Source: Methanothrix sp. (GTDB taxonomy: Archaea > Halobacteriota > Methanosarcinia > Methanotrichales > Methanotrichaceae). Taken from it: a stretch of DNA of 64,000 bases. Position numbers and translations under genes: made by a program. Shown piece after piece: positions 1 to 64,000 of the stretch (position 1 is the stretch's first letter; every line of letters begins with the position of its first letter). Below the pieces are notes generated by a model. It saw only the letters and a list, made by a program, of their open reading frames with translations. It did not search any database and was not told where the DNA came from. Location of the stretch: positions 1 through 64,000 of the forward strand of contig JBAXWY010000010.1 of assembly GCA_037128175.1 (NCBI GenBank), in the 5' to 3' direction.

Positions 1-50
1 GTCCTTTGGGACTTGGTTGGATAGATCCGGTACTTGTACGCCTTAAGCAT
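1..50 (-). CDS. tnpB: TnpB (IS200/IS605-family RNA-guided endonuclease), 5' end only; runs off the window edge
   Basis: Reverse complement from the ATG at 50 reads MLKAYKYRIYPTKSQR, a typical TnpB N-terminus. Too short for the ORF track. Confidence 0.75.
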   Translation of the reverse strand, partial: MLKAYKYRIYPTKSQR

Positions 51-114
51 AGAACTATGTTAAGCAGTTGATTGTAGTTAAGGATATTGGCGTAACGGGT
101 GGGGTACGATCCAT

Positions 115-134
115 CCCCGGCCTAAAGACCGGGG
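115..134. mobile_element. Subterminal hairpin of an IS200/IS605-family element (left end)
   Basis: CCCCGG-CCTAAAGA-CCGGGG hairpin about 65 nt upstream of the tnpB start; no tnpA lies between them. Confidence 0.6.
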
Positions 135-408
135 CGTTCTCTACCCCTGCACCCCACGCCTGTAAGCGACCAGGTCCAGATGCGCCCGAAAAAACCCGGA
201 CTGCGAAGAGCTGTCTCCAGCCAACGGCGCGGCGAGAAGATTTGCGCGCTTGGCAAGATCACGACAAGAGATGAGTGGATTTTAGCATGGGATGGACTTA
301 TTTTGCTGGAAAAATGCGTGACGCTCCTTTTTCTTCTCACCAGAACTGCGCCTTTTTGTACGCAAGCTTTATAAGCTAGAGTAAAGTCATTGAGTATATC
401 CCAAATGC

Positions 409-483
409 AGCGGGGTAGGGTAGTCAGGATATCCCGACGGGCTCATAACCCGTAGATCAGTAGTTCAAATCTACTCCCCGCTA
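409..483 (+). tRNA. tRNA-Met (initiator, CAT)
   Basis: AGCGGGG...CCCCGCT-A acceptor with A1:U72; anticodon arm ACGGG-CTCATAA-CCCGT; T-loop GTTCAAAT. TATA-like TTTATAAG at about 368-375. Confidence 0.95.
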
Positions 484-750
484 TAATTTTACCAAAAAAA
501 AAAAATGGGACCAACTTAACTTTTGGATTAGATTAAAATTTTTGCGTGCCAGTGACCACACCCTGGTGAAAGCCTGACCACGATCCTGGACCGACCAAAA
601 GGCAAACATCGCACTGCACTACCACTCAATAATTGCCTCTTTATCATTTCAACATTTGTATCTTATTCATACTTTATATTATGTAAAAATGGTCTAAGTA
701 TATCTTTTTACTGTAAAAGTTCTTAAACTTACACGTAGTAGTATTCCATC

Positions 751-981
751 ATGGCAGCAGTCTTAAAGCTACTAAGGCCTCGCAAGAGGGAGACATTGCA
801 GGGCACTTTCCGGAAAGGTGGACGAGCTTTCGAGCTGCAGGCAGCCAAGGAGATCCTGGCCGAGGTATTTGGTATCAGGGTCTCTGAGGTGGACAAGATG
901 ATCGCAAATCGCTTTTTAGATTGCCCTGAATGCCGGAAAGAAACGGGGCTATGGCCGCAGGAGTTCCAGCTGGAGGAGTGA
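751..981 (+). CDS. Small hypothetical protein with a CxxC motif
   Basis: 76-aa ATG ORF after an AT-rich promoter region; no recognisable family. Confidence 0.55.
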   Translation: MAAVLKLLRPRKRETLQGTFRKGGRAFELQAAKEILAEVFGIRVSEVDKMIANRFLDCPECRKETGLWPQEFQLEE

Positions 982-1072
982 GGTTCACCGAAAGTCGCAT
1001 GCCCACAGGATCTTTGAAGGTGGATATTAGATCAGGACGCGACAGTTCACACTAGAAGCGGAGATATACAAA

Positions 1073-1876
1073 ATGACTACTTTCGGATTCATCGGCACCG
1101 GCCATCTGGGAAGCATGCTGGTCAAGCAGTTCGTGGAGACTGGGGCCATCAAGGCGGAGCAGATCCTGGCCAGCAACCGGACAGCGGAAAAGGTGGAACG
1201 GCTGGCTGATGCTTTTGGCATCCGTCCGGTGAGCAATCGCGTTGTGGCAGAGCGTTCCGATGTGATCTTCATCTGCGTACGGCCTCTGGAGGTCAGAGAC
1301 GTACTCAGCGAAGTCGCCTACCTGCTCAATTCCCAGAAGCTGGTCGTCTCAGTGGCCGGGGATGTGTCGCTGGAAAAACTGCAGGGCCTCTGCCCGGCCC
1401 GCCTGGCTCGCGCCTTTCCCAGCATGGCCTCTCTGAAGCTGCAGGGCGTGACTCTTCTCGTCTTCGGGGATAATACAACTGCACAAGACCAGCGGCTTAT
1501 TGCCGGTCTTTTTAATGCCATCGGCCAGGCTGTAGAGGTCGAGGAGAAGGACTTTGCCGTGCTGGCCGATCTGACCAGCTCCGCTCCCGGCTACTTCGCA
1601 GCCCTCATGCGCGAGTTCGTGCTGGCAGCGGAAAGAAGGGGGATCTCGCCGGAGCTGGCGGAGCGCCTGGTCAAGCAGACCCTGCTCGGCACGGCCCTGC
1701 TCCTGGAGGAAGAGAGCTTTGCCGGACTGATCGAGAGCGTGGCCACGAAGGGAGGGATCACACAGGCAGGAGTGTTGGTCATCCAGCGCGAGGCACCCGG
1801 CATGTTCGACCAGCTTTTCCAGGCCACGGAGGATCGGCACGAGCAGGTCAGAAAGAAAATAAACGGACAGGGATAA
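1073..1876 (+). CDS. proC: Pyrroline-5-carboxylate reductase
   Basis: N-terminal GFIGTGHLG Rossmann motif; SSAPGY; C-terminal VATKGGIT motif. Confidence 0.9.
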   Translation: MTTFGFIGTGHLGSMLVKQFVETGAIKAEQILASNRTAEKVERLADAFGIRPVSNRVVAERSDVIFICVRPLEVRDVLSEVAYLLNSQKLVVSVAGDVSLEKLQGLCPARLARAFPSMASLKLQGVTLLVFGDNTTAQDQRLIAGLFNAIGQAVEVEEKDFAVLADLTSSAPGYFAALMREFVLAAERRGISPELAERLVKQTLLGTALLLEEESFAGLIESVATKGGITQAGVLVIQREAPGMFDQLFQATEDRHEQVRKKINGQG

Positions 1877-2082
1877 ATGAATTGGTAATATTTTTTAAAT
1901 TATATAATTTGTTAGTTTTTAACTATCACAACCATATCATTCGAAAGGTATAAATATCAAGCTTATCACTAACCACAAGTTAGTATTATCATGTAGGCAA
2001 TGCTCAGATGGCAATCAATCTCAGAGGAACAGACTAAAAAATTACTTAAGCTTAACATGTGCATACACCTTGGAGGATTTTG

Positions 2083-4239
2083 ATGGCAGGAGAAATCACA
2101 CTTAAAGTTATAGAAGCGCGTCCCACTGATGTCGGACGTGGCATCGCTCGCATAGATCCGGCCGTATTTAGCGAGATGGGCTGGCAGGCCGGAGACGTGG
2201 TCAGCATTCATGGAAAGAAGAAGACTGCGGCACTGCTCTGGCCCGGCTATCCCGAGGACATGGGAACGGGCATCGTGCGCCTGGACGGCAACACCCGCCG
2301 GAACGCGGGGGCAAGCATAGATGACAGGGTGCCTGTGAAGATAGCCCAGGCGGCACCGGCCGAATCGGTGACCTTTGCTCCCACCGTGCCCCTGCGCATT
2401 ACCGGCGCTGAGTCCTATCTGCAAAGATACATGGAAGGGCGGGTCATCACCCGAGGTGACATCATTGAGATCCCTGTCATGGGCAGAAAGATCGAGCTCA
2501 TGGCCACGCGCGTCTCTCCATCCCGAGAAGCGGCCGTGATCGGTGACAAGACCAGGATCGAAATGTCGGATAAGCCCGCCAAGGAAGAGAAAAAGGGGCC
2601 CCACATCAGCTACGAGGACATCGGCGGCCTGTCTGCCGAGATCAAGAAGGTGCGGGAGATGATTGAGCTGCCCATGAAGCACCCGGAGCTCTTCGAGCGG
2701 CTGGGCGTGGAAGCGCCCAAAGGCGTCTTGCTCTACGGCCCGCCCGGCACCGGCAAGACGTTGCTCGCCAAGGCTCTGGCCTCCGAGACCAATGCTCACT
2801 TCGAGACTCTGAGCGGCCCGGAGATCATGTCCAAGTACTACGGTGAGTCCGAGGAGAAACTACGCAGTCTCTTCAAGACAGCAGAGGAACAGGCGCCTTC
2901 CATCATCCTCATCGATGAGATCGACTCCATCGCTCCTAAGAGAGAAGAGGTGACGGGCGAGGTGGAGCGGCGCGTGGTGGCTCAGATGCTGGCCCTCATG
3001 GACGGCATGGAGACACGCGGCAAAGTGGTGGTCATCGGTGCGACCAATAGGCCCGACTCCCTGGACCCCGCCTTGCGGCGCCCGGGCAGATTCGACCGGG
3101 AGATTGAAATCGGCGTTCCCAACCGTCAATCCCGTCTGGAGGTTCTGCAGATCCACACCCGCAATATGCCTCTCGCCAAGGACGTGAACCAGGAGAAACT
3201 GGCTGATGTGACGCACGGCTTTGTGGGCGCTGATCTTGCGGCACTAGCACGCGAGGCAGGCATGCGCGCCATCCGGCGAGTTTTGCCTGAAATCGACCTG
3301 GAGGTTGAATCCATACCAGCCGAGACCCTGAATAAGATCGAGGTCAACAATGACGACTTCCTGGAGGCTCTCCGCGAGATGGAGCCTTCCGCCATGCGTG
3401 AGGTCATGGTGGAGTCACCCAATGTGCACTGGGATGATATCGGCGGTCTCTCCGATGTCAAGCAGCAGCTCATCGAGTCCGTGGAGTGGCCGCTCACCTA
3501 TGCCAAGCTCTTCACTCACATGGATGCCAAGGCCCCCAAGGGCATACTGCTCTACGGCCCGCCCGGCACTGGCAAGACCATGCTGGCCAAGGCGGTAGCA
3601 ACTGAAAGCCAGGCCAACTTCATCAGCATCAAGGGCCCGGAGTTTCTCAGCAAGTGGGTGGGCGAGTCCGAGAAGGCGGTGCGTGAGACCTTCAGGAAGG
3701 CCCGTCAGGCGGCACCTTCCGTGATCTTCCTGGATGAGATCGACTCCATAGCCCCGGCGCGGGGCGGATCGACCAGCGATTCGCACGTCACGGAGCGCGT
3801 CATATCGCAGATCCTGACTGAACTTGACGGCCTGGAGTCTCTGAACAGCGTCATGGTGATTGCGGCCACCAACCGGCCGGACATCATCGATTCGGCGCTC
3901 CTCCGACCAGGGCGCTTTGACCGGCTCATCGAGATCGGTCTGCCGGATGAGCTGGCCCGCCTGGAGATCCTGAAGATCCACACCGCCAAAAAGCCCCTGG
4001 CCGATGATGTCAAGATCGATGATCTGGCTAAGAGGACCGCGGAGTTCTCCGGAGCCGATCTGGGTGCACTGGTAGGTGAAGCGGTAATGCTGGCCATCCG
4101 GGAGTGCGTCCTGGGCGGAAAGGCCAAGGCTGATGCGCAGTTCTGCGAGTACAAACTGGAAAACAAGCACTTTGAAGCGGCCTTGAAGACGGTCAAGCCC
4201 ACCGCCTCCGATGCGGACATCTACAAGAGGTTTGCCTGA
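2083..4239 (+). CDS. cdc48: CDC48/VCP-family AAA+ ATPase
   Basis: N-domain [10 protein letters not shown]; two AAA modules with GPPGTGKT Walker A, DEIDSIAP Walker B and [26 protein letters not shown] before the ATG at 2083. Confidence 0.95.
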
Positions 4240-4266
4240 GCCAAGACGTTATCCTAGGACAAGCCT

Positions 4267-4320
4267 GGACCTTAGGCAGGAAATTCCCTGCTTAAGGTCC
4301 TGGCCAGATTTTTTTTTATT
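4267..4320 (+). terminator. Hairpin plus T-tract after cdc48
   Basis: GGACCTTAGGCAGG-AAATTC-CCTGCTTAAGGTCC followed by a T-rich run. Confidence 0.6.
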
Positions 4321-4376
4321 ATTATAATAATAACCACGAAGCGCAAAAAGTTCACAAAGGGCAACTCTTTTACTCC

Positions 4377-4688
4377 ATGATCCCCTTTGCCAAGGCAGGA
4401 GATCTGGTGGGCGTGCAGGTGGACACCAGCCGCACGCCGGATCTCGTTCCTACTATCGCCGTGGAGCTTTCGAAAATGAGCGCAGACATCCCGGGAGCGG
4501 CCGGACGGGCGCGTGCGAGCGCGGGCGGAAAGCTGCACGGGGCCGGCGGGCATGGCCAGGAGCGCGGGATTGTCATGGCGCTGACGGTGGCGGGATTGGT
4601 GGCAGGCGGGACGCGGGTCGAAAGGTCGGAGGCGGTGGATGTGTCCTATCCTGGATTCATCCAGCTGATGGCAGGGGGCGAGGGTTAA
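4377..4688 (+). pseudogene. aroA: Degenerate 3' fragment of EPSP synthase (copy A)
   Basis: PDLVPTIAV|ELSKM..GGKLHGA..IVMALTVAGL..VDVSYPGF matches the AroA C-terminus, with an internal deletion and loss of the DHR motif. Confidence 0.7.
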
Positions 4689-4804
4689 TGTTGTGTGAAA
4701 GGGGCACGTTAAGGATCTTCGCTATTTATTTTTAAACGCAATACCTCGCAGCTTGCTGCGCTGGTGAACCGCCGCCGTTTCACTCCTCGTTACTCAGATT
4801 TACT

Positions 4805-4948
4805 GTGATCGTTGCCCTCGATCACGAGGCCCGCCTGCACGATGATCTTTTCAGGTCCATGCTGGAGGAGCTGATGATCGGAAGGCTGGCGGCGGGGAGA
4901 TTGTGGACAAAAGATCTTGAAGGAGCAGTGTCCAGGAGAGAAGATTGA
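4805..4948 (+). pseudogene. Possible C-terminal remnant of a type I R-M specificity subunit (HsdS-like)
   Basis: Frame reads ALDHEARLHDDLFRSMLEELMIGRL, resembling the HsdS terminal helix (LFxxxLxxLMTGxL). Confidence 0.35.
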
Positions 4949-4993
4949 ATAGCAAGAAGTTGAAATATATAGATTCTACACGAAGGAGGAGAC

Positions 4994-5191
4994 TTGAGCA
5001 TGAGTGCCAGTGAGACCATTGAATGTGTATACGAAGGCGGCGTCTTCAAACCGATGGAAAATGTAAAGCTAGAGGAAGGCACCAAGCTAAAGATCAAAAT
5101 TGAAAAGGTAGATCTTTCGAAATACTACGGCATGTTTGGCAAAGCTTCTGCAGAGAGGCTCGAAGAGCTTGAGGGCGAGGTCTACCTGTGA
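4994..5191 (+). CDS. AF2212/DUF104-family antitoxin
   Basis: TIECVYEGGVFKPMENVKLEEG signature. Confidence 0.8.
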   Translation: MSMSASETIECVYEGGVFKPMENVKLEEGTKLKIKIEKVDLSKYYGMFGKASAERLEELEGEVYL

Positions 5192-5253
5192 TATTTATTG
5201 ACACTAATGTATTTTATAATGCCTTCTTTGACACAAAATTTTCTAACTTTTAA
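5188..5253 (+). pseudogene. Truncated PIN/VapC toxin (21 codons)
   Basis: GTG start overlapping the antitoxin stop; VIFIDTNVFYNAF carries the PIN N-terminal DTN motif, then TAA. Confidence 0.65.
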
Positions 5254-5305
5254 AAGCGACCCATTTATCTTCTCACATCCTTGGTTTTAATTAAGCCTGG
5301 ATGTA

Positions 5306-5539
5306 CTAGGCATGAGCCTCCACAGTCACCCTGCACTCGATGAGGTCGTCCTCCACGGGGACGAGCTCGCCATCCTCAATGAGGCTCTCCACGTAACCCG
5401 TGATTGCGTCCCTGGACATCTCGATGGCCTCTTCCACCGTCTTTCCGAAAGTCACGCATCCGGGAAGGGCCGGGACCAGCACAGTGTAGCCGCCTTCGGG
5501 CTCTTTTCTGAGGGTGATTCGATAGCCGAGAGTCCTCAT
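5306..5539 (-). CDS. hicB: HicB-family antitoxin (orphan; hicA lost)
   Basis: EPEGGYTVLVPALPGCVTFGKTVEEA. The overlapping downstream frame (MPSTSRLN*) stops after 8 codons. Confidence 0.85.
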   Translation of the reverse strand: MRTLGYRITLRKEPEGGYTVLVPALPGCVTFGKTVEEAIEMSRDAITGYVESLIEDGELVPVEDDLIECRVTVEAHA

Positions 5540-5595
5540 AGTAAGCACAAACTACAGATAACGAAATATAACTGGCGGCCATCGCCTGGGCTTTG

Positions 5596-5735
5596 CCTGG
5601 GTAGCCTTTCGATCAGGTCAAGGGTCGTGCCTGCCCTGGCCGGGAGCGGCCGGACGGGCCCGTGCGAGCGCGGGCGGAAAGCTACACTGGGCCGGGCGGG
5701 CACGGCCAAGAGCGCGGGATCATCATGGCGCTGAT
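5596..5735 (+). repeat. aroA-derived GC-rich repeat, copy B
   Basis: Core CCGGGAGCGGCCGGACGGGCCCGTGCGAGCGCGGGCGGAAAGCT at 5640-5683 is near-identical to 4491-4534 and 6446-6489. Confidence 0.85.
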
Positions 5736-5789
5736 GATAGAAAAGAGCGTTAAAAAAATGGTTTTATCAGGGCCGTTTGTCATCCGTCT

Positions 5790-6296
5790 TCAAACATAGA
5801 TTCTATCTTTTCCATCAAATGCAGGCATAAAGAAAACCATGATCTGGAAGGTATCATTTTCCGCAGCCCGATAATCATGCACATTGAACGGTGGAATATA
5901 GATCAAATCCCCGGCTTTGACGGGATAATCCTCGCCGTTCATAGTCAAATTCGCCTGGCCCTTGACCACGTAATCGATCTCATCCGTGGCACTGTGGTAA
6001 TGCGCTCCGGAATTGCTGTCCGGCATATACAGGGTCATGTTGACGCTGGCGTTCTTTCCGGAAATGACTTCTTTTCTCAAATAACCGAGTTTGGGATCAA
6101 TGTGATTTTCTTCTGCGATTTGGAAGATGTTCACCATGGAAAACTGGTCGCCTGAGGGGATGCTCGAATTTATCTGTTCGGAGCCATTTGCAGATGCATT
6201 GCCGGATGCAAGCGGCTTGCCTGCTTCTTGCTGCCCAAGAGCTGGCGAAATGACGAAGCAGAACGCCAGGATCAATAATAATGCATTTTGTTTCAT
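5790..6296 (-). CDS. Secreted cupin-domain protein
   Basis: Signal peptide MKQNALLLILAFCFVISPALG; cupin motifs HYHSATDEIDYVVKG and GDLIYIPPFNVH. Confidence 0.8.
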   Translation of the reverse strand: MKQNALLLILAFCFVISPALGQQEAGKPLASGNASANGSEQINSSIPSGDQFSMVNIFQIAEENHIDPKLGYLRKEVISGKNASVNMTLYMPDSNSGAHYHSATDEIDYVVKGQANLTMNGEDYPVKAGDLIYIPPFNVHDYRAAENDTFQIMVFFMPAFDGKDRIYV

Positions 6297-6380
6297 GGTA
6301 GTACGAGAGGCAGATCTTCGGCAATAAACTTTTACATGCATTGTTTTTGTAGTCTCGACTGATGGCAATTTTCTAAAAGC

Positions 6381-6647
6381 ATGGGCAACCCTTCGATCAG
6401 CTCGAAGATCGTGCCCTCGTCGAAGAGCTGGCCCGCATGGCCGGGCCGGGAGCGGCCGGACGGGCCCGTGCGAGCGCGGGCGGAAAGCTGCACGGGGCCG
6501 GACGTGCACGGTCAAGAGCGGCGGAATTGTCATGGCCGGACGGTGGCGGGCTTTGTGGCCGGGGAGACGAAGATCGACATGTTGGGGGCAGGGGATGCGA
6601 GCTATCCGGGATTCTTCCAGGAGATGCCTGGGGGACCGGTAGCCTGA
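6381..6647 (+). pseudogene. aroA: Degenerate aroA 3' fragment / repeat, copy C
   Basis: Same 44-nt core at 6446-6489. Shifted frames give GGKLHGA and VAGFVAGETKI..ASYPGFFQEM. Confidence 0.7.
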
Positions 6648-6743
6648 AGGACTCGTTCTCAAGAGATCGGTGTCCCTAGTCCTCAGTCAGAAAAGAAAGG
6701 AGTAGTCTTATTACCATCGAGTGGAAACTACAAAGACACCCAA

Positions 6744-9700
6744 ATGGACCGCGGAGAATCGATGAGTAGGAAGTTTGAGTATGACGTTTTCCTGAGCCAC
6801 AACAAGGCCGATAAGCCACGTGTACGGATGCTGGCGGAACGGATGCGGACTGCGGGGCTACGCGTTTGGCTAGATGAATGGATCATCCAGCCGGGTGACG
6901 ACATTTATCTGGCTGTCGAGCGTGGGCTAGAAGCAGCGCGCACACTGGTGTTATGTTTGTCGCCAGCGGCGCTAGGATCGGATTGGGTGACGCTGGAGAG
7001 AAGCACAGCACTTTTTCGCGATCCGTCAAATATTGGGCGGCGCTTCATCCCGTTACTCCTTGACGATTGCGAAATCCCGGACACTCTGAGGCGTTACAAA
7101 TATGTGGATTATCGAAACGAAACTCAGACCGTCTTCGATCAATTGCTAGCGAGTTTGAGAGCCCAAGAACAGAGTGCGACGGCAAACTATGCTTCGGAGA
7201 CACCCCTGATTCCTCCAGTAAAGCCTGAGCAGGAGATTCAATGGGAGTACGCCGATGAAGCGGTGCGAAAGAACCTGCCGCCTGGTGTGAAGCTCGTGCG
7301 AACGCTGCGGGGGCATACGGGCGTGATCGGGCGCATCGCCTGGTCGCCTGACGGGCATATCCTGGCGTCACCGTCGGCAGACAAGACAATCCGGCTGTGG
7401 GATGCCGATACGGGCCAATGCTTGCGCAAGCTAGAAGGGCACCAAAGCAGTGTCTGGAGCGTCGCATTTGATCCGTTCCGAGGCATCTTAGCCAGTGGAA
7501 GTAATGACAAAACAGTCAAGCTGTGGGACCCAGCTAGCGGCAAACTCCTTCACACGCTCAAAGGGCACCAAAGCGATGTCGTGAGCGTCGCATTCGATCC
7601 AGCAGGCACCATCCTGGCCAGCGGGAGTCACGATAAGACGATCAAATTTTGGGGTCCGACCAGCGGCAGATTGTTCCGCACGCTGGAAGGGCATAACAAA
7701 TCGGTCGATAGCATCGCATTCGATCCAGCAGGCACCATCCTGGCCAGCGTTAGTGATGAATCTGACATCAAGCTGTGGGATGTAGACCGTGGCAAGATCT
7801 CTCGCACCATTAAGCAATCATGCGGCTTTGGCTTGCATTTAGCCTTCGATCCGTTTGACAATCGCATTGCCATTGGGAAAATAGATAAAACAATCGATCT
7901 TCGGAAAAACTCAACAGGTCGATTGCTTCAGACTCTAGAAGGACACCTCGGAGCAGTAAACTGCGTGGCATTTTCGCCCCGAAGTAGACTGCTTGCTTCC
8001 AGGGGCTTTGGTCATAAAGAAATCTTCGTATGGAGAACCGATACCAATGCATGCGTCACCAAGATTGAACTTGGGCTATCTTCAGTGAGTTATGCCATTT
8101 CTGGTCTCGCTTTTCATCCCACACGATCCTGGATTGCCTTTGCTGATTCGGATCCAAGCGTGCTGAAAATCGAGGACGGCAATTATGTAGATAAAAAGGA
8201 GAACGACCATGTTATCTACATTTTTGAACTAGACCTCGGCGTACTTCTCGGCCAAGTGGCAGAATCAAGCGCGCACTACGTCAATGCCAAGGTAGTACTG
8301 GTGGGCGACACCGGTGTGGGCAAGACTGGCCTGAGCCTGGTGCTGAACAACCAGCCATTTGGAGATCCGGGTTCCACTCCGGGAAGGCGTGTCTGGACGT
8401 TAGATTCGCAGGAGGTGAAAGTCGAAGGCGGAATAACACAGACTCGCGAGACGCTGTTGTGGGACTTGGCCGGCCAGCCGGGATATCGAGTCATCCATCA
8501 GTTGCACCTCAACGAAGTGGCTGTTGCCCTCGTGGTCTTTGATGCCCGCAGCGAGATCGATCCCCTGGCTGGCGTCCGTCACTGGGAACGTGCCTTGCGC
8601 CTGGCGCAGCAGCGTCAGGGAACTTCAGGCGTGCCCATGAAAAAGTTTCTGGTCTCCGCACGCAATGATCGTGGCGGTGTGTCCATCAGCGAGGAGCGAA
8701 TGCTGGCGATCCTCAAAGAATTTGGCTTTGACGGTTATTTCAAGACCAGTGCCATGGAAGGCTGGCAGATCAACGAATTGCGCTCTGCCATTGAACAGGC
8801 GATTCCCTGGGAAGAGCTGCCAGAGGTTTCGTCTTCGCAGTTGTTCGCCGACATCAAGTCATTCCTGCTTGAGGTCAAGAAGACTGGGCAGCTCCTGGCG
8901 CCGGCCAGTCAGCTTCATGCCGAGTTTGCCTGTGATCATCCCGACACGGCGACAAAAGTGGCGAACCTTCGGGACCAGTTTGACACGTGCATCGGGCGGC
9001 TGGAAAATCGCGATTTAATTCGCCGACTGAGCTTCGGCTGCTATGTGCTTCTCCAATCTGAGTTGTTGGACGCCTACGCCTCTGCAATGGTCAACACTGC
9101 CAAGCAGGAGCCGGACGGCCTCGGTTCGCTGGCGGAAGAAATCGCCCTAGCTGGCAAGTTCTTCGTTCCAGAGGAGCAGAAGGTCAAGGACCCCGGCCAG
9201 GAGCAGTTGCTGTTGCATGCGACCGTGGAGGAACTCGTCCAGCACGACCTGGCACTTCGGGAGAATGCAGACGATGGCCGCTATCTGGTCTTTCCGTCGC
9301 AGTTTAACAGAGACTATGAGGATGCACCCGAACCGAAAGGCAAGGCCCTGGCGATCACCTTTGATGGACCAGTGCAGAGCCTTTACGCGACACTGGCGGT
9401 ACGATTAGGTCACAGTGGATTGTTCACCACAGGCCGAGCAGAGATGTGGCGAAACGCGGCTGTGTTCACCGCTATTGCTGGCGGAAAGTGCGGGCTTTTC
9501 CTTAATGAATTCGCCGAGGCTCGCGGCCGTTTGATTCTCTTCTTTGATGAAGATGCCAGCCCAGAGACACGATTCCACTTCGAGGAATTTGTCCTGGCCC
9601 ATGCCAAGAGGCGAGCGTTAGATGGAACTGTGGACCTTGTACGGTTCTTTGTATGCTCCACCGGTCACCCTGTGCCTGACGACTACGTGAAGCTTCTATT

Positions 9701-10418
9701 AGCTCAAGGGAAGAAGGAATTCACTTGTCCTTGTGGCGCAACGGTGTCACTGGCAGAACCGAAGGAGCGGATTCACTTCAATTCGGAAGTCGAGGCGATG
9801 GACAGGTCCGCCGATCGGCACCGGGACTTCGATGCATTTGTCATGTCGGCCAAAGGCGAGACGAGCACAAAGAGCTTCCAGGAATGGGCCGGGGGCGACC
9901 GAGTCACTCTGGCAATTGTCTTCACCGATGTGGTCGGCTCGACTGCATTAGGTGAGCAAATCCGAGATGAGTCAATGAACGAAGTCCGTAGAGAGCACTT
10001 TGCCCAAAGCCGGAAACTGATCGCCCAGTTCAAAGGCCGGGAGATCAAAACAATCGGCGACAGCTTCATGGCAGCTTTCAAGTCCGCAGACGCAGCGCTG
10101 GACTATTCGAGAGCGTTACAATGGAAAACTGGGCATCCCCAGATTCAAATTCGTGCCGGCATTCATATCGGGCCGATGCACGTGGAGGAAGGCGATGTGT
10201 TTGGCGGCACAGTGAACTTCGCCTCCCGTGTGGTCAGCAGCATCAAAGACGCAGAAATCTGGCTGAGCGATCGGGCCAAAGACGATATCGATCGGCTCGG
10301 TGCCGGGCAGCACAAACGGCTGGCATGGCAGCGGCACGATGGCGTGGCTATGAAAGGCTTTCCAGGGAGATTCACGCTGTGGTCGGTGCGGAAGGGGCCT
10401 GGCCAAAGAAATCGGTAG
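6744..10418 (+). CDS. TIR - WD40 - Roc GTPase - COR - class III nucleotidyl cyclase multidomain (Roco) protein
   Basis: TIR (YDVFLSHN..SDWVTLE); about 7 GH..WD repeats; P-loop GDTGVGKT and WDLAGQ; COR-like region; cyclase motifs FTDVVGST, EIKTIGD and DVFGGTVNFASR. Confidence 0.85.
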   Translation: MDRGESMSRKFEYDVFLSHNKADKPRVRMLAERMRTAGLRVWLDEWIIQPGDDIYLAVERGLEAARTLVLCLSPAALGSDWVTLERSTALFRDPSNIGRRFIPLLLDDCEIPDTLRRYKYVDYRNETQTVFDQLLASLRAQEQSATANYASETPLIPPVKPEQEIQWEYADEAVRKNLPPGVKLVRTLRGHTGVIGRIAWSPDGHILASPSADKTIRLWDADTGQCLRKLEGHQSSVWSVAFDPFRGILASGSNDKTVKLWDPASGKLLHTLKGHQSDVVSVAFDPAGTILASGSHDKTIKFWGPTSGRLFRTLEGHNKSVDSIAFDPAGTILASVSDESDIKLWDVDRGKISRTIKQSCGFGLHLAFDPFDNRIAIGKIDKTIDLRKNSTGRLLQTLEGHLGAVNCVAFSPRSRLLASRGFGHKEIFVWRTDTNACVTKIELGLSSVSYAISGLAFHPTRSWIAFADSDPSVLKIEDGNYVDKKENDHVIYIFELDLGVLLGQVAESSAHYVNAKVVLVGDTGVGKTGLSLVLNNQPFGDPGSTPGRRVWTLDSQEVKVEGGITQTRETLLWDLAGQPGYRVIHQLHLNEVAVALVVFDARSEIDPLAGVRHWERALRLAQQRQGTSGVPMKKFLVSARNDRGGVSISEERMLAILKEFGFDGYFKTSAMEGWQINELRSAIEQAIPWEELPEVSSSQLFADIKSFLLEVKKTGQLLAPASQLHAEFACDHPDTATKVANLRDQFDTCIGRLENRDLIRRLSFGCYVLLQSELLDAYASAMVNTAKQEPDGLGSLAEEIALAGKFFVPEEQKVKDPGQEQLLLHATVEELVQHDLALRENADDGRYLVFPSQFNRDYEDAPEPKGKALAITFDGPVQSLYATLAVRLGHSGLFTTGRAEMWRNAAVFTAIAGGKCGLFLNEFAEARGRLILFFDEDASPETRFHFEEFVLAHAKRRALDGTVDLVRFFVCSTGHPVPDDYVKLLLAQGKKEFTCPCGATVSLAEPKERIHFNSEVEAMDRSADRHRDFDAFVMSAKGETSTKSFQEWAGGDRVTLAIVFTDVVGSTALGEQIRDESMNEVRREHFAQSRKLIAQFKGREIKTIGDSFMAAFKSADAALDYSRALQWKTGHPQIQIRAGIHIGPMHVEEGDVFGGTVNFASRVVSSIKDAEIWLSDRAKDDIDRLGAGQHKRLAWQRHDGVAMKGFPGRFTLWSVRKGPGQRNR

Positions 10419-10503
10419 GTGTGCATTCTTGTGATCGGCGGTTGGCGAGAGTCAGGCAGCGGATCAATTATGGGCAGGAATTTGTTTCTGCCAAAATAGT
10501 CCA

Positions 10504-10570
10504 TCTCTCATCGAGACTTCGCGGCTTCGCGCCTTCGCGTGAGCCGGAACCGCGTGCAAAGCCGCCAAGG
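10504..10570. repeat. REP-like CTTCGCG-periodic element
   Basis: 10504-10542 is the reverse complement of 41643-41681 at 37/39 nt; related copy at 55062-55126. Confidence 0.75.
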
Positions 10571-10597
10571 AGCCAATTCAAAGATGAAAATCCTATA

Positions 10598-10621
10598 TAT
10601 CTGTGCATGCATACACAGATA
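10598..10621. promoter_or_regulatory. Palindromic operator before the antitoxin
   Basis: TATCTGTG-CATGCATA-CACAGATA just upstream of the ATG at 10623, next to a TATA-like CTATATAT. Confidence 0.5.
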
Positions 10622-10622
10622 C

Positions 10623-10775
10623 ATGGCATCCAAGACCAATGTCATTGAAAGGCCGCTCAAGAAGGAGAAAATAGACTTATCCGAGTACTTCGGAGCCATC
10701 AAGCACAGTCCATTACTGGACAGGATTGAGGCAGATTCTAAAAAGATAAGAGAGAATGCGAGGTCGAGAGTCTGA
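10623..10775 (+). CDS. VapB-like antitoxin (short, possibly internally deleted) followed by a PIN stub
   Basis: MASKT..KIDLSEYFGAIK..; the overlapping next frame begins (L)IVLD, a PIN start, and is then lost. Confidence 0.55.
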   Translation: MASKTNVIERPLKKEKIDLSEYFGAIKHSPLLDRIEADSKKIRENARSRV

Positions 10776-10794
10776 TCGTCCTGGATATGAGTCT

Positions 10795-11580
10795 ATGAGA
10801 ATACCGCTATACCATGTCGATGCCTTCACCTCCGAGGTTTTTTCCGGCAACCCCGCCGCAGTATGCCTCCTGGATTGCTGGCTTGATGACCGGACCCTCC
10901 AGGCCATGGCTGCTGAGAACAACCTCTCTGAAACGGCCTTTTTGGTCCGCAATGCCATAGGATTTGACATCAGATGGTTCACTCCTCTCACAGAGGTCGC
11001 GCTTTGCGGTCATGCCACATTGGCGAGCGCTTTTGTTCTTTTCAATTGCAGGAAATGGCCCGAGGAAAGCATCATATTTCAAACACGCTGGAGCGGAGAG
11101 CTTGAGGTGACAAGGAATGGAAATCTCCTCGAAATGAACTTTCCCGCAAGAGCTCCTCATGCCATAAGCCCTCCCGCCGGGCTTGAGGAAGCCCTGGGAG
11201 TCACTCTCAAAGAGACGCTCTCTTCGCTAGAGGATCTGCTTGTTTTACTGGATAGCGAGAAGGCAGTAGGTGCTGTGCAGCCCGATTTTCCCGCCCTGGC
11301 CCGGATAGCCTGTCGCGGTATCATTATTACAGCCAGTGGAGATCAATCTGACTTCGTATCGCGCTTCTTTGCGCCACGAATTGGAGTGCCTGAAGACCCG
11401 GTGACGGGCTCCAGCCACTGTGTTCTGGCTCCATATTGGGCAGGAGTGCTTGGCAAGAATGATCTTCATGCATTTCAGCTCTCGAAGCGAGGCGGCGAGT
11501 TATTCTGCACCAATGCAGGCGACCGCGTAAAAATATCCGGAAGAGCAGCTCTCTATCTGGAGGGCACGATAACGGCTTGA
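10795..11580 (+). CDS. PhzF-family isomerase/epimerase
   Basis: VDAFT..GNPAAV, SETAF, LCGHATLA and EDPVTGS motifs. Confidence 0.9.
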   Translation: MRIPLYHVDAFTSEVFSGNPAAVCLLDCWLDDRTLQAMAAENNLSETAFLVRNAIGFDIRWFTPLTEVALCGHATLASAFVLFNCRKWPEESIIFQTRWSGELEVTRNGNLLEMNFPARAPHAISPPAGLEEALGVTLKETLSSLEDLLVLLDSEKAVGAVQPDFPALARIACRGIIITASGDQSDFVSRFFAPRIGVPEDPVTGSSHCVLAPYWAGVLGKNDLHAFQLSKRGGELFCTNAGDRVKISGRAALYLEGTITA

Positions 11581-11712
11581 TGCGAATTCAAGATGGTTTA
11601 TTGATCGAGGATAAAATGGCCGAAAAATATAAATTGAGCAGCCTCCAGCCTTCCCGTGAATAGCTAGCAGATGATGCAGCAAAAAGAGATAAATCGACGA
11701 GGATAGATCCAG

Positions 11713-12129
11713 ATGGCTACATTCGACGAGATTCATGATGCATTCCTATTCGTCAGTTCAGACGGATACGGGATGAATAGAGCGCTCCTCTGCCTGGATA
11801 ACGGCGAAATATATTATCACTCCGAAGATGGAGTCTTCGATGAGCTGGATGAAGACAAATTCGACTGCGATCATTTCCTAGAGATCCCCCACAAGAATGA
11901 CCTTGATTTGGGTCAGAGCCTTGTCTATGAATTTGTAGAGCAGCAAATGCCGAACGACTCTGGCCGCGTCCAGGGGATCTTCAGCAATCGCGGAGCCTAC
12001 CGCAGGTTCAAAGACCTTCTGGAGCACAGGGGACTATTGGAGGACTGGTACGATTTCGAAAGCCATCGTGAGGAAGAGGCCCTGCACGAATGGTGTCGGG
12101 AAAACGAGATCAAGCTAAAATCCACATAA
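11713..12129 (+). CDS. UPF0158-family protein
   Basis: RGAYRRFKDLL..WY.F..EW motif. Confidence 0.7.
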   Translation: MATFDEIHDAFLFVSSDGYGMNRALLCLDNGEIYYHSEDGVFDELDEDKFDCDHFLEIPHKNDLDLGQSLVYEFVEQQMPNDSGRVQGIFSNRGAYRRFKDLLEHRGLLEDWYDFESHREEEALHEWCRENEIKLKST

Positions 12130-12259
12130 GTTTTTTATACGAGGAGCGTATCAACAGTTTGGTTCAATGGATTATTTCGCCCCCCATCGTGGTGAGCGGG
12201 CGGCGTCGGGCTCTGACCCGGGGCTGATCCAGAGGATTTAGACTCCCTGGAGGACAAAC

Positions 12260-12811
12260 TTGGCTAAACCAAATGCAGGAAAAGAGAAGCCTAAAAAGGT
12301 TGAAGAGAAGCCTAAGAAGACTGTTGTCGATGAGAATCTTAGGTACATAGTTCGCATTCTAAATACAGACCTGGTCGGAAAGCAGCAGGTCCACATGGCC
12401 CTGACGGGCATCAAAGGTGTGGGCCGCCGATGCGCCAAGGTCTTTACCGATAAGGCAGGCGTGGATCCATTTGCCACACTGGGCCTACTTCCCGATTCGG
12501 AGATAGACAAGCTCAAGAAGGTCATCGAGGAGGACGCCACCAAAGTTCTGCCTGTCTGGATGGTCAACCGGCGCGGTGATATTGAAACCGGCACTGATAT
12601 CCACGTTATGGCCATGGACCTCAACATGACGCTACGCGAAGACCTGGACCTCATGAAGAAGATGAGGAGCTACAAGGGCATCAGGCACGAGCGGGGACTA
12701 CGTGTTAGAGGCCAGAGGACCAGATCTTCCGGACGCACGGGCGCCATCGTTGGTGTCAGCCGCAAGAAGGAAGGAACACCAGCCGCAGCACCAGCTGCAA
12801 CCAAGGAGTAG
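12260..12811 (+). CDS. rps13: 30S ribosomal protein S13
   Basis: ALTGIKGVG and SYKGIRHERGLRVRGQRTRS; TTG start after GGAGG. Confidence 0.95.
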   Translation: MAKPNAGKEKPKKVEEKPKKTVVDENLRYIVRILNTDLVGKQQVHMALTGIKGVGRRCAKVFTDKAGVDPFATLGLLPDSEIDKLKKVIEEDATKVLPVWMVNRRGDIETGTDIHVMAMDLNMTLREDLDLMKKMRSYKGIRHERGLRVRGQRTRSSGRTGAIVGVSRKKEGTPAAAPAATKE

Positions 12812-12821
12812 GTGGTAAATA

Positions 12822-13358
12822 ATGGGATATCCAGGCAAGAGCCGCAAGATGTACGAGCGGCCCCGCACTCCCTGGCAGGCGGAGCGCATCGCTGGGGAAG
12901 TAGAGGTCGTCAAGGCCTTTGGCCTTAGAAACAAGAGAGAACTGTGGAAGGCCCAGGCGTTCCTTCGGAAGTACAGGCAGATCAGCAGGAAGATGCTCGC
13001 CGCCGTCTCCACCGGCCAGGCACCCCAAGAGGCAGAAGCCATTCTCGCTCGCTTAAAGAGGCTGGGAATGCTCAAAACGGAAGGGGATCTAGACGCCGTC
13101 CTTTCCATGAAGGTAGCCGATGTTTTGGAGAGAAGACTGCAAACGCAGGTCTACCGCCAGGGTCTCGCCAATTCCTTGAAGCAGTCCCGACAGTTCATAG
13201 TTCACGGCCATATCCAGGTCGCCGGACGCAGAGTTGACGTTCCGGGATTTCTGGTAAAGCGGGGCGAGGAAATGAGCATTGATTATTACATGGGTTCCCC
13301 AATGGCCAAGGAAGGCCATCCAGAGAGGGCATCCCGAACGTCCAAGGTGGGTGCATAA
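12822..13358 (+). CDS. rps4: 30S ribosomal protein S4
   Basis: GLRNKRELW, LERRLQT and RQFIVHGHI; operon position. Confidence 0.95.
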   Translation: MGYPGKSRKMYERPRTPWQAERIAGEVEVVKAFGLRNKRELWKAQAFLRKYRQISRKMLAAVSTGQAPQEAEAILARLKRLGMLKTEGDLDAVLSMKVADVLERRLQTQVYRQGLANSLKQSRQFIVHGHIQVAGRRVDVPGFLVKRGEEMSIDYYMGSPMAKEGHPERASRTSKVGA

Positions 13359-13748
13359 ATGGCAGAAGGAAAATGGGGCATTGCCCATATCTATTCGTCC
13401 TTTAACAACACGCTTATTACCATCACCGACATAACCGGAGCCGAGACAATGGCGAAGATCTCAGGCGGCATGGTGGTAAAGGCGGCCAGAGACGAAAGTA
13501 GTCCCTACACAGCCATGCAGATGGCCATGCAGGTCGCTGATGCTGTAAAAGACAAGGGGATTGTCGGGGTTCACGTTAAAGTGCGCGCTCCGGGCGGCAA
13601 CAAGCAGAGGTCTCCGGGACCTGGAGCTCAGGCAGCCATACGTGCTCTTGCTCGCGCTGGTCTGCGCATTGGCAGAATAGAGGATGCGACCCCCATACCC
13701 CACGACGGCACCAAGCCTGCCGGCGGAAAGAGGGGTCGAAGGGTGTAG
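13359..13748 (+). CDS. rps11: 30S ribosomal protein S11
   Basis: [20 protein letters not shown] and TPIPHDG. Confidence 0.95.
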
Positions 13749-13751
13749 AGT

Positions 13752-14546
13752 TTGAAGTTTGAACTGTTGCAGCTCGAGGAGGACCGCATCCGGTATCTCC
13801 TCAGCGGCGTCACAGCCGCTTTCGCCAACGGCATTCGCCGCGCCTGCATGAGTGAAGTGCCTGTGCTGGCCATAGACGAGATAGGGCTCTATGACAACAC
13901 ATCGGTGCTCTTCGATGAGCAGATTGGACTACGCTTAGGAGAGGTGCCCTTACGGGCTGAGGATCTGGATATCTTCTGCCAGCCGGAGGATTGCCAGTGC
14001 GGCGGAACCGGATGTCCCGGATGTCGTGTGGAGTTCATGCTCTCCTCGGAAGGGCCGGGCATGGTCTACTCCAGGGACATTCAGTTCACCGACCCAGGTG
14101 TCAAGCCCGCCTTCGACAAGATTCCCATCGTCATCTTAGGCGATGGCGAGAAGCTGGTCATTGAGGGCTATGCCACAAAACATGTGGGCACCGAGCACAC
14201 CAAGTGGCAGGCCGGCACGCTGTGCGGCTACAAGAATCAGCCCAGCATAGTTGTGGCAGATTCCTGCGACGGATGCGGAAAGTGCGTTGAGGTCTGCCCC
14301 AGAAACCTTCTGTCTGTGGAAGGCGGCAGAGCGAAAACTACTAATATGCTGGAATGCTCTCTGTGCAAGCTCTGTGTTGATGCGTGCGAGCCGGGGGCCA
14401 TAAAGCTCTCGCCCATTATGGACTCATTCGTGGTGTCCATTGAAAGCAGCGGCACTTTGCCCGCCAAGGATCTGGTGGCGAAGGCGGCCGAAGAGATCAA
14501 GAAGAGGGCAGAAGACTTAGACGCAAAGCTGGCAGAGCTAGCTTAG
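13752..14546 (+). CDS. rpoD: RNA polymerase subunit D with a ferredoxin-like insert
   Basis: FANGIRR..EVP and NTSVLFDE; CxxCxxCxxxCP and CxxCxxCxxxC clusters; follows rps11. Confidence 0.95.
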   Translation: MKFELLQLEEDRIRYLLSGVTAAFANGIRRACMSEVPVLAIDEIGLYDNTSVLFDEQIGLRLGEVPLRAEDLDIFCQPEDCQCGGTGCPGCRVEFMLSSEGPGMVYSRDIQFTDPGVKPAFDKIPIVILGDGEKLVIEGYATKHVGTEHTKWQAGTLCGYKNQPSIVVADSCDGCGKCVEVCPRNLLSVEGGRAKTTNMLECSLCKLCVDACEPGAIKLSPIMDSFVVSIESSGTLPAKDLVAKAAEEIKKRAEDLDAKLAELA

Positions 14547-14597
14547 AATTATAAAGGATCGGCTCGGCAGAAAGCCGATCTACAAACCCAATTTCGA

Positions 14598-14682
14598 GCG
14601 GGGGTTTCCAAGCCAGGTCAAAGGAGCAGGGTTGAGGGCCCTGTCGCGCAGGCGTTCACGGGTTCAAATCCCGTCTCCCGCA
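14598..14682 (+). tRNA. tRNA-Leu (GAG)
   Basis: GCGGGGG/CTCCCGC-A acceptor; CAGGG-TTGAGGG-CCCTG anticodon arm; long variable arm; GGTTCAAATCC. Confidence 0.95.
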
Positions 14683-14723
14683 TATTATTCGCCAACGAGC
14701 GAACACTTTTTGCTTTGCTACAT

Positions 14724-15512
14724 CTATTTATCTCCGGTCTGACTTCTGCCGTAATGAATTGTAATTCCATTCGGGTCTTTTGATACATTAAAACCCAAAA
14801 AACCCTCGTTTAATAGCTTCTTCTGAACTTCAATATCTGAGCTTTTAATAATCATGACATCCTGCCAAGTTGGATGAGCACTAATACAGATGTTTTTGAA
14901 TAATATGCATCTGATCAATCCACCATACTTCTTCGTTATCTCCTTGATTAAGAATCCACTTTGAAACATATTTCGTAGGCTATAATAGTTTTTAGGCGAT
15001 ACTGTGCATAAAACGTGGCAACATCCGACACTATTAATAACATCCAGAGTATATTTTATTAATTTTAGTTGAAAGGAGTTCCCCCTATAATCGGGATGAA
15101 CAAAAGAAAATTTAATATGAGCAACCTTTTTTAAATCTTCTTTTGACATTCCGATATCTCGTCCGAGGTTATCCTGCTCATCTCCAGGTGTATGGATGCA
15201 GTTAAAGCCAATAAGACCTTCACCGGTTAATACTCCAAGCGCGAAAGTCTTTTCACTGAGATATTTCTTTAATTTTTCTTGGGATGCGGGGTAGTAGATT
15301 TCGGAGTCTTTGAGACCATGGAGAACAATTTCCTGCAATTTTATGACATCTTGTAGGTCGTATTCAGTCAGAAACCTTATTATGTATTTCGACCTTGCTT
15401 CATGAGAATCCCCGCTGCCTTTCAAATAACCTGCTTCGAGAATTGAATCCTTTTGGCTCGCCTTAATAGCTATGAACTCCCCACCAAGAAGCTGCTTGAA
15501 TCCAATAGCCAC
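14724..15512 (-). CDS. GNAT-family N-acetyltransferase (AT-rich)
   Basis: FVHPDYRGNSFQ acetyl-CoA motif; TVSPKNYYSL. Confidence 0.75.
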   Translation of the reverse strand: MAIGFKQLLGGEFIAIKASQKDSILEAGYLKGSGDSHEARSKYIIRFLTEYDLQDVIKLQEIVLHGLKDSEIYYPASQEKLKKYLSEKTFALGVLTGEGLIGFNCIHTPGDEQDNLGRDIGMSKEDLKKVAHIKFSFVHPDYRGNSFQLKLIKYTLDVINSVGCCHVLCTVSPKNYYSLRNMFQSGFLIKEITKKYGGLIRCILFKNICISAHPTWQDVMIIKSSDIEVQKKLLNEGFLGFNVSKDPNGITIHYGRSQTGDK

Positions 15513-15700
15513 TCACATTAGACAATAATATCTAAATTTTGCGGCTCTCTTGGAACGAGATTAGTGAGCTTTCTGGTGACAGGATTCTTTTTTAGGTGTC
15601 GGAAACGTATTCATATTTGGACCGTCAATTTTAGGGTAGAAGCGGCACTGAAAATAGGGCTAAAATCGAAGCGCGGCGAAGAGATCAAAGTATCTCTGAG

Positions 15701-15811
15701 CAAGCCAGGTCAAAGGAGCAGGGTTGAGGCCCCTGTCGCGCAGGCGTTCACGGGTTCAAATCCCGTCTCCCGCATTTATTTACACATCAGATGACGCTTC
15801 ATAGGTTTGAC
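15701..15811 (+). repeat. Partial tRNA-Leu copy 2 (lacks the first 11 nt) plus a 37-nt tail; att-like
   Basis: 15701-15774 matches 14609-14682 with one mismatch. The tail is shared with 18623-18659. Confidence 0.85.
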
Positions 15812-15900
15812 CCTTTCTTTCTCCAAGACAATAGTAACCACCTTCAAGTGACAAAATCGTTGAGTAAATAAAATATACTTGAAACCATCAATAATCATCT

Positions 15901-16825
15901 ATGAAAAATGCTGGATTTGCTCTATTAATCATCATGCTGGCGGGACTTGCTTTGGCTGCACCAATGCCACTCCAGATGATAGTCAACAATGATTCGATGC
16001 AGTGCGCGAGATTCCTGCCGGGGGATGGGTGCATGGACTGTACGCCACCCGTTGGCTGGGAGGTGCTAAGTCCATATTCATCCTACCCAGAAAGCTAGAC
16101 GTTGGTTACTGTAAACGGGAACTGCAAGGGGTTCGAGCGCGAGCATTGCTGCACCGAAAAGCATTCTGGTGCCTCCGGTGATTGCCGAAACATGGGTCAT
16201 GAACAGCTTAACCAAGCAATGTGCCTTTATGACTAATGCCACAAAATTTGCCGTCTCCGCTGACGGGCAAAAGATGCCCGAAAATGTCACTTTATCCAGC
16301 TGGGTATGTCCGCTCGATTATACTTGGAAGACACTCACAACAACTATTCCAGCTAATGCTGCTCAATACGGACCGGTAAATGTAGTTTCTGCGAAGAATG
16401 ATGCTGATTTTCAGGTCAGCCCAGGGAACTATGTTTCTGGTTGGACATGGTTAAAGCAACCAGGACAATTTGCAACCTGGACTTTTTATAACCTGCCAAC
16501 CGATAGAAAGCTGTACATTTATCTTGCACCTCTAGTCACCCGTCCCTCCGGAAACGGTGGAGGTAGCGGATATTCCACCGACGCGAAGGTCGCCTATGGC
16601 ACAAGAATAGGCAGCATAAATGCAACCTTTGCTCTAAAGAACGCGCACCAAGAGTTCCAGGTGCCTGCGGACACTTTTGGCTGGGGCTACCAGACATTCG
16701 GCTACTTGATGATCCCCGCTGATAAAATACCACTAAATGGACAGCTTACGTTTACCCTTACGATGTTTCCCAATGCCGAGCATGTGGCAGTGAACAAGGA
16801 GTGCTGCACCATTGAGTACCTATAA
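15901..16825 (+). pseudogene. Disrupted Cys-rich secreted protein (in-frame TAG plus a frameshift)
   Basis: Signal peptide; TAG at 16096-16098 followed in frame by TLVTVNGNCKGFEREHCC..DCRNM; extra G at about 16194 joins the 16169-16825 frame. Confidence 0.65.
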
Positions 16826-16988
16826 AAGAAATTGTTAATAATCCCCTAATTTTTATTATAGTATAATTATAGTATTTATTTAGCCGCTAAAATTTGATAA
16901 AATTATATAAATAAAATTTTGAGACAAGACTAACCAATAATAGATAGTGTTAAATTCTATCAGTGCTAACAGTAACTTGTGAAATCAT

Positions 16989-17726
16989 ATGACATATAAA
17001 AAATTCTTGCCGTATATAACATTGTTCATTTTATGCTTGCTGACCAGTTTAGCATGCGGACAGGACTATCTTGGTGGAGGATACGTCGGACCTTATGGTG
17101 GTGAGATGGCTCAATACTTCACAGATCCCATATTTTCCCCAAACCAACAACAGAGTTGGGAGACAATGTACTACCCCTACTTTGGTGCAGAATTTTTCAG
17201 AGATTATGCCTATCCTTACCAATATAGGAACGGCACATATCCAGGACCCTATGGAGTATATCCGTTTTATCAATCGCCTTTGTATTCCGACTTTAGATTG
17301 AATTCTCTAGCTGGAATGACATGGGAGCCATTCCAAAAGAACTGGGCAGAAACCGTGGATTATGCAAAAACAAAATCATCCTTTAGGGTATATCAAGGAT
17401 CTAGCTATACGAATCCACCGATTCAATCCCTTGCTCCCACATATATAACCGCCCAGTCGTCCGCTGCAACCACAGGCGATTCTACAGCAACAATCGTCTC
17501 TAAGGGCATGAGGGGATATCAGGTATTCTTAGATGGCAATTACATAGGCACGGAGGGGACTGGTGGAGATCCTCTGGATGGAAAGTTTAGCTTCAGAGTA
17601 GCTGGCAACCAGAACCACGATATTCGGGTCTACGATGGTCAGTTCAACTACCCCAAGACAATGTTCTTTGAACGAGGTGGGACAAAGGTAATCAACGTGG
17701 AGCCAGGAACGGCGGTCTATGTTTAG
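16989..17726 (+). CDS. Secreted Tyr/Pro-rich protein with a PEGA-like C-terminus
   Basis: Signal peptide; YQVFLDGNYIG..HDIRV. Confidence 0.7.
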   Translation: MTYKKFLPYITLFILCLLTSLACGQDYLGGGYVGPYGGEMAQYFTDPIFSPNQQQSWETMYYPYFGAEFFRDYAYPYQYRNGTYPGPYGVYPFYQSPLYSDFRLNSLAGMTWEPFQKNWAETVDYAKTKSSFRVYQGSSYTNPPIQSLAPTYITAQSSAATTGDSTATIVSKGMRGYQVFLDGNYIGTEGTGGDPLDGKFSFRVAGNQNHDIRVYDGQFNYPKTMFFERGGTKVINVEPGTAVYV

Positions 17727-18569
17727 ATCGCCATATCTTCTTTTAACATGGAAAATAGAAAGGGATAGAGCCTCCAGGGGAATTGGGCATGGATATCTGT
17801 AGGCCCTGATTAATAATGGTATTTTTTGCTATTTAAATTTAATTATATTGTTTAAATCTAATTTATAAATAAGAATAGTCATCATAATAATAGGTATTAT
17901 AAAGATGTTTAGTATGATTTTGAGGATTAACTACTAAATGATTGAATATTAACTCCTAATTTGTCAAATATTGGCAAGGATATATCATTATCTGGCGAAA
18001 TATTTATATAGCTATTACGATTACTAGCAATAATATGAACAGCAAGATTGTCTACATCTTGGATATATTGAACGCAGCCTCTATGCAGACATCTATTTGG
18101 CGATGGGAGTTGTATATGATTAGCAAGTATGGCTTTGATCATAGATACAAAGACTCATGGGAGAGGCTGTAAGGCATAGGTCCATCTTCGCGAGGGCATT
18201 TAAAATCGCGATCGGCACCCATTAGACCCAGTGGACCGACTTGTGAGGAACGGATAATTTTCTGCCGAGTATGCCTTAGTTCCACACTTCTTCATCCTCC
18301 TCTTTTCCCTGGTCTTGTGGGTCTTTCTAATCTCTTCTTCTAGACCGCGATTCTGTGAAATAATAGGAGAAGACCCATCGATCGGGTCTGCTACGGTCTC
18401 GTGGGGATCAGCTGTGATATAATTCTCTATAATGTCAGGCATTGCTCGTACCTCTCAAGGACCATACCATCCTTAGCACCTTTTACCCCGACATTACTCA
18501 AAATCGCGTACATGCAAAGGAGCGAAGCAGTCCGAAGGACCGCGACTTCATAGCCGAAGGCTATCTTAA

Positions 18570-18659
18570 GGTTGAGGGCCCTGTCGCACAGGCGTTCACG
18601 GGTTCAAATCCCGTCTCCCGCATTTATTTACACATCAGATGACGCTTCATAGGTTTGAC
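18570..18659 (+). repeat. Partial tRNA-Leu copy 3 (from the anticodon arm) plus a 37-nt tail; att-like
   Basis: GGTTGAGGGCCCTG...CTCCCGCA followed by the same tail as copy 2. Confidence 0.85.
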
Positions 18660-18663
18660 TCTC

Positions 18664-18753
18664 GATGGAAAGATTACGGTTACTCTTATCAAGTTTCCAA
18701 ATGCCGAACATGTGGCCGTAAACAAGGAGTGCGGTACTATTGAGTATATTTGA
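18664..18753 (+). pseudogene. C-terminal remnant paralogous to the 15901-16825 gene
   Basis: DGKITVTLIKFPNAEHVAVNKECGTIEYI* versus NGQLTFTLTMFPNAEHVAVNKECCTIEYL* (16736-16825). Confidence 0.75.
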
Positions 18754-19471
18754 TGCAATAAGACTTTTTCGGGGTGGCGGTGATCATGGTTCGCCAGGTG
18801 ATATTGTCGAAATACAGAGCGTCAAACCACATCCAGTAAAAACGATTGGCATTTACGAAGGAGTAGCCGTCGCAGTAATCATCGTACCTATCATAAGGAT
18901 CTGCCAGAATCAAGACATCATCCCACGGATCACTGGCATTGCGATAGTCGTATCCGACAGCTATCGCCCAGTGTCCGCTGAGATCTATCCATTCCACCAA
19001 AGTTGGAATGCCTTGACGAATGTTGTCGCGTAGCCGCTGCAATGCAGTACTATCACCTTTGTCCTCAAACTCGATTTTCACATTAAAGCCATTCTTCTCA
19101 AGCCAGGCAACCATCTCTTGCGGTTTAGTCCCCGGCTGGGATGAATTCAAATCCCTTGTGCCTGATTCATTAGCGATTCGCATTTCTGTTTTTGCGTCTT
19201 CCTCAATGTTAGGCAATCCGTAGAATTTAGCCAGAGAAAGCAATGCGGCAGGGCCACAGGTATAGTCGGTCGTTTGCTGGTAGGCCGTCAAATTGGGGAC
19301 AAAATCAACGTTCTGAGTGGGCGAAAGGATCTTAGTGTCTATTTTTGGGAACCAAGCTATAGCGGTATCATTGAGATAAGAGGCGGCGCCCTTTGCCTCA
19401 TAAGAACTGGCACAAGAGAAAAGGAGAATTAAAACGAGAACCGTAAATGGAGCAAAGGTCAAATCCTTCAT
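18737..19471 (-). CDS. Secreted C39-like papain-fold peptidase
   Basis: Signal peptide; QQTTDYTCGPAA (Cys), GHWAIAVGYD (His), LADP (Asp). Confidence 0.8.
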   Translation of the reverse strand: MKDLTFAPFTVLVLILLFSCASSYEAKGAASYLNDTAIAWFPKIDTKILSPTQNVDFVPNLTAYQQTTDYTCGPAALLSLAKFYGLPNIEEDAKTEMRIANESGTRDLNSSQPGTKPQEMVAWLEKNGFNVKIEFEDKGDSTALQRLRDNIRQGIPTLVEWIDLSGHWAIAVGYDYRNASDPWDDVLILADPYDRYDDYCDGYSFVNANRFYWMWFDALYFDNITWRTMITATPKKSYCIKYTQ

Positions 19472-19592
19472 TTCGCTTTTCCTAATGCGTTTAGATAATA
19501 TAAAGTTTGTTCTGGCAGACACTCAATCTGACCGCTAAAACGAGAGGCCCATCCCAACAAATTTATGCTCATAGATACAGGAGATACATCAA

Positions 19593-21089
19593 ATGAATAC
19601 AAATTCAAATTCAAATCCGAAAACCACAGACACCCAGAACCGCACCACCCTGCAGAACATCGCCCGGCGAGTCATGCTTACCCGAGGACTGCTCCCCGAA
19701 TTTTCCACCCAGGCAGTCTCCGAGCTTGCCATGATTCAGGCCCCGGCAAAGGTAAGCCTGGCTACAAAGGCGCGTGACTTGAGAGACCTGCTCTGGGCTT
19801 CCATTGACAATGACGATTCTGAGGACCTTGACCAGCTCACATTTGCCGAAGCGATGCCTGAGGGAAAGACAAAGATCCTCGTCGCCGTGGCAGATGTGGA
19901 TGCTCTGGTCAAGAAAAATTCCGCCATTGACCAGGACGCACAGCACAACACCACCTCAATCTACACCGCCGCCCAGATATTTCCCATGCTGCCGGTGAAG
20001 CTGTCCACCAATCTCACCTCCCTGAATCTGAACGAGGACCGCCTGGCCATGGTAGTGGAGATGACCATTCTCCCGGACGGATCGCTGTTGGACTCGGACG
20101 TCTACCGAGCGGCAGTACATAATCATGCCAAGCTGGCCTACAATAGCGTGGGTGCCTGGCTGGAGGGAAAGACGCCCGTGCCAGAGGCTGTGGCAGCCAA
20201 AGAAGGGCTGGCCGAAAATCTGCTACTCCAGGATCAGGCTGCTCAGAAGATGAAGAGCCTTCGCCATGCTCAGGGCGCACTCAGCCTGGAGACCATTGAG
20301 GCCAAGTCGGTGTTTGAAGGCGACAAAATCAGCGATCTGCAGGTGGAGGAAAAGAACCGGGCCAAGGAGATCATCGAGGACTTCATGATTGCCGCCAACG
20401 GCGTGACGGTGCGCTACCTCTCCGCCCGAAATATCCCCTCCATCCGTCGCGTGGTGCGTATTCCCAAGAGATGGGATCGAATCGTGGAGATCGCCGCCCA
20501 GCATGCCTTCAAGCTTCCCAAGAATCCTAATGCCCGAAAGCTGGAGACGTTTCTTACCATGATGAAAGAGGCCGATCCGCTGCGCTTCCCGGATCTCTCT
20601 TTAGCCGTGATCAAGCTTCTGGGAAATGGCGAATACGTGGCGGAGCTGCCTGGTGAAGAAGCCACGGGACACTTTGGCCTGGCAGTCAAGGATTACACCC
20701 ATTCCACCGCCCCCAACCGCCGCTACACCGATCTGATCACGCAGCGCCTGCTCAAAGCCGCCATTGAAAAGAGACCCGTGCCCTACAGCCTGGACGAGCT
20801 GGATTCTCTGGCCGAAAATTGCACGAAAAAAGAGGATGAAGCCAACAAAGTGGAGCGGCAGGTGGGCAAATCAGCAGCCGCGCTTCTGCTCCAATCGAGA
20901 ATTGGAGAGAGGTTTGATGCCATGGTTACCGGGGCATCGGAGAAAGGCACCTGGGCCCGGCTTTTGGATATTCCCGTGGAAGGAATGATCAAGAGCGGAA
21001 GTAAAGGCCTTGACGTGGGAGACCAGATCATCGTAGAGCTGGTGTCTGTAGACGTGGAGCAGGGATTTATTGATTTCATGAAAATGTAG
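19593..21089 (+). CDS. RNB-domain exoribonuclease (RNase II/R family)
   Basis: SIDNDDSEDLDQ, IEDFMIAAN and YTHSTAPNRRYTDL; C-terminal S1-like domain. Confidence 0.9.
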   Translation: MNTNSNSNPKTTDTQNRTTLQNIARRVMLTRGLLPEFSTQAVSELAMIQAPAKVSLATKARDLRDLLWASIDNDDSEDLDQLTFAEAMPEGKTKILVAVADVDALVKKNSAIDQDAQHNTTSIYTAAQIFPMLPVKLSTNLTSLNLNEDRLAMVVEMTILPDGSLLDSDVYRAAVHNHAKLAYNSVGAWLEGKTPVPEAVAAKEGLAENLLLQDQAAQKMKSLRHAQGALSLETIEAKSVFEGDKISDLQVEEKNRAKEIIEDFMIAANGVTVRYLSARNIPSIRRVVRIPKRWDRIVEIAAQHAFKLPKNPNARKLETFLTMMKEADPLRFPDLSLAVIKLLGNGEYVAELPGEEATGHFGLAVKDYTHSTAPNRRYTDLITQRLLKAAIEKRPVPYSLDELDSLAENCTKKEDEANKVERQVGKSAAALLLQSRIGERFDAMVTGASEKGTWARLLDIPVEGMIKSGSKGLDVGDQIIVELVSVDVEQGFIDFMKM

Positions 21090-21129
21090 AATAATTCTCA
21101 TTAATATCTCAAGAAACGGGGGTTTACAT

Positions 21130-22203
21130 TTGAAGATCCATTCCAGGTTAGCCGTAACAGCTTTAATGATATTGATTTCGTGCATTTGGATTGGGGGCAA
21201 CGCCGCAGATGAAAACGCAGGAGGAAGCGCGCCCTTGCCTTCATCTCATATGATTGCCAATGTTCCCTGGCACCAGCAAATGAACGGCCTATTCTGCGGA
21301 GAAGGAGTTCTGGAAGGAGTATATGATTATTATGGGCCGGACATAAATCAAAAGGAGATCGCAGATGTGGCCAGGAGCTCTTCCGCGGGCACGTGGTCCT
21401 TTGATATGGTAAGAGCTGGCCACTTCAGCACCATGAGTTCCGCTCAGGGAAGATTCTTCCCGCCTGAGGCTCCCAGCGCCGGATATCCGGAAAGGGCTTT
21501 GGGTTATGCATCATTCCCCTATTCTTCTGATCAATTCTGGCTGGCGGAATTGAAGGGCCTTATTGCGGCTGATACGCCGGTAATCCTGCTCATGACGTTC
21601 GAGCCGAATGGCGGAGGCGGCCACTACCGGACGGCCATAGGATACGACGACGTAAAAGGCATCATTTACTTCAGCGATCCCTGGGGCAGGGACCAGAAAC
21701 ATCTGACCAACAATACAGGAATCACCGCCTGGACTTACCAGGAGCTGCAAAGCGGCTGGAACTACACAGCGGAAGGTGAATCTCATCCATATTGGGGAAT
21801 GGTGATGATGCCCTGGAATGTCTCTGTTAAGACCTCAGGATCATTAAAGCCGGGCTCAACGGCGACGGTTACGGCGGACGTTACTTACCCCTGCCCGATG
21901 CCATTTAACTCATCCTTGTATCCTGCCAAAGATGCTGTGGCCGTGATCGCATTGCCGGATGGTATGGGCCTCGATTCCACCGGTTCCAGGAAGACTCTGG
22001 GAGACATGAAAGCAGGATCGACTGCCCGAGCAACCTGGAAGGTGAAGATTGATGGGACGGTTAGCGGCAAGACGATAATGGTGCAGGCTCAGGGAAAGGT
22101 ATCCGGCCAGGTGCCGGAAGCGCATTGGACTGGGAACGGCGTATCATATCCGCCCTACAGCTATACAGATGCCATCGGAGGGAATGGATCGGTTAAACTG
22201 TAA
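21130..22203 (+). CDS. Secreted C39-like peptidase with an Ig-like C-terminal domain
   Basis: Signal peptide; VPWHQQMNGLFCG, GHYRTAIGYD and FSDPWG. Confidence 0.75.
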   Translation: MKIHSRLAVTALMILISCIWIGGNAADENAGGSAPLPSSHMIANVPWHQQMNGLFCGEGVLEGVYDYYGPDINQKEIADVARSSSAGTWSFDMVRAGHFSTMSSAQGRFFPPEAPSAGYPERALGYASFPYSSDQFWLAELKGLIAADTPVILLMTFEPNGGGGHYRTAIGYDDVKGIIYFSDPWGRDQKHLTNNTGITAWTYQELQSGWNYTAEGESHPYWGMVMMPWNVSVKTSGSLKPGSTATVTADVTYPCPMPFNSSLYPAKDAVAVIALPDGMGLDSTGSRKTLGDMKAGSTARATWKVKIDGTVSGKTIMVQAQGKVSGQVPEAHWTGNGVSYPPYSYTDAIGGNGSVKL

Positions 22204-22281
22204 TTGAGGGCTCCTTTTTTCTTTCCTTTTTCATAACCATGAATATTGCATTTTCTCCCGCATGCGCTGCCTTTTACAAAT

Positions 22282-22731
22282 CTATTTTATCTCATCAGTT
22301 CCACATAATAATTCCATACGGTTTATGAAACACTCTGCAAGATGCAGCCATGATCTCACTTCCTCTTCTGTGGGCTTGACCTGGAATGAGTACTGATCAG
22401 CATGGCGAACACTTCTAATTCTGTCAAAGAGCATCGGCCATTCTTCTTCAAGATCGTCTTTCTCCACATAGGTTTGCAGATAGAGACCTATGCAGTAGTG
22501 ACTCTTTTCTCGCACTCCATCCCGAAAGAGAACAGCGCGAGCGGAATGGAAGACTGCCAAGTATGCCGATGATAAGGCGGATCGATAGGCTTCAGCCTTT
22601 AAATTCGCTTCCGCCTCACAGAGCCAGTCCCTGGCCAGACGCAGAGATTGCTGGCTCTTTATCCGAGAAGGCTCCACCTTTCGCAAAAGACCTCGCTCAA
22701 AGCATTCATCGATAGTCTTCAAGAGGCTCAC
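22282..22731 (-). CDS. HEPN-domain protein (toxin of a HEPN-MNT pair)
   Basis: AYLAVFHSARAVL, EKSH and RHADQY. Confidence 0.85.
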   Translation of the reverse strand: MSLLKTIDECFERGLLRKVEPSRIKSQQSLRLARDWLCEAEANLKAEAYRSALSSAYLAVFHSARAVLFRDGVREKSHYCIGLYLQTYVEKDDLEEEWPMLFDRIRSVRHADQYSFQVKPTEEEVRSWLHLAECFINRMELLCGTDEIK

Positions 22732-23248
22732 CTTTTATTGTCACAGAGTCCATGATCATCGAGTTATAAAAGGGAGGATCATATATTTTTAACTCTGCCA
22801 GCTTTTGGTGAGTTATCACGAGCAGATTGACTTCGGTCCCTGCCCGCAGGCTCAAGTCCCTCTGCAACCTGGCCAGCGTGCTCTCCTCGGGCAGGCTATC
22901 TGCACTTACCCAAACATCCAGGTCGCTGTCCAGGTGGTTTGTCCCCCGTGCCCAGCTTCCATAAAGGCCCAGGCCCTGAAAAGAGCCTGTGATCAATGTG
23001 GAAAGGTCCAGCTTTTCCAGGTTGAGAAGAAGCCTGACAGCGCGAGGCAGAGCGCCATCCAATAGGGCATATTTGCGACCCGCTCTTTGCAGCAGCCGCA
23101 GCTCTTCCAGAAGTCGGAGATAGCGAGAGACTAGACCCTTGTTAACCCCTGTAACTACAGAAACCTCAGAGACGGAAAAGGGGCTACGAAACATCACATA
23201 ACGCAAGATTTTCGCTCGCTCTTTGGTCTTGAAAAGATCAGTGAGCAT
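22706..23248 (-). CDS. wHTH - minimal nucleotidyltransferase (MNT antitoxin)
   Basis: N-terminal HTH; LYGSWARG..DSDLDVWV; overlaps the HEPN gene. Confidence 0.85.
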   Translation of the reverse strand: MLTDLFKTKERAKILRYVMFRSPFSVSEVSVVTGVNKGLVSRYLRLLEELRLLQRAGRKYALLDGALPRAVRLLLNLEKLDLSTLITGSFQGLGLYGSWARGTNHLDSDLDVWVSADSLPEESTLARLQRDLSLRAGTEVNLLVITHQKLAELKIYDPPFYNSMIMDSVTIKGEPLEDYR

Positions 23249-23260
23249 GCAAGAGAGATA

Positions 23261-23323
23261 TGTTTACATGCTATAAACATTTTGTTTACAGGCAGACAAC
23301 GATTTGTTTATAGGGCGGAAACA
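23261..23323. promoter_or_regulatory. Three TGTTTA-N-(TA/CAG/GGA)ACA-type operator-like sites upstream of MNT
   Basis: TGTTTA-CATGCTA-TAAACA (23261-23279); degenerate copies start at 23283 and 23305. Confidence 0.5.
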
Positions 23324-23339
23324 TTCACCTGCATAAATA

Positions 23340-25292
23340 TCATCCACACCCCATCGGCTGCTGCTGGCTGATGCAGTGCACCGTCCCTAGCCCGTGCACC
23401 ATCTCCCGGCAGTTGATGCCCAAGACCCGCCGCTCCGGGAATGCCTCCCCAATTATCTTCAGTGCCACACTGTCATTCTTGTGCCCGAAGACCGGCACCA
23501 TAACCACATCGTTGCCGATGTAGAAGTTGGCGTAGCTAGCGGGCAGCCGCTCCTCCGCGCCCACGCGTCCGGGCATGGGCAGCTTGATCACCGTCAGGGG
23601 GAGACCATCCTGGTCCGTCTCCCGGCTGAGCAGCTCGTAGTTCTGCTTGAGCGGTAAGAAGTTTTCATCATCGGGATCGTCCTCGTAGGCGCATAGAACT
23701 GTGGTCGGATTCACGAACCTGGCAATGTCGTCCACGTGCCCGTCTGTGTCGTCCCCAGCGATGCCCTCTTTCAGCCAGATGACCTTCTGCACACCCAGGA
23801 ATTCCCGGAGATATCCTTCGATCTCCTCTTTATTCAAGGATGGATTTCGATTCCTGTTGAGCAGGCACTGCTCCGTGGTCAGCACAGTTCCGCAGCCGTT
23901 CACATCGATGGAGCCGCCCTCCATGACGATGCCCGGCCAAAAGCACTCCATCTTGAGATCATTGTTGATGAGGCTACCAATCCTTGCGTCTGCCATCAGC
24001 TCCTCATACTTCTCGCCCCAGGCGTTGAAGATCCAGTTAACGGCCGCGACTCCTTTTCCTGCCTCATTCTCACGGACCACAAAGGTGGGGCCGTAGTCCC
24101 GGAACCACACGTCCGCATAGTTTAACAGATGGAAGTGAACCCGGCATAGATCGACCTTCTCATTTTTCAGCAGGTCCACCACGGCATAAAGCAGCATCTC
24201 GTCATTGACCAGCAGGTTGACAATCTCGCTCTGGTGAATGGCTTTGATGATGGACAGGTAGGCCTTCTCCACGGCCTCGATCTCCGGGAAGCTGTTTAGA
24301 TCGTAAGGCCAGGAGAGCCAGATGGCCTCGTGGCGCTCCCACTCCGCAGGCATGTGGTAGCCTAAAGAACGTGGTGTGTCCTTGAGGCTGAGCCCTGCCT
24401 CCTCCTTTTTCCCGGGCTTCGGCTTATCCCCCTCCTGCACCATCTCGATGAGCGGCCAGTAGACATCCGGGCGTCGATTGCGGAAGAAGCCCCAGCCCTC
24501 TCGCACCTCTTCGTTGTGGCCCAGATCAAGCTCCACCACCAGCACCTCTTCCGCGCTGCTGCTTGCCAGGCCCAGGATTTTGCCAAAGCAGTCGCAGACA
24601 AAGGAGCTGCCCCAAAATACGAGATCCTTCTCCCGGCCCACCCTGTTGGCCGCAGCCACACAGACGCTGTTGGCAATGGCGTGGCTCCTTTGCACCGTCT
24701 CCCAGGCATCGTGCCAATCCCCCTCGACCGGGTCCTCCTCGCCTTTTACCCAGCCGATAGCAGTGGGATAGAAGATGATCTCTGCGCCAGCCAGGGCGGC
24801 AACGCGCGCAGCCTCCGGGAACCACTGGTCGTAGCAGATGAGCGCCGCAAATTTGGCATAGCGGGTATCGTAAACCCGGATCTCCTCGCCGGGGGTAAAG
24901 TAGCTCTTCTCGTAAAAGAGAGGATCATGGGGAATATGCACCTTTCTATAGGTGGGAAGAAGGCTGCCGTCCGCGTCAATTACGGCCACAGAGTTGTAGA
25001 AGCCGACTTCATCTCGCTCGAAGACAGGTACTATTACTACTATCTGCAGTTCTCTGGCCAGCGCAGAAAAGGCCTCAGTGGACGGGCCGGGAATGGCCTC
25101 CGCCAGGGCTGCAGCATCTTTTTGATCCCACTGAGGAAAGTAGCGCGTGCGGAAAAGCTCCTGCAGGCAGACGATCTTTGCGCCTTGGCTTGCTGCCTCT
25201 TTTACCTTTTCCATAGTTCTCAACAGATTGAGATCGAGATCCTCGGAGACAGAGGTTTGAATCAATGCGACTGTAACTTTTTTCTCTGGCAT
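23340..25292 (-). CDS. Fused N-carbamoylputrescine amidase (nitrilase fold) and agmatine deiminase
   Basis: N-half has the CLQELF, YRKVHIP and ICYDQWFPE triad. C-half has MPAEWE, WFRDYGP, EGGSID, DTDGHVD and GTVHCISQQQP. Confidence 0.9.
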   Translation of the reverse strand: MPEKKVTVALIQTSVSEDLDLNLLRTMEKVKEAASQGAKIVCLQELFRTRYFPQWDQKDAAALAEAIPGPSTEAFSALARELQIVVIVPVFERDEVGFYNSVAVIDADGSLLPTYRKVHIPHDPLFYEKSYFTPGEEIRVYDTRYAKFAALICYDQWFPEAARVAALAGAEIIFYPTAIGWVKGEEDPVEGDWHDAWETVQRSHAIANSVCVAAANRVGREKDLVFWGSSFVCDCFGKILGLASSSAEEVLVVELDLGHNEEVREGWGFFRNRRPDVYWPLIEMVQEGDKPKPGKKEEAGLSLKDTPRSLGYHMPAEWERHEAIWLSWPYDLNSFPEIEAVEKAYLSIIKAIHQSEIVNLLVNDEMLLYAVVDLLKNEKVDLCRVHFHLLNYADVWFRDYGPTFVVRENEAGKGVAAVNWIFNAWGEKYEELMADARIGSLINNDLKMECFWPGIVMEGGSIDVNGCGTVLTTEQCLLNRNRNPSLNKEEIEGYLREFLGVQKVIWLKEGIAGDDTDGHVDDIARFVNPTTVLCAYEDDPDDENFLPLKQNYELLSRETDQDGLPLTVIKLPMPGRVGAEERLPASYANFYIGNDVVMVPVFGHKNDSVALKIIGEAFPERRVLGINCREMVHGLGTVHCISQQQPMGCG

Positions 25293-25350
25293 GCGCTTAC
25301 CCCTAAATTAAATGCGCTGCTTGCTTAACTATTTAGCGGGTTTTAGTTTC

Positions 25351-26079
25351 TCACAATGGCTTTCTGCCGGCCATCAAGGCAATACAAAGGTACTGCCAGA
25401 ACACATTGACCTGCACAAATCCCGCCTGCCTCCACCACTCTTCCTTCTCGGCCTTGCTGCAATAGTAGTGCGTCTCCTTCTCGTTCCGCAGCCGGGCCAC
25501 GAATTCGGAGAGCTCTGGATCGACGGCTTTGCGCCGCTCCTCCATCTCCTGGAAGAACCTCTCTTGCATATCGCTTCCTTCCTCGACGTAGCCCTCCGCT
25601 GCCAGGAGCCAGCCGCCCGGCTTGAGCAGACGGTAGCATTTGGCAATGGCCTCTTTGTAGCGATCGAAGGGCAGATGCTCTAAAACCAGTGTGGAGACTA
25701 CGGCGTCATACCCTTCGCCCACCAGGTCTTCGCCCTCTATGCCATCGTCCCAATCACTTCTCGCAAGGTCCGCCACCCTGCAGCCCAGGATCGCCACCGA
25801 GTGGGCGCACGAGATCTTCTCCGCAGCTACCTTGACCATTCTTCCCGAGCCGTCGATGAGAAAGATCCTGGCCGAAGGAATCTTTCGCAAAATAGCCAGG
25901 GAGGCATTGCCTGTTCCGCAGCCCAGATCGATGAGCTTCGCCTCTTCTGGCAGATAGCGCCGGCAAGCCTCGGCCACGAGGTCGAGCATCTCCTGATAAC
26001 CGGGAACCACGGCCGACTGGTAGAGGTCATAATCCTTGGCGTGCCGGTCGTAGCATGAGACAGTTGAGTCCTCATCCAT
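25351..26079 (-). CDS. Class I SAM-dependent methyltransferase
   Basis: IDLGCGTG motif I; YDAVVSTLVLEHL; LKPGGWL. Confidence 0.85.
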   Translation of the reverse strand: MDEDSTVSCYDRHAKDYDLYQSAVVPGYQEMLDLVAEACRRYLPEEAKLIDLGCGTGNASLAILRKIPSARIFLIDGSGRMVKVAAEKISCAHSVAILGCRVADLARSDWDDGIEGEDLVGEGYDAVVSTLVLEHLPFDRYKEAIAKCYRLLKPGGWLLAAEGYVEEGSDMQERFFQEMEERRKAVDPELSEFVARLRNEKETHYYCSKAEKEEWWRQAGFVQVNVFWQYLCIALMAGRKPL

Positions 26080-26351
26080 CGTTTTTTTGTCTGTTTTTAT
26101 CATTATAACTATCACCACAGAGGCACAGAGCGTACAGAGACGAATTTTGGAAACCTGGTTTCAAAATCGTCCATTTCGTTCCATACTGGAGAGAACATCT
26201 TTCGGCCTAAGTCTAGTTAACCCTTCAAATACACCATTAAGCATTTTTATGTGTTTTCCGATATTTTATAACATAATGAAAAAATTTAAATCCTTAAAAT
26301 AACTCAGTACTAAAAATAGGTGCATTGAAAAAATTATTTAGGAGGATATGA

Positions 26352-27212
26352 ATGTCGTTTACTCTGATCAAAGGAACCTTCCACGTGCTCGGCTACAGTC
26401 CTGATGGCGATTCGATTAGATTCAAGGCCAAAGACTCCACTCTTTGGAAGAAACTCTCCGGCCCGGCTGTGGAACTGAATGCGCGCGGCCATGCACAACT
26501 GCGCATCGAGGCCGTCGATGCTCTGGAAACGCACTACCAGGGCGTCTGCCAGCCACAGCAGCCCGCCCAGGCCGCCACCAGCTACCTTCTCTCTCAACTG
26601 GGAATTAATGAGGTAGTCTGGGATGAAACGCACAGCACTGTGATCAAAGCCCAGGACGGAACGGATGGGTTCATCCTGGCCCGCAGCACTGAGAGCTACC
26701 GCCGCCCGGTAGCCTTCGTCTTCGCCGGTAATACCGAGGAGAGAGACGGAGCAGAGATCACCCTGAATGAGTCGATTCTCAAAGAGAGCTATAACTACCA
26801 TCTCCTTGCCCAGGGCCTCGCCTATCCCATGTACTATAACGGCCTCTTCTCAGATCTGCGACTTCCTTTGACACAGGCCGTGACAAACGCCCGAGCGGAA
26901 GGAAAGGGACTCTGGCCAAATGACAGGACCACGCGGGGATTTTCCGTATCCAGCCTGACGGCCATCACAGAAGAGGTGGCCATCCTGCCCAAGCTCTTCC
27001 GCCGCATTGTGGATTACATGGGAGAAGGCGGCAGGATTGATGGCTTTAAAGAGCACCTCCAGAAAGGGTGCGAGCCCTTAGTTCGGATACAGCAGGTCCA
27101 CTTCACGAGGCTCGATGCCGTTGTTGATGTGCGGGGAGAAAAGGTGAGGCTGGCAGAATTGCCCGAGAATCTGATATTCATGGACAAGGTGCTGTGCAAG
27201 AAGACAGATTAA
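26352..27212 (+). CDS. Thermonuclease (SNase-like) family protein
   Basis: PDGDSIRF, LRIEAVDALE, YRRPVAFV and NARAEGKGLW. Confidence 0.65.
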   Translation: MSFTLIKGTFHVLGYSPDGDSIRFKAKDSTLWKKLSGPAVELNARGHAQLRIEAVDALETHYQGVCQPQQPAQAATSYLLSQLGINEVVWDETHSTVIKAQDGTDGFILARSTESYRRPVAFVFAGNTEERDGAEITLNESILKESYNYHLLAQGLAYPMYYNGLFSDLRLPLTQAVTNARAEGKGLWPNDRTTRGFSVSSLTAITEEVAILPKLFRRIVDYMGEGGRIDGFKEHLQKGCEPLVRIQQVHFTRLDAVVDVRGEKVRLAELPENLIFMDKVLCKKTD

Positions 27213-27263
27213 TAATTCAGAATAAGTTTAACTATTTATCCCAAGAAAGCCCATGTACTTCTC

Positions 27264-27680
27264 ATGCCCATCCTTCGCGAAGATTTGGACCTCAAAGAGG
27301 CCCTGACAAGCTGCCGCACCATCTGCGTGGTCGGCATCTCCCCCGATCCCTACAAGCCCAGCTACTTCGTCTCCGATGTCCTGCAAAGCCACGGCTTCAA
27401 GCTCTATCTCGTCAATCCCAATTATGCCGGCAAAATCATTCTGGGCGAGAAGGTCTACGCCTCCATGCAGGACATACCGGATGAGATCGATATTGTCAAC
27501 GTTTTTCGCAGGCCCTCTGCCGTGCCCGCCTTGGCCGAGGAGGCCAAGAAGAAAGGCTTCAAGGTCTTCTGGATGCAGCCGGGCACAGAAAGCCCGGAGG
27601 CCATAAAGAAGCTGGATAAAGAAGGATACAAGGTGGTAGCTGGAAGATGCGCCAAAATAGAATCCAGCAGGCTGCTATAA
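27264..27680 (+). CDS. CoA-binding protein (YccU-like)
   Basis: VVGISP..KPS, LVNP, DIVNVFRR and WMQPG. Confidence 0.85.
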   Translation: MPILREDLDLKEALTSCRTICVVGISPDPYKPSYFVSDVLQSHGFKLYLVNPNYAGKIILGEKVYASMQDIPDEIDIVNVFRRPSAVPALAEEAKKKGFKVFWMQPGTESPEAIKKLDKEGYKVVAGRCAKIESSRLL

Positions 27681-27695
27681 ATTTTTTAAATCTAA

Positions 27696-28310
27696 TCAAA
27701 TAGTTATCATGAAGCTATAATTCTTGGCCACCAGGACCTTGTTCAGTATCGTCTCCAGAGACTGACATAGCTTCTCACGACGTTGTTGGTCGGTGTTGAT
27801 ATCCGGCTGGTGGAAGATATAGACCAGGGAAGTACTGAGAAACAGAACCGTCTCAGTGGGATTTTCAATATTGAAACGACCATTAGCATTTCCTTTGGCC
27901 ACTAACTCGGATAAAATAGGAACTATTCGCTCCACAGTTGCCTTTTCCAGCTTGGCATGCATTACAGCATTTATGTCTTGATGGAGAAAGTCTATGAAGT
28001 CATTCCTTTGGGAAACGAACCCGAGAATTCCATTAATTGCGGCATTGAGCCTGGTTGCCTCATCGACCCTTTCATCTTCGGTGAGCAGGATAACATTCTG
28101 CTCCAAGACGGCAATGCTCTTCTCCACAACAGCTTCCAATATATCCTCTTTAGAGCGAAAGTAGTAGTAGAGAGTTCCCTGGGCAATATTTAGCTCTTTG
28201 ACAATGTCGCTAATTGCTGTATGCTCATATCCCTTTTCCATGAAGAGACGCTCAGCCGTATTAATCAATTCTCGTCTTCTTTCTTCGGGTACTTTTGTAA
28301 TTCTTTTCAT
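27696..28310 (-). CDS. TetR-family transcriptional regulator
   Basis: LFMEKGYEHTAISDI..IAQGTLYYYFRSKE. Confidence 0.9.
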   Translation of the reverse strand: MKRITKVPEERRRELINTAERLFMEKGYEHTAISDIVKELNIAQGTLYYYFRSKEDILEAVVEKSIAVLEQNVILLTEDERVDEATRLNAAINGILGFVSQRNDFIDFLHQDINAVMHAKLEKATVERIVPILSELVAKGNANGRFNIENPTETVLFLSTSLVYIFHQPDINTDQQRREKLCQSLETILNKVLVAKNYSFMITI

Positions 28311-28337
28311 CGTCCTCAGTACTCTATCCGGTCCCGA

Positions 28338-28793
28338 CTATTCTTGTTCCTTTTTTGCAGGCACCACTAGAACCGGCACATGGGAGTGGCGCACTACTTT
28401 CTCGGCAACGCTTCCCAAGAGGAACCGTTTCAGGCCGCTCTTTCCGATGGTGCCAAGCACTATCAGGTCAAAACCCGGATTGCGGCAGAGCTTGAGCAGC
28501 TCCTCACCCGGATCACCCTCAGCTACCACTCTTTCATAAGCAACTCCTGCATCACGGGACATATCCTCAATTTCCTCCAATGCCTCGTCGCCTTCCTTGA
28601 ACATGAGTTCCATCAGATTGTCTTTAATACCGGGCATTGCCGCATAACCGGGAAGCTGAGCCAATCTATGCACATCGACAACGTAGACTGCCGTTACCGT
28701 GGCACCTGATTTTTTCCCGATATCTAAGGCCATCTTCGCAGCACGCATGCTGGTCTCCGATCCATCCGTGGCTAACAATATCTTTTTTTGCAT
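28338..28793 (-). CDS. Universal stress protein
   Basis: KILLATDGS; DLIVLGT.G..LLGSVAEKVVRHS. Confidence 0.9.
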   Translation of the reverse strand: MQKKILLATDGSETSMRAAKMALDIGKKSGATVTAVYVVDVHRLAQLPGYAAMPGIKDNLMELMFKEGDEALEEIEDMSRDAGVAYERVVAEGDPGEELLKLCRNPGFDLIVLGTIGKSGLKRFLLGSVAEKVVRHSHVPVLVVPAKKEQE

Positions 28794-28798
28794 AAGAA

Positions 28799-29782
28799 TC
28801 AAACCTCGCAAATCATTTTAAGCTCTTTTTTCTCTTGCTCACTGAGCAGGCAGCCGCAAGAGCCTTCTCTGGCCATGGCGCAATTGCAGGGCTCGATATG
28901 AATGGTAACTGTAGTCCCAGGATAGTGCTGTTTGATAGAGCAGGTTATCATGTCGGCAATGCGATGTGATTCGTCAACGGACATTGATGCATCGACTCTG
29001 ATGTGAAACTCGACGAAGCGACTGGGTCCAGCTTTTCGCGTGCGAAGGCGATGAAATCCCCGGATGGTTGGAGCAAACGCCCTTATGTGCCTACGCATAT
29101 CGTCCACCTCTTCAGAAGGAAGACCCACATCCACCAGGTCACGGGCTGACTCAACCGTCAGATGATAGGCAGCTCGCACTATCAACAGAGCGACTCCTAT
29201 TGCAGCCACCGGATCCACCCATCGCAGATCTACTCCGGGAAGGACAAATCCGCCTGCAAAGATGATGGCCAGGCCGCCGAAAACACCAAGCGATGTGTAT
29301 ACGTCTGTTCGCAGATGCCATGCGTCCGCCATCAGAGCGATAGAGTCCGTTTCTTTTCCAACCTTGAAAAGATTCTTGGAAACTATAATATTCGCCATGA
29401 CGGAAATCAGCATCACGACAATGCCTAGCCATGCATCACCCAGAGGTTCGGGATTTCTCAGCTTTTTTACGGCCTCAAAGATGATCCAGCCCGCCGCAAG
29501 GAAGATGAGCAAAGCCTCAACAGTTCCGGAGATATTCTCAACCTTGCCGTGCCCGAAGGGATGGTCCTCGTCTGCCGGTTTGCCGGATTTTCTCACGGCA
29601 AAAAATGCAATGATGGCCGCCAACAGGTCCACTCCCGAATGGATGGCCTCGGATATCACAGAGACCGATCCGATCATCGTTCCTGCAACAAGTTTGAGAA
29701 TCACAAGGCTGGTATTCGAGATTACGGAAAGCAGAGCCACGTTCGACTTTCGTTTATTTTTTTCTGCATCATTGATTTCCAT
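28799..29782 (-). CDS. Cation diffusion facilitator (FieF-like)
   Basis: SEAIHSGVD, HPFGHGKVE and ADAWHLRTD; C-terminal HIEP. Confidence 0.9.
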   Translation of the reverse strand: MEINDAEKNKRKSNVALLSVISNTSLVILKLVAGTMIGSVSVISEAIHSGVDLLAAIIAFFAVRKSGKPADEDHPFGHGKVENISGTVEALLIFLAAGWIIFEAVKKLRNPEPLGDAWLGIVVMLISVMANIIVSKNLFKVGKETDSIALMADAWHLRTDVYTSLGVFGGLAIIFAGGFVLPGVDLRWVDPVAAIGVALLIVRAAYHLTVESARDLVDVGLPSEEVDDMRRHIRAFAPTIRGFHRLRTRKAGPSRFVEFHIRVDASMSVDESHRIADMITCSIKQHYPGTTVTIHIEPCNCAMAREGSCGCLLSEQEKKELKMICEV

Positions 29783-29800
29783 ATTTCTTTCCCTTACTGT

Positions 29801-29819
29801 ATGACTGACGGTCAGTCAT
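29801..29819. promoter_or_regulatory. Perfect palindrome, probable TetR operator of the CDF-usp-tetR operon
   Basis: ATGACTGAC-G-GTCAGTCAT lies between the TATA-like element at about 29828-29835 and the CDF start. Confidence 0.65.
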
Positions 29820-29850
29820 CGTATTAGTATATATTGGTTCTGCCTGGGAC

Positions 29851-29956
29851 GGCTTTGCATCTAAAGTCGGTTCTGCAACTAAAGTCGGAGACTTGCACCT
29901 AAAGTCTGATGTCTGCACTTAAAGTCCCGCTCAAAAGGAACTTTAGATGCAAAGCC
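29851..29956. mobile_element. 106-bp MITE with 17-bp terminal inverted repeats and a 9-bp target duplication
   Basis: TIR GGCTTTGCATCTAAAGT / ACTTTAGATGCAAAGCC; flanks GCCTGGGAC (29842-29850) and GCCTGAGAC (29957-29965). Confidence 0.75.
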
Positions 29957-29990
29957 GCCTGAGACAAAAAAAGGATGAATGATGATTCTC

Positions 29991-30395
29991 TTAGTTTCTT
30001 CGCCGGAGTAAGCCAACCGCGGCCAGTGTGGCCAATATGGCTAAAGCGGCATCAAATCCCGGTTGCTGTTTAATCTGTTCGCTTACCTGCTTCTTCAGCT
30101 CCTCGGTTGCCTTCTGTTGAAGCTGCCCAGGAGTCAGGTTCTGACTTATCTGGTTGATTTTTGCGGTTGCTTGCGCCGTCAGATTATCTTTGGTGGCATT
30201 GAGATCCTGGGCGATGTGCTCTTGGGTTAGATTTCCTTCGAGAACGTGCTTTGTAGCTTTCTCCTGAAGCTGTTGTCCGGCAGTATTCATCTGTTCCTGG
30301 AGGGAACTGGCAGCAGCCTCAAAGGGATTTTGGGCCGCTGCAGTTGAGAATATTGCTAAAATACACGCAATTAAAATTAAATGTAAACTATTCAT
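29991..30395 (-). CDS. PGF-CTERM-anchored surface protein
   Basis: Signal peptide; C-terminal QPGF, then a TM helix, then RRRN. Confidence 0.8.
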   Translation of the reverse strand: MNSLHLILIACILAIFSTAAAQNPFEAAASSLQEQMNTAGQQLQEKATKHVLEGNLTQEHIAQDLNATKDNLTAQATAKINQISQNLTPGQLQQKATEELKKQVSEQIKQQPGFDAALAILATLAAVGLLRRRN

Positions 30396-30541
30396 ATCTC
30401 GTATCACCAATTTTTCATGCTTTTTTCAATACCCCCGCAATAACTATTGTTAACTTAAAAGGCTTTCGCTTCATATTCATTACTAACCAAAATATTCGCA
30501 TTAGCAAAAGCTAAATAGCCAGGCCGGCAGTACCCCATTCG

Positions 30542-31411
30542 ATGTTCTCCGGCTGGGATGAATACAACCTTATAAACAAGCAACTCGCCGAACTGGTGAG
30601 AAGCCTGCCCAATTCTCCCCTGGGAGAGATAATCAGCTATGTGCTCTCCACCCCTGGAAAAAGGGTTCGTCCCCTTATCCTGATTTTCTCTGCACAGACA
30701 ATGGGCGGCAGCGCGCCTTCAGCAGTGAACGCGGCTCTGGCCATTGAGCTGGTGCATGCCGCCTCCCTGGTGCATGACGACATTCTCGACCAGGGATTAG
30801 AGCGAAGAGGCTCAGAAAGCGCTTTGCAACGTTTTGGTCCGGAAGCCTCTCTTCTTGCCGGGGACTGGCTCATATCTCGATCTATAGAGCTGATATCTCA
30901 TTATAGCCAGCCGGTAATAAGCACTTTTGCCTCCGCCTGCATGGACATGTCAGAGGGAGAGCTGATGGATTTGTCTTCCGCCTCAACCCCTGATGATTAC
31001 TACCAATGCATCTCTAAGAAAACCGCCACTCTCTTTTCCGCATCCGCCAAGATGGGCGGACTCATAGCCGGAGCTGGTGAAGTGGATGTTTCCAGGTTGG
31101 AGAGTTATGGGACGCACCTGGGTCTGGGCTATCAGGTACTCGATGACCTGGAGGAATTCATGGGGCTGGATCAAGGAAAATCGTCCGAGAAGATTTCGGT
31201 TACCCTTCCCATAATCTACAGCAACCAGTATCAGGATGATGTCGCAAGGCAGATGTGCATTAAGGTCATTGATGATCACAGCAGCCTCGCAAAAAAAGCT
31301 CTTTTTCTCTCAACAGGACGCGATGATATGTTATCTCGCCTGGAGAGCATCGTGGACGAGATGACGCAGCGGGGACTAGAGAGATGCAGATCGCAAAAAA
31401 GCCTCTGCTGA
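30542..31411 (+). CDS. Polyprenyl diphosphate synthase
   Basis: GKRVRP; ASLVHDDILD..RRG (FARM); KKTATLF; QVLDDLEE (variant SARM). Confidence 0.9.
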   Translation: MFSGWDEYNLINKQLAELVRSLPNSPLGEIISYVLSTPGKRVRPLILIFSAQTMGGSAPSAVNAALAIELVHAASLVHDDILDQGLERRGSESALQRFGPEASLLAGDWLISRSIELISHYSQPVISTFASACMDMSEGELMDLSSASTPDDYYQCISKKTATLFSASAKMGGLIAGAGEVDVSRLESYGTHLGLGYQVLDDLEEFMGLDQGKSSEKISVTLPIIYSNQYQDDVARQMCIKVIDDHSSLAKKALFLSTGRDDMLSRLESIVDEMTQRGLERCRSQKSLC

Positions 31412-32523
31412 GTTTTGAGGCTTCCGCCGAAGGAAGAGGCATCACGCTTTCCGCCCGGGGCGCGCTCGCTCCAATAGCCAGGCCGATCATGGACCGGATC
31501 AATAAGATCTTTGCCGATGAGAAGCCCATAAGCTCCGGCCCGGACAAGTTCATCTTCTCCACCTGGATTCCGCCCGCCCCCAGCCAGGCCTTCGATCGCA
31601 TGCTCTCCGCCCAGGTGGCGGCTTTAACCCGTCGACCAGTGCCCGATCAGTTTTCCATAGCCGTCATGAGGGCCTGTCCCAATGACTGCATTCATTGCAG
31701 CGCCCCCTCCCGCCAGGGAGAGATACTGGAGAGCGCAGTTGTAAAAATGGCGATCTCCCAGGCACTGGATATGGGTTCTTACCTCATAACTTTTGACGGG
31801 GGCGAGCCCATGTTGAGAAAGGATCTGCCCGATCTGGTCTCCTCCGTGGACGAGCGGGCCATTGCCACAACATTCACCAGCGGCTATCATCTCACGGTCG
31901 ATCTGGCGCAGAAGCTCAAACAGGCCGGGCTTTATGCCGTGCGAATCAGCATCGACAGTCCCTTTGAAAAAGAGCACGACCGGGTACGGGGCCGCTGCGG
32001 CGCTTACCACGATGCGCTCGATGGCGTCAAAAACGCGCTGGAAGCGGGCCTGCTGGTGGACCTGTTCATGGTGACTTCCCCTCACAACATCGACCATCTG
32101 GAGGATGCTTTTTCGCTGGCCACGAATCTGGGCGTGCATGAGCTCTCCTTTTACGAGATTGTGGCAGTGGGCCGCTGGGCATCGCATGAGGATGAGGTGC
32201 TGACAAACGCTGATGTCCTGCGCCTGGAACGCTTCCACAAGGAAAAGAACCGGTCCTCCGGACCCAGGGTCTCAGCTCTGCCCTATCTCCTCGGCCCGGA
32301 GATGTTCGGATGCTTTGCCGGGAGAAGGTGGATTCACGTGGACGGCGCAGGCGAGGCCCTGCCCTGCGCCTACATGCCGCTCTCCTTTGGGAATATCAAA
32401 GAAAAGAGTCTGAAGGAGATCTGGAAGGAGATGACCCGCTATCAATGGTTCCAGGGGAAATGCTCCTGTCAGATGAGAGACCACGAATTCAGGGAAGCGC
32501 ACCGCAAGATACTGGGGAAATAG
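31384..32523 (+). CDS. Radical SAM protein with a SPASM/twitch domain
   Basis: CPNDCIHC; GGEP; CFAGR..PC..C.C; overlaps the prenyl synthase. Confidence 0.9.
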   Translation: MQIAKKPLLSFEASAEGRGITLSARGALAPIARPIMDRINKIFADEKPISSGPDKFIFSTWIPPAPSQAFDRMLSAQVAALTRRPVPDQFSIAVMRACPNDCIHCSAPSRQGEILESAVVKMAISQALDMGSYLITFDGGEPMLRKDLPDLVSSVDERAIATTFTSGYHLTVDLAQKLKQAGLYAVRISIDSPFEKEHDRVRGRCGAYHDALDGVKNALEAGLLVDLFMVTSPHNIDHLEDAFSLATNLGVHELSFYEIVAVGRWASHEDEVLTNADVLRLERFHKEKNRSSGPRVSALPYLLGPEMFGCFAGRRWIHVDGAGEALPCAYMPLSFGNIKEKSLKEIWKEMTRYQWFQGKCSCQMRDHEFREAHRKILGK

Positions 32524-32545
32524 GATTTTAGTGGAGGTTTGGTAA

Positions 32546-33100
32546 ATGTTCAATTTGAGAAACATCTTGTTAATGCTGGCCGCTATCGCCTGCATTATGG
32601 TTGGAGCTTACGCTGCGCCTACGCCAAGAGTCATAGTGCCGGCCGGCATGGATCTATCCCTGGATGGAATGCAGATATCCGATCCGGAGCACACGGCAGA
32701 ATACATGGAAATGACGGGCGGCACGGCAAAGCCCGGCCTGCAGACGTATGGCCGCAATCTGGCCGGCAACTGGAGCTTTGAGCTGAGAAACCAGAAATCC
32801 GTGCCCATCGGCGACATTGAGCTGCGGCTTTACCAGTCGGAAGCGGCTATCTTTGGCACGGGTATCTTCAAGCAGGGCTTAAACCGGCAGATGGCCACAG
32901 CGGAGGGCTCTCTTCTGGAAGGAAACGCCATGATCCTGAATGTCATATCTCTGGACAACGTCTTCCTCTACCGGATGACCCTCAACAGCGCTGACGGCAA
33001 CAGCACGTCGGGAGCCTTCACCCTCTACCTGCCAACGGGCGAGGCGCCGGTGAAAGGAACAGTATCCGGCGGCAGAAGCGATGAGCGAAGGATCAGCTGA
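32546..33100 (+). CDS. Secreted hypothetical protein
   Basis: Signal peptide; GGAGG RBS; followed by a hairpin and T-tract at about 33118-33152. Confidence 0.7.
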   Translation: MFNLRNILLMLAAIACIMVGAYAAPTPRVIVPAGMDLSLDGMQISDPEHTAEYMEMTGGTAKPGLQTYGRNLAGNWSFELRNQKSVPIGDIELRLYQSEAAIFGTGIFKQGLNRQMATAEGSLLEGNAMILNVISLDNVFLYRMTLNSADGNSTSGAFTLYLPTGEAPVKGTVSGGRSDERRIS

Positions 33101-33277
33101 AAAGATGATTTAGTGTTCAGGGAGCGTTCCGCTTTCCCCGGATTTTTTTTGTATCTTGCTTTTTTTGGCTCTTCGCCTTTCCAGTGGCTAACCCTAGGTT
33201 ACTATTGACGTTACAGTTATCCGTCTGTTCGTCCTATGTGCGCTCTGTGGCTCTGTGGTTTTATTCCGTAAACCACC

Positions 33278-34102
33278 TCAGATTCCCAGGGCCAGACGAA
33301 GCGTATTTCGGATGGCAGGCGCCAGGCCCAGGGTGATCAAGGTCAGTTTGGTGAGATTTCGCAGAGAGGGTTCCTGCATAGATTTGTCGATCATGTAGAG
33401 CACGGGCAGGAGGATCGCCAGCTTGAGAGGAAACATAATAGCTGCGGAGCCGGTCAGGTCTATGAGAAAAGTGGGAACGACATGCTTCTCATAGTAACCA
33501 AACCAGTCCACTCCATAATAAGTTGAGCTGGCATCCAGCATATGAGCGTAGATGATCATTTGATTGAATCTTCCGTCCAAAAACTTCAGAGCGGACAGAT
33601 GACGCCCGCAAAAGAGAACGCCCCCAGCGAGGAGCGAACCCAGCAGGAAGACGGCGGCTATGACCCAGGTGTTCTTAAATCCGAGTGTGGAAAGAACGGC
33701 CAGATTGAAAAAAGTCCAGAGAAAGCCAAATGCGGCATATCTTGCATGAAACTTCTCGCCCCAGATCTTACGGGTGATGATCAAACAGGCAGCCGTAATT
33801 AGAAAGACCAGGAAGAATATGAGCGGCGTGATTAAAAGATATCTCCAGGGAGCAGCAACCAGATTGCCGTCCTCGATCACCCGCAAGCTCGAACCGGCCA
33901 GGACGTAAGGCAGGGTAGAGAGCAGCAGCCGCTCATCCATTAAGAGATCCCAGCGGCTAAGCAGTTTTATCAGGCCAAGTATAGCCAGACCCAGGATTAT
34001 CGCCCAGGTAATAGTATCCACAGGGTTATAGCTGGTGTCGTAGACTATGGGATCGAGGTAGTATTTTTGGACAAAGGCGGCAAGGCCGGCAAGGTCGTTC
34101 AC
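33278..34102 (-). CDS. DUF63-family membrane protein
   Basis: YNPVDTITWA, LRVIED, AHMLDASST, YYEKHV and LGLAPAIRN. Confidence 0.8.
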   Translation of the reverse strand: MNDLAGLAAFVQKYYLDPIVYDTSYNPVDTITWAIILGLAILGLIKLLSRWDLLMDERLLLSTLPYVLAGSSLRVIEDGNLVAAPWRYLLITPLIFFLVFLITAACLIITRKIWGEKFHARYAAFGFLWTFFNLAVLSTLGFKNTWVIAAVFLLGSLLAGGVLFCGRHLSALKFLDGRFNQMIIYAHMLDASSTYYGVDWFGYYEKHVVPTFLIDLTGSAAIMFPLKLAILLPVLYMIDKSMQEPSLRNLTKLTLITLGLAPAIRNTLRLALGI

Positions 34103-34258
34103 GTTAAGTCCTTGTGCGGCCTAATATTTCTTATTTGCTCAAATTGATTCCAGCGGCATTTTTCCTCGACCTTTGCCTATGACCGACGGCGGAAAGTATT
34201 TATATAGCAGAAGTAAAAAGCGTCATGTCCGTTTTCTGATTTTAGTTGAGGTAATTAG

Positions 34259-34879
34259 ATGGTCGAGGTGTTCAAAGGTACAACTACGGTAGGTGTACTC
34301 TGCGATGGGGGTGTAGTCCTTGCATCGGAGAGCCGTGCTACCATGGGCAGCTTCATAGCCAGCAGCAGCGCCAAGAAGATTTATCAGATCGACGACTTGG
34401 TGGGTCTGACTACGGCAGGTGCGGTAGGAGATGCTCAATCACTGGTCCGAATGGTTCAGGTGGAGGCAAGGCTCTACAAGATGCAAAGGGGTGAAGGCAT
34501 GACCGTTAAAGCTGTAACCTCCATGCTGGCCAATATCCTCTCTTCTCGTCGCTACTATCCCTTTATGGTGCAGCTCGTCATGGGCGGAGTAGACAGATAC
34601 GGCCCCAGGATATATTCGCTTGATGCATTGGGCGGGCAGATCGAAGAGCGTGAGGTTGTGGCCACCGGTTCAGGATCTCCCATAGCCTACGGCGTGCTGG
34701 AATCCATGTACAAGCCCGGCATAAGCATTGAGGATGGAACGGTGCTGGCCGCCAGGGCAATTCATAATGCCATGAAGCGCGATTCCGCTTCCGGCGATAA
34801 AATCGAGCTCGTCAGAATCACCGATAAATACCAGGAGGTAGGCGAGCCGGAGTTTTCAGATATTATGAAGCTCCTTTAA
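34259..34879 (+). CDS. psmB: Proteasome beta subunit
   Basis: KG|TTTVG autoprocessing site; GSGS; RDSASG. Confidence 0.95.
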
Positions 34880-34899
34880 TCTTTTTTGGATGTGTTCTA

Positions 34900-36807
34900 T
34901 TGTCTGTAGAAGAAGTACTTTTTGAGCTCAAACGCAAGGTGCAGAGCAAGCTGCCTCCGGACGTCAATGTCACGGGGCTGGAATTCGAGGGTCCGGAGTT
35001 GGTCATTTATACCGACGACCCCAAGAAGCTGGCGGACGATGGCGATATCATACGTAACCTGGCCAAGGAGCTTCGGAAACGTGTGGTGGTGCGTCCAGAC
35101 CTGAAGGTATTGGCAGAACCTGAAATTTCCATAATCAAGATTCAGGAGGTTGTGCCCAAGGAAGCGGTTCTCACCAACTACTACTTTGATGGCGAGACCG
35201 GAGAAGTGCAGATCGAGGCGGAAAAGCCGGGCCTGGTTATAGGTCGCCACGGTGCGACGCTGCGCGAGATTACCAAGCTGATCGGCTGGACACCCAAAGT
35301 GGTCCGAACCCCACCGGTACGCTCCACGACCATCGCCAACATTAAGGATTATCTGCGCAGCGTTCAGACGGAGCGAAAGACCATCTTGCGCACGGTGGGC
35401 CGTAAGATTCACCGAGATATAGCTTCCAAGGACCAGTGGGTTCGCATCACCACACTTGGAGGCTGTCGCGAGGTAGGCAGAAGCTGCATGCTTCTTTCCA
35501 CTCCCGAGTCACGCATCATCATCGACTGCGGCGTAAACGTGGGATCGGACGACTCAGCTACGCCCTACCTCTATGTGCCAGAGGTCTATCCGCTAAATCA
35601 GATCGATGCCGTGGTCTTGACGCATGCTCACCTGGACCATGCCGGTCTTGTTCCCATGCTCTACAAATACGGCTACGAAGGGCCTATTTACTGCACTCCG
35701 CCTACCAGGGATTTGGCTGTGCTTTTGCAGCTCGATTATATTGAGATTGCCGGGCGCGAGGGAAAGAGGCTGCCATACGACTCTACAATGGTTCGTGAGG
35801 CTCTTAAGCATACTATCACCCTCAACTACGGGGACGTAACCGACATTGCACCCGACACCAAATTGACCATGCACAATGCCGGCCACATTCTGGGCTCCTC
35901 CATTGCCCACTTCCACATTGGAGACGGCCTTTACAATGTAGCTTTTACCGGAGACCAAAAGTTCGAACGAACCAGGCTCTTCGATCCGGCAGTATGCAAT
36001 TTTCCGCGATTGGAAACGCTGGTGACTGAGGCCACCTACGGAGGAACGAACAGCATTCAACCCTCCAGAAAAGATGCAGAAGTCACTTTGATAAACGTGG
36101 TCAAGGAAACCATCAACAAGGGCGGCAAAGTCATCATTCCTGCCTTCTCCGTTGGCAGAAGCCAAGAGGTCATGGTTGTCTTGGAGGAGGCCATCCGAAA
36201 GAAGATCATAGATGAGGTGCCGGTCTGTCTGGACGGAATGATCTACGAGGCCACTGCCATTCATACCACGTATCCCGAGTACCTCAATAACGATCTTCGA
36301 GATCTCATATTCCACAAAGGAATCAATCCCTTCCTGGCCCAGTGTTTTGTGAAGGTGGAGAGCCCCAAGCAGAGGACGGAGATAATTGAAGGGCCGCCCT
36401 GTGTGATACTGGCGACAAGCGGCATGCTCAACGGTGGGCCGGTTCTCGAGTATCTCAAACGTCTGGGACCGGATGAGAAGAATACGCTGGTAATTGTAGG
36501 ATACCAGGCAGAGGGAACTTTAGGACGGCGCATTCAGAAAGGATGGAAGGAATTGCCCCTCTCCGTAGAGGGCAAGACCCAGACGGTAAAGATCAACCTT
36601 GAGGTAACCACGGTGGACGGCTTTTCCGGGCACTCCGATCGTCAGCAGCTCATGGAATACATGCGCCGCATCTATCCCAAGCCCGGCCGGGTCATCACCA
36701 ACCACGGCGAAGAGGGCAACTGCCTCGATTTAGCCAGCTCCATTTACAAGAGGTACAGGATACCGACTATGGCGCCCATGAATCTGGAGACGGTAAGGCT
36801 GATTTGA
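34900..36807 (+). CDS. fttA: aCPSF1/FttA beta-CASP ribonuclease with KH domains
   Basis: KH motif IGRHG; [22 protein letters not shown] and FSGHSD. Confidence 0.95.
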
Positions 36808-36868
36808 AGAATGCTGATCTTCAAAAGCTTTATCAAATTAGAGAGATAATACCAATGCGAGGTTCTTT

Positions 36869-37387
36869 GTGACGGGAAAGAGAACGCGGATCATCAACGA
36901 TCCATCAGATCTGGTCCCATTGTTGCAGGCCTTCGGCTCCGATGTCCATAAGAAGATCTTTGACGAATTGAGCCGAGAATGGCATACTGAGCGTGAGCTG
37001 ACAACGCTTATCGGCGACGAAGCTAGCGTTCACCGAAGTGTGGCACTACTGCGCAAAAGCGGCCTAATCGAGACCAAGTGGAGGGTCCCCGAGCCGGGAG
37101 CCAGTCCCGAGAAAGAGTATCATTCCACATACTCACGCGTGCAGGCCAGCTTCGGGGCCACCATGGAGGATCTTAGTGAGTTGATCAGCCTCACCTTCAT
37201 GTCCGATGAGGAGCTACGTACAGTGATCGAGAAGTTGCAGACCATGGTCAATGGCGGCAACAATAGTCTATCCAACCTTTCTCGAGAGCTGGGACTCAGC
37301 CAGATATTTATTCGCGGCGTGGCCAAGAGAGCGGAGGGCCTCGCGGTGAGGGGTCAACGCATTGAGCCCTACGTTGAGGACTATTAA
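36869..37387 (+). CDS. ArsR-like wHTH protein
   Basis: RTRIINDPSDLVPLL; LRKSGLIETKWR..PEKEYH. Confidence 0.7.
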   Translation: MTGKRTRIINDPSDLVPLLQAFGSDVHKKIFDELSREWHTERELTTLIGDEASVHRSVALLRKSGLIETKWRVPEPGASPEKEYHSTYSRVQASFGATMEDLSELISLTFMSDEELRTVIEKLQTMVNGGNNSLSNLSRELGLSQIFIRGVAKRAEGLAVRGQRIEPYVEDY

Positions 37388-38175
37388 TGGCCAATGTCCT
37401 GCAGAGCAAGCGGGAAAGCTCCCGTTTTCAGATTCTTGTGGAAATCGCCGCCCACCAGCCTAACCTTCGGCAAAAGGAGGTGGCTGAGAGTCTGGGCGTC
37501 ACTCCCCAGGCCATATCCGAGTACATCAAGGAGCTGGTAGCGGATGGACTGGTGACCACGGATGGACGGATGCGCTATCGCATCACCAAAGAGGGAGTGG
37601 AGTGGCTGCTGGAGAGTGCTGCCGAGCTGAAGCGCTATGCACGGGTGGTGATGGAAGAGATCATCAGCCATGTCTCTGTCTGGGCGGCCATCGCTGAAGC
37701 TGATCTGGCGGAGGGCGAGCGGGTATCTCTGGAGATGCGTAGCGGCCTTCTGTATGCCAATAAAAAAGAAGGGATAGATGCCAGCGGAGTTGTCATTGCC
37801 GATACGCTGTCCGGAGAGGATGTGGGTGTATCAGACCTGCAGGGGCTGATAAGCCTTGATGAAGGAAAGATTATTCTCTGCAAAGTGCCCCGAGTGCAGA
37901 ATGGAGGCTCCGGCAAGGTAGATTTGCCGGCACTACGATCCTTGCTTGCCAGAGTAAAGAATGTGGGCTGCCTTGGTATCGAGGCATTGGTGGCGCTGCG
38001 CAAAGTGGGGCGTGAGCCGGACATCATCTTCGGGGCCAAGGAGTTCGCAGTCGAGGCGGCATATCACGGCATCAGCTCAGTGATCGTCAGTGTGGATGAG
38101 CAGATTCCGGGGCTTCTTACGCGCCTGGAGTCAGAGGGCCTGAAGTACGAGCTTATTGACCTCACTTTGGGATAA
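37387..38175 (+). CDS. wHTH transcriptional regulator
   Basis: QKEVAESLGVTPQAISEYIKEL HTH. Confidence 0.8.
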   Translation: MANVLQSKRESSRFQILVEIAAHQPNLRQKEVAESLGVTPQAISEYIKELVADGLVTTDGRMRYRITKEGVEWLLESAAELKRYARVVMEEIISHVSVWAAIAEADLAEGERVSLEMRSGLLYANKKEGIDASGVVIADTLSGEDVGVSDLQGLISLDEGKIILCKVPRVQNGGSGKVDLPALRSLLARVKNVGCLGIEALVALRKVGREPDIIFGAKEFAVEAAYHGISSVIVSVDEQIPGLLTRLESEGLKYELIDLTLG

Positions 38176-38187
38176 ATATTTTTAAGA

Positions 38188-40629
38188 ATGACTTTTCAGA
38201 TTTTGGCTCAGGCGGACCGGTCCCGCATACTATTATTGCCTCAGAGCGGCAGCAAGGTTCTTTTTGAGGGATATCTGCGTTTAAAGGACATGCCCCAGGG
38301 ACCGAGGGCCTTCAAATTCCTGGTCAAAAAAGGTGATGAGGCAGAGAAATTTCTTCCACCCGAGGACGCTTTGCGAATGCTGCGCAAAGCCGGTGCCATT
38401 TATCTTGCCCGGGGCGACGGCGCAATGGAAAAGAAGTTCATCGAGCTTTTAGGGTCCTATCAACTGAAATACAGGTTTGTGCAGGTCTGCAATCATTGCC
38501 TGGGCCAGAGAAGAGTCACTTACGTCGAGCAGGATGCTATAACCTACAAGGGCAGGCGCATCTGCGAAAACTGCGCAGCGGCTGAACTTTTGCGCGAGGC
38601 GGACTTTCGCGGCCTGGGCCATGCAGCCAAGGCTCATCTGGCCAGGATCTTGAAGACCAGGAGGAGCCTGGACGATGTGGTTAGCCTGCTATCTTTGCAG
38701 AGGCTGGAGCCGGAACTGACCCGCTTTGACACCATCCCTGCCAGCAAGGAGGAGCCTACTCTGCCGCTGGAGTCCATTGCCCTGCCTAAGGATCTCTTGG
38801 AGCTCCTCAAGAAGAGGCTGACCAGGCTTTTGCCGGTACAATCCAGGTCGGTGAAGGCGGGCCTTTTGGAAGGACGAAATCAGCTGGTCGTCTCGGCCAC
38901 GGCCACCGGTAAGAGCCTCATCGGTGAGATGGCCGGTGTCAAGAATCTGATGGAAAATAAGGGAAAGCTGCTCTTTTTGGTGCCGCTCGTGGCCTTAGCT
39001 AATCAGAAGTTCGATCAGCTCAGCGCATACAGGGAATTGGGCTTTCAAACATCCATCCGTGTCGGGGTCAGCCGCATCCGTTTGGGAAAGGGGCGCAATA
39101 TTCCCCAGAGCATGAATGCCGACATCATTTCCGGAACTTACGAGGGCATAGATCAGGTGATTCGCACCAAGAAGAGCCTGGGGCGTGTGGGCACAGTCGT
39201 CATCGACGAGGTGCATATGCTGGAGGACGCCGAGCGCGGCCACAGGCTAGCGGGCATGATCGCCCGGCTGAAGAATGCCGCCCCCAAAGCCCAGTTCATC
39301 TTCCTATCCGCTACGGTAGGCAATCCCGCTGCGCTCGCCAAGCGCCTGGGCACAACGCTGGTCGAGTATTCACTACGACCGGTGCCCATCGAGCGGCATC
39401 TCATCTTCACCTCAGGACCGGAGAAACGCAAGCTTCTGCGGGAGCTGTCCAAAGAGGCGCAGGCCCTGACTTCGTCTACGGGCTACCGGGGTCAGACCAT
39501 CATCTTCACCAATTCCAGAAAGAACTGCTACAATCTGGCCGATGCCATTCCCGGTGCCTCCGCATATCATGCCGGTCTACAGTACCCGGAGAGAAAGAAG
39601 GTCGAGGAGCTGTTTGGCCAGGGCAAGATTCATACCGTGGTCACCACCGCGGCCCTGGCGGCAGGCGTGGACTTTCCCGCCTCGCAGGTGGTCTTCGAAT
39701 CTTTGGCCATGGGCATCGAGTGGCTCAATGTGCATGAGTTCAATCAGATGTTAGGCAGGGCCGGCAGGCCCGGCTATCATGACAAGGGGCTGGTCTACAT
39801 TCTGGCCGAGCCGGGCCGGCGCTTCTCTTCCAAACGGAGTGAATCGGAGGACGAGATGGCCCTGGCCTTGCTGAACGGCCAGATGGAAGACGTGGCACCG
39901 GAATTTGAGGAATCGCAGCAACAAGAGGAGGTGCTGGCCAATGCCGTGGCAGCTCGCTCCCGAGCGGAATTGGAAAAGCTGCACGACCTTACCGTGGGCC
40001 TGGACGACCTGAACAGCTCGCTCGCGTCTCTGGAGAAGGCAGGGCTGGTGAAGGGCATCGTGCCCACCCGTTTAGGCGAAGCGGCAGCGGCCCATTTCCT
40101 GGCTCCGGAGCAGGTGGCCACCATTGTCAAGCTGCTCGGCAAGGGCAAGAGCCCCCTGGAGGTGGCGGTGGCGTTGGAGAGCTTCGAGGCTCTTTACCTC
40201 AAATTCGCAGAACGCATCTCCATCAAATTGCACATGCAAATCTCCCAGAGGGCACTGCATGGCTCTTTTTTGGATCTGCTCTCCAGCTCCGACCTACAGG
40301 AGCTGGATAACAAGCTGCAGAGGTACTGCATGGACTTCTCACGGGACTTTCTGCGCTGCATCTGCAAGGAATCGCCCTACTGCGGCTGTGTCCAGAAGAG
40401 CATATCGCTGCGCATTCTGGATCTGCGGGCGGAAGGCAAGAGCCCGGATGGGATTATCGACTACTTCAGCGACAGGTACGGGATGTACGCCTACCAGGGA
40501 GATCTCATCAACTGGCTGGACCAGATGGTGCGCTACCTGGAGGCCATCGAAGCGGTGGCACGGGTGTTGGGCAAGGAGGCGGCGGCCAAGGAGGCGGGGG
40601 AGAGGAAGAAGAGGGTGGAGGGGGAGTGA
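38188..40629 (+). CDS. Ski2-like DExH helicase (ASH-Ski2-like)
   Basis: ATATGKS, DEVH, SAT and QMLGRAGR; Cys motifs at both ends. Confidence 0.9.
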   Translation: MTFQILAQADRSRILLLPQSGSKVLFEGYLRLKDMPQGPRAFKFLVKKGDEAEKFLPPEDALRMLRKAGAIYLARGDGAMEKKFIELLGSYQLKYRFVQVCNHCLGQRRVTYVEQDAITYKGRRICENCAAAELLREADFRGLGHAAKAHLARILKTRRSLDDVVSLLSLQRLEPELTRFDTIPASKEEPTLPLESIALPKDLLELLKKRLTRLLPVQSRSVKAGLLEGRNQLVVSATATGKSLIGEMAGVKNLMENKGKLLFLVPLVALANQKFDQLSAYRELGFQTSIRVGVSRIRLGKGRNIPQSMNADIISGTYEGIDQVIRTKKSLGRVGTVVIDEVHMLEDAERGHRLAGMIARLKNAAPKAQFIFLSATVGNPAALAKRLGTTLVEYSLRPVPIERHLIFTSGPEKRKLLRELSKEAQALTSSTGYRGQTIIFTNSRKNCYNLADAIPGASAYHAGLQYPERKKVEELFGQGKIHTVVTTAALAAGVDFPASQVVFESLAMGIEWLNVHEFNQMLGRAGRPGYHDKGLVYILAEPGRRFSSKRSESEDEMALALLNGQMEDVAPEFEESQQQEEVLANAVAARSRAELEKLHDLTVGLDDLNSSLASLEKAGLVKGIVPTRLGEAAAAHFLAPEQVATIVKLLGKGKSPLEVAVALESFEALYLKFAERISIKLHMQISQRALHGSFLDLLSSSDLQELDNKLQRYCMDFSRDFLRCICKESPYCGCVQKSISLRILDLRAEGKSPDGIIDYFSDRYGMYAYQGDLINWLDQMVRYLEAIEAVARVLGKEAAAKEAGERKKRVEGE

Positions 40630-40636
40630 GCATGAA

Positions 40637-40918
40637 TCAAAGCAAGAGATCTCGAATTATAGCTATAATTTCTTCCCTTCTCTTGAAGTTGAGAGAAATC
40701 TGATCCCCATAGCTTGTAGGTTTCAGATTCAAGAATCCTTCTTTGATTGCCGCATCAATAACCTCTTTAGCAGCCCCTAATTCATGACCGGGTATGCCCT
40801 TCACAGCATTTTCCTTGCTGGTATGAACAGGACCCCATTTGCCGCGTCGATCCAGTTTATCAAATATGGTGGCTCTTATCTTTTCGATCTCTGCGGAATC
40901 TTTAAGGCGTTTAGCCAT
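40637..40918 (-). CDS. Small basic hypothetical protein
   Basis: 93-aa ORF (KWGPVHTS..KGIPGH..KPTSYG..ISLN) with lower GC. Confidence 0.6.
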   Translation of the reverse strand: MAKRLKDSAEIEKIRATIFDKLDRRGKWGPVHTSKENAVKGIPGHELGAAKEVIDAAIKEGFLNLKPTSYGDQISLNFKRREEIIAIIRDLLL

Positions 40919-41066
40919 TCGTCTGCCAAATGGTCGAAAAGAGATTTAAATGTATCGATTGTTCAATATTTTATACATCGATGAAAAGATTTATTTAGCT
41001 AAAATACTAACAAGTGTTTAAAAGCCCATATCATTTAGTGATGCTCAATGGAAGGCGAGCCCAATC

Positions 41067-41456
41067 ATGTACCAAACAACTCACTCAGAAGATCATGAAG
41101 AGACATTATTCCTTCGGACTCTTTGCATTAAAAGCCCAGTGTTCAGGATCTTAGACTTCCTGATGGACAACAAGGTTTACGATTATTCAAAAACCGATAT
41201 TGCAAAAGGTGCTGGGATCAGCCGAACAACCTTATCTTCTGCCTGGGAAAACTTAGAGAAAAATGGCCTGGTAAGTGAGACGCGAGAAGTTGGAAGAGCA
41301 AAGATGTATAAATTGAATCTGAAAAGCCCAGTGGTCCTGAAATTCATAGAGCTGGATAATGCCATCTGTGAACTTTATAGAAACCGGTTGGAGGATCAAG
41401 AGGACTCAAAAGATCTACAAGATAACAGAGTCGATCTGCGACCTATTCTTGCCTGA
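41067..41456 (+). CDS. wHTH protein
   Basis: RILDFL..YSKTDIAKGAGISRTTL..TREVGRAKMYKLN. Confidence 0.8.
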   Translation: MYQTTHSEDHEETLFLRTLCIKSPVFRILDFLMDNKVYDYSKTDIAKGAGISRTTLSSAWENLEKNGLVSETREVGRAKMYKLNLKSPVVLKFIELDNAICELYRNRLEDQEDSKDLQDNRVDLRPILA

Positions 41457-41607
41457 TTTATCTTTTTAGACTTGCTCGACGTCATGGGAATCCTGAGAAC
41501 AAACTGAAACGTATTCCCTGGAATTCTCCGCGGCTTCTTGCGCAGCGCCTGCAAGCAGTCGCCCTAATGCTGCTCATTTGTCATCGGTCAAAGAAGATAC
41601 AGTCTTT

Positions 41608-41681
41608 TTCGCGCCATTCGCGGCTTCGCGCGAGATTCTTCTTCACGCGAAGGCGCGAAGACGCGAAGTCTCGACGAGAGA
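41608..41681. repeat. REP-like palindrome (TTCGCG/CGCGAAG family)
   Basis: TTCGCGGCTTCGCGCGAGA..TCACGCGAAGGCGCGAAGACGCGAA inverted arms. Confidence 0.75.
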
Positions 41682-41910
41682 AAGACAATTCATGCCACAC
41701 GCTTGTTGATTCCAGCTTTAACCGATGACTCTTTCATCCAATCCTTTTTAGGGAGCATTCAACAGATACAAATAATCGTGATGATATTACTGAAGCGGCT
41801 GAGGGGCTTGGCCAGGAATATGCAATGCACCGATTTATTTTTGCCTGTTTAGTGCTCGCCTTGATGGCGCAGGGAGCCGGAGCCGAGGGACAAATCGCTT
41901 GGAGGATAAG

Positions 41911-42977
41911 ATGATGCCAAAGACATCTCTTCTGCGCTTGACATGTATTGTTTTATTGTTCGGCGTGTTGTTTGCATGCGCTCTGGAGAATACGGCAGTT
42001 GCATATACTGGAAGCGTCGATTTTCCTGAGCTATTCAAGTTCAGCAACCAGAAAAACGTGAATCTGGAAACAGCTTGCTCTCCATTTCTCATTCGTTCAA
42101 GGACAATTCAGTTTCCGTCACGCAGGAGTTGCTCGCTGCAATAATAGCAACGCTTGACAAGGAAGTTGGGGAGAGCTATCTGCCTGTCGAAGAACAGTGA
42201 GACTACGGAATGGGGCCGGGCAGTACCTACACAATTGGCGACTCCCGTAGATCAACTTCCTACAATGGCGGAGTGGACTACAAGGGGCGCGGATACATAC
42301 AGATAACGCACAAGGAGAATTACCAGAAATATTGCGGCCCTGACTGTGTTGGAACTTCTGCACCGGAACTTGATGTATGCGGATGCAAGAACCAATGGTA
42401 TTGCACAGTTACTGATCCGGCCGTATGCCCACAGGCAAGAACTCTTCAGCCGGATTATGCAGCCAGGATATTCGCCTCATATTACATTGAAAATAGCCTT
42501 GTATCCCTATCAAATGCAGAGAGCTACTGGAATGTCGGCAAGGCGATAAACGGCGGCGATGCGTATGCGTCTGACTTTAATGCCAAGGCAAACGCCTATC
42601 TCACGCTGTTCCTTAACAATACGGACAAGACAACGACGCTTCTCACTTGGCTGAACTCAGGCACTTCGGCTAAGGGCGATTTTGATGTAATTCATGCATC
42701 TATCTGGACTGTGAGTGAGACAGGTCCCACAGGTAATTGTCCTGGGACGTGGACACGACGTCCAGGAACTGACACATTTGATGCATCCTGGTCTTGTGAA
42801 GGAGGTGTTACGGATGTTATCGATATCACATCGGTTGAGGGAAATAAGATCGTCCTACATCGGCGTGGAATTAATGGAGATTATACAGGAATAATTTCAC
42901 CTGACGGCACAAGTATTTCAGGAACAGGTTCATGGTTTAGCCCTGGCACGAAATGGTTAGTATCTGTTCCCACGTAG
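41911..42977 (+). pseudogene. Secreted GH19/lysozyme-like hydrolase, disrupted by a frameshift and an in-frame TGA
   Basis: Signal peptide at 41911; frameshift at about 42075; AAIIATLDKEVG..PVEEQ*DYG with TGA at 42198-42200; GH19 signature YKGRGYIQITHKENY; KAINGG. Confidence 0.7.
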
Positions 42978-43375
42978 ATAGCAACTCTAATTACGGTAGC
43001 ATAGGCTCTCAATGGATCCCACATTCAGAACGTTGACTTACTTCCTACTGACAGGACCTGATCATTCGGGTCTGGAGGCTCTGACGCCAGGAGGATCTTG
43101 GTCGCCTCCCGCTTAGAATCCCCGGCAAGCCCTGCGGCGACCGGCTCCCGCCCGCTGGCCCGAGGGCCGCCTGGCCATGAGGCTGCCCAGGGCCGGACGC
43201 CGTCTGCGCGTGCCTGCGCCCGGATCAAGCCAGGATGCGATCATTTTTTACATCATATCTTCAGTGCTACCTGAACCACGGTCCCACGGGCCTCCCGCGC
43301 CCCGAGCACGAGTGCACGCGCACGCGAGCGGGTCCGGTCGGACGTGCTGGAGGTGCCGATCCAGCGATTGATTTT

Positions 43376-43754
43376 TCATTTCGTTTTTCCAATGGACTTC
43401 ACGAAGTGAATGTATTCTTCGGCCTTTATCCCGGCGCTTTCCAGGGCTTCAATTGTCCTGGGATCGCTGAGTAACCTATCCAGTATCAGAGGAGTTGAAT
43501 CATATGCTTTATCATGATCATTCGAAGTTTATTAATAAAATTACATCTTTGATAATAGTATAAATAATAACAAATGGATCAAGATGCTCACTGCGTAGCC
43601 CCCTGAGGGCGTGACGTTTGGGTTCTCCGATTTCCGGATTGATGCTGATCTCCTGGAGCTTCCTGATAACTCGCTCTTTTAATAATCCATCTTTTTTAGT
43701 CAGCTTTTTAAATTTTTTATCAAAATAGTATGTTGCGATGGTCTGGAAAGCCAT
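43376..43754 (-). pseudogene. RelE/YafQ-type toxin copy 1 (+1 frameshift at about 43522)
   Basis: FDKKFKKL..NPEIGEPKRHALRGLRSEH..FVIIY; shifted tail HDKAY..KSIGKTK*; span 379 nt = 3n+1. Confidence 0.75.
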
Positions 43755-43760
43755 GGCAAT

Positions 43761-43925
43761 CTAAAGGTTTCGGAAATGCTCTGCCAGCTCATCAGCATTT
43801 TTGAGGCGGGTAAATCGTCCCTCTTTAAAGTCCCTGAGCCCTTTGATAATGCCCGTGGCAATGTCATCTTCTTCGATATTGGCCCGAGTGGATTTCCTCT
43901 CCGGAGCTTTTACAACAGCAGGCAT
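43761..43925 (-). CDS. Putative antitoxin (54 aa), copy 1
   Basis: MPAVVKAPERKSTRANIEEDDIATGIIKGLRDFKEGRFTRLKNADELAEHFRNL, directly upstream of relE. Confidence 0.7.
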   Translation of the reverse strand: MPAVVKAPERKSTRANIEEDDIATGIIKGLRDFKEGRFTRLKNADELAEHFRNL

Positions 43926-44160
43926 GGTATGCAATCTTACGCCTTAGGCTATAAGGATTTCGAAAAGATGACGATCAGTTGCAGGCGCATGTGACCAAAA
44001 TCGGCGACCCTGCAGCATGGCGACCGGCTCCCGCCCGCGGGCCTGTTGCCGCCTGGCCGAAAGGCTGCACAGGGCCGACAGCCACGCGCGCGAGCGGGCC
44101 CGGCCGGGCGGGCAGCCGCGGCCACTTCCTCCGCCCTGTAGATGTTCGAAAACAGAGATC

Positions 44161-44362
44161 CTAAAGCTCACGCAAACGAATTCGTCCCGGTTCCACAACA
44201 GCGAAATGGCCTGGCCAATCGCATCTTGAATCCAATACCTCGGCAATCATCTTCATCGCAAATACTGGGCGTGCTTTCGGCGATGGCCAGAACATCATTC
44301 CCCTTTCTTCGCAACAATTCGATGGCCAGGAAGGGTATATTTTCGTCAGCCAGAAGCCGCAT
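44161..44362 (-). pseudogene. DUF5615 (PIN-like) toxin with an internal deletion
   Basis: MRLLADENIP..GNDVL..DED joined out of frame to the C-terminal DWPGHFAVVEPGRIRLREL*; the middle part is missing. Confidence 0.7.
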
Positions 44363-44609
44363 TAAGGCCATCCTGCAAGGCTGTATTTGGATAGACACGT
44401 TCCGATTTCATCATGGAGCTGGCGTAGCAGAGACAGGCCTGAATGTCTTCATGAACTAATCGGGGGTAGTTCTGGAGTATCTCGGACTCTTTCCAGCCAT
44501 TGGCCAAAAGGTCGATAACAAATTCCACCGCCAGGCGCGTGCCTTTGATCACGGGTTTTCCTACAAGGATTTTGGGGTCTAGAGATATGCGGTCTTGCCA
44601 ATTGATCAT
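44346..44609 (-). CDS. DUF433-family antitoxin
   Basis: DPKILVGKPVIKGTRL..ILQNYPRL..DIQACL.YA. Confidence 0.9.
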   Translation of the reverse strand: MINWQDRISLDPKILVGKPVIKGTRLAVEFVIDLLANGWKESEILQNYPRLVHEDIQACLCYASSMMKSERVYPNTALQDGLNAASG

Positions 44610-44795
44610 AGATCATATTATGTGGACCATTAAGATATATTTTCTGCGGACGGAGGACAAGAGAGAGGCTGCATCGAGCGACCGGCATCCGCCCGCGGGC
44701 CTGGGCCGCATGGCCGAGAGGCTGCCCTAGGCCAGACGCCGTCCCACGCAGGCGTGGGCAGGCGGACGATATGCAAAGGCAGGCAATAATTCGTA

Positions 44796-45212
44796 TCACT
44801 CAAGGACTCGTTCGATCGCCTCAGAGATGCTCCAGACCTCAATCATCCCTTCTTCACTTATGCGTCTGAAATGGGCATCATTGGTGATCAAAATTGCTCC
44901 GGTGTGCAGGCAGGTTGCAGCATGAACGATATCTGCACTTTCGCTGGGTGGAAAGAAAGGCTTGCATGACAGGATGTCCTCTTCAGACTGCTCTATTATC
45001 ACCAGCTTGCCAAGAAGGATTGCCAGGAACGCATCAGCTTCGAACTTTTTTGCATATTTCTCGTATTCCGAGACGAGGATGTCGTCAGCGACCAGCTCCC
45101 ATGAACCGTCCAGGAGCCTCAAGAATAGCTCCGTGCTCTTCGTGTTTCCACGTTTTACAGCAGCAATGAACAGGTTCGTATCAATTAAGAACCTTGTACT
45201 TTTGCCGGGCAA
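44796..45212 (-). CDS. PIN-domain (VapC-like) toxin
   Basis: FLIDTNLF; E in SEYEK; ADIVH; LITNDAHF; probable TTG start overlapping abrB. Confidence 0.85.
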   Translation of the reverse strand: MPGKSTRFLIDTNLFIAAVKRGNTKSTELFLRLLDGSWELVADDILVSEYEKYAKKFEADAFLAILLGKLVIIEQSEEDILSCKPFFPPSESADIVHAATCLHTGAILITNDAHFRRISEEGMIEVWSISEAIERVLE

Positions 45213-45441
45213 GCTTATTGGCCTCTTCTTCGATCTCAGCTTCGAACTTATCCAGATCAACGTTTTTGGCTTTTTCGATTATCTCATCCAGCAAGGATTT
45301 CAAATCGATTTTTTTTAGCACAATGGCATCAGGTCCCAGTTCATCCACTGCGAACTCGTCGCCGGGATTTATGCCCAGCCTGCGGCGGAGATCATTTGGA
45401 AGAACCACTCTTCCTTTATCATCAACTTTCGTGAACGGCAT
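45181..45441 (-). CDS. AbrB/MazE-family antitoxin
   Basis: KVDDKGRVVLPNDLRRRLGINPGD; operator-like TCCCA-CTAA-TGGGA at 45452-45465. Confidence 0.9.
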   Translation of the reverse strand: MPFTKVDDKGRVVLPNDLRRRLGINPGDEFAVDELGPDAIVLKKIDLKSLLDEIIEKAKNVDLDKFEAEIEEEANKLARQKYKVLN

Positions 45442-45840
45442 AGATTATCAATCCCACTAATGGGAGTATTCATGTTTAAGCTTTTGGATAGGACGGTTTG
45501 CTTCTCATGATTAGCGGTTCGTCATCGTCCTTCAATGCAAGGGAGCAGTGATCCCCGACTGATTAAGATCACTCCACCTAAACCCTGGCGAGGCTGCGGC
45601 GGGCGACCGGCTCCCGCCCGCGGGCCTGTTGCCGCCTGGCCATGAGGCTGCCCAGGGCCGTACGCCGTCTGCGCGTGCCTGCGCCCGGATCAAGCCAGGA
45701 TGCGATCATTTTTTACATCATATCTTCAGTGCTACCTGAACCACGGTCCCACGGGCCTCCCGCGCCCCGAGCACGAGTGCACGCGCACGCGAGCGGGTCC
45801 GGTCGGACGTGCTGGAGGTGCCGATCCAGCGATTGATTTT

Positions 45841-46217
45841 TCATTTCGTTTTTCCAATGGACTTCACGAAGTGAATGTATTCTTCGGCCTTGATCCCGGC
45901 GCTTTCCAGGGCTTCAATTGTCCTGGGATCGCAAAGTAGCCTATCCAGTATCTGAGGAGTTGAATCATATGCTTGATCATGATTATCGAAGTTTATTAAT
46001 AAAACTACATCTTTGATAATAGCATAGATAATAACAAATGGATCAAGATGCTCACTGCGAAGCCCCCTGAGTGCGTGACGTTTGAGCTCTCCGATTTCCG
46101 GATGATGCTGATCTCCTGGAGCTTCCTGATAACTCGCTCTTTTAATAATCCATCTTTTTTAGTCAGCTTTTTAAATTTTTTATCAAAACAGTACGTTGTT
46201 ATGGTCTGGAAAGCCAT
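45841..46217 (-). pseudogene. RelE/YafQ-type toxin copy 2 (-1 frameshift at about 46102)
   Basis: Paralogue of 43376-43754; GGATGATG versus GGATTGATG; span 377 nt = 3n-1. Confidence 0.75.
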
Positions 46218-46223
46218 GGCTGT

Positions 46224-46388
46224 CTAAAGGCTTCGGAAATGCTCTGCCAGCTCATCAGCATTTTTAAGGCGGGTAAAACGTCCCTCTTTGAAGTCCCGGA
46301 GGCCTTTGATAATGCCCGCAGCAATGTCATCTTCTTCGGGATTGGTCCGAGTGGATTTCCTCTCTAGAGCTTTCACAACAGCAGGCAT
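46224..46388 (-). CDS. Putative antitoxin (54 aa), copy 2
   Basis: Intact 165-nt paralogue of 43761-43925. Confidence 0.7.
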   Translation of the reverse strand: MPAVVKALERKSTRTNPEEDDIAAGIIKGLRDFKEGRFTRLKNADELAEHFRSL

Positions 46389-46655
46389 GGTATCCAATCT
46401 TACGCCTTAGGCTATAAGGATTTCGAAAAGATGACGACCTGTTACCGGCGCATGTGACCTAAATCCAGGCGGCCTTGCAGAAAGGCGACCGGCTCCCGCC
46501 CGCGGGCCTGGTGCCACATGCCACGGGGCTGCCCAGGGCCGGACGCAACGCGCACGCGAGCGGGCCCGGTCGGGCAGGCGGAAGTGGGTTTCCGATGACG
46601 GTCGTCATGCCGGAAAGAAAGGTTAAATCCTAACAGTATGCATATGTCTCATGAC

Positions 46656-46913
46656 ATGTTCGCCGAATACATTGCAGCCGCCCTGGAGCGAGCCAAATAT
46701 GAAATAATCGATGACCCTGAGCCGTATTATGCCTCAGTTCCCGGGCTGCCGGGAGTGTGGGCCACCGGCAAGACCTTTGAAGAATGCCGCAGGGAGCTTA
46801 TCAGCACAATTGAAGGATGGATTGTGCTGGGCCTGCGGATGGGGCATCCCATCCCATCGATCGATGGCCACACTATATTTGTGTCCCTGGAGCCGGTGGC
46901 GGTTGTCGAGTAA
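46656..46913 (+). CDS. hicB: HicB-family antitoxin
   Basis: YYASVPGLPGVWATGKTFEECRRELISTIEGW. Confidence 0.85.
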   Translation: MFAEYIAAALERAKYEIIDDPEPYYASVPGLPGVWATGKTFEECRRELISTIEGWIVLGLRMGHPIPSIDGHTIFVSLEPVAVVE

Positions 46914-47130
46914 ACTGGTTCCAGTATCCAGACGCGAGCTGATCCGGCGGCTGGGTGATCTGGGATTCAATGGACCATTCACCGGCACAGACCATGAATT
47001 CATGACAAAGGGAGCTGCGCGCGTTAAACTGCCAAATCCGCACCATGGCCAGGATATCGGCGCGGATCTCCTTGTCAGAATTTTAAGGGACTCTGGAATC
47101 AGCCGCGATGAGTGGTTCAGAGTGGCCTGA
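46903..47130 (+). CDS. hicA: HicA-family toxin
   Basis: PVSRRELIRRL..GF..GTDHEFM..LPNPH..DI..LL.RIL; TTG start overlapping hicB. Confidence 0.8.
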   Translation: MSSKLVPVSRRELIRRLGDLGFNGPFTGTDHEFMTKGAARVKLPNPHHGQDIGADLLVRILRDSGISRDEWFRVA

Positions 47131-47377
47131 AATGGCAAAGGCTGTTGATGGCAGGCTTTTCGTCCTGGCAGAAGCGGCTTGCTTAGAATCCCGGCGGCCT
47201 TTCAGCATGGCGACCAGCTCCCGCCCGCGGGCCTGTTGCCGCCTGGCCGATGGGCTGCCCAGGGCCGGACGCCACGCGCGCGCGAGCCCAGTCGGACGGG
47301 CAGCCGCGGCGCTTCCTCTGCACGTTGGTGGTGGAGCTGATCGTTAGGGTGCTTGAAAAAAAGATCCAGAAATGCTA

Positions 47378-47602
47378 TTAAAGCAGATCTTGCAGTTCTT
47401 CGAGGCTTATATCGGCATCCTTCAAAATTGCATGCAATGTGCCTTTGCGAAGGTCTTTGCTATGAAATGGAACAACGGCAATCGTTTCCGTTCGTCGATT
47501 ATAGTAATAGTAATGGCTCCCTCTGACTCGTATCAGCTCAAATCCAGCGTTCTCCAAAGCCCCGGCAAGCTTTTGGGGTGTTAATACAGGGAGTTTAGGC
47601 AT
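47378..47602 (-). CDS. hicA: HicA-family toxin
   Basis: MPKLP..LENAGF..RGSH..VVPFH..LRKGTLHAILKDA. Confidence 0.9.
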   Translation of the reverse strand: MPKLPVLTPQKLAGALENAGFELIRVRGSHYYYYNRRTETIAVVPFHSKDLRKGTLHAILKDADISLEELQDLL

Positions 47603-47828
47603 GGGCTTCAACGAAAACCGTATATTCTAAAACATCGTTATCTGTTGGCACTTCTTTCCCCAAATCGATCAAAGTTTCAATATAGCCTTCTATCGCCTCT
47701 TTGGCCATGGAAATGGCTTCCTCAACAGTCTCACCAAAGGTAACACATCCAGCCAAAGCAGGCACTATCACAGTATAGCCGCCTTCCTCTTCTTTTTCGA
47801 GCCTGATTCGGTAATTCAGAGTCTTCAT
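47595..47828 (-). CDS. hicB: HicB-family antitoxin
   Basis: EEEGGYTVIVPALAGCVTFGETVEEA; homologue of 5306-5539. Confidence 0.9.
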   Translation of the reverse strand: MKTLNYRIRLEKEEEGGYTVIVPALAGCVTFGETVEEAISMAKEAIEGYIETLIDLGKEVPTDNDVLEYTVFVEAHA

Positions 47829-48004
47829 TGAAATATAATATGCTGTTTTGCCTATTCAACTTTTAGGTCCCTCTGCCTGCACAATCCCCTACTCTTGGGC
47901 AGCAACTACCTTCGCCACCGAGCACGAGTGCACGTGCGCGCGAGCGCGCCCACTTGTGCGACCGGTGGGCCGATTGAGCATTGTCTAATCAGCCGCGAAT
48001 TCTT

Positions 48005-49051
48005 CTAAACCTCGACGAAGTCCGACAGTCTCATCTGCCCTATTTGCCCAGATTCCATGATCCGCTTGAAGTTCTCCTCCAGGACCTTTTGTCTCTGCCT
48101 GATGATCAGTTCCACAAAGACAGCTACCATTTCCGCATATCTCTTTTCATTGCCGTGCCTGAGGGCCTGGAGATGCTCGGCTCGGTCCTTTCCTAAGAAT
48201 AGCAGTTTCGGGTAAGGCGGCTTGCTTCTCATGAGCAGATAGTTGAACAGCTCCCGGCCCACCCGTCCGTTGCCATCGGTGAAGGGATGAATCATCTCAA
48301 AATGGTAGTGAAATAGCACCGCCTCCTCAAAAGGATGGGCTCCTGCCCACACATTATTATAATAATCTTCAATTATCTTTTCCAGCTCATCCTCAATCTC
48401 AAACGATGGCGTAAGTACCTGGTCACAGACGCTTATGCCGATAAGATCGGTGCGACGGAAGGTGCCTGCTGATTCGTGGTCGATATTGTTCATGATCAAG
48501 GTGTGCAGGCCCTTGATGTAGCGTTGACTCAGTGGACCACGATGCCTATTCCTGTAGTCTATAACCCTTCGGAAATTCTGGACCTCGTTGATCTCTCGCA
48601 GGCTCTTTTTTCCGGGCAGGAGACCACCATAAAGAAGGTCGCGGGTATCTCCTAAAGTTAAGGTGTTCCCCTCGATGGCTGTTGTGCCCTGCACGTAATT
48701 TATCTCGAATTCCTCTTCGTACTTTCTCTTTTCATCAGTTGTTAGAATCTCAGTGAAGGCTTTGTAGGTATAACGCATCAGTTCCAGCCGCTCTGACATC
48801 CCTTCACCGAGATATCTGGTGGAGTATCTGGCGCAGCTCAGGCGCGAGGCCTTCTCCACTGCGTTAGTCTCGATCTCCAGCGCCAGACTTATACTCAGGC
48901 TTTTCAGTTCTCCTGGCGAAAGAGCAGAGCTACCAATATACTTTCTGACCTTGGCGTTTTTCTTGCCTATTTTTATGTCTTTGACCAGATAGTATTTCTC
49001 CGCACCATCTTTGCATATCTGTCTTTCCAGGCGATAACTGCTTTGCAGCAC
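48005..49051 (-). CDS. Fic-domain protein
   Basis: HPFTDGNGRVGR Fic motif; TTAIEGN inhibitory-helix motif. Confidence 0.9.
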   Translation of the reverse strand: MLQSSYRLERQICKDGAEKYYLVKDIKIGKKNAKVRKYIGSSALSPGELKSLSISLALEIETNAVEKASRLSCARYSTRYLGEGMSERLELMRYTYKAFTEILTTDEKRKYEEEFEINYVQGTTAIEGNTLTLGDTRDLLYGGLLPGKKSLREINEVQNFRRVIDYRNRHRGPLSQRYIKGLHTLIMNNIDHESAGTFRRTDLIGISVCDQVLTPSFEIEDELEKIIEDYYNNVWAGAHPFEEAVLFHYHFEMIHPFTDGNGRVGRELFNYLLMRSKPPYPKLLFLGKDRAEHLQALRHGNEKRYAEMVAVFVELIIRQRQKVLEENFKRIMESGQIGQMRLSDFVEV

Positions 49052-49280
49052 AGAATATGTAGATGATTTATACCTTTATCAATTTTTCCCAAAAAAAGTC
49101 GTCATTCGACTTTTCATCCCGGATGTAGCGCATTGCTCAGAATTCCGGCGACCTTTTCGCAAGGCGACCGGCTCCCGCCCGCTGGCCCGAGGGCCGCCTG
49201 GCCGAGAGGCTGCCCCGAGCGCACGCACGCGAGCGGGCCCGGTCGGGCGTGCTGGAGGTGCAGATCCAGCGATTGATTTT

Positions 49281-49380
49281 TCATTTCGTTTTTCCAATGG
49301 ACTTCACGAAGTGAATGTATTCTTCGGCCTTTATCCCGGCGCTTTCCAGGGCTTCAATTGTCCTGGGATCGCAAAGTAGC
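49281..49380 (-). pseudogene. C-terminal stub of the RelE-type toxin (third copy)
   Basis: LLCDPRTIEALESAGIKAEEYIHFVKSIGKTK*, near-identical to the tails at 43376 and 45841. Confidence 0.75.
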
Positions 49381-49662
49381 CACGTGCGCTGAAAGGATTT
49401 AACTCTTGTTTCGGATCGTAACAAGTTGCCGACAAATGCATTAGCCAGCCCTGGGCGGCCTCTCAGCATGCGGCCCCAGACTCACGAGCTAGGGGGGCAC
49501 GGGCACTTGGGCCCGCCGGGGCTCAGGCAGGGGCGATCTTGATTACCTTATCCCAGTTTGCACGCACTAATTGGAGCTAGGATAGCCCGTAAAACCCTTG
49601 ACGAAGGCGACATTCGCTTCTGTGGTCCTTCCAAGGGCGTTGAGAGTAATGCCTTTGTTGTA

Positions 49663-50418
49663 TCAGAGAGAGGTTGTGATTTTCACTGCTGAGTCGACCA
49701 CCACGCCATTCTTGGATAGTTCTACATAGATCTTATTTCCATCGATGTCGATAGACTTGATAACCAATTCATATCCTTCTTCTAACATCAGTGGGGTGCC
49801 ACAGGTGATAGTTCTCCTAAAAGAATCGTTGATGACTACCAGAGATGTATCTGTGTCTGATACCTGCCAAATTTGATCTACAGTGGCCAAATTCTGATTA
49901 GCTCCACGAAAAGCATTTTTGAAATGAACCTTGATTACTTCGACATCTTTAGCATTACCGATATCTTTCGCAAAAGTATAAATGTCGTCTACTTTCTGAG
50001 AGGTTATGATCACTGCTGAGTCGATCACCGCTTCATTCCTGGATAGTTCTACATAGACCTTATTTCCATCGATGTCGATAGACTTGAACGCCAATTCATA
50101 TCCATCTCCCAGCTTCAGAGATGTACCCTCAGTGATTGTCATATTATGAGAATTGTTAACAATCACATGAGAAGGATCTGATTCAGATACCTGCCAAATT
50201 TGATCTACAGTGGCCAAATTCTGATCAGCTCCACGAAAAGCATTTTTAAAATGGACCTCGATTACTTCAACGCCTTTGGCATTACCAATATCTTTGACGA
50301 AAGTATAAGTGGCAGGATCATTGAAGTTGATAATATCATCGGGCGTTATGTTTTGAGAAGAGGCCATACCAATTGGAATCAGCATCATCAACATTATCAA
50401 GATATGTGCCATTTTCAT
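49663..50418 (-). CDS. S-layer-domain protein with an internal tandem duplication
   Basis: Signal peptide; two repeats of about 110 aa (KDIGNAK..HFKNAFRGA.QNLATVDQIWQVS..SIDIDGNK.YVELS..DSAV). Confidence 0.75.
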   Translation of the reverse strand: MKMAHILIMLMMLIPIGMASSQNITPDDIINFNDPATYTFVKDIGNAKGVEVIEVHFKNAFRGADQNLATVDQIWQVSESDPSHVIVNNSHNMTITEGTSLKLGDGYELAFKSIDIDGNKVYVELSRNEAVIDSAVIITSQKVDDIYTFAKDIGNAKDVEVIKVHFKNAFRGANQNLATVDQIWQVSDTDTSLVVINDSFRRTITCGTPLMLEEGYELVIKSIDIDGNKIYVELSKNGVVVDSAVKITTSL

Positions 50419-50504
50419 GATCCTCTCTTTAGTGTTTAGAGAGATACATCTTTCGGAGGATTCTCGCTATATTATTCGAATAAAATAAAATTGTAGATTA
50501 GAGC

Positions 50505-51695
50505 TCAGTAAGTGCTGAGCTCTCCTCTAAACAGCATCTGCTGCAACTTGGGAATATTGGCCAGCCAATCGTCCAAAATCTCCGTGGCCCCCGCCTCCAG
50601 GTTCTTCATGTCCACGCCCTCTTTGGGCACGATCTGCACGCTGGCGATATGCGGCTCGTCGATGGGCTTGCCGATCTGCGAGAGCATTTTGATGTAGACC
50701 TCTTCAATGCCCTGCACCTCGGCGGCTATCTGCCGGGCTGCCTCCGTGGAGAGAAGGTTGTAGATCTTGCCCACATGGTTGATGGGATTCTTGCCGCAGG
50801 TGGCCTCCAGGCTCATGGGCCGATTAGGCGTGATCATGCCGTTAGCCCGGTTGCCCCGGCCTACAGCTCCATCGTCTCCCATCTCGGCGGATGTGCCGGT
50901 GACAGTGATGTAGACCGATCCCTGCTCGATGTTGTCGGCCACATTCATCTGCGCGTTTACTTTTCGCGACGTGAACTCTTTGGCGTACTGAACGATATGA
51001 TCCACGATGGCGCTCTTCGTGTCCACATACTCCTTGAGGTTCGCGACATGCCGATCAACCATGGCGCAGGCAATGGTCAGATTGATGACATCTCCCTGAC
51101 GCATGCCCATGACCTTGATATCTTCACCAATGGCCGGAACGCTATTCTTGAGCCTCATCAATTCACGCTCGGTATTGAAGACGATGTTCTCCGTTTCGGA
51201 GAGAGGCGCATATCCCACGCCAAAAGATGTGTCGTTGGCAGAAGGGACCTTGCGGCCGAATACGTCCCGCAGGTCGGATGAGCCCATGCCGATCTTGGCA
51301 TCAAGGATGACGTGATTGTTGACGTCCAGGTTGGAGAGCGATTCGCTCAAGAGCTTTCTCCCTGCCTTGATGGCGATGGTGTCCACCGGAATCTCCACTT
51401 CCTTGAAGACCCTGGTGGCACGGCCCGTGAGAAGAATGTAAAGAGGGCAGATGACCTCGCCGCCTCCAAAAGCGGGCTTGGACCGACCGGCTACGATCTG
51501 CGTCTTGTCGGTGTTGTGATGCAGGACCGCTCCAAATCTATCAAGGTATTCCTGGCAAAGGGCCCGGCTGATGGACTCAGCGAGGCCGTCCGCCACGCTG
51601 TCCGGGTGTCCAATGCCCTTGCGCTCTACCAGCTCGATTTCCTGTTGCTCCAACGGTCTTTGATTGAGGCGTTCAACCTTGATATTTCTCTTCAT
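50505..51695 (-). CDS. mat: S-adenosylmethionine synthetase (archaeal type)
   Basis: [34 protein letters not shown] and [13 protein letters not shown]. Confidence 0.95.
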
Positions 51696-51759
51696 GACCA
51701 ATCCTCAGAATATGATGAAATCCAAGATCTTATTAAGGCTTTGCAATTGCTTTGCACGA

Positions 51760-52551
51760 TTATTGCGTGAGTCCAACGCGCCACTTTAGCATCCGGTCCT
51801 CCACTACATAGCGGAAGGTGCGATCGATGGCCAGGCCCAGCAGACCCAGCACAATCATGTACATGAATACCTCATCCATGCGGTAATGGCCGTAAGAGTC
51901 CCATATCTTGAATCCGAGACCATTCTTGCTCACCCCGAACATCTCGGCAGCCACAAGACACATCCAGGCAATTCCCATAGCAATCCTTATGCCGGCAGCG
52001 ATGGAGGGCAAAGCGTAAGGCAGAGCGACATATCTGATCAGATCGCTATCCTTAGTTGCGCCCAAAACTTTCGCCGATTCGACATACACCCGGGGCAGGC
52101 TCTTAAAACCCAAATAGGTGTTGATCAAGATGGGAAAGACAGCTCCTATGAAGATAATAAAACCTGCTGCGATGTTGGTTATGCCAAACCAGATTATAGC
52201 AAATGGAATCCAGGCCAATGGCGGTATGGGACGCAAGATCTCAACAATGGGATCCAAAATATTGTCAAAAAGCTTGAACCATCCCATGATCATTCCGACT
52301 GGTAGAGCAATTATCAGACCGCCCGCCATGCCGATGGCAAAATGAAGCGAGCTTACCGGCAGGTCCTCGGTGAGAATCGACCACCAGTTATCCATAAAAG
52401 CGGCTATTACCTGGAAAAAACTGGGCAACGTCAATTGGTCATTGACCAGAAAGGCAGCAGTCTGCCAGATTGCTATCAATCCAAAAATAGAAAGGGCGGA
52501 AATGCCCTGATTTCTCAGGACATTCAAGGTCCTACTGACTTTTCTCTGCAC
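51760..52551 (-). CDS. NitT/TauT (SsuC-like) ABC permease
   Basis: LRPIPPLAWIP; ESAKVLGA; LVAAEM. Confidence 0.9.
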   Translation of the reverse strand: MQRKVSRTLNVLRNQGISALSIFGLIAIWQTAAFLVNDQLTLPSFFQVIAAFMDNWWSILTEDLPVSSLHFAIGMAGGLIIALPVGMIMGWFKLFDNILDPIVEILRPIPPLAWIPFAIIWFGITNIAAGFIIFIGAVFPILINTYLGFKSLPRVYVESAKVLGATKDSDLIRYVALPYALPSIAAGIRIAMGIAWMCLVAAEMFGVSKNGLGFKIWDSYGHYRMDEVFMYMIVLGLLGLAIDRTFRYVVEDRMLKWRVGLTQ

Positions 52552-53560
52552 CTAACACCTTCTCATAGAGGCTGGTATCAAAGAGATCCTTCTCGGTCAG
52601 CTCCCTCTTAGTATACTTCATCTCGTAGTCGACTTTTGCGTACTCGACAGTCGAGGGCACCTGAACGTGCGGATCGCTGACCCACTTGCCATCCCAGTTC
52701 TTTACGGAATACTGTATTTCCGTGATGTTTGCTTTGGTCTTCTTGGCGTATATCTGTGCGGCCTCTTCTGGGTTTGCATTGATGTAGTCGGTCGCCTTGA
52801 TATGAGTCTTGATGATCTGCTCTACCAATTCCGGCTGCTCTTTGATGAGCTTGTCCGTGACCACCAGGCTGCAACAGGCGTGGTTCGGCCACATCTCGCC
52901 CGAAGCTACTGCATGTTTGCCCTTGCCTTTCAGCACAATTATGGAAGGCGCAGGATGCGGCAGGAAGACACCATCGATCTTGCCTGCGGACAGAGCACTG
53001 ATCGCAGGTCCCGGGTCCATGGCTTTAATATCGACCTGTGAGACATCCACCCCCTTTTCCATAAGCCATTTCTTCATGACTGTGTCCTGAATAGATCCGG
53101 GCGGGAATGTGCCTATAGTTAGGCCAGCTAGCGAAGCGGGTCCATTGTAGACCAGATCCGATCTCAGGACCAAATCCGAGCCGTTGATGTTGACGGCAGC
53201 CACTATCTTGGCGGGCAGTCCCGCTGCTATGGCAGAAATGGGCGGCGCGGTTCCCACATAAGCCATGTCCAGTTCTCCGGCGACCATGGCTTGCATCTCC
53301 GGAACTCCTGTGGGGAACTCAAACTCCTTGATATTGGTTATGCCGAAGGGCTTTAGATCTTCAGCCCACCAGCCCTTTTCTGAAGCGACCATCTCTGCGA
53401 TCTGATGGGTACTGGGCTGGTACCCTATGCGCAGGGTAGAAATCTTGCCGGACATATTCTCTTGGAGGGAGACATTCTCCTTCTTCTCCGGAGCAGAGAT
53501 GCAGCCCAGCGACATAACTACCACAGCCGCCAGAATGGCCATAATTATGAATTTCTTCAA
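52532..53560 (-). CDS. NitT/TauT (SsuA-like) ABC substrate-binding lipoprotein
   Basis: Lipobox SLGC; LRIGYQP; AGELDMAYVG; GSIQD. Confidence 0.85.
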   Translation of the reverse strand: MKKFIIMAILAAVVVMSLGCISAPEKKENVSLQENMSGKISTLRIGYQPSTHQIAEMVASEKGWWAEDLKPFGITNIKEFEFPTGVPEMQAMVAGELDMAYVGTAPPISAIAAGLPAKIVAAVNINGSDLVLRSDLVYNGPASLAGLTIGTFPPGSIQDTVMKKWLMEKGVDVSQVDIKAMDPGPAISALSAGKIDGVFLPHPAPSIIVLKGKGKHAVASGEMWPNHACCSLVVTDKLIKEQPELVEQIIKTHIKATDYINANPEEAAQIYAKKTKANITEIQYSVKNWDGKWVSDPHVQVPSTVEYAKVDYEMKYTKRELTEKDLFDTSLYEKVLGAEKSQ

Positions 53561-53741
53561 ATGCGATCACCTGAGTTATCGACTTTGCCAGACCCCAGAG
53601 AACGATCGGTATAAAGCTGTTTCCAGCCACAAGGCATTATTTTCACATAATGGATAATATGCAGAGATAATCCCACAATAGTATTAATAGGGGCGGACGT
53701 CGGGCGAAAAGCGTTTCTAGAAATAGATTAGTGCCAATCCA

Positions 53742-55022
53742 ATGGTTGGATCTTATTCGGATATATTGAAAAAGGTTATGCAGGGCGAGGCTGTCGTTAT
53801 CACGGCGGAGGAAGTAGCCGAGCTGGTAGAATCAGGCAAATCGTCCCGGCTCTCCGAGGTCGACGTTGTAACTACTGCCACCCGAGCCGTGATGAGCGGC
53901 ACCTACGCCGTCCTCTCCTTTCCCGTGGCCAAGCCGGCGTCGTTTCTCCGGGCCAGGAGAGTCTGGATCAACGGCATAGCCGCACAGGTCGGGCCCTGTC
54001 CCAACGAGAACCTGGGCGTATTGGATTTGATCGTCCTGGGAACGGCCCACAGCCTGGATCGGCAAAATTACGGGGGAGGCCACCTCTTTCGTGATCTGGT
54101 GGAGAGAAAGAAAGTTCACGTCGATGTGGAGACAGATGATGGACGCCGCCTGCAGGCAGATGTCGGACTGGATGAGATGCCCTATGCCCGGCTCTTTGCA
54201 TCGCGCCATGCCTTCAAGAACTACTCGGCCTTCGTTAATGCGGGAGCGGAGCCGGTTGGCACCATCTTTCACTCCCGCGGCTTTGCCCCCCACTGCCGGG
54301 AGGCGACATTCTCCGGCTGCGGCCAGATAAACCCTCTAAAAAATGATCCTTTTTTGGAGAGCATCGGCATAGGAACACGCATTCTCATGAACGGCGCCGA
54401 GGGCTTCGTTATGGGCACAGGCACCAGGAGCAGCAAAGAGCGGCCCAATCTGTCCGGCTTTGCCGATATGCACAAAATGGTGCCGGAGTTGATGGGCGGC
54501 TTTGTCACCTCCGCCGGCCCGGAGTGCATCTGCTCCTGGGCCGTTCCCATACCAGTTATCAGCAAGACCATTCTGGAGGAGATTGCCCGGCCGGACAGAG
54601 ACATTGCATTGCCCGTAAACGATGTCAACAGCAGGACGGTCATCGGCCAGGCCGACTACGGCGATGTCTGGACGAATGTGGACCTGGGTGTGGAGTTTGA
54701 ACCAGAGAACTGCTCGGGCTGCAACCCTTGCCTGGTGGAAGAAGCATGCCCCATGAGGGCGGTAAAGAGCGAAGGGGGCAGAATCTGCAGGGATGGGGCT
54801 TTGTGCTTTCACTGCGGCCTGTGCGTGAGCGTTTGTCCGGGCGAGGTATTCCGGTGTCGCATGGGGGCCATCCGGCTGAAGAGGGACGGGGCAGCCGTTC
54901 GAAGCATCCCAGTGGTGCTGCGTCAGTCGGATCGGCTCCGGGCGGAAAAGCAGGCAGCAGAGCTGAAGAAACGCATCCTGGATGGCACTTTTAAGATGAT
55001 GGAGCCTGTCGGGCGCATTTAA
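53742..55022 (+). CDS. Methanogenesis marker 16 metalloprotein (DUF39 plus ferredoxin; probable CoM synthase)
   Basis: VDVVTTAT..MSGT, GPCPNE, YGGGHLF and GTRSS; C-terminal CxxCxxC..CP and CxxCxxCxxxCP; LRQSDR. Confidence 0.85.
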   Translation: MVGSYSDILKKVMQGEAVVITAEEVAELVESGKSSRLSEVDVVTTATRAVMSGTYAVLSFPVAKPASFLRARRVWINGIAAQVGPCPNENLGVLDLIVLGTAHSLDRQNYGGGHLFRDLVERKKVHVDVETDDGRRLQADVGLDEMPYARLFASRHAFKNYSAFVNAGAEPVGTIFHSRGFAPHCREATFSGCGQINPLKNDPFLESIGIGTRILMNGAEGFVMGTGTRSSKERPNLSGFADMHKMVPELMGGFVTSAGPECICSWAVPIPVISKTILEEIARPDRDIALPVNDVNSRTVIGQADYGDVWTNVDLGVEFEPENCSGCNPCLVEEACPMRAVKSEGGRICRDGALCFHCGLCVSVCPGEVFRCRMGAIRLKRDGAAVRSIPVVLRQSDRLRAEKQAAELKKRILDGTFKMMEPVGRI

Positions 55023-55061
55023 CGAGTCTCTCAAGAAAATGCATGCGATTGGAGGTGTCTT

Positions 55062-55126
55062 CTTCGCGGCTTCGCGTGAGATTCAACCGGGTCCGGTTTC
55101 ACGCGAAGGCGCGAAGCCGCGAAGTC
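55062..55126. repeat. REP-like palindrome between convergent genes; overlaps the comE 3' end
   Basis: CTTCGCGGCTTCGCGTGAGA..TTTCACGCGAAGGCGCGAAGCCGCGAAG. Confidence 0.75.
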
Positions 55127-55662
55127 CTGATGAACCTCTCGATGATCTCCTTCGGCGAGAGGCCGATGATGGGGACTGGGGCGTTGCCCCCCTCTACCTT
55201 TACTATTACTACTACTTCATGACCTAGCAAGGCCGGAGCCAAGTCCTCGGCCCGCTCGACCAGGCCCACCTTCTTGACGCCGGCCGCTTTCGCCAAGGCA
55301 AAAAGGTCAGTGCCTAGATGAGTGCAGGTGGGCTGCGATCCGGTAGAGCCGTAGCAGCCGTTGTCCAGGATCACCAGCAGATAATTCTGGGGCGCATAAT
55401 GAGCGATGGTGGCCAGCGTCCCCAGGTTCATGAGCACCGAGCCGTCTCCGTCCAGGACCATTACCTTTCTTTCCGCACAAGCCAGGGCCAGGCCCAGGCC
55501 AATGGAGGAGGCGAGCCCCATGGAGCCAAGCATGTAGAAGTTTTCCGGGCGATCTTTAACCGAGAAAAGCTCCCGGCTGGGAAAGCCGATGTTGCAAATC
55601 AGCAGGGCCTTCTGGGCCGCAGCCGCCTCTGCTGCTAGGGCAATGGCCTCAATGCGCTTCAT
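55099..55662 (-). CDS. comE: Sulfopyruvate decarboxylase beta subunit
   Basis: CNIGFPSREL, FYMLGSMG and the TPP motif DGDGSVLMN..DNG.YGSTG.Q. Confidence 0.9.
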   Translation of the reverse strand: MKRIEAIALAAEAAAAQKALLICNIGFPSRELFSVKDRPENFYMLGSMGLASSIGLGLALACAERKVMVLDGDGSVLMNLGTLATIAHYAPQNYLLVILDNGCYGSTGSQPTCTHLGTDLFALAKAAGVKKVGLVERAEDLAPALLGHEVVVIVKVEGGNAPVPIIGLSPKEIIERFIRTSRLRAFA

Positions 55663-56158
55663 TTTTTAGCCTCCAAAATTCCAAATCCAGCAGCACAGCC
55701 ACGGGCCTGCGGGCTGCAGCCGCCTGGCTCCAGGCCTGTGTTACCGTCTCCTCCGCTTCTGCCGGGCTGGGCTCAAAATGCGGGATAGCAATGGCTTCGA
55801 GCAGGGGCACGGTGAGCCGGCCCATGGGCACCTGACCAATAACCGGCTCGCCCACGCCACCCCGGTGGCTGATGATCATGAGCAGAGGGATGCCGTAGAG
55901 GATGTTCAGCGACGCCAGGGCATTGATGCTGTTTCCCAGGCCCGAGTTTTGCATTAGCATTGCAGGCCTGCGGCCTGCCATCCAGGCCCCTGCGCATATT
56001 CCCACCCCCTCCTCCTCGCGGGTGACAGGCACGTGGATGATCTCCGGGTCGCCACTTACCAGAGCGAGCAGCTCCTGTAGGTTGACGCAGGGCACAGAGG
56101 TCGCGAAGTTGATGCCGGCGCGCTTCATGCCCAGATAGACAGCGAGGCTGGGATTCAT
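55649..56158 (-). CDS. comD: Sulfopyruvate decarboxylase alpha subunit
   Basis: SVPC, TREEEGVGICAG, MQNSGLGN and SHRG..Q.PMG. Confidence 0.9.
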   Translation of the reverse strand: MNPSLAVYLGMKRAGINFATSVPCVNLQELLALVSGDPEIIHVPVTREEEGVGICAGAWMAGRRPAMLMQNSGLGNSINALASLNILYGIPLLMIISHRGGVGEPVIGQVPMGRLTVPLLEAIAIPHFEPSPAEAEETVTQAWSQAAAARRPVAVLLDLEFWRLKNEAH

Positions 56159-56411
56159 TTGTATTGCCTTAATCCTGCCAGGCCAAAAATGCCTCGCTGG
56201 CCATGCGAAGAATTTTATTGAGAAAATCGTACATCTGTGTTTGGAAAATGATAAGGGGGCGAGAGGCGATAGCCAAATATCGAAGCTTCGATTGGCGAAC
56301 TTAGGCTTTCCGGTGGCTGAAAAAACCTTAAACCTGTGATAATCATCGCAGACCAGGATCATTTGGGTCCGGCCCAAAATGGTTATATCTATATTTCCCT
56401 TCTTTTTGATC

Positions 56412-56954
56412 ATGAATAAGATCTCAAAATTCGTGGCGCTTCTCGGCATCTTCTTATTGCTGACCTTCGTTGCCAACTCTCAGATGAACCGGGACAGCCC
56501 CTTCTTAGGAAGCAAGCTTCCCAGGACCGATGATCAGAACATGATGGGCCAAGGCAGGCAGTCCGCGTCCCCTATCATGCTCTCTGAGCCCTTCAATAAT
56601 CAAGCCGTCTCCGACTTGTCGATATCCGCGGATCAGAACAATACCAACTGCAATCAAGTCTCATTCCTGCTGACATTGACTGCATCCCCCAGCGGCTCCA
56701 CCGGATATCAGCCGGTAAAGGTGAGAGTACTGGAAAACCGCCAGGGCACGCCCACCGCGGTTGCTGAACTGATTTTACTCATGCCGGTCGCGGGCGGCTC
56801 GCTGCATGAGACCATCGGCTTTTCCAGCACTACTTCCGAGATCGTTGGCAGCCGTACAAACGAGATCACTGTGACGGCAGATCCGGATAATCAAATCCCG
56901 GAGACCAATGAGAGAAATAATGGCCTGACGATTAGCGGAACCTGCCAGAGTTAG
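56412..56954 (+). CDS. Secreted protein with a CARDB-like domain
   Basis: Signal peptide; ITVTADPDNQIPETNERNN. Confidence 0.7.
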   Translation: MNKISKFVALLGIFLLLTFVANSQMNRDSPFLGSKLPRTDDQNMMGQGRQSASPIMLSEPFNNQAVSDLSISADQNNTNCNQVSFLLTLTASPSGSTGYQPVKVRVLENRQGTPTAVAELILLMPVAGGSLHETIGFSSTTSEIVGSRTNEITVTADPDNQIPETNERNNGLTISGTCQS

Positions 56955-57022
56955 GTGCAAAGATGATTTATTTTCGGAGAGAAGGGGCAGGTTAATAAGT
57001 AGTGGCTGCTTAAGATTAATGG

Positions 57023-57271
57023 ATGGAAATGTCTGAAGATGAAAAGTCCACTACAAGACAATCATTGCCGCAATTTATTCCCAAATTCAAAGGCAAGAAA
57101 GTCGTGATTCGTCTGCTCTCAGGAGGCCAACCGGTCACTGGAACTATTGACTCGTTCAACTCTTATGAGATTCTTCTCTTGACCGCGAAGGGCGAAATAT
57201 TGGTCTTCAAGCACGCCATTGCCACTATCGAGATTGTGGATGAGCCACGAGGATATAAGCCAGGCCTTTAG
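57023..57271 (+). CDS. Hfq-like (Sm-fold) RNA-binding protein
   Basis: VVIRLLSG..VTGTIDSFNSYEILL..LVFKHAIATI carries the Hfq Sm2 [YF]KHAI motif. Confidence 0.7.
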   Translation: MEMSEDEKSTTRQSLPQFIPKFKGKKVVIRLLSGGQPVTGTIDSFNSYEILLLTAKGEILVFKHAIATIEIVDEPRGYKPGL

Positions 57272-57385
57272 TTTTTTTAAAATAATATAGCTTTAGCCCC
57301 AAAATTGGGGAAAGGCCAACGGATCTAAATTTTTCATTGCTGATAGGAATATCATTATTTACTATAGGCTGCCAATGAGAACTAC

Positions 57386-58129
57386 ATGAGCCTGAAGGTC
57401 ACAATGCTAGGAACGGGCGTGGGAGTTCCCCAGCCCGGTCGCTCCCAGGCGGCGGTATTAGTGGAGAACGATCAGACTCTGCTCCTGGACTGCGGGGCGG
57501 GCACTCTCCTGCGCCTGGACGAGGTGGGAGTCGATCTGGAGGCGCTGGACACGGTGGTGCTCACGCACCTTCATTTGGACCACGTCTCCGATCTGCTGGC
57601 CCTGGCCAATGCCCGTTATCTAGCAGATATGCCCGGTCTGCAAATCTTCGGGCCACAGGGCACAGAGGTATATTTTAGGATCGCCAAGAGCGTCTACCCC
57701 AACCTGGAGAAGATGAGTGTGGCGGTGCAGGAGCTTAAACCCATGGATTCTTTCACCCTGAAGGGCTTTGACATCTTTGCAGAGAAGGCGCGCCACAGCG
57801 TGACGGCTCTCGCATACCGCCTGGAGGCAGAAGAAAAGGTAGTGGTCTACTCCGGAGACACTGAGCCCTGCCCGCGCGTGGCTGCTCTGGCGAAGGAAGC
57901 CGACCTGCTCATTCACGAGTGCTCATTTCCTGAGCCCTTTGATGTCACCAACCACACGACGCCCAAAAAACTGGGCAGCATGATCAAGAACCTGGGCGTT
58001 AAGCGCGTGGTACTCACCCACCTCTACCCACAGGCACAGGGATGCGAGGACGAGATGGCCGAACAGGTGATTGAGCTGTCCGGAGCGCCCACCATTGTGG
58101 GCTGGGACATGATGAGCGTGGTGATTTAA
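57386..58129 (+). CDS. MBL-fold hydrolase (RNase Z-like)
   Basis: LGTG, LLDCGAG, THLHLDH, YSGDT, HECSF and THLYP. Confidence 0.85.
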   Translation: MSLKVTMLGTGVGVPQPGRSQAAVLVENDQTLLLDCGAGTLLRLDEVGVDLEALDTVVLTHLHLDHVSDLLALANARYLADMPGLQIFGPQGTEVYFRIAKSVYPNLEKMSVAVQELKPMDSFTLKGFDIFAEKARHSVTALAYRLEAEEKVVVYSGDTEPCPRVAALAKEADLLIHECSFPEPFDVTNHTTPKKLGSMIKNLGVKRVVLTHLYPQAQGCEDEMAEQVIELSGAPTIVGWDMMSVVI

Positions 58130-58176
58130 CCTCTTCGAATGTAACCATCCTACCATCTCTCTACACAAGCTTTTTT

Positions 58177-61100
58177 TCAGATCACCCTCGTTCCGGTCCA
58201 CTCTCCCGACCAGCCCTCAGTTGAGCCGTACCTCCAGTTGCCGCTGAAGTTTTGGCAGTCCTCGGAGAGCATGAACTCAAGGTCTCCGCCGTCGTTGGGC
58301 TCTGATCTGGTTGGTGCGTCAAACCATTTGCCTGTCAGTCGCTCTCCTTCTACTTTGCCTCTGACAACGCCCCAATCAGTAGTGTAGACGCCTTCCACCA
58401 AATCATCAGTCTCTTGCAGGTCCAGCAGCCCGAAGCTGGTCTCCCAGATGCCTGACCACTTGCATTTTTCCGCCGATGGGAGGGCGCCCGGGATCTTCAC
58501 GGTTGTCAGATAGGCACCCGAGTCATTTTCCGCGAGATAGTGGAATTCCTCTGCAGAATCAAAGATTATTGGTGAGCCTTCTCCCCAGGAGAGACCGCCC
58601 AGGAACGTCCAGGGATTTAGGTGCCGGCTACCATCAATTGCCACAAATTCTGCTTTGCCCCCATCATTGGCGATATAGACGACATGCTTTGCGTCCTGGC
58701 TGAAGACCGGGCCGGATCTGATCCCCTGTCCATGCCAGTCATAACGGTAGGACCTATCCTCAAGGCCATCGACTACGACCAATTGAACATCAACTCCCTC
58801 CCGATTGTCTTTGGCCACGTAAGCCAAACGGCCACCCATGCCGAAGGTCAGGCCCCATACATCCCTATACCTGGTGCCTTCCCCCCCATCAAGGACCACA
58901 AACTTGCCATCCTTATCTTTGGCTGTATAGGCCACATGATCATCATCCGGGCTGAAAACGGGATCACTGATCTCATCATAAATCCTGCCTTCGACTCCGT
59001 CCAGCACCATCATGAATCCCTCATCTTGCGCCTTGGCCCAGTAAGCCGATCTGCTGGCGTCAGGGCTGAAGACGATCTTTCCTACACCAGGGAATGGATA
59101 CTCTTTGCCTCGAACTCCGTCAACCACCACAGCGTGGTTTCCGTATGCTCCGCCGCCCGGCACCAGATCGTACGCAAAACGCAGGCCGCCCGGGCTAAAT
59201 ACCATCTGGCTCACGCGATTATCTTTGCCCAGATCTGTGAACTCTCCATCCAGGACGATGTAGCAGGGGTCACCGGCATAGCTGGCGCTGCGGGAATAGG
59301 CCCACCGGCTGCCGTCTGGGCTAACTAGCGGAGAGTAACCAATCTGCTCCTGAATCTTTCCATCTACAACCACATAGTTGGTGCCTTCCTTGACTATGGT
59401 GTAGAGTACATGCTGCCCGGCAAAGCTGATGATGGGATCACCTGTTGTGCTCCCATAGGGGCCCTCTTCCCTTCCATCTACTACTACCACTTGGTCGCCT
59501 TTATCTGCCATGTAGGCATATCTTCCGCCATCTTGACTGAAGACGATTTTGTAGATCTCGTCGTACTTTTGCCCTTCCAAGCCCTCCACCACAGCTATCC
59601 GTTTGTCGCCCACGAGCGCTTTATAGGCGTAATGTTCCCCATTAGGACTGAAAACGAAGTCGCGGACATTCTCATAGACTGATTCATTGATCCTGCCCTC
59701 CGGTCCAGCAATTGCATAGTACTCTCCCGCATTTGTTTTCAGGGAATAGACAATTCTTGTGCCGTCCGGGCTGGATGTGCCGCCTTTTTGTTCGTCTATC
59801 TTCTGGGCGGAGAACATGGAGATGGAAGGGCTGGCATCTTGTGATTTATCGGACTTTTTGCCAAGCTTCTCTAATGCGGCAGACGCTTCTTTTCTGACCG
59901 TTTCATCCTCGTCGCTCTGGGCCTTTGTCAGGGCACTGGCCGCCTTATCATTTCCTAATTCGCCAAGAGCGTAACCACTGCTCGATCTGACCATGCCTTC
60001 TTTTTCTATCGGGTCCAGAGTCCCGGATTTCACATCCTCAGCCGCAGATCCCGTCTCCGTTCTCTCCTGGGACAATGCGGACGGCTCCAAACTTCCTGCA
60101 TCAATTGAACCCTCGAGTGTGGATGAGATTTCCTTTGAGCCGGATTGCAGAGATTGCAGAGAGTCAATGGATGCGCCTGTTTGCAGCTCGCCGGTCACCT
60201 TGCTGCCGCGGCTTATGGCGATATTCTGGAAGGAGACGAGATCCAGTCCCGTCTTATTCTCAGGCGTTATGATGTCCAGGTCCAACTCCCCTGAGCCGGT
60301 GCCGCTGATGGTGAACTGGTAATTTTCATCCAGGGGAAGCCGGTAGATCTCCACCTCACCGGATGCCAGCACCTCTGCCCCAGGGATCTCGTTGATCATC
60401 CTGCCGTCTTTAATTCCCGTGCTCTTTCCTTGCGAGTCTGTGAACAGGGCATCTGCGGGACAGCGCACCACTATCAAGGCTTTCTTGAGGCTGTGCAGGA
60501 TACCGGCCAGGCCCGAGATGCTTTTCTTTAAGCCGGGGACGAGAGCATTGGCCTCATTCAGATCTATCTCGCTGTGGGCCTCAGCGGCACTGATTCCGTT
60601 AGATGTGGCCCATTTGTAGCCCATGTATTCGGGATTGCCCCAATTTTTAGTATTGAGAATAAAGTATATTTGGGGCACGGGGTGAGGGGGCTGGACAGAT
60701 GCGGCAGGGAAGTTGGGATCGTAGAGATAAACCGTGGGATCTTCACCCTCGACCTCAATCAGCTTGTAGCCCAGGACGGCATGACCGGATGCATTTCCAT
60801 TTTTTGTTCCATAGAACTCAATGATGAGCGGATTTCTGTCGTTTTTCAGTGAGCTTTTCAAGGCCTGGTGGGTAGCTAAGACGCCCTGATTGAGCCGGGG
60901 TGACATGGCATCGATTTGCAGCGCGGCATAAAGGGGCAAGTACCAGGTTCGCACATAGGCACTGATATTGGGGGAAGCCTCTTTTCTTGTCATCTCGCTG
61001 ACCGGCTTGTTCAATAGTTTTCTGTCCGGATCCTGGAAATAAAGGGCACAAGAGGCAGACATGCCATAGCAGTGGCCGCCTGAGCCGGCTTTCATCATCT

Positions 61101-62478
61101 TGTTCAGATAGTTATCGATCAGGACATAGGTGGGTGCGAATATGATTCGATCCACCAGGGCCTGTTCGCCGGAAAGGCCGCCGCTTACTCCCGTGACTGC
61201 TGCCATGCCGGTGGAGAAGGTTTTGCGAACCTGCATGGCCCGGCTGATCTCTTTGATCTGCTCCGGCTGAAGATTGGTGACGACTGTGGTCAGCATCCCT
61301 TCCACCAGCTCTTCGGTCTCCATTTCGGTGAGATTGAAATTCTCAAAGCTATAGCCGTCCAGAGCCGGATTGTAGGCTCTTTCTGCATTTTTGGCATAGT
61401 AGATGTTGACTAGAATCGCCGCCGAGTTGTCATCCGGATGGCTGTCGTTCTCACCGGGAATAAATGCCTGGGCGAGCAAAGTGGCGTCCTCAATGTTTTC
61501 CCCCAACAGATCCCAGACTGCCGAACCGGTAGTATTTCCTCCGGGAGCGATCTCTCCGACCAGGACCGGATCGCCGATGGCCTGGTAATCTTTTTCGCCG
61601 GAGGGCAGGACGTAGAGCTGCAAATACACATTCTTGGCGGTGGTATCTCCGACGTTATCGATCTTGACAAATACTTGCTGCTTATCGGCTGCACCTTCAA
61701 GGGGGAGAAAATTGTTGTCCTTGAAGTCGGTGAGAAAAATGTTCTTTTCACCGATTTGCAGGTCCACCTGCTGGGGCGGCTCTATCCCAGAAACCTTGTC
61801 CAGCCACAGCCGGGCAATCTGGTCCGTCAGGCCGCAGGTATCGCCTTTGCTGTAATCGTCAAAACCCGAAGTAGAAGCTCCCGTGTACATGGTGGGATAA
61901 AAGCCGGCCACGATATTCTTGTACCGGATCTGTAGCTCCTGAAGGGCAGCTCCCTCCTTCCATTTTCCTTCGTTATTGACGAAGACCATCCACTCTACAT
62001 TGGCAAACAGGGAATTGGCCTCGCCTACGCCATTTCCGAGGCGGGTGTCGCTGAAGGCGGTGGGGTCCCACCGTTCAGTTTCATTTTCTCCATTTGTTGC
62101 CCCTCCAGAAATGGGCCGGGCAGATGCCGCTATTTCCGGACTCTCAAATACCTCTACCACAATGTCGATGGAAGTGGTGGGACAGCCTTCCTTGCTGGTG
62201 GCAATTTTCTGTCGTGCCGAAAACGAGTGCACCTTTTGTGCGCTTGAGGTCGTTTCTGTAGTCTGGTTCAACTCCTGGGCCTCGGCCTTGGCACTGATAT
62301 CGCCATCCATCTGGAAGGGGGAGCTTAGATCACCGGCCAGGAGCATGTAGTCTGCGGGAGTTATGTTCTCCAGCCAGGCGGGAACGCTCTGGCCCGTCCC
62401 TGTTTCCGATGAATTCTGTGCAACGGCTGGCAATACCAGAATACAAAAAATTATGCAGATATATTTGAGGTCCATCAT
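58177..62478 (-). CDS. Large secreted multidomain protein (CARDB-like, papain-fold-like, HEAT, beta-propeller)
   Basis: Signal peptide; GHCYGMS..GHAVLGY..YDPN; HEAT-like ALGELG..VRKEASAAL; repeated FSPDG..AY..VVVDG.EG blades. Confidence 0.75.
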   Translation of the reverse strand: MMDLKYICIIFCILVLPAVAQNSSETGTGQSVPAWLENITPADYMLLAGDLSSPFQMDGDISAKAEAQELNQTTETTSSAQKVHSFSARQKIATSKEGCPTTSIDIVVEVFESPEIAASARPISGGATNGENETERWDPTAFSDTRLGNGVGEANSLFANVEWMVFVNNEGKWKEGAALQELQIRYKNIVAGFYPTMYTGASTSGFDDYSKGDTCGLTDQIARLWLDKVSGIEPPQQVDLQIGEKNIFLTDFKDNNFLPLEGAADKQQVFVKIDNVGDTTAKNVYLQLYVLPSGEKDYQAIGDPVLVGEIAPGGNTTGSAVWDLLGENIEDATLLAQAFIPGENDSHPDDNSAAILVNIYYAKNAERAYNPALDGYSFENFNLTEMETEELVEGMLTTVVTNLQPEQIKEISRAMQVRKTFSTGMAAVTGVSGGLSGEQALVDRIIFAPTYVLIDNYLNKMMKAGSGGHCYGMSASCALYFQDPDRKLLNKPVSEMTRKEASPNISAYVRTWYLPLYAALQIDAMSPRLNQGVLATHQALKSSLKNDRNPLIIEFYGTKNGNASGHAVLGYKLIEVEGEDPTVYLYDPNFPAASVQPPHPVPQIYFILNTKNWGNPEYMGYKWATSNGISAAEAHSEIDLNEANALVPGLKKSISGLAGILHSLKKALIVVRCPADALFTDSQGKSTGIKDGRMINEIPGAEVLASGEVEIYRLPLDENYQFTISGTGSGELDLDIITPENKTGLDLVSFQNIAISRGSKVTGELQTGASIDSLQSLQSGSKEISSTLEGSIDAGSLEPSALSQERTETGSAAEDVKSGTLDPIEKEGMVRSSSGYALGELGNDKAASALTKAQSDEDETVRKEASAALEKLGKKSDKSQDASPSISMFSAQKIDEQKGGTSSPDGTRIVYSLKTNAGEYYAIAGPEGRINESVYENVRDFVFSPNGEHYAYKALVGDKRIAVVEGLEGQKYDEIYKIVFSQDGGRYAYMADKGDQVVVVDGREEGPYGSTTGDPIISFAGQHVLYTIVKEGTNYVVVDGKIQEQIGYSPLVSPDGSRWAYSRSASYAGDPCYIVLDGEFTDLGKDNRVSQMVFSPGGLRFAYDLVPGGGAYGNHAVVVDGVRGKEYPFPGVGKIVFSPDASRSAYWAKAQDEGFMMVLDGVEGRIYDEISDPVFSPDDDHVAYTAKDKDGKFVVLDGGEGTRYRDVWGLTFGMGGRLAYVAKDNREGVDVQLVVVDGLEDRSYRYDWHGQGIRSGPVFSQDAKHVVYIANDGGKAEFVAIDGSRHLNPWTFLGGLSWGEGSPIIFDSAEEFHYLAENDSGAYLTTVKIPGALPSAEKCKWSGIWETSFGLLDLQETDDLVEGVYTTDWGVVRGKVEGERLTGKWFDAPTRSEPNDGGDLEFMLSEDCQNFSGNWRYGSTEGWSGEWTGTRVI

Positions 62479-62546
62479 TGCTTCCCACCCCGTGCCCGGA
62501 ATGAGTCGAACCCGGGCACTTTTGAGCTATTAATAGTTGTTAAGGA

Positions 62547-63392
62547 TCAATGATTACTTAAGCCTTCTTTTTCGGGATTCAACTCGCGTGCCTTCTCATA
62601 GCTTTCGTTAGCTTCATTATATCTGCCCATTTTCTGCAAGGCATAAGCTCTCTCCTCCCAGGCCCGGACGTTGGATTGATTGCGCGAGAGGATGTCATCG
62701 TAAGATTCCACCGCTTTGTCCCACCTTCCCATGCTGCCGGCTATGTCCGCGTTGTTAAAATCATCCTGATCCCGGCCTTCTTCCCCCTTAAGGTAATCTT
62801 CCGCCCCCAAGAAAAGAAGGCCGGCAAACATGAGGATGATCGTTGACAGAGCAATTCCCACAAAAATCGCGCCCACGAATAGTGCCTGATCGATGGGTTT
62901 CCTATCGGCACCATCCACAACTTCGCTGCCCTGACCGAGCAGGGCCCGCAATCGCTGTGGTGTGATCAAGGCCAGGAGACCGGCGACTGTGAGCAGCACG
63001 CCCGAAGGTATCCACAGAACCCATCCCAGAAAGCCGGAGAAAGAAATCCAGGCAACGTACCCCACGGGAAAGCCCAAGAGCCCGCTGCCGAGGAGAAGCC
63101 ACGCCGCTCTTTTCCTGTTTCTGGTGTAAAGAAATGCGCCCGCAATCCCTGCCAGGCCCAGCATTAGGAATACGACGCCTCCTAGCTGACCAAGTTCGCT
63201 CCAGCCAGAGGGGATGTGGGATGATGATAGACCTATCATCGAGGCTATGAGATCAAAAGCCGCGATGAGTAATCCAGCCAGCCCACCCATGAGGCCCAGG
63301 ATTTGGATAATGAGCCTGCCCAGTCGGTCGGTATCTTGCGGTCCCTGTGTTGCCATGGCCTTCAATTTCTTCTCATCTTCTTGCATGTTCAT
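62547..63392 (-). CDS. Membrane protein with C-terminal TPRs
   Basis: About 5 hydrophobic helices; AW..RAYALQKMGRYNEANESYEKARELNP. Confidence 0.8.
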   Translation of the reverse strand: MNMQEDEKKLKAMATQGPQDTDRLGRLIIQILGLMGGLAGLLIAAFDLIASMIGLSSSHIPSGWSELGQLGGVVFLMLGLAGIAGAFLYTRNRKRAAWLLLGSGLLGFPVGYVAWISFSGFLGWVLWIPSGVLLTVAGLLALITPQRLRALLGQGSEVVDGADRKPIDQALFVGAIFVGIALSTIILMFAGLLFLGAEDYLKGEEGRDQDDFNNADIAGSMGRWDKAVESYDDILSRNQSNVRAWEERAYALQKMGRYNEANESYEKARELNPEKEGLSNH

Positions 63393-63477
63393 TTTATTAC
63401 CACCGAGAGCTAAATATGAGGTTGGCTTTGATGCCATTAGGCAGATAATGTCCATTCTTAATGGAGAATAAAAGATG

Positions 63478-63936
63478 TCAAGTCATTCCAATGGCTATCG
63501 CGTCCTCATAAGCCTTAATCGCAGCTTTGCAGGATGCATCTGATTTCATTTCCGCTAGCTTTTTGGCTTCGTTTCCGGCTGCTTTGAATCGAGCATACTC
63601 TTTCTTGAAGTCGCTGTAATTCATGTTGATGCAGAATCTCGCCTTTCGCGGATCATCGCATACGGCTGAAATCTCCGAGCCGATGGAGATTACTACGATC
63701 TGATAGCACAGATAGGTGGTTTCGATCAGGGCATCAAGGGCGAGTGAGATGCGGGCTTGGTCTTCCTGCTCAAAGCCGGAGTCGTAGCTGTGGGATAAAT
63801 GAGTGAATGAATCGGTTATGCCGTCAGCTATAGGTTGAGGAAGCGGCTTTCCGTCCCGTAACGTATCCTTCATGCGAAGGTAGGAAGGCAAGAATCGCTC
63901 TTGGTAAAAGGAAAAGAACGAGCCGCAGGATGTCAT
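63478..63936 (-). CDS. Hypothetical protein
   Basis: 152-aa ORF, co-oriented with the downstream genes; no recognisable motif. Confidence 0.5.
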   Translation of the reverse strand: MTSCGSFFSFYQERFLPSYLRMKDTLRDGKPLPQPIADGITDSFTHLSHSYDSGFEQEDQARISLALDALIETTYLCYQIVVISIGSEISAVCDDPRKARFCINMNYSDFKKEYARFKAAGNEAKKLAEMKSDASCKAAIKAYEDAIAIGMT

Positions 63937-64000
63937 TTTAATCGGGAGAGGTGCTCAATATCTCATCAAACTTTTTATGTATCCCTTCTTTTCCCTTTTC

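Follow-up and report, generated by a model that had tools for sequence, protein, structure and literature searches.

A possible integron-like array of toxin–antitoxin gene cassettes in the methanogen Methanothrix

How does an archaeal chromosome come to carry a row of unrelated toxin–antitoxin modules, parted by co-oriented copies of one repeat? The question is raised by a locus of Methanothrix sp. (GCA_037128175.1, contig JBAXWY010000010.1). The window analyzed here is the stretch of 64,000 nucleotides at positions 1 to 64,000 of this contig, and all coordinates refer to it. The genome searched comprises 98 contigs and 2.96 Mb, is 99.8% complete and has a GC content of 0.508. Across 43089–49489 the array has seven repeat copies in the same orientation, together with a right-half copy and an inverted fragment. 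According to Pfam, the modules parted by the repeats are ParE-like, DUF433/DUF5615, AbrB/PIN, two HicAB and Fic. We see an even chance that this is a chromosomal gene-cassette array particular to the Methanotrichaceae, integron-like in architecture and dynamics. It lacks the enzyme and the usual site of an integron and is not an integron. A literature search that extended to the main text of PMC9668308 returned no published description of such an array.

The repeat is about 150 nt long and consists of two well-conserved GC-rich arms, each an imperfect inverted copy of the other, that contain the palindromes GCCCGCGGGC and GCCCGGCCGGGC. Identity is 0.84–0.86 in the arms and 0.64 in the fast-changing center. 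The first-pass annotation of this DNA had described seven co-oriented GC-rich copies, and these are confirmed: a 20-nt core matches the window seven times, always on the plus strand (43136, 44019, 44677, 45602, 46484, 47209 and 49163), against 0.02 matches expected by chance from shuffles. The half copy it placed near 47918 is also real, being a right-half module at 47931–47988, whereas its element length of 90–130 nt was too short; counting semi-conserved extensions, the copies reach about 115–180 nt. The GC content in 100-nt bins is 0.76–0.78 at most copies and 0.64–0.65 at repeats 3 and 7 and the half copy. Across the whole genome, all seven core matches lie inside the array. A profile HMM of the repeat placed all ten matches with E ≤ 0.018 on the array contig, at 43115–49509, the next in rank having E values of 2.5–4.9. 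The proposed genome scan therefore finds the repeat confined to the array locus and refutes a genome-wide scatter.

The left anchor of the array is a DEAD/DEAH helicase gene with a C-terminal DUF5814 domain (38188–40629, plus strand; Pfam). Repeat 1 (43089–43379, plus) is a long form of about 290 nt, in which an insert of about 86 nt separates a left module (43089–43213) from a right module (43300–43379). It is followed by a ParE-like toxin gene (43379–43754, minus; PF05016) with a frameshift near 43521, which appears as two frames in tblastn and has intact relatives of 125 aa, and by a 57-aa antitoxin candidate without a Pfam match (43761–43934, minus). After repeat 2, a short full form (43968–44149, plus), come a disrupted DUF5615 gene, a PIN-like toxin candidate (44164–44398, minus; Pfam), and a DUF433 antitoxin candidate (44346–44609, minus; PF04255, E 3.5e-22). 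Comparison of the DUF5615 gene with a 128-aa relative shows that residues 51–73 are missing and that the frame changes. Repeat 3 (44664–44778, plus) is divergent and has partly lost its right module; it precedes a predicted PIN-domain toxin (44796–45260, minus; PF01850) and a predicted AbrB/MazE-type antitoxin (45181–45441, minus; PF04014). The other long form, repeat 4 (45556–45844, plus; left module 45556–45679, right module 45765–45844), is followed by the second ParE-like copy (45844–46217, minus; tblastn), frameshifted at about 46104, and a second 57-aa antitoxin candidate (46224–46397, minus), 88% identical to the first.

Repeat 5 (46431–46599, plus) and repeat 6 (47157–47316, plus) enclose the only plus-strand module (46638–47130; PF21748, PF07927), composed of HicB (46638–46913) and HicA (46897–47130). 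The second such pair (47378–47828, minus; PF07927, PF15919), with HicA at 47378–47611 and HicB at 47595–47828, is followed by the orphan right-half module on the plus strand, a 348-aa Fic/DOC-family protein (48005–49051, minus; PF02661) and repeat 7 (49111–49284, plus). The array ends with the last 32 codons of a ParE-like gene (49284–49379, minus) and a 45-nt inverted partial copy of the left module of the repeat (49445–49489, minus). The right flank is an archaeal S-adenosylmethionine synthetase gene (50505–51701, minus; Pfam), which in one close relative directly follows the Fic cassette. Paired small genes matching PF05016, PF04255 with PF18480, PF04014 with PF01850, and PF07927 with PF15919 or PF21748 identify predicted type II toxin–antitoxin modules. 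Pfam agrees with the earlier gene family calls throughout (ParE, DUF433, DUF5615, MazE/AbrB, PIN, HicA/HicB twice, Fic). The description of the modules as self-contained applies only in part: three toxin genes in the array are broken, and the description fails for both frameshifted ParE copies, the 32-codon remnant and the disrupted DUF5615. Likewise, one module per interval is correct except between 47209 and 49163, where HicAB and Fic are parted by the half copy alone.

The cassettes are discrete units, and their neighbors are almost freely recombined. The start sequence of a cassette predicts its end sequence (5/5, 4/5, 4/5, 2/2 and 2/2), and the commonest left-neighbor class, found at 10 repeats, pairs with seven different right-neighbor classes. 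Species differ in the order and content of their cassettes, as do metagenomic populations, and alignment of relatives places breakpoints inside the repeats. Among contig joints from two other metagenome runs, 10 of 11 have both ends in, or at most 25 nt from, a repeat, and one falls within 40 nt over which two repeats are identical, although such de Bruijn contigs can mis-join at exact repeats of 31–40 nt. The alignments, contig joints and neighbor classes thus bear out the earlier expectation that content and order vary with breakpoints in the repeat. The invariant gene order that would have contradicted it is not observed, since order differs between related genomes. The further expectation of a breakpoint at a fixed base fails, the switch point varying from one copy of a cassette to another.

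The outer extensions of the repeat are tied to the neighboring cassettes (nearest-neighbor test, 30.6 vs 4.1 and 39.7 vs 6.1; 0 of 1000 permutations in each case). The arms and center, a core of about 120 nt, are linked to neither neighbor. Discrete cassettes in a co-oriented array of variable order and content are a trait of integrons and of CALINs, clusters of attC sites lacking an integrase (PMC9668308), and are found here as well. Conversely, a site that moves with one cassette is not found, as the association is limited to the outer extensions. At orthologous junctions, divergence of the core far outpaces that of its flanks (0.78 vs up to 0.96).

The repeat profile matches 29 of 59 Methanothrix species genomes. 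In a sample of the family it matches 18 of 69 genomes, three of them with weak matches outside the genus, and it matches none of 71 sampled genomes outside the family. Array size goes up to at least 10 copies at a single locus. In each of the other matching genus genomes, 24-mer matches with up to two mismatches occupy one or two contigs; one genome (G016) has a weaker, three-mismatch match on a further contig. In the fetched loci with at least two matches, these all share a strand, the 45-nt fragment at 49445–49489 being the sole exception.

We propose that each cassette, consisting of a toxin–antitoxin pair or of one gene alone, as with Fic, is separated from the next by the repeat, and that recombination within the core of about 120 nt would delete, duplicate, reorder and exchange cassettes. 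Excised circles or incoming DNA could re-enter at any repeat, and such re-entry would by itself yield co-oriented repeats. The conserved arms may serve as portable homology for general homology-dependent recombination, and the addictive toxin–antitoxin content would favor retention of the array. Homology-dependent exchange is the most likely explanation, ahead of a dedicated recombinase in trans or an integron-type integrase. It is favored by the unlinked core, the varying switch points, the 40-nt identical joint, conservation of sequence without covariation, and the lack of a recombinase candidate. Homologous recombination explains the shuffling, but not how unrelated toxin–antitoxin families gained the same repeat flanks. 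Conservation of the arms across the family, with a free center, points to a protein that recognizes them or to some other selected function and counts against the homology model, as does the weak homogenization of cores within genomes (0.757 vs 0.735). The fast divergence of the core is not required by the homology model and is not fully explained.

The repeats may instead be recombination sites of about 120 nt with two arms, belonging to an undescribed archaeal cassette-capture system whose recombinase is encoded away from the array; we regard this as possible but rather doubtful. The recombinase, encoded elsewhere or on a helper element, would recognize the two palindrome-bearing arms and excise and insert cassettes in trans, a mechanism to which we give a similarly tentative standing. 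If this is true, methanogens would have independently evolved a functional analogue of the integron. That the repeats are strictly co-oriented and confined to one locus agrees with this reading, as do the conserved inverted arms about a variable center and the module boundaries common to many unrelated cassette families. Repeat orientation is independent of gene orientation, remaining unchanged around the inverted HicBA pair, and in six of the seven window modules the core lies 3' of the genes, an arrangement shared with integron cassettes. The core linked to neither cassette would follow if the recombinase exchanged at either arm; otherwise it counts against such an enzyme, as do the varying switch points.

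The recombinase searches also oppose a dedicated enzyme. The first-pass annotation had reported no integrase in the window, and PF00589 has no match on the entire array contig. The domain is likewise missing from the array contigs of four of five other genomes (G061, G059, G043 and G012); in the fifth, the single contig of G057, the array and the nearest match are about 40 kb apart. The best score for the integron integrase IntI (TIGR02249) in the genome is 40.7 bits, compared with a cutoff of 265. An attI site, which in an integron lies at the integrase-proximal end together with a Pc promoter, was not recognized. Homologues of the genome's two full-length tyrosine recombinases do not track the genomes with arrays; in G059, which is 94% complete and has four repeats, neither is found at E ≤ 1e-20. 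The 99.8%-complete genome has no serine recombinase, and no motif is common to the repeat and the IS200-type Y1 transposase loci. The suggested search for a co-occurring recombinase, covering tyrosine, serine and Y1 enzymes, therefore revealed none that is linked to the arrays or shares their distribution.

A folded site fares no better. Taking R'' (RYYYAAC) and R' (GTTRRRY) boxes 40–140 nt apart as the attC criterion, we found no box pair on either strand of 43000–49600 (shuffle mean 1.1) and none in the 61 aligned repeats, in accordance with the earlier statement that attC boxes are absent. In the aligned repeats 81.6% of cells are paired in the hairpin, compared with 81.4% in shuffles (69 of 500 reach the observed value), and the covariation score is 0.060 compared with 0.057, giving the hairpin no covariation support. 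The RNAalifold consensus has an energy of −0.78 kcal/mol, and the repeats fold no better than shuffled sequences (z from −0.99 to +2.33). The repeat is conserved in sequence, not in structure. The proposal of a new recombination site acted on in trans is thus not supported, with the recombinase, covariation, crossover and core-linkage evidence all against it.

Small circles might also have accreted serially at an att site in the helicase 3' end, using the integrase of a larger, now absent element and leaving tandem att copies. We consider this unlikely. All 13 arrays that were fetched together with the end of the helicase gene lie downstream of it in one orientation, the first repeat being 72–3433 nt away. 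The helicase stop codon marks the start of the variable region, and the sequence behind it differs from genome to genome. Furthermore, a fragment of about 100 nt of the helicase 3' coding sequence (window 40422–40522, 81–83% identical) occurs beside a repeat within the arrays of three genomes, and the orphan half copies and long forms resemble hybrid sites. Against this, no similarity was detected between the repeat and the 3' end of the helicase gene, and in one genome (G012) the array and the helicase gene are on different contigs. No mobile element was found in which the site occurs together with an integrase: neither arm matches a viral contig collection, and no such element is present near the arrays. 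The earlier idea of repeated integration at one att site therefore gains the position downstream of the helicase and the 3' fragments, but lacks the partner element. The free reshuffling of neighbors also asks for more than one-way accretion.

A very improbable reading makes the core a selfish palindrome of MITE or REP type, inserted repeatedly into the spacers of an older toxin–antitoxin island, with shuffling as a by-product. The arms do look like terminal inverted repeats about a variable center, the core shows linkage to neither flank, and in one genome (G008) a toxin–antitoxin module stands right behind the helicase gene with no repeat found in either search. Such elements are scattered in both orientations, but this repeat has no copies elsewhere in the genome and its array copies are all co-oriented. 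Inspection of the alignments by eye showed no target-site duplication, and no matching autonomous element was found. Equally remote is a cis element or small RNA common to the modules (an insulator, terminator or regulator-binding site), with recombination incidental: its conserved arms carry two palindromes that would suit a dimeric DNA-binding protein, and contigs from RNA libraries extend over several cassettes and a portion of repeat 7, but the repeat has no Rfam match even at E ≤ 1, shows neither covariation nor better folding than shuffles, ignores gene orientation at HicBA and is absent from the genome's other toxin–antitoxin loci.

Among known systems, REP/BIME and MITE-type elements are intergenic palindromes. 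The Methanothrix repeat resembles them as a GC-rich imperfect palindrome between genes, but occupies one locus in one orientation. The "minimal mobile elements" of Neisseria are exchanged by homologous recombination after DNA uptake. They share with our proposal a cassette exchange that needs flanking homology only; in Methanothrix the homology lies in the repeat itself rather than in flanking housekeeping genes. Tandem accretion at one att site is known from cis-mobilizable elements beside ICEs, with tandem co-oriented site copies by the 3' end of a conserved gene and units without their own recombinase, as here. The Methanothrix units, in contrast, are 0.6–1.9 kb long with one module each and freely permuted neighbors, and no integrase-bearing partner was found.

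The closest parallel is provided by integrons and CALINs. The Vibrio superintegron is a sedentary chromosomal integron with near-identical repeats, and in clusters of attC sites without an integrase the cassettes are excised and inserted in trans. The Methanothrix array shares with these systems the chromosomal row of small cassettes, the co-oriented imperfect-palindrome repeats of about 120–150 nt that are alike within a lineage, and an order shuffled between relatives. It is also rich in toxin–antitoxin genes, includes one inverted cassette and, as can occur in integrons, has no integrase at the locus. It differs in that the genome lacks IntI, the repeats lack R'' and R' boxes and are conserved in sequence without covariation, the core is unlinked to the flanking cassettes, and the host is a methanogenic archaeon. 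Ghaly et al. 2022 described cassette arrays in archaeal genomes and discussed toxin–antitoxin cassettes (PMC9668308); in its main text, "Halobacter" does not occur and "Methano" occurs once. Those arrays mostly lack an adjacent integrase, as in Methanothrix, but they follow standard integron criteria, with canonical attC sites recombined by the bacterial IntI1, whereas the Methanothrix repeats are non-canonical.

In the stretch studied here, discrete cassettes form a co-oriented, family-specific array at a single locus; their order and content vary, with the breakpoints falling in a conserved repeat. The 20-nt core picked out in the first-pass annotation does occur in seven copies in the window, all on the + strand (shuffled sequences give 0.02), and a search of the whole genome (2.96 Mb, 98 contigs, up to three mismatches) returned the same seven and no others. 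A profile HMM built from five copies gave ten hits at E ≤ 0.018, every one within 43115-49509 of the same contig; the next values in the genome were E = 2.5-4.9. Using a wider model than the core to set the unit boundaries, we placed the repeats at 43089-43379, 43968-44149, 44664-44778, 45556-45844, 46431-46599, 47157-47316 and 49111-49284, the first and fourth being long forms. The right-half module stands alone at 47931-47988, and a 45-nt repeat fragment lies inverted at 49445-49489. In 100-nt bins, GC is 0.76-0.78 at most copies, compared with 0.508 for the genome, and lower (0.64-0.65) at the third and seventh copies and at the half copy. The inserts of the long forms (43214-43299 and 45680-45764) are deletion derivatives of an AT-rich unit of about 230 nt found in relatives, with longer versions in three of the stretches compared (L012, L013 and L025). 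TATA-like runs and small hairpins occur in this unit, which is often found ahead of + strand HicBA cassettes and may serve as their promoter region.

We aligned 61 distinct full-length copies taken from the window's genome, its relatives and metagenome contigs; the consensus is about 146 nt long and has three parts. The left arm (mean pairwise identity 0.86) and the right arm (0.84) form an imperfect inverted pair and hold the palindromes GCCCGCGGGC and GCCCGGCCGGGC; the centre varies in sequence and length (identity 0.64), and semi-conserved outer extensions lie at either side. The predicted hairpin is a property of this consensus. Its positions pair in 81.6% of alignment cells versus 29-45% when the partners are slid, and compensatory change is absent: shuffling the 3' partners left 81.4% paired, and 69 of 500 shuffles reached the observed value. 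RNAalifold found almost no consensus structure in the aligned repeats (−0.78 kcal/mol). Folding energy was rejected as an indication of a hairpin, single copies folding no better than shuffled GC-rich sequence (z from −0.99 to +2.33). A tRNA or known RNA family was likewise rejected as the identity of the repeat, with no tRNA and no Rfam match. Canonical attC boxes, already reported missing, are indeed absent, with no box pair anywhere in the array or among the 61 copies.

The repeat was found in genomes of Methanothrix and of the wider Methanotrichaceae. An exact 22-mer matched 16 records, eight of them from Methanothrix or Methanotrichaceae, including every multi-copy one; the other eight were single matches in GC-rich bacteria. 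Within the genus, a 24-mer (up to three mismatches) is present in 15 of 59 species genomes and the repeat profile is positive in 29 of the 59. The profile is positive in 18 of 69 sampled family genomes, three of these weakly and in two other genera, and negative in all 71 genomes sampled across four further families of the class. Among 23 metagenome stretches with the 22-mer, 17 contain the repeat by HMM, and metagenomic arrays reach 10 copies in 10 kb. All copies share one strand in every examined locus with two or more. Neither arm matched the viral contig collection.

Pfam confirmed the genes that had been called between the repeats. The modules are a ParE-like toxin (the member with the Pfam match) with a 57-aa partner, a second ParE module, DUF5615 with DUF433, PIN with a MazE/AbrB antitoxin, HicB-HicA on the + strand, HicA-HicB on the − strand and a Fic protein of 348 aa. 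The claim that each module is self-contained held for only part of the array. Comparison with intact relatives showed that both ParE-like copies (43379-43754 and 45844-46217) are frameshifted and that the DUF5615 gene (44164-44398) is disrupted, so three of the seven modules are not self-contained; a third ParE copy is a 32-codon remnant. The antitoxin partners of the three broken toxins are still open, which is the usual toxin-first pattern of decay in toxin-antitoxin modules. The array is bounded by a DEAD/DEAH helicase with a DUF5814 domain (38188-40629) on one side and S-adenosylmethionine synthetase (50505-51701) on the other. Immediately to its left, a 255-aa ORF (42210-42977) has no Pfam match; its N-terminal part may resemble a GH19-type lysozyme/chitinase motif.

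The expected variation in cassette content and order was found, relatives carrying the same modules in different orders and combinations. Their wider pool adds a second ParE/RelE type, DUF4258 with an MqsA-like partner, a DUF7557 antitoxin, a TPR protein and a PH-SHOCT protein. One metagenomic array also contains an insertion sequence with an rve transposase (rve integrase core; L072, 2435-3511) adjoining a ParE cassette. When the sequences to the left and right of each of the 61 repeats were clustered into classes, the three commonest left classes (10, 8 and 7 repeats) met 7, 4 and 4 right classes. Adjacency is thus close to free, and the start of a cassette foretells its end (5/5, 4/5, 4/5, 2/2 and 2/2); each cassette is therefore a discrete unit, and the joins fall at the repeats. 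Compared with the window, contigs from two further metagenome runs have 11 joints, of which 10 join repeat to repeat (both ends in a repeat or at most 25 nt from one) and one is a 127-nt skip within hicB, although de Bruijn contigs can mis-join at exact repeats, so that these joints serve as corroboration only. Neither read depth nor gaps in the RNA run's cover of the window entered the evidence. Between the window and the relative G001, shared cassettes are 93-95% identical and the synthetase/permease flank 87%, a gap compatible with exchange between lineages, which it does not prove. A segment of 1340 nt, running from the left edge of the seventh repeat to just past the synthetase gene, is present in the window and missing from its closest relative. 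An S-layer-domain gene (49663-50418) with an internal 327-nt tandem duplication (81% identity) falls within this segment.

Column-by-column association of the 61 copies with their left and right cassettes divides the repeat into three zones. The first approximately 25 alignment columns track the left cassette, those from 156 onwards track the right one, and the approximately 130 between them track neither. In nearest-neighbour tests, the left extension agreed with the left cassette (30.6 observed, 4.1 expected) and the right extension with the right cassette (39.7 observed, 6.1 expected), neither value being reached in 1000 permutations; arms and centre gave no significant association with either neighbour. 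Where a junction has identical neighbours in two genomes, the cores have a mean identity of 0.78, against 0.73 for random pairs, and the extensions can be up to 0.96 identical. Concerted evolution of cores within a genome was rejected, the excess identity being just 0.02. In copies of the PIN-AbrB cassette, the change from cassette-specific to generic sequence falls at differing columns, and one metagenome joint lies inside a 40-nt stretch common to two repeats. We infer that the repeat core is the recombination substrate, and its freedom from both neighbours would fit exchanges possible in either conserved arm.

We propose that homology-dependent exchange within the conserved arms would reshuffle the cassettes. 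From the sequence comparisons we judge this the most likely mechanism, with about an even chance of being correct. It is favored because no enzyme is linked to or co-distributed with the repeat, because crossovers are not fixed, and because the core is free of both neighbours and conserved in sequence rather than in structure. A dedicated recombinase acting in trans on the repeat is a serious rival, though a distinctly less probable one; it would account for the conserved arms and for the same boundaries on unrelated modules, both of which need some explanation. The reported lack of an integrase extends beyond the window, with no tyrosine recombinase on the whole contig. Of five other genomes examined, four had none on the contigs that carry arrays, and in the fifth (G057, a single contig) the nearest match lay about 40 kb away from the array. 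The integron-integrase model scored at best 40.7 bits in the window's genome, against a cut-off of 265. Several candidates were rejected: the genome's two full-length tyrosine recombinases, whose homologues are multi-copy, patchy in the genus and do not track the arrays; a serine recombinase, none being present in this 99.8%-complete genome; and Y1 (IS200-type) transposases, found at four places whose surroundings share no motif with the repeat.

Serial integration at an att site beside the helicase gene gains partial support from the position of the arrays but appears unlikely. In all 13 arrays examined together with the end of this gene, the first repeat follows its stop codon at a distance of 72-3433 nt, and the sequence after the stop codon varies by genome. 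A helicase 3' coding fragment of about 100 nt (window 40422-40522, 81-83% identical) occurs inside the arrays of G016 (L012, 8020-8120), G061 (L025, 10620-10720) and G001 (L013, about 5040-5100), adjoining a long-form repeat; in G016 and G061, the two examined in sequence, it runs directly into that repeat's left arm. The repeat itself shows no similarity to the helicase 3' end, even in an unfiltered comparison. In three relatives without the array (G005, G017 and G008), no other repeat family punctuates genes at this locus; one relative without the repeat has a HicB-like gene immediately behind the helicase. In G061 (L025, 8251-9027), and similarly in G001 (L015), the gene immediately after the helicase, before the first repeat, encodes a TIR-domain protein (PF13676). 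In the closest relative (G012), the helicase gene finishes on one of contigs C1 and C2, and the window's post-stop-codon sequence starts on the other; a break at precisely that codon hints at a hot spot of rearrangement. A MITE-like origin is very improbable for a repeat restricted to one locus, and a regulatory or RNA role is equally so for one without covariation.

Methanothrix is one of the principal acetate-consuming methanogens, and to our knowledge its mobile genetics is almost unexplored. Roughly half the species sampled from the genus draw on a common pool of at least a dozen small cassettes, mostly toxin-antitoxin modules, with Fic, TPR and PH-SHOCT proteins in related arrays, reshuffled at a dedicated repeat without any defining integron part. 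If a recombinase is involved, cassette capture would have been invented a second time, independently; if homologous recombination is enough, selfish addiction modules could spread via their own portable homology arms. Under either mechanism, the array offers a natural landing pad of defined sequence, at which gene insertion into Methanothrix could be attempted.

Full-text literature searches gave no account of this array in Methanothrix or Methanosaeta, and the passages of PMC4158269 that were checked are silent on it. Integrons and CALINs (attC clusters without an integrase) are reported in Archaea (PMC9668308), and these, together with other sedentary chromosomal integrons and CALINs, come closest among known systems. 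The Methanothrix array resembles them in architecture and dynamics. However, attC moves with its own cassette, whereas the core of the Methanothrix repeat is linked to neither neighbour. Of five integron features tested, the array lacks the integrase, attC boxes, structure-based conservation and site-cassette linkage, and shares the remaining one, a co-oriented array in which discrete cassettes are shuffled.
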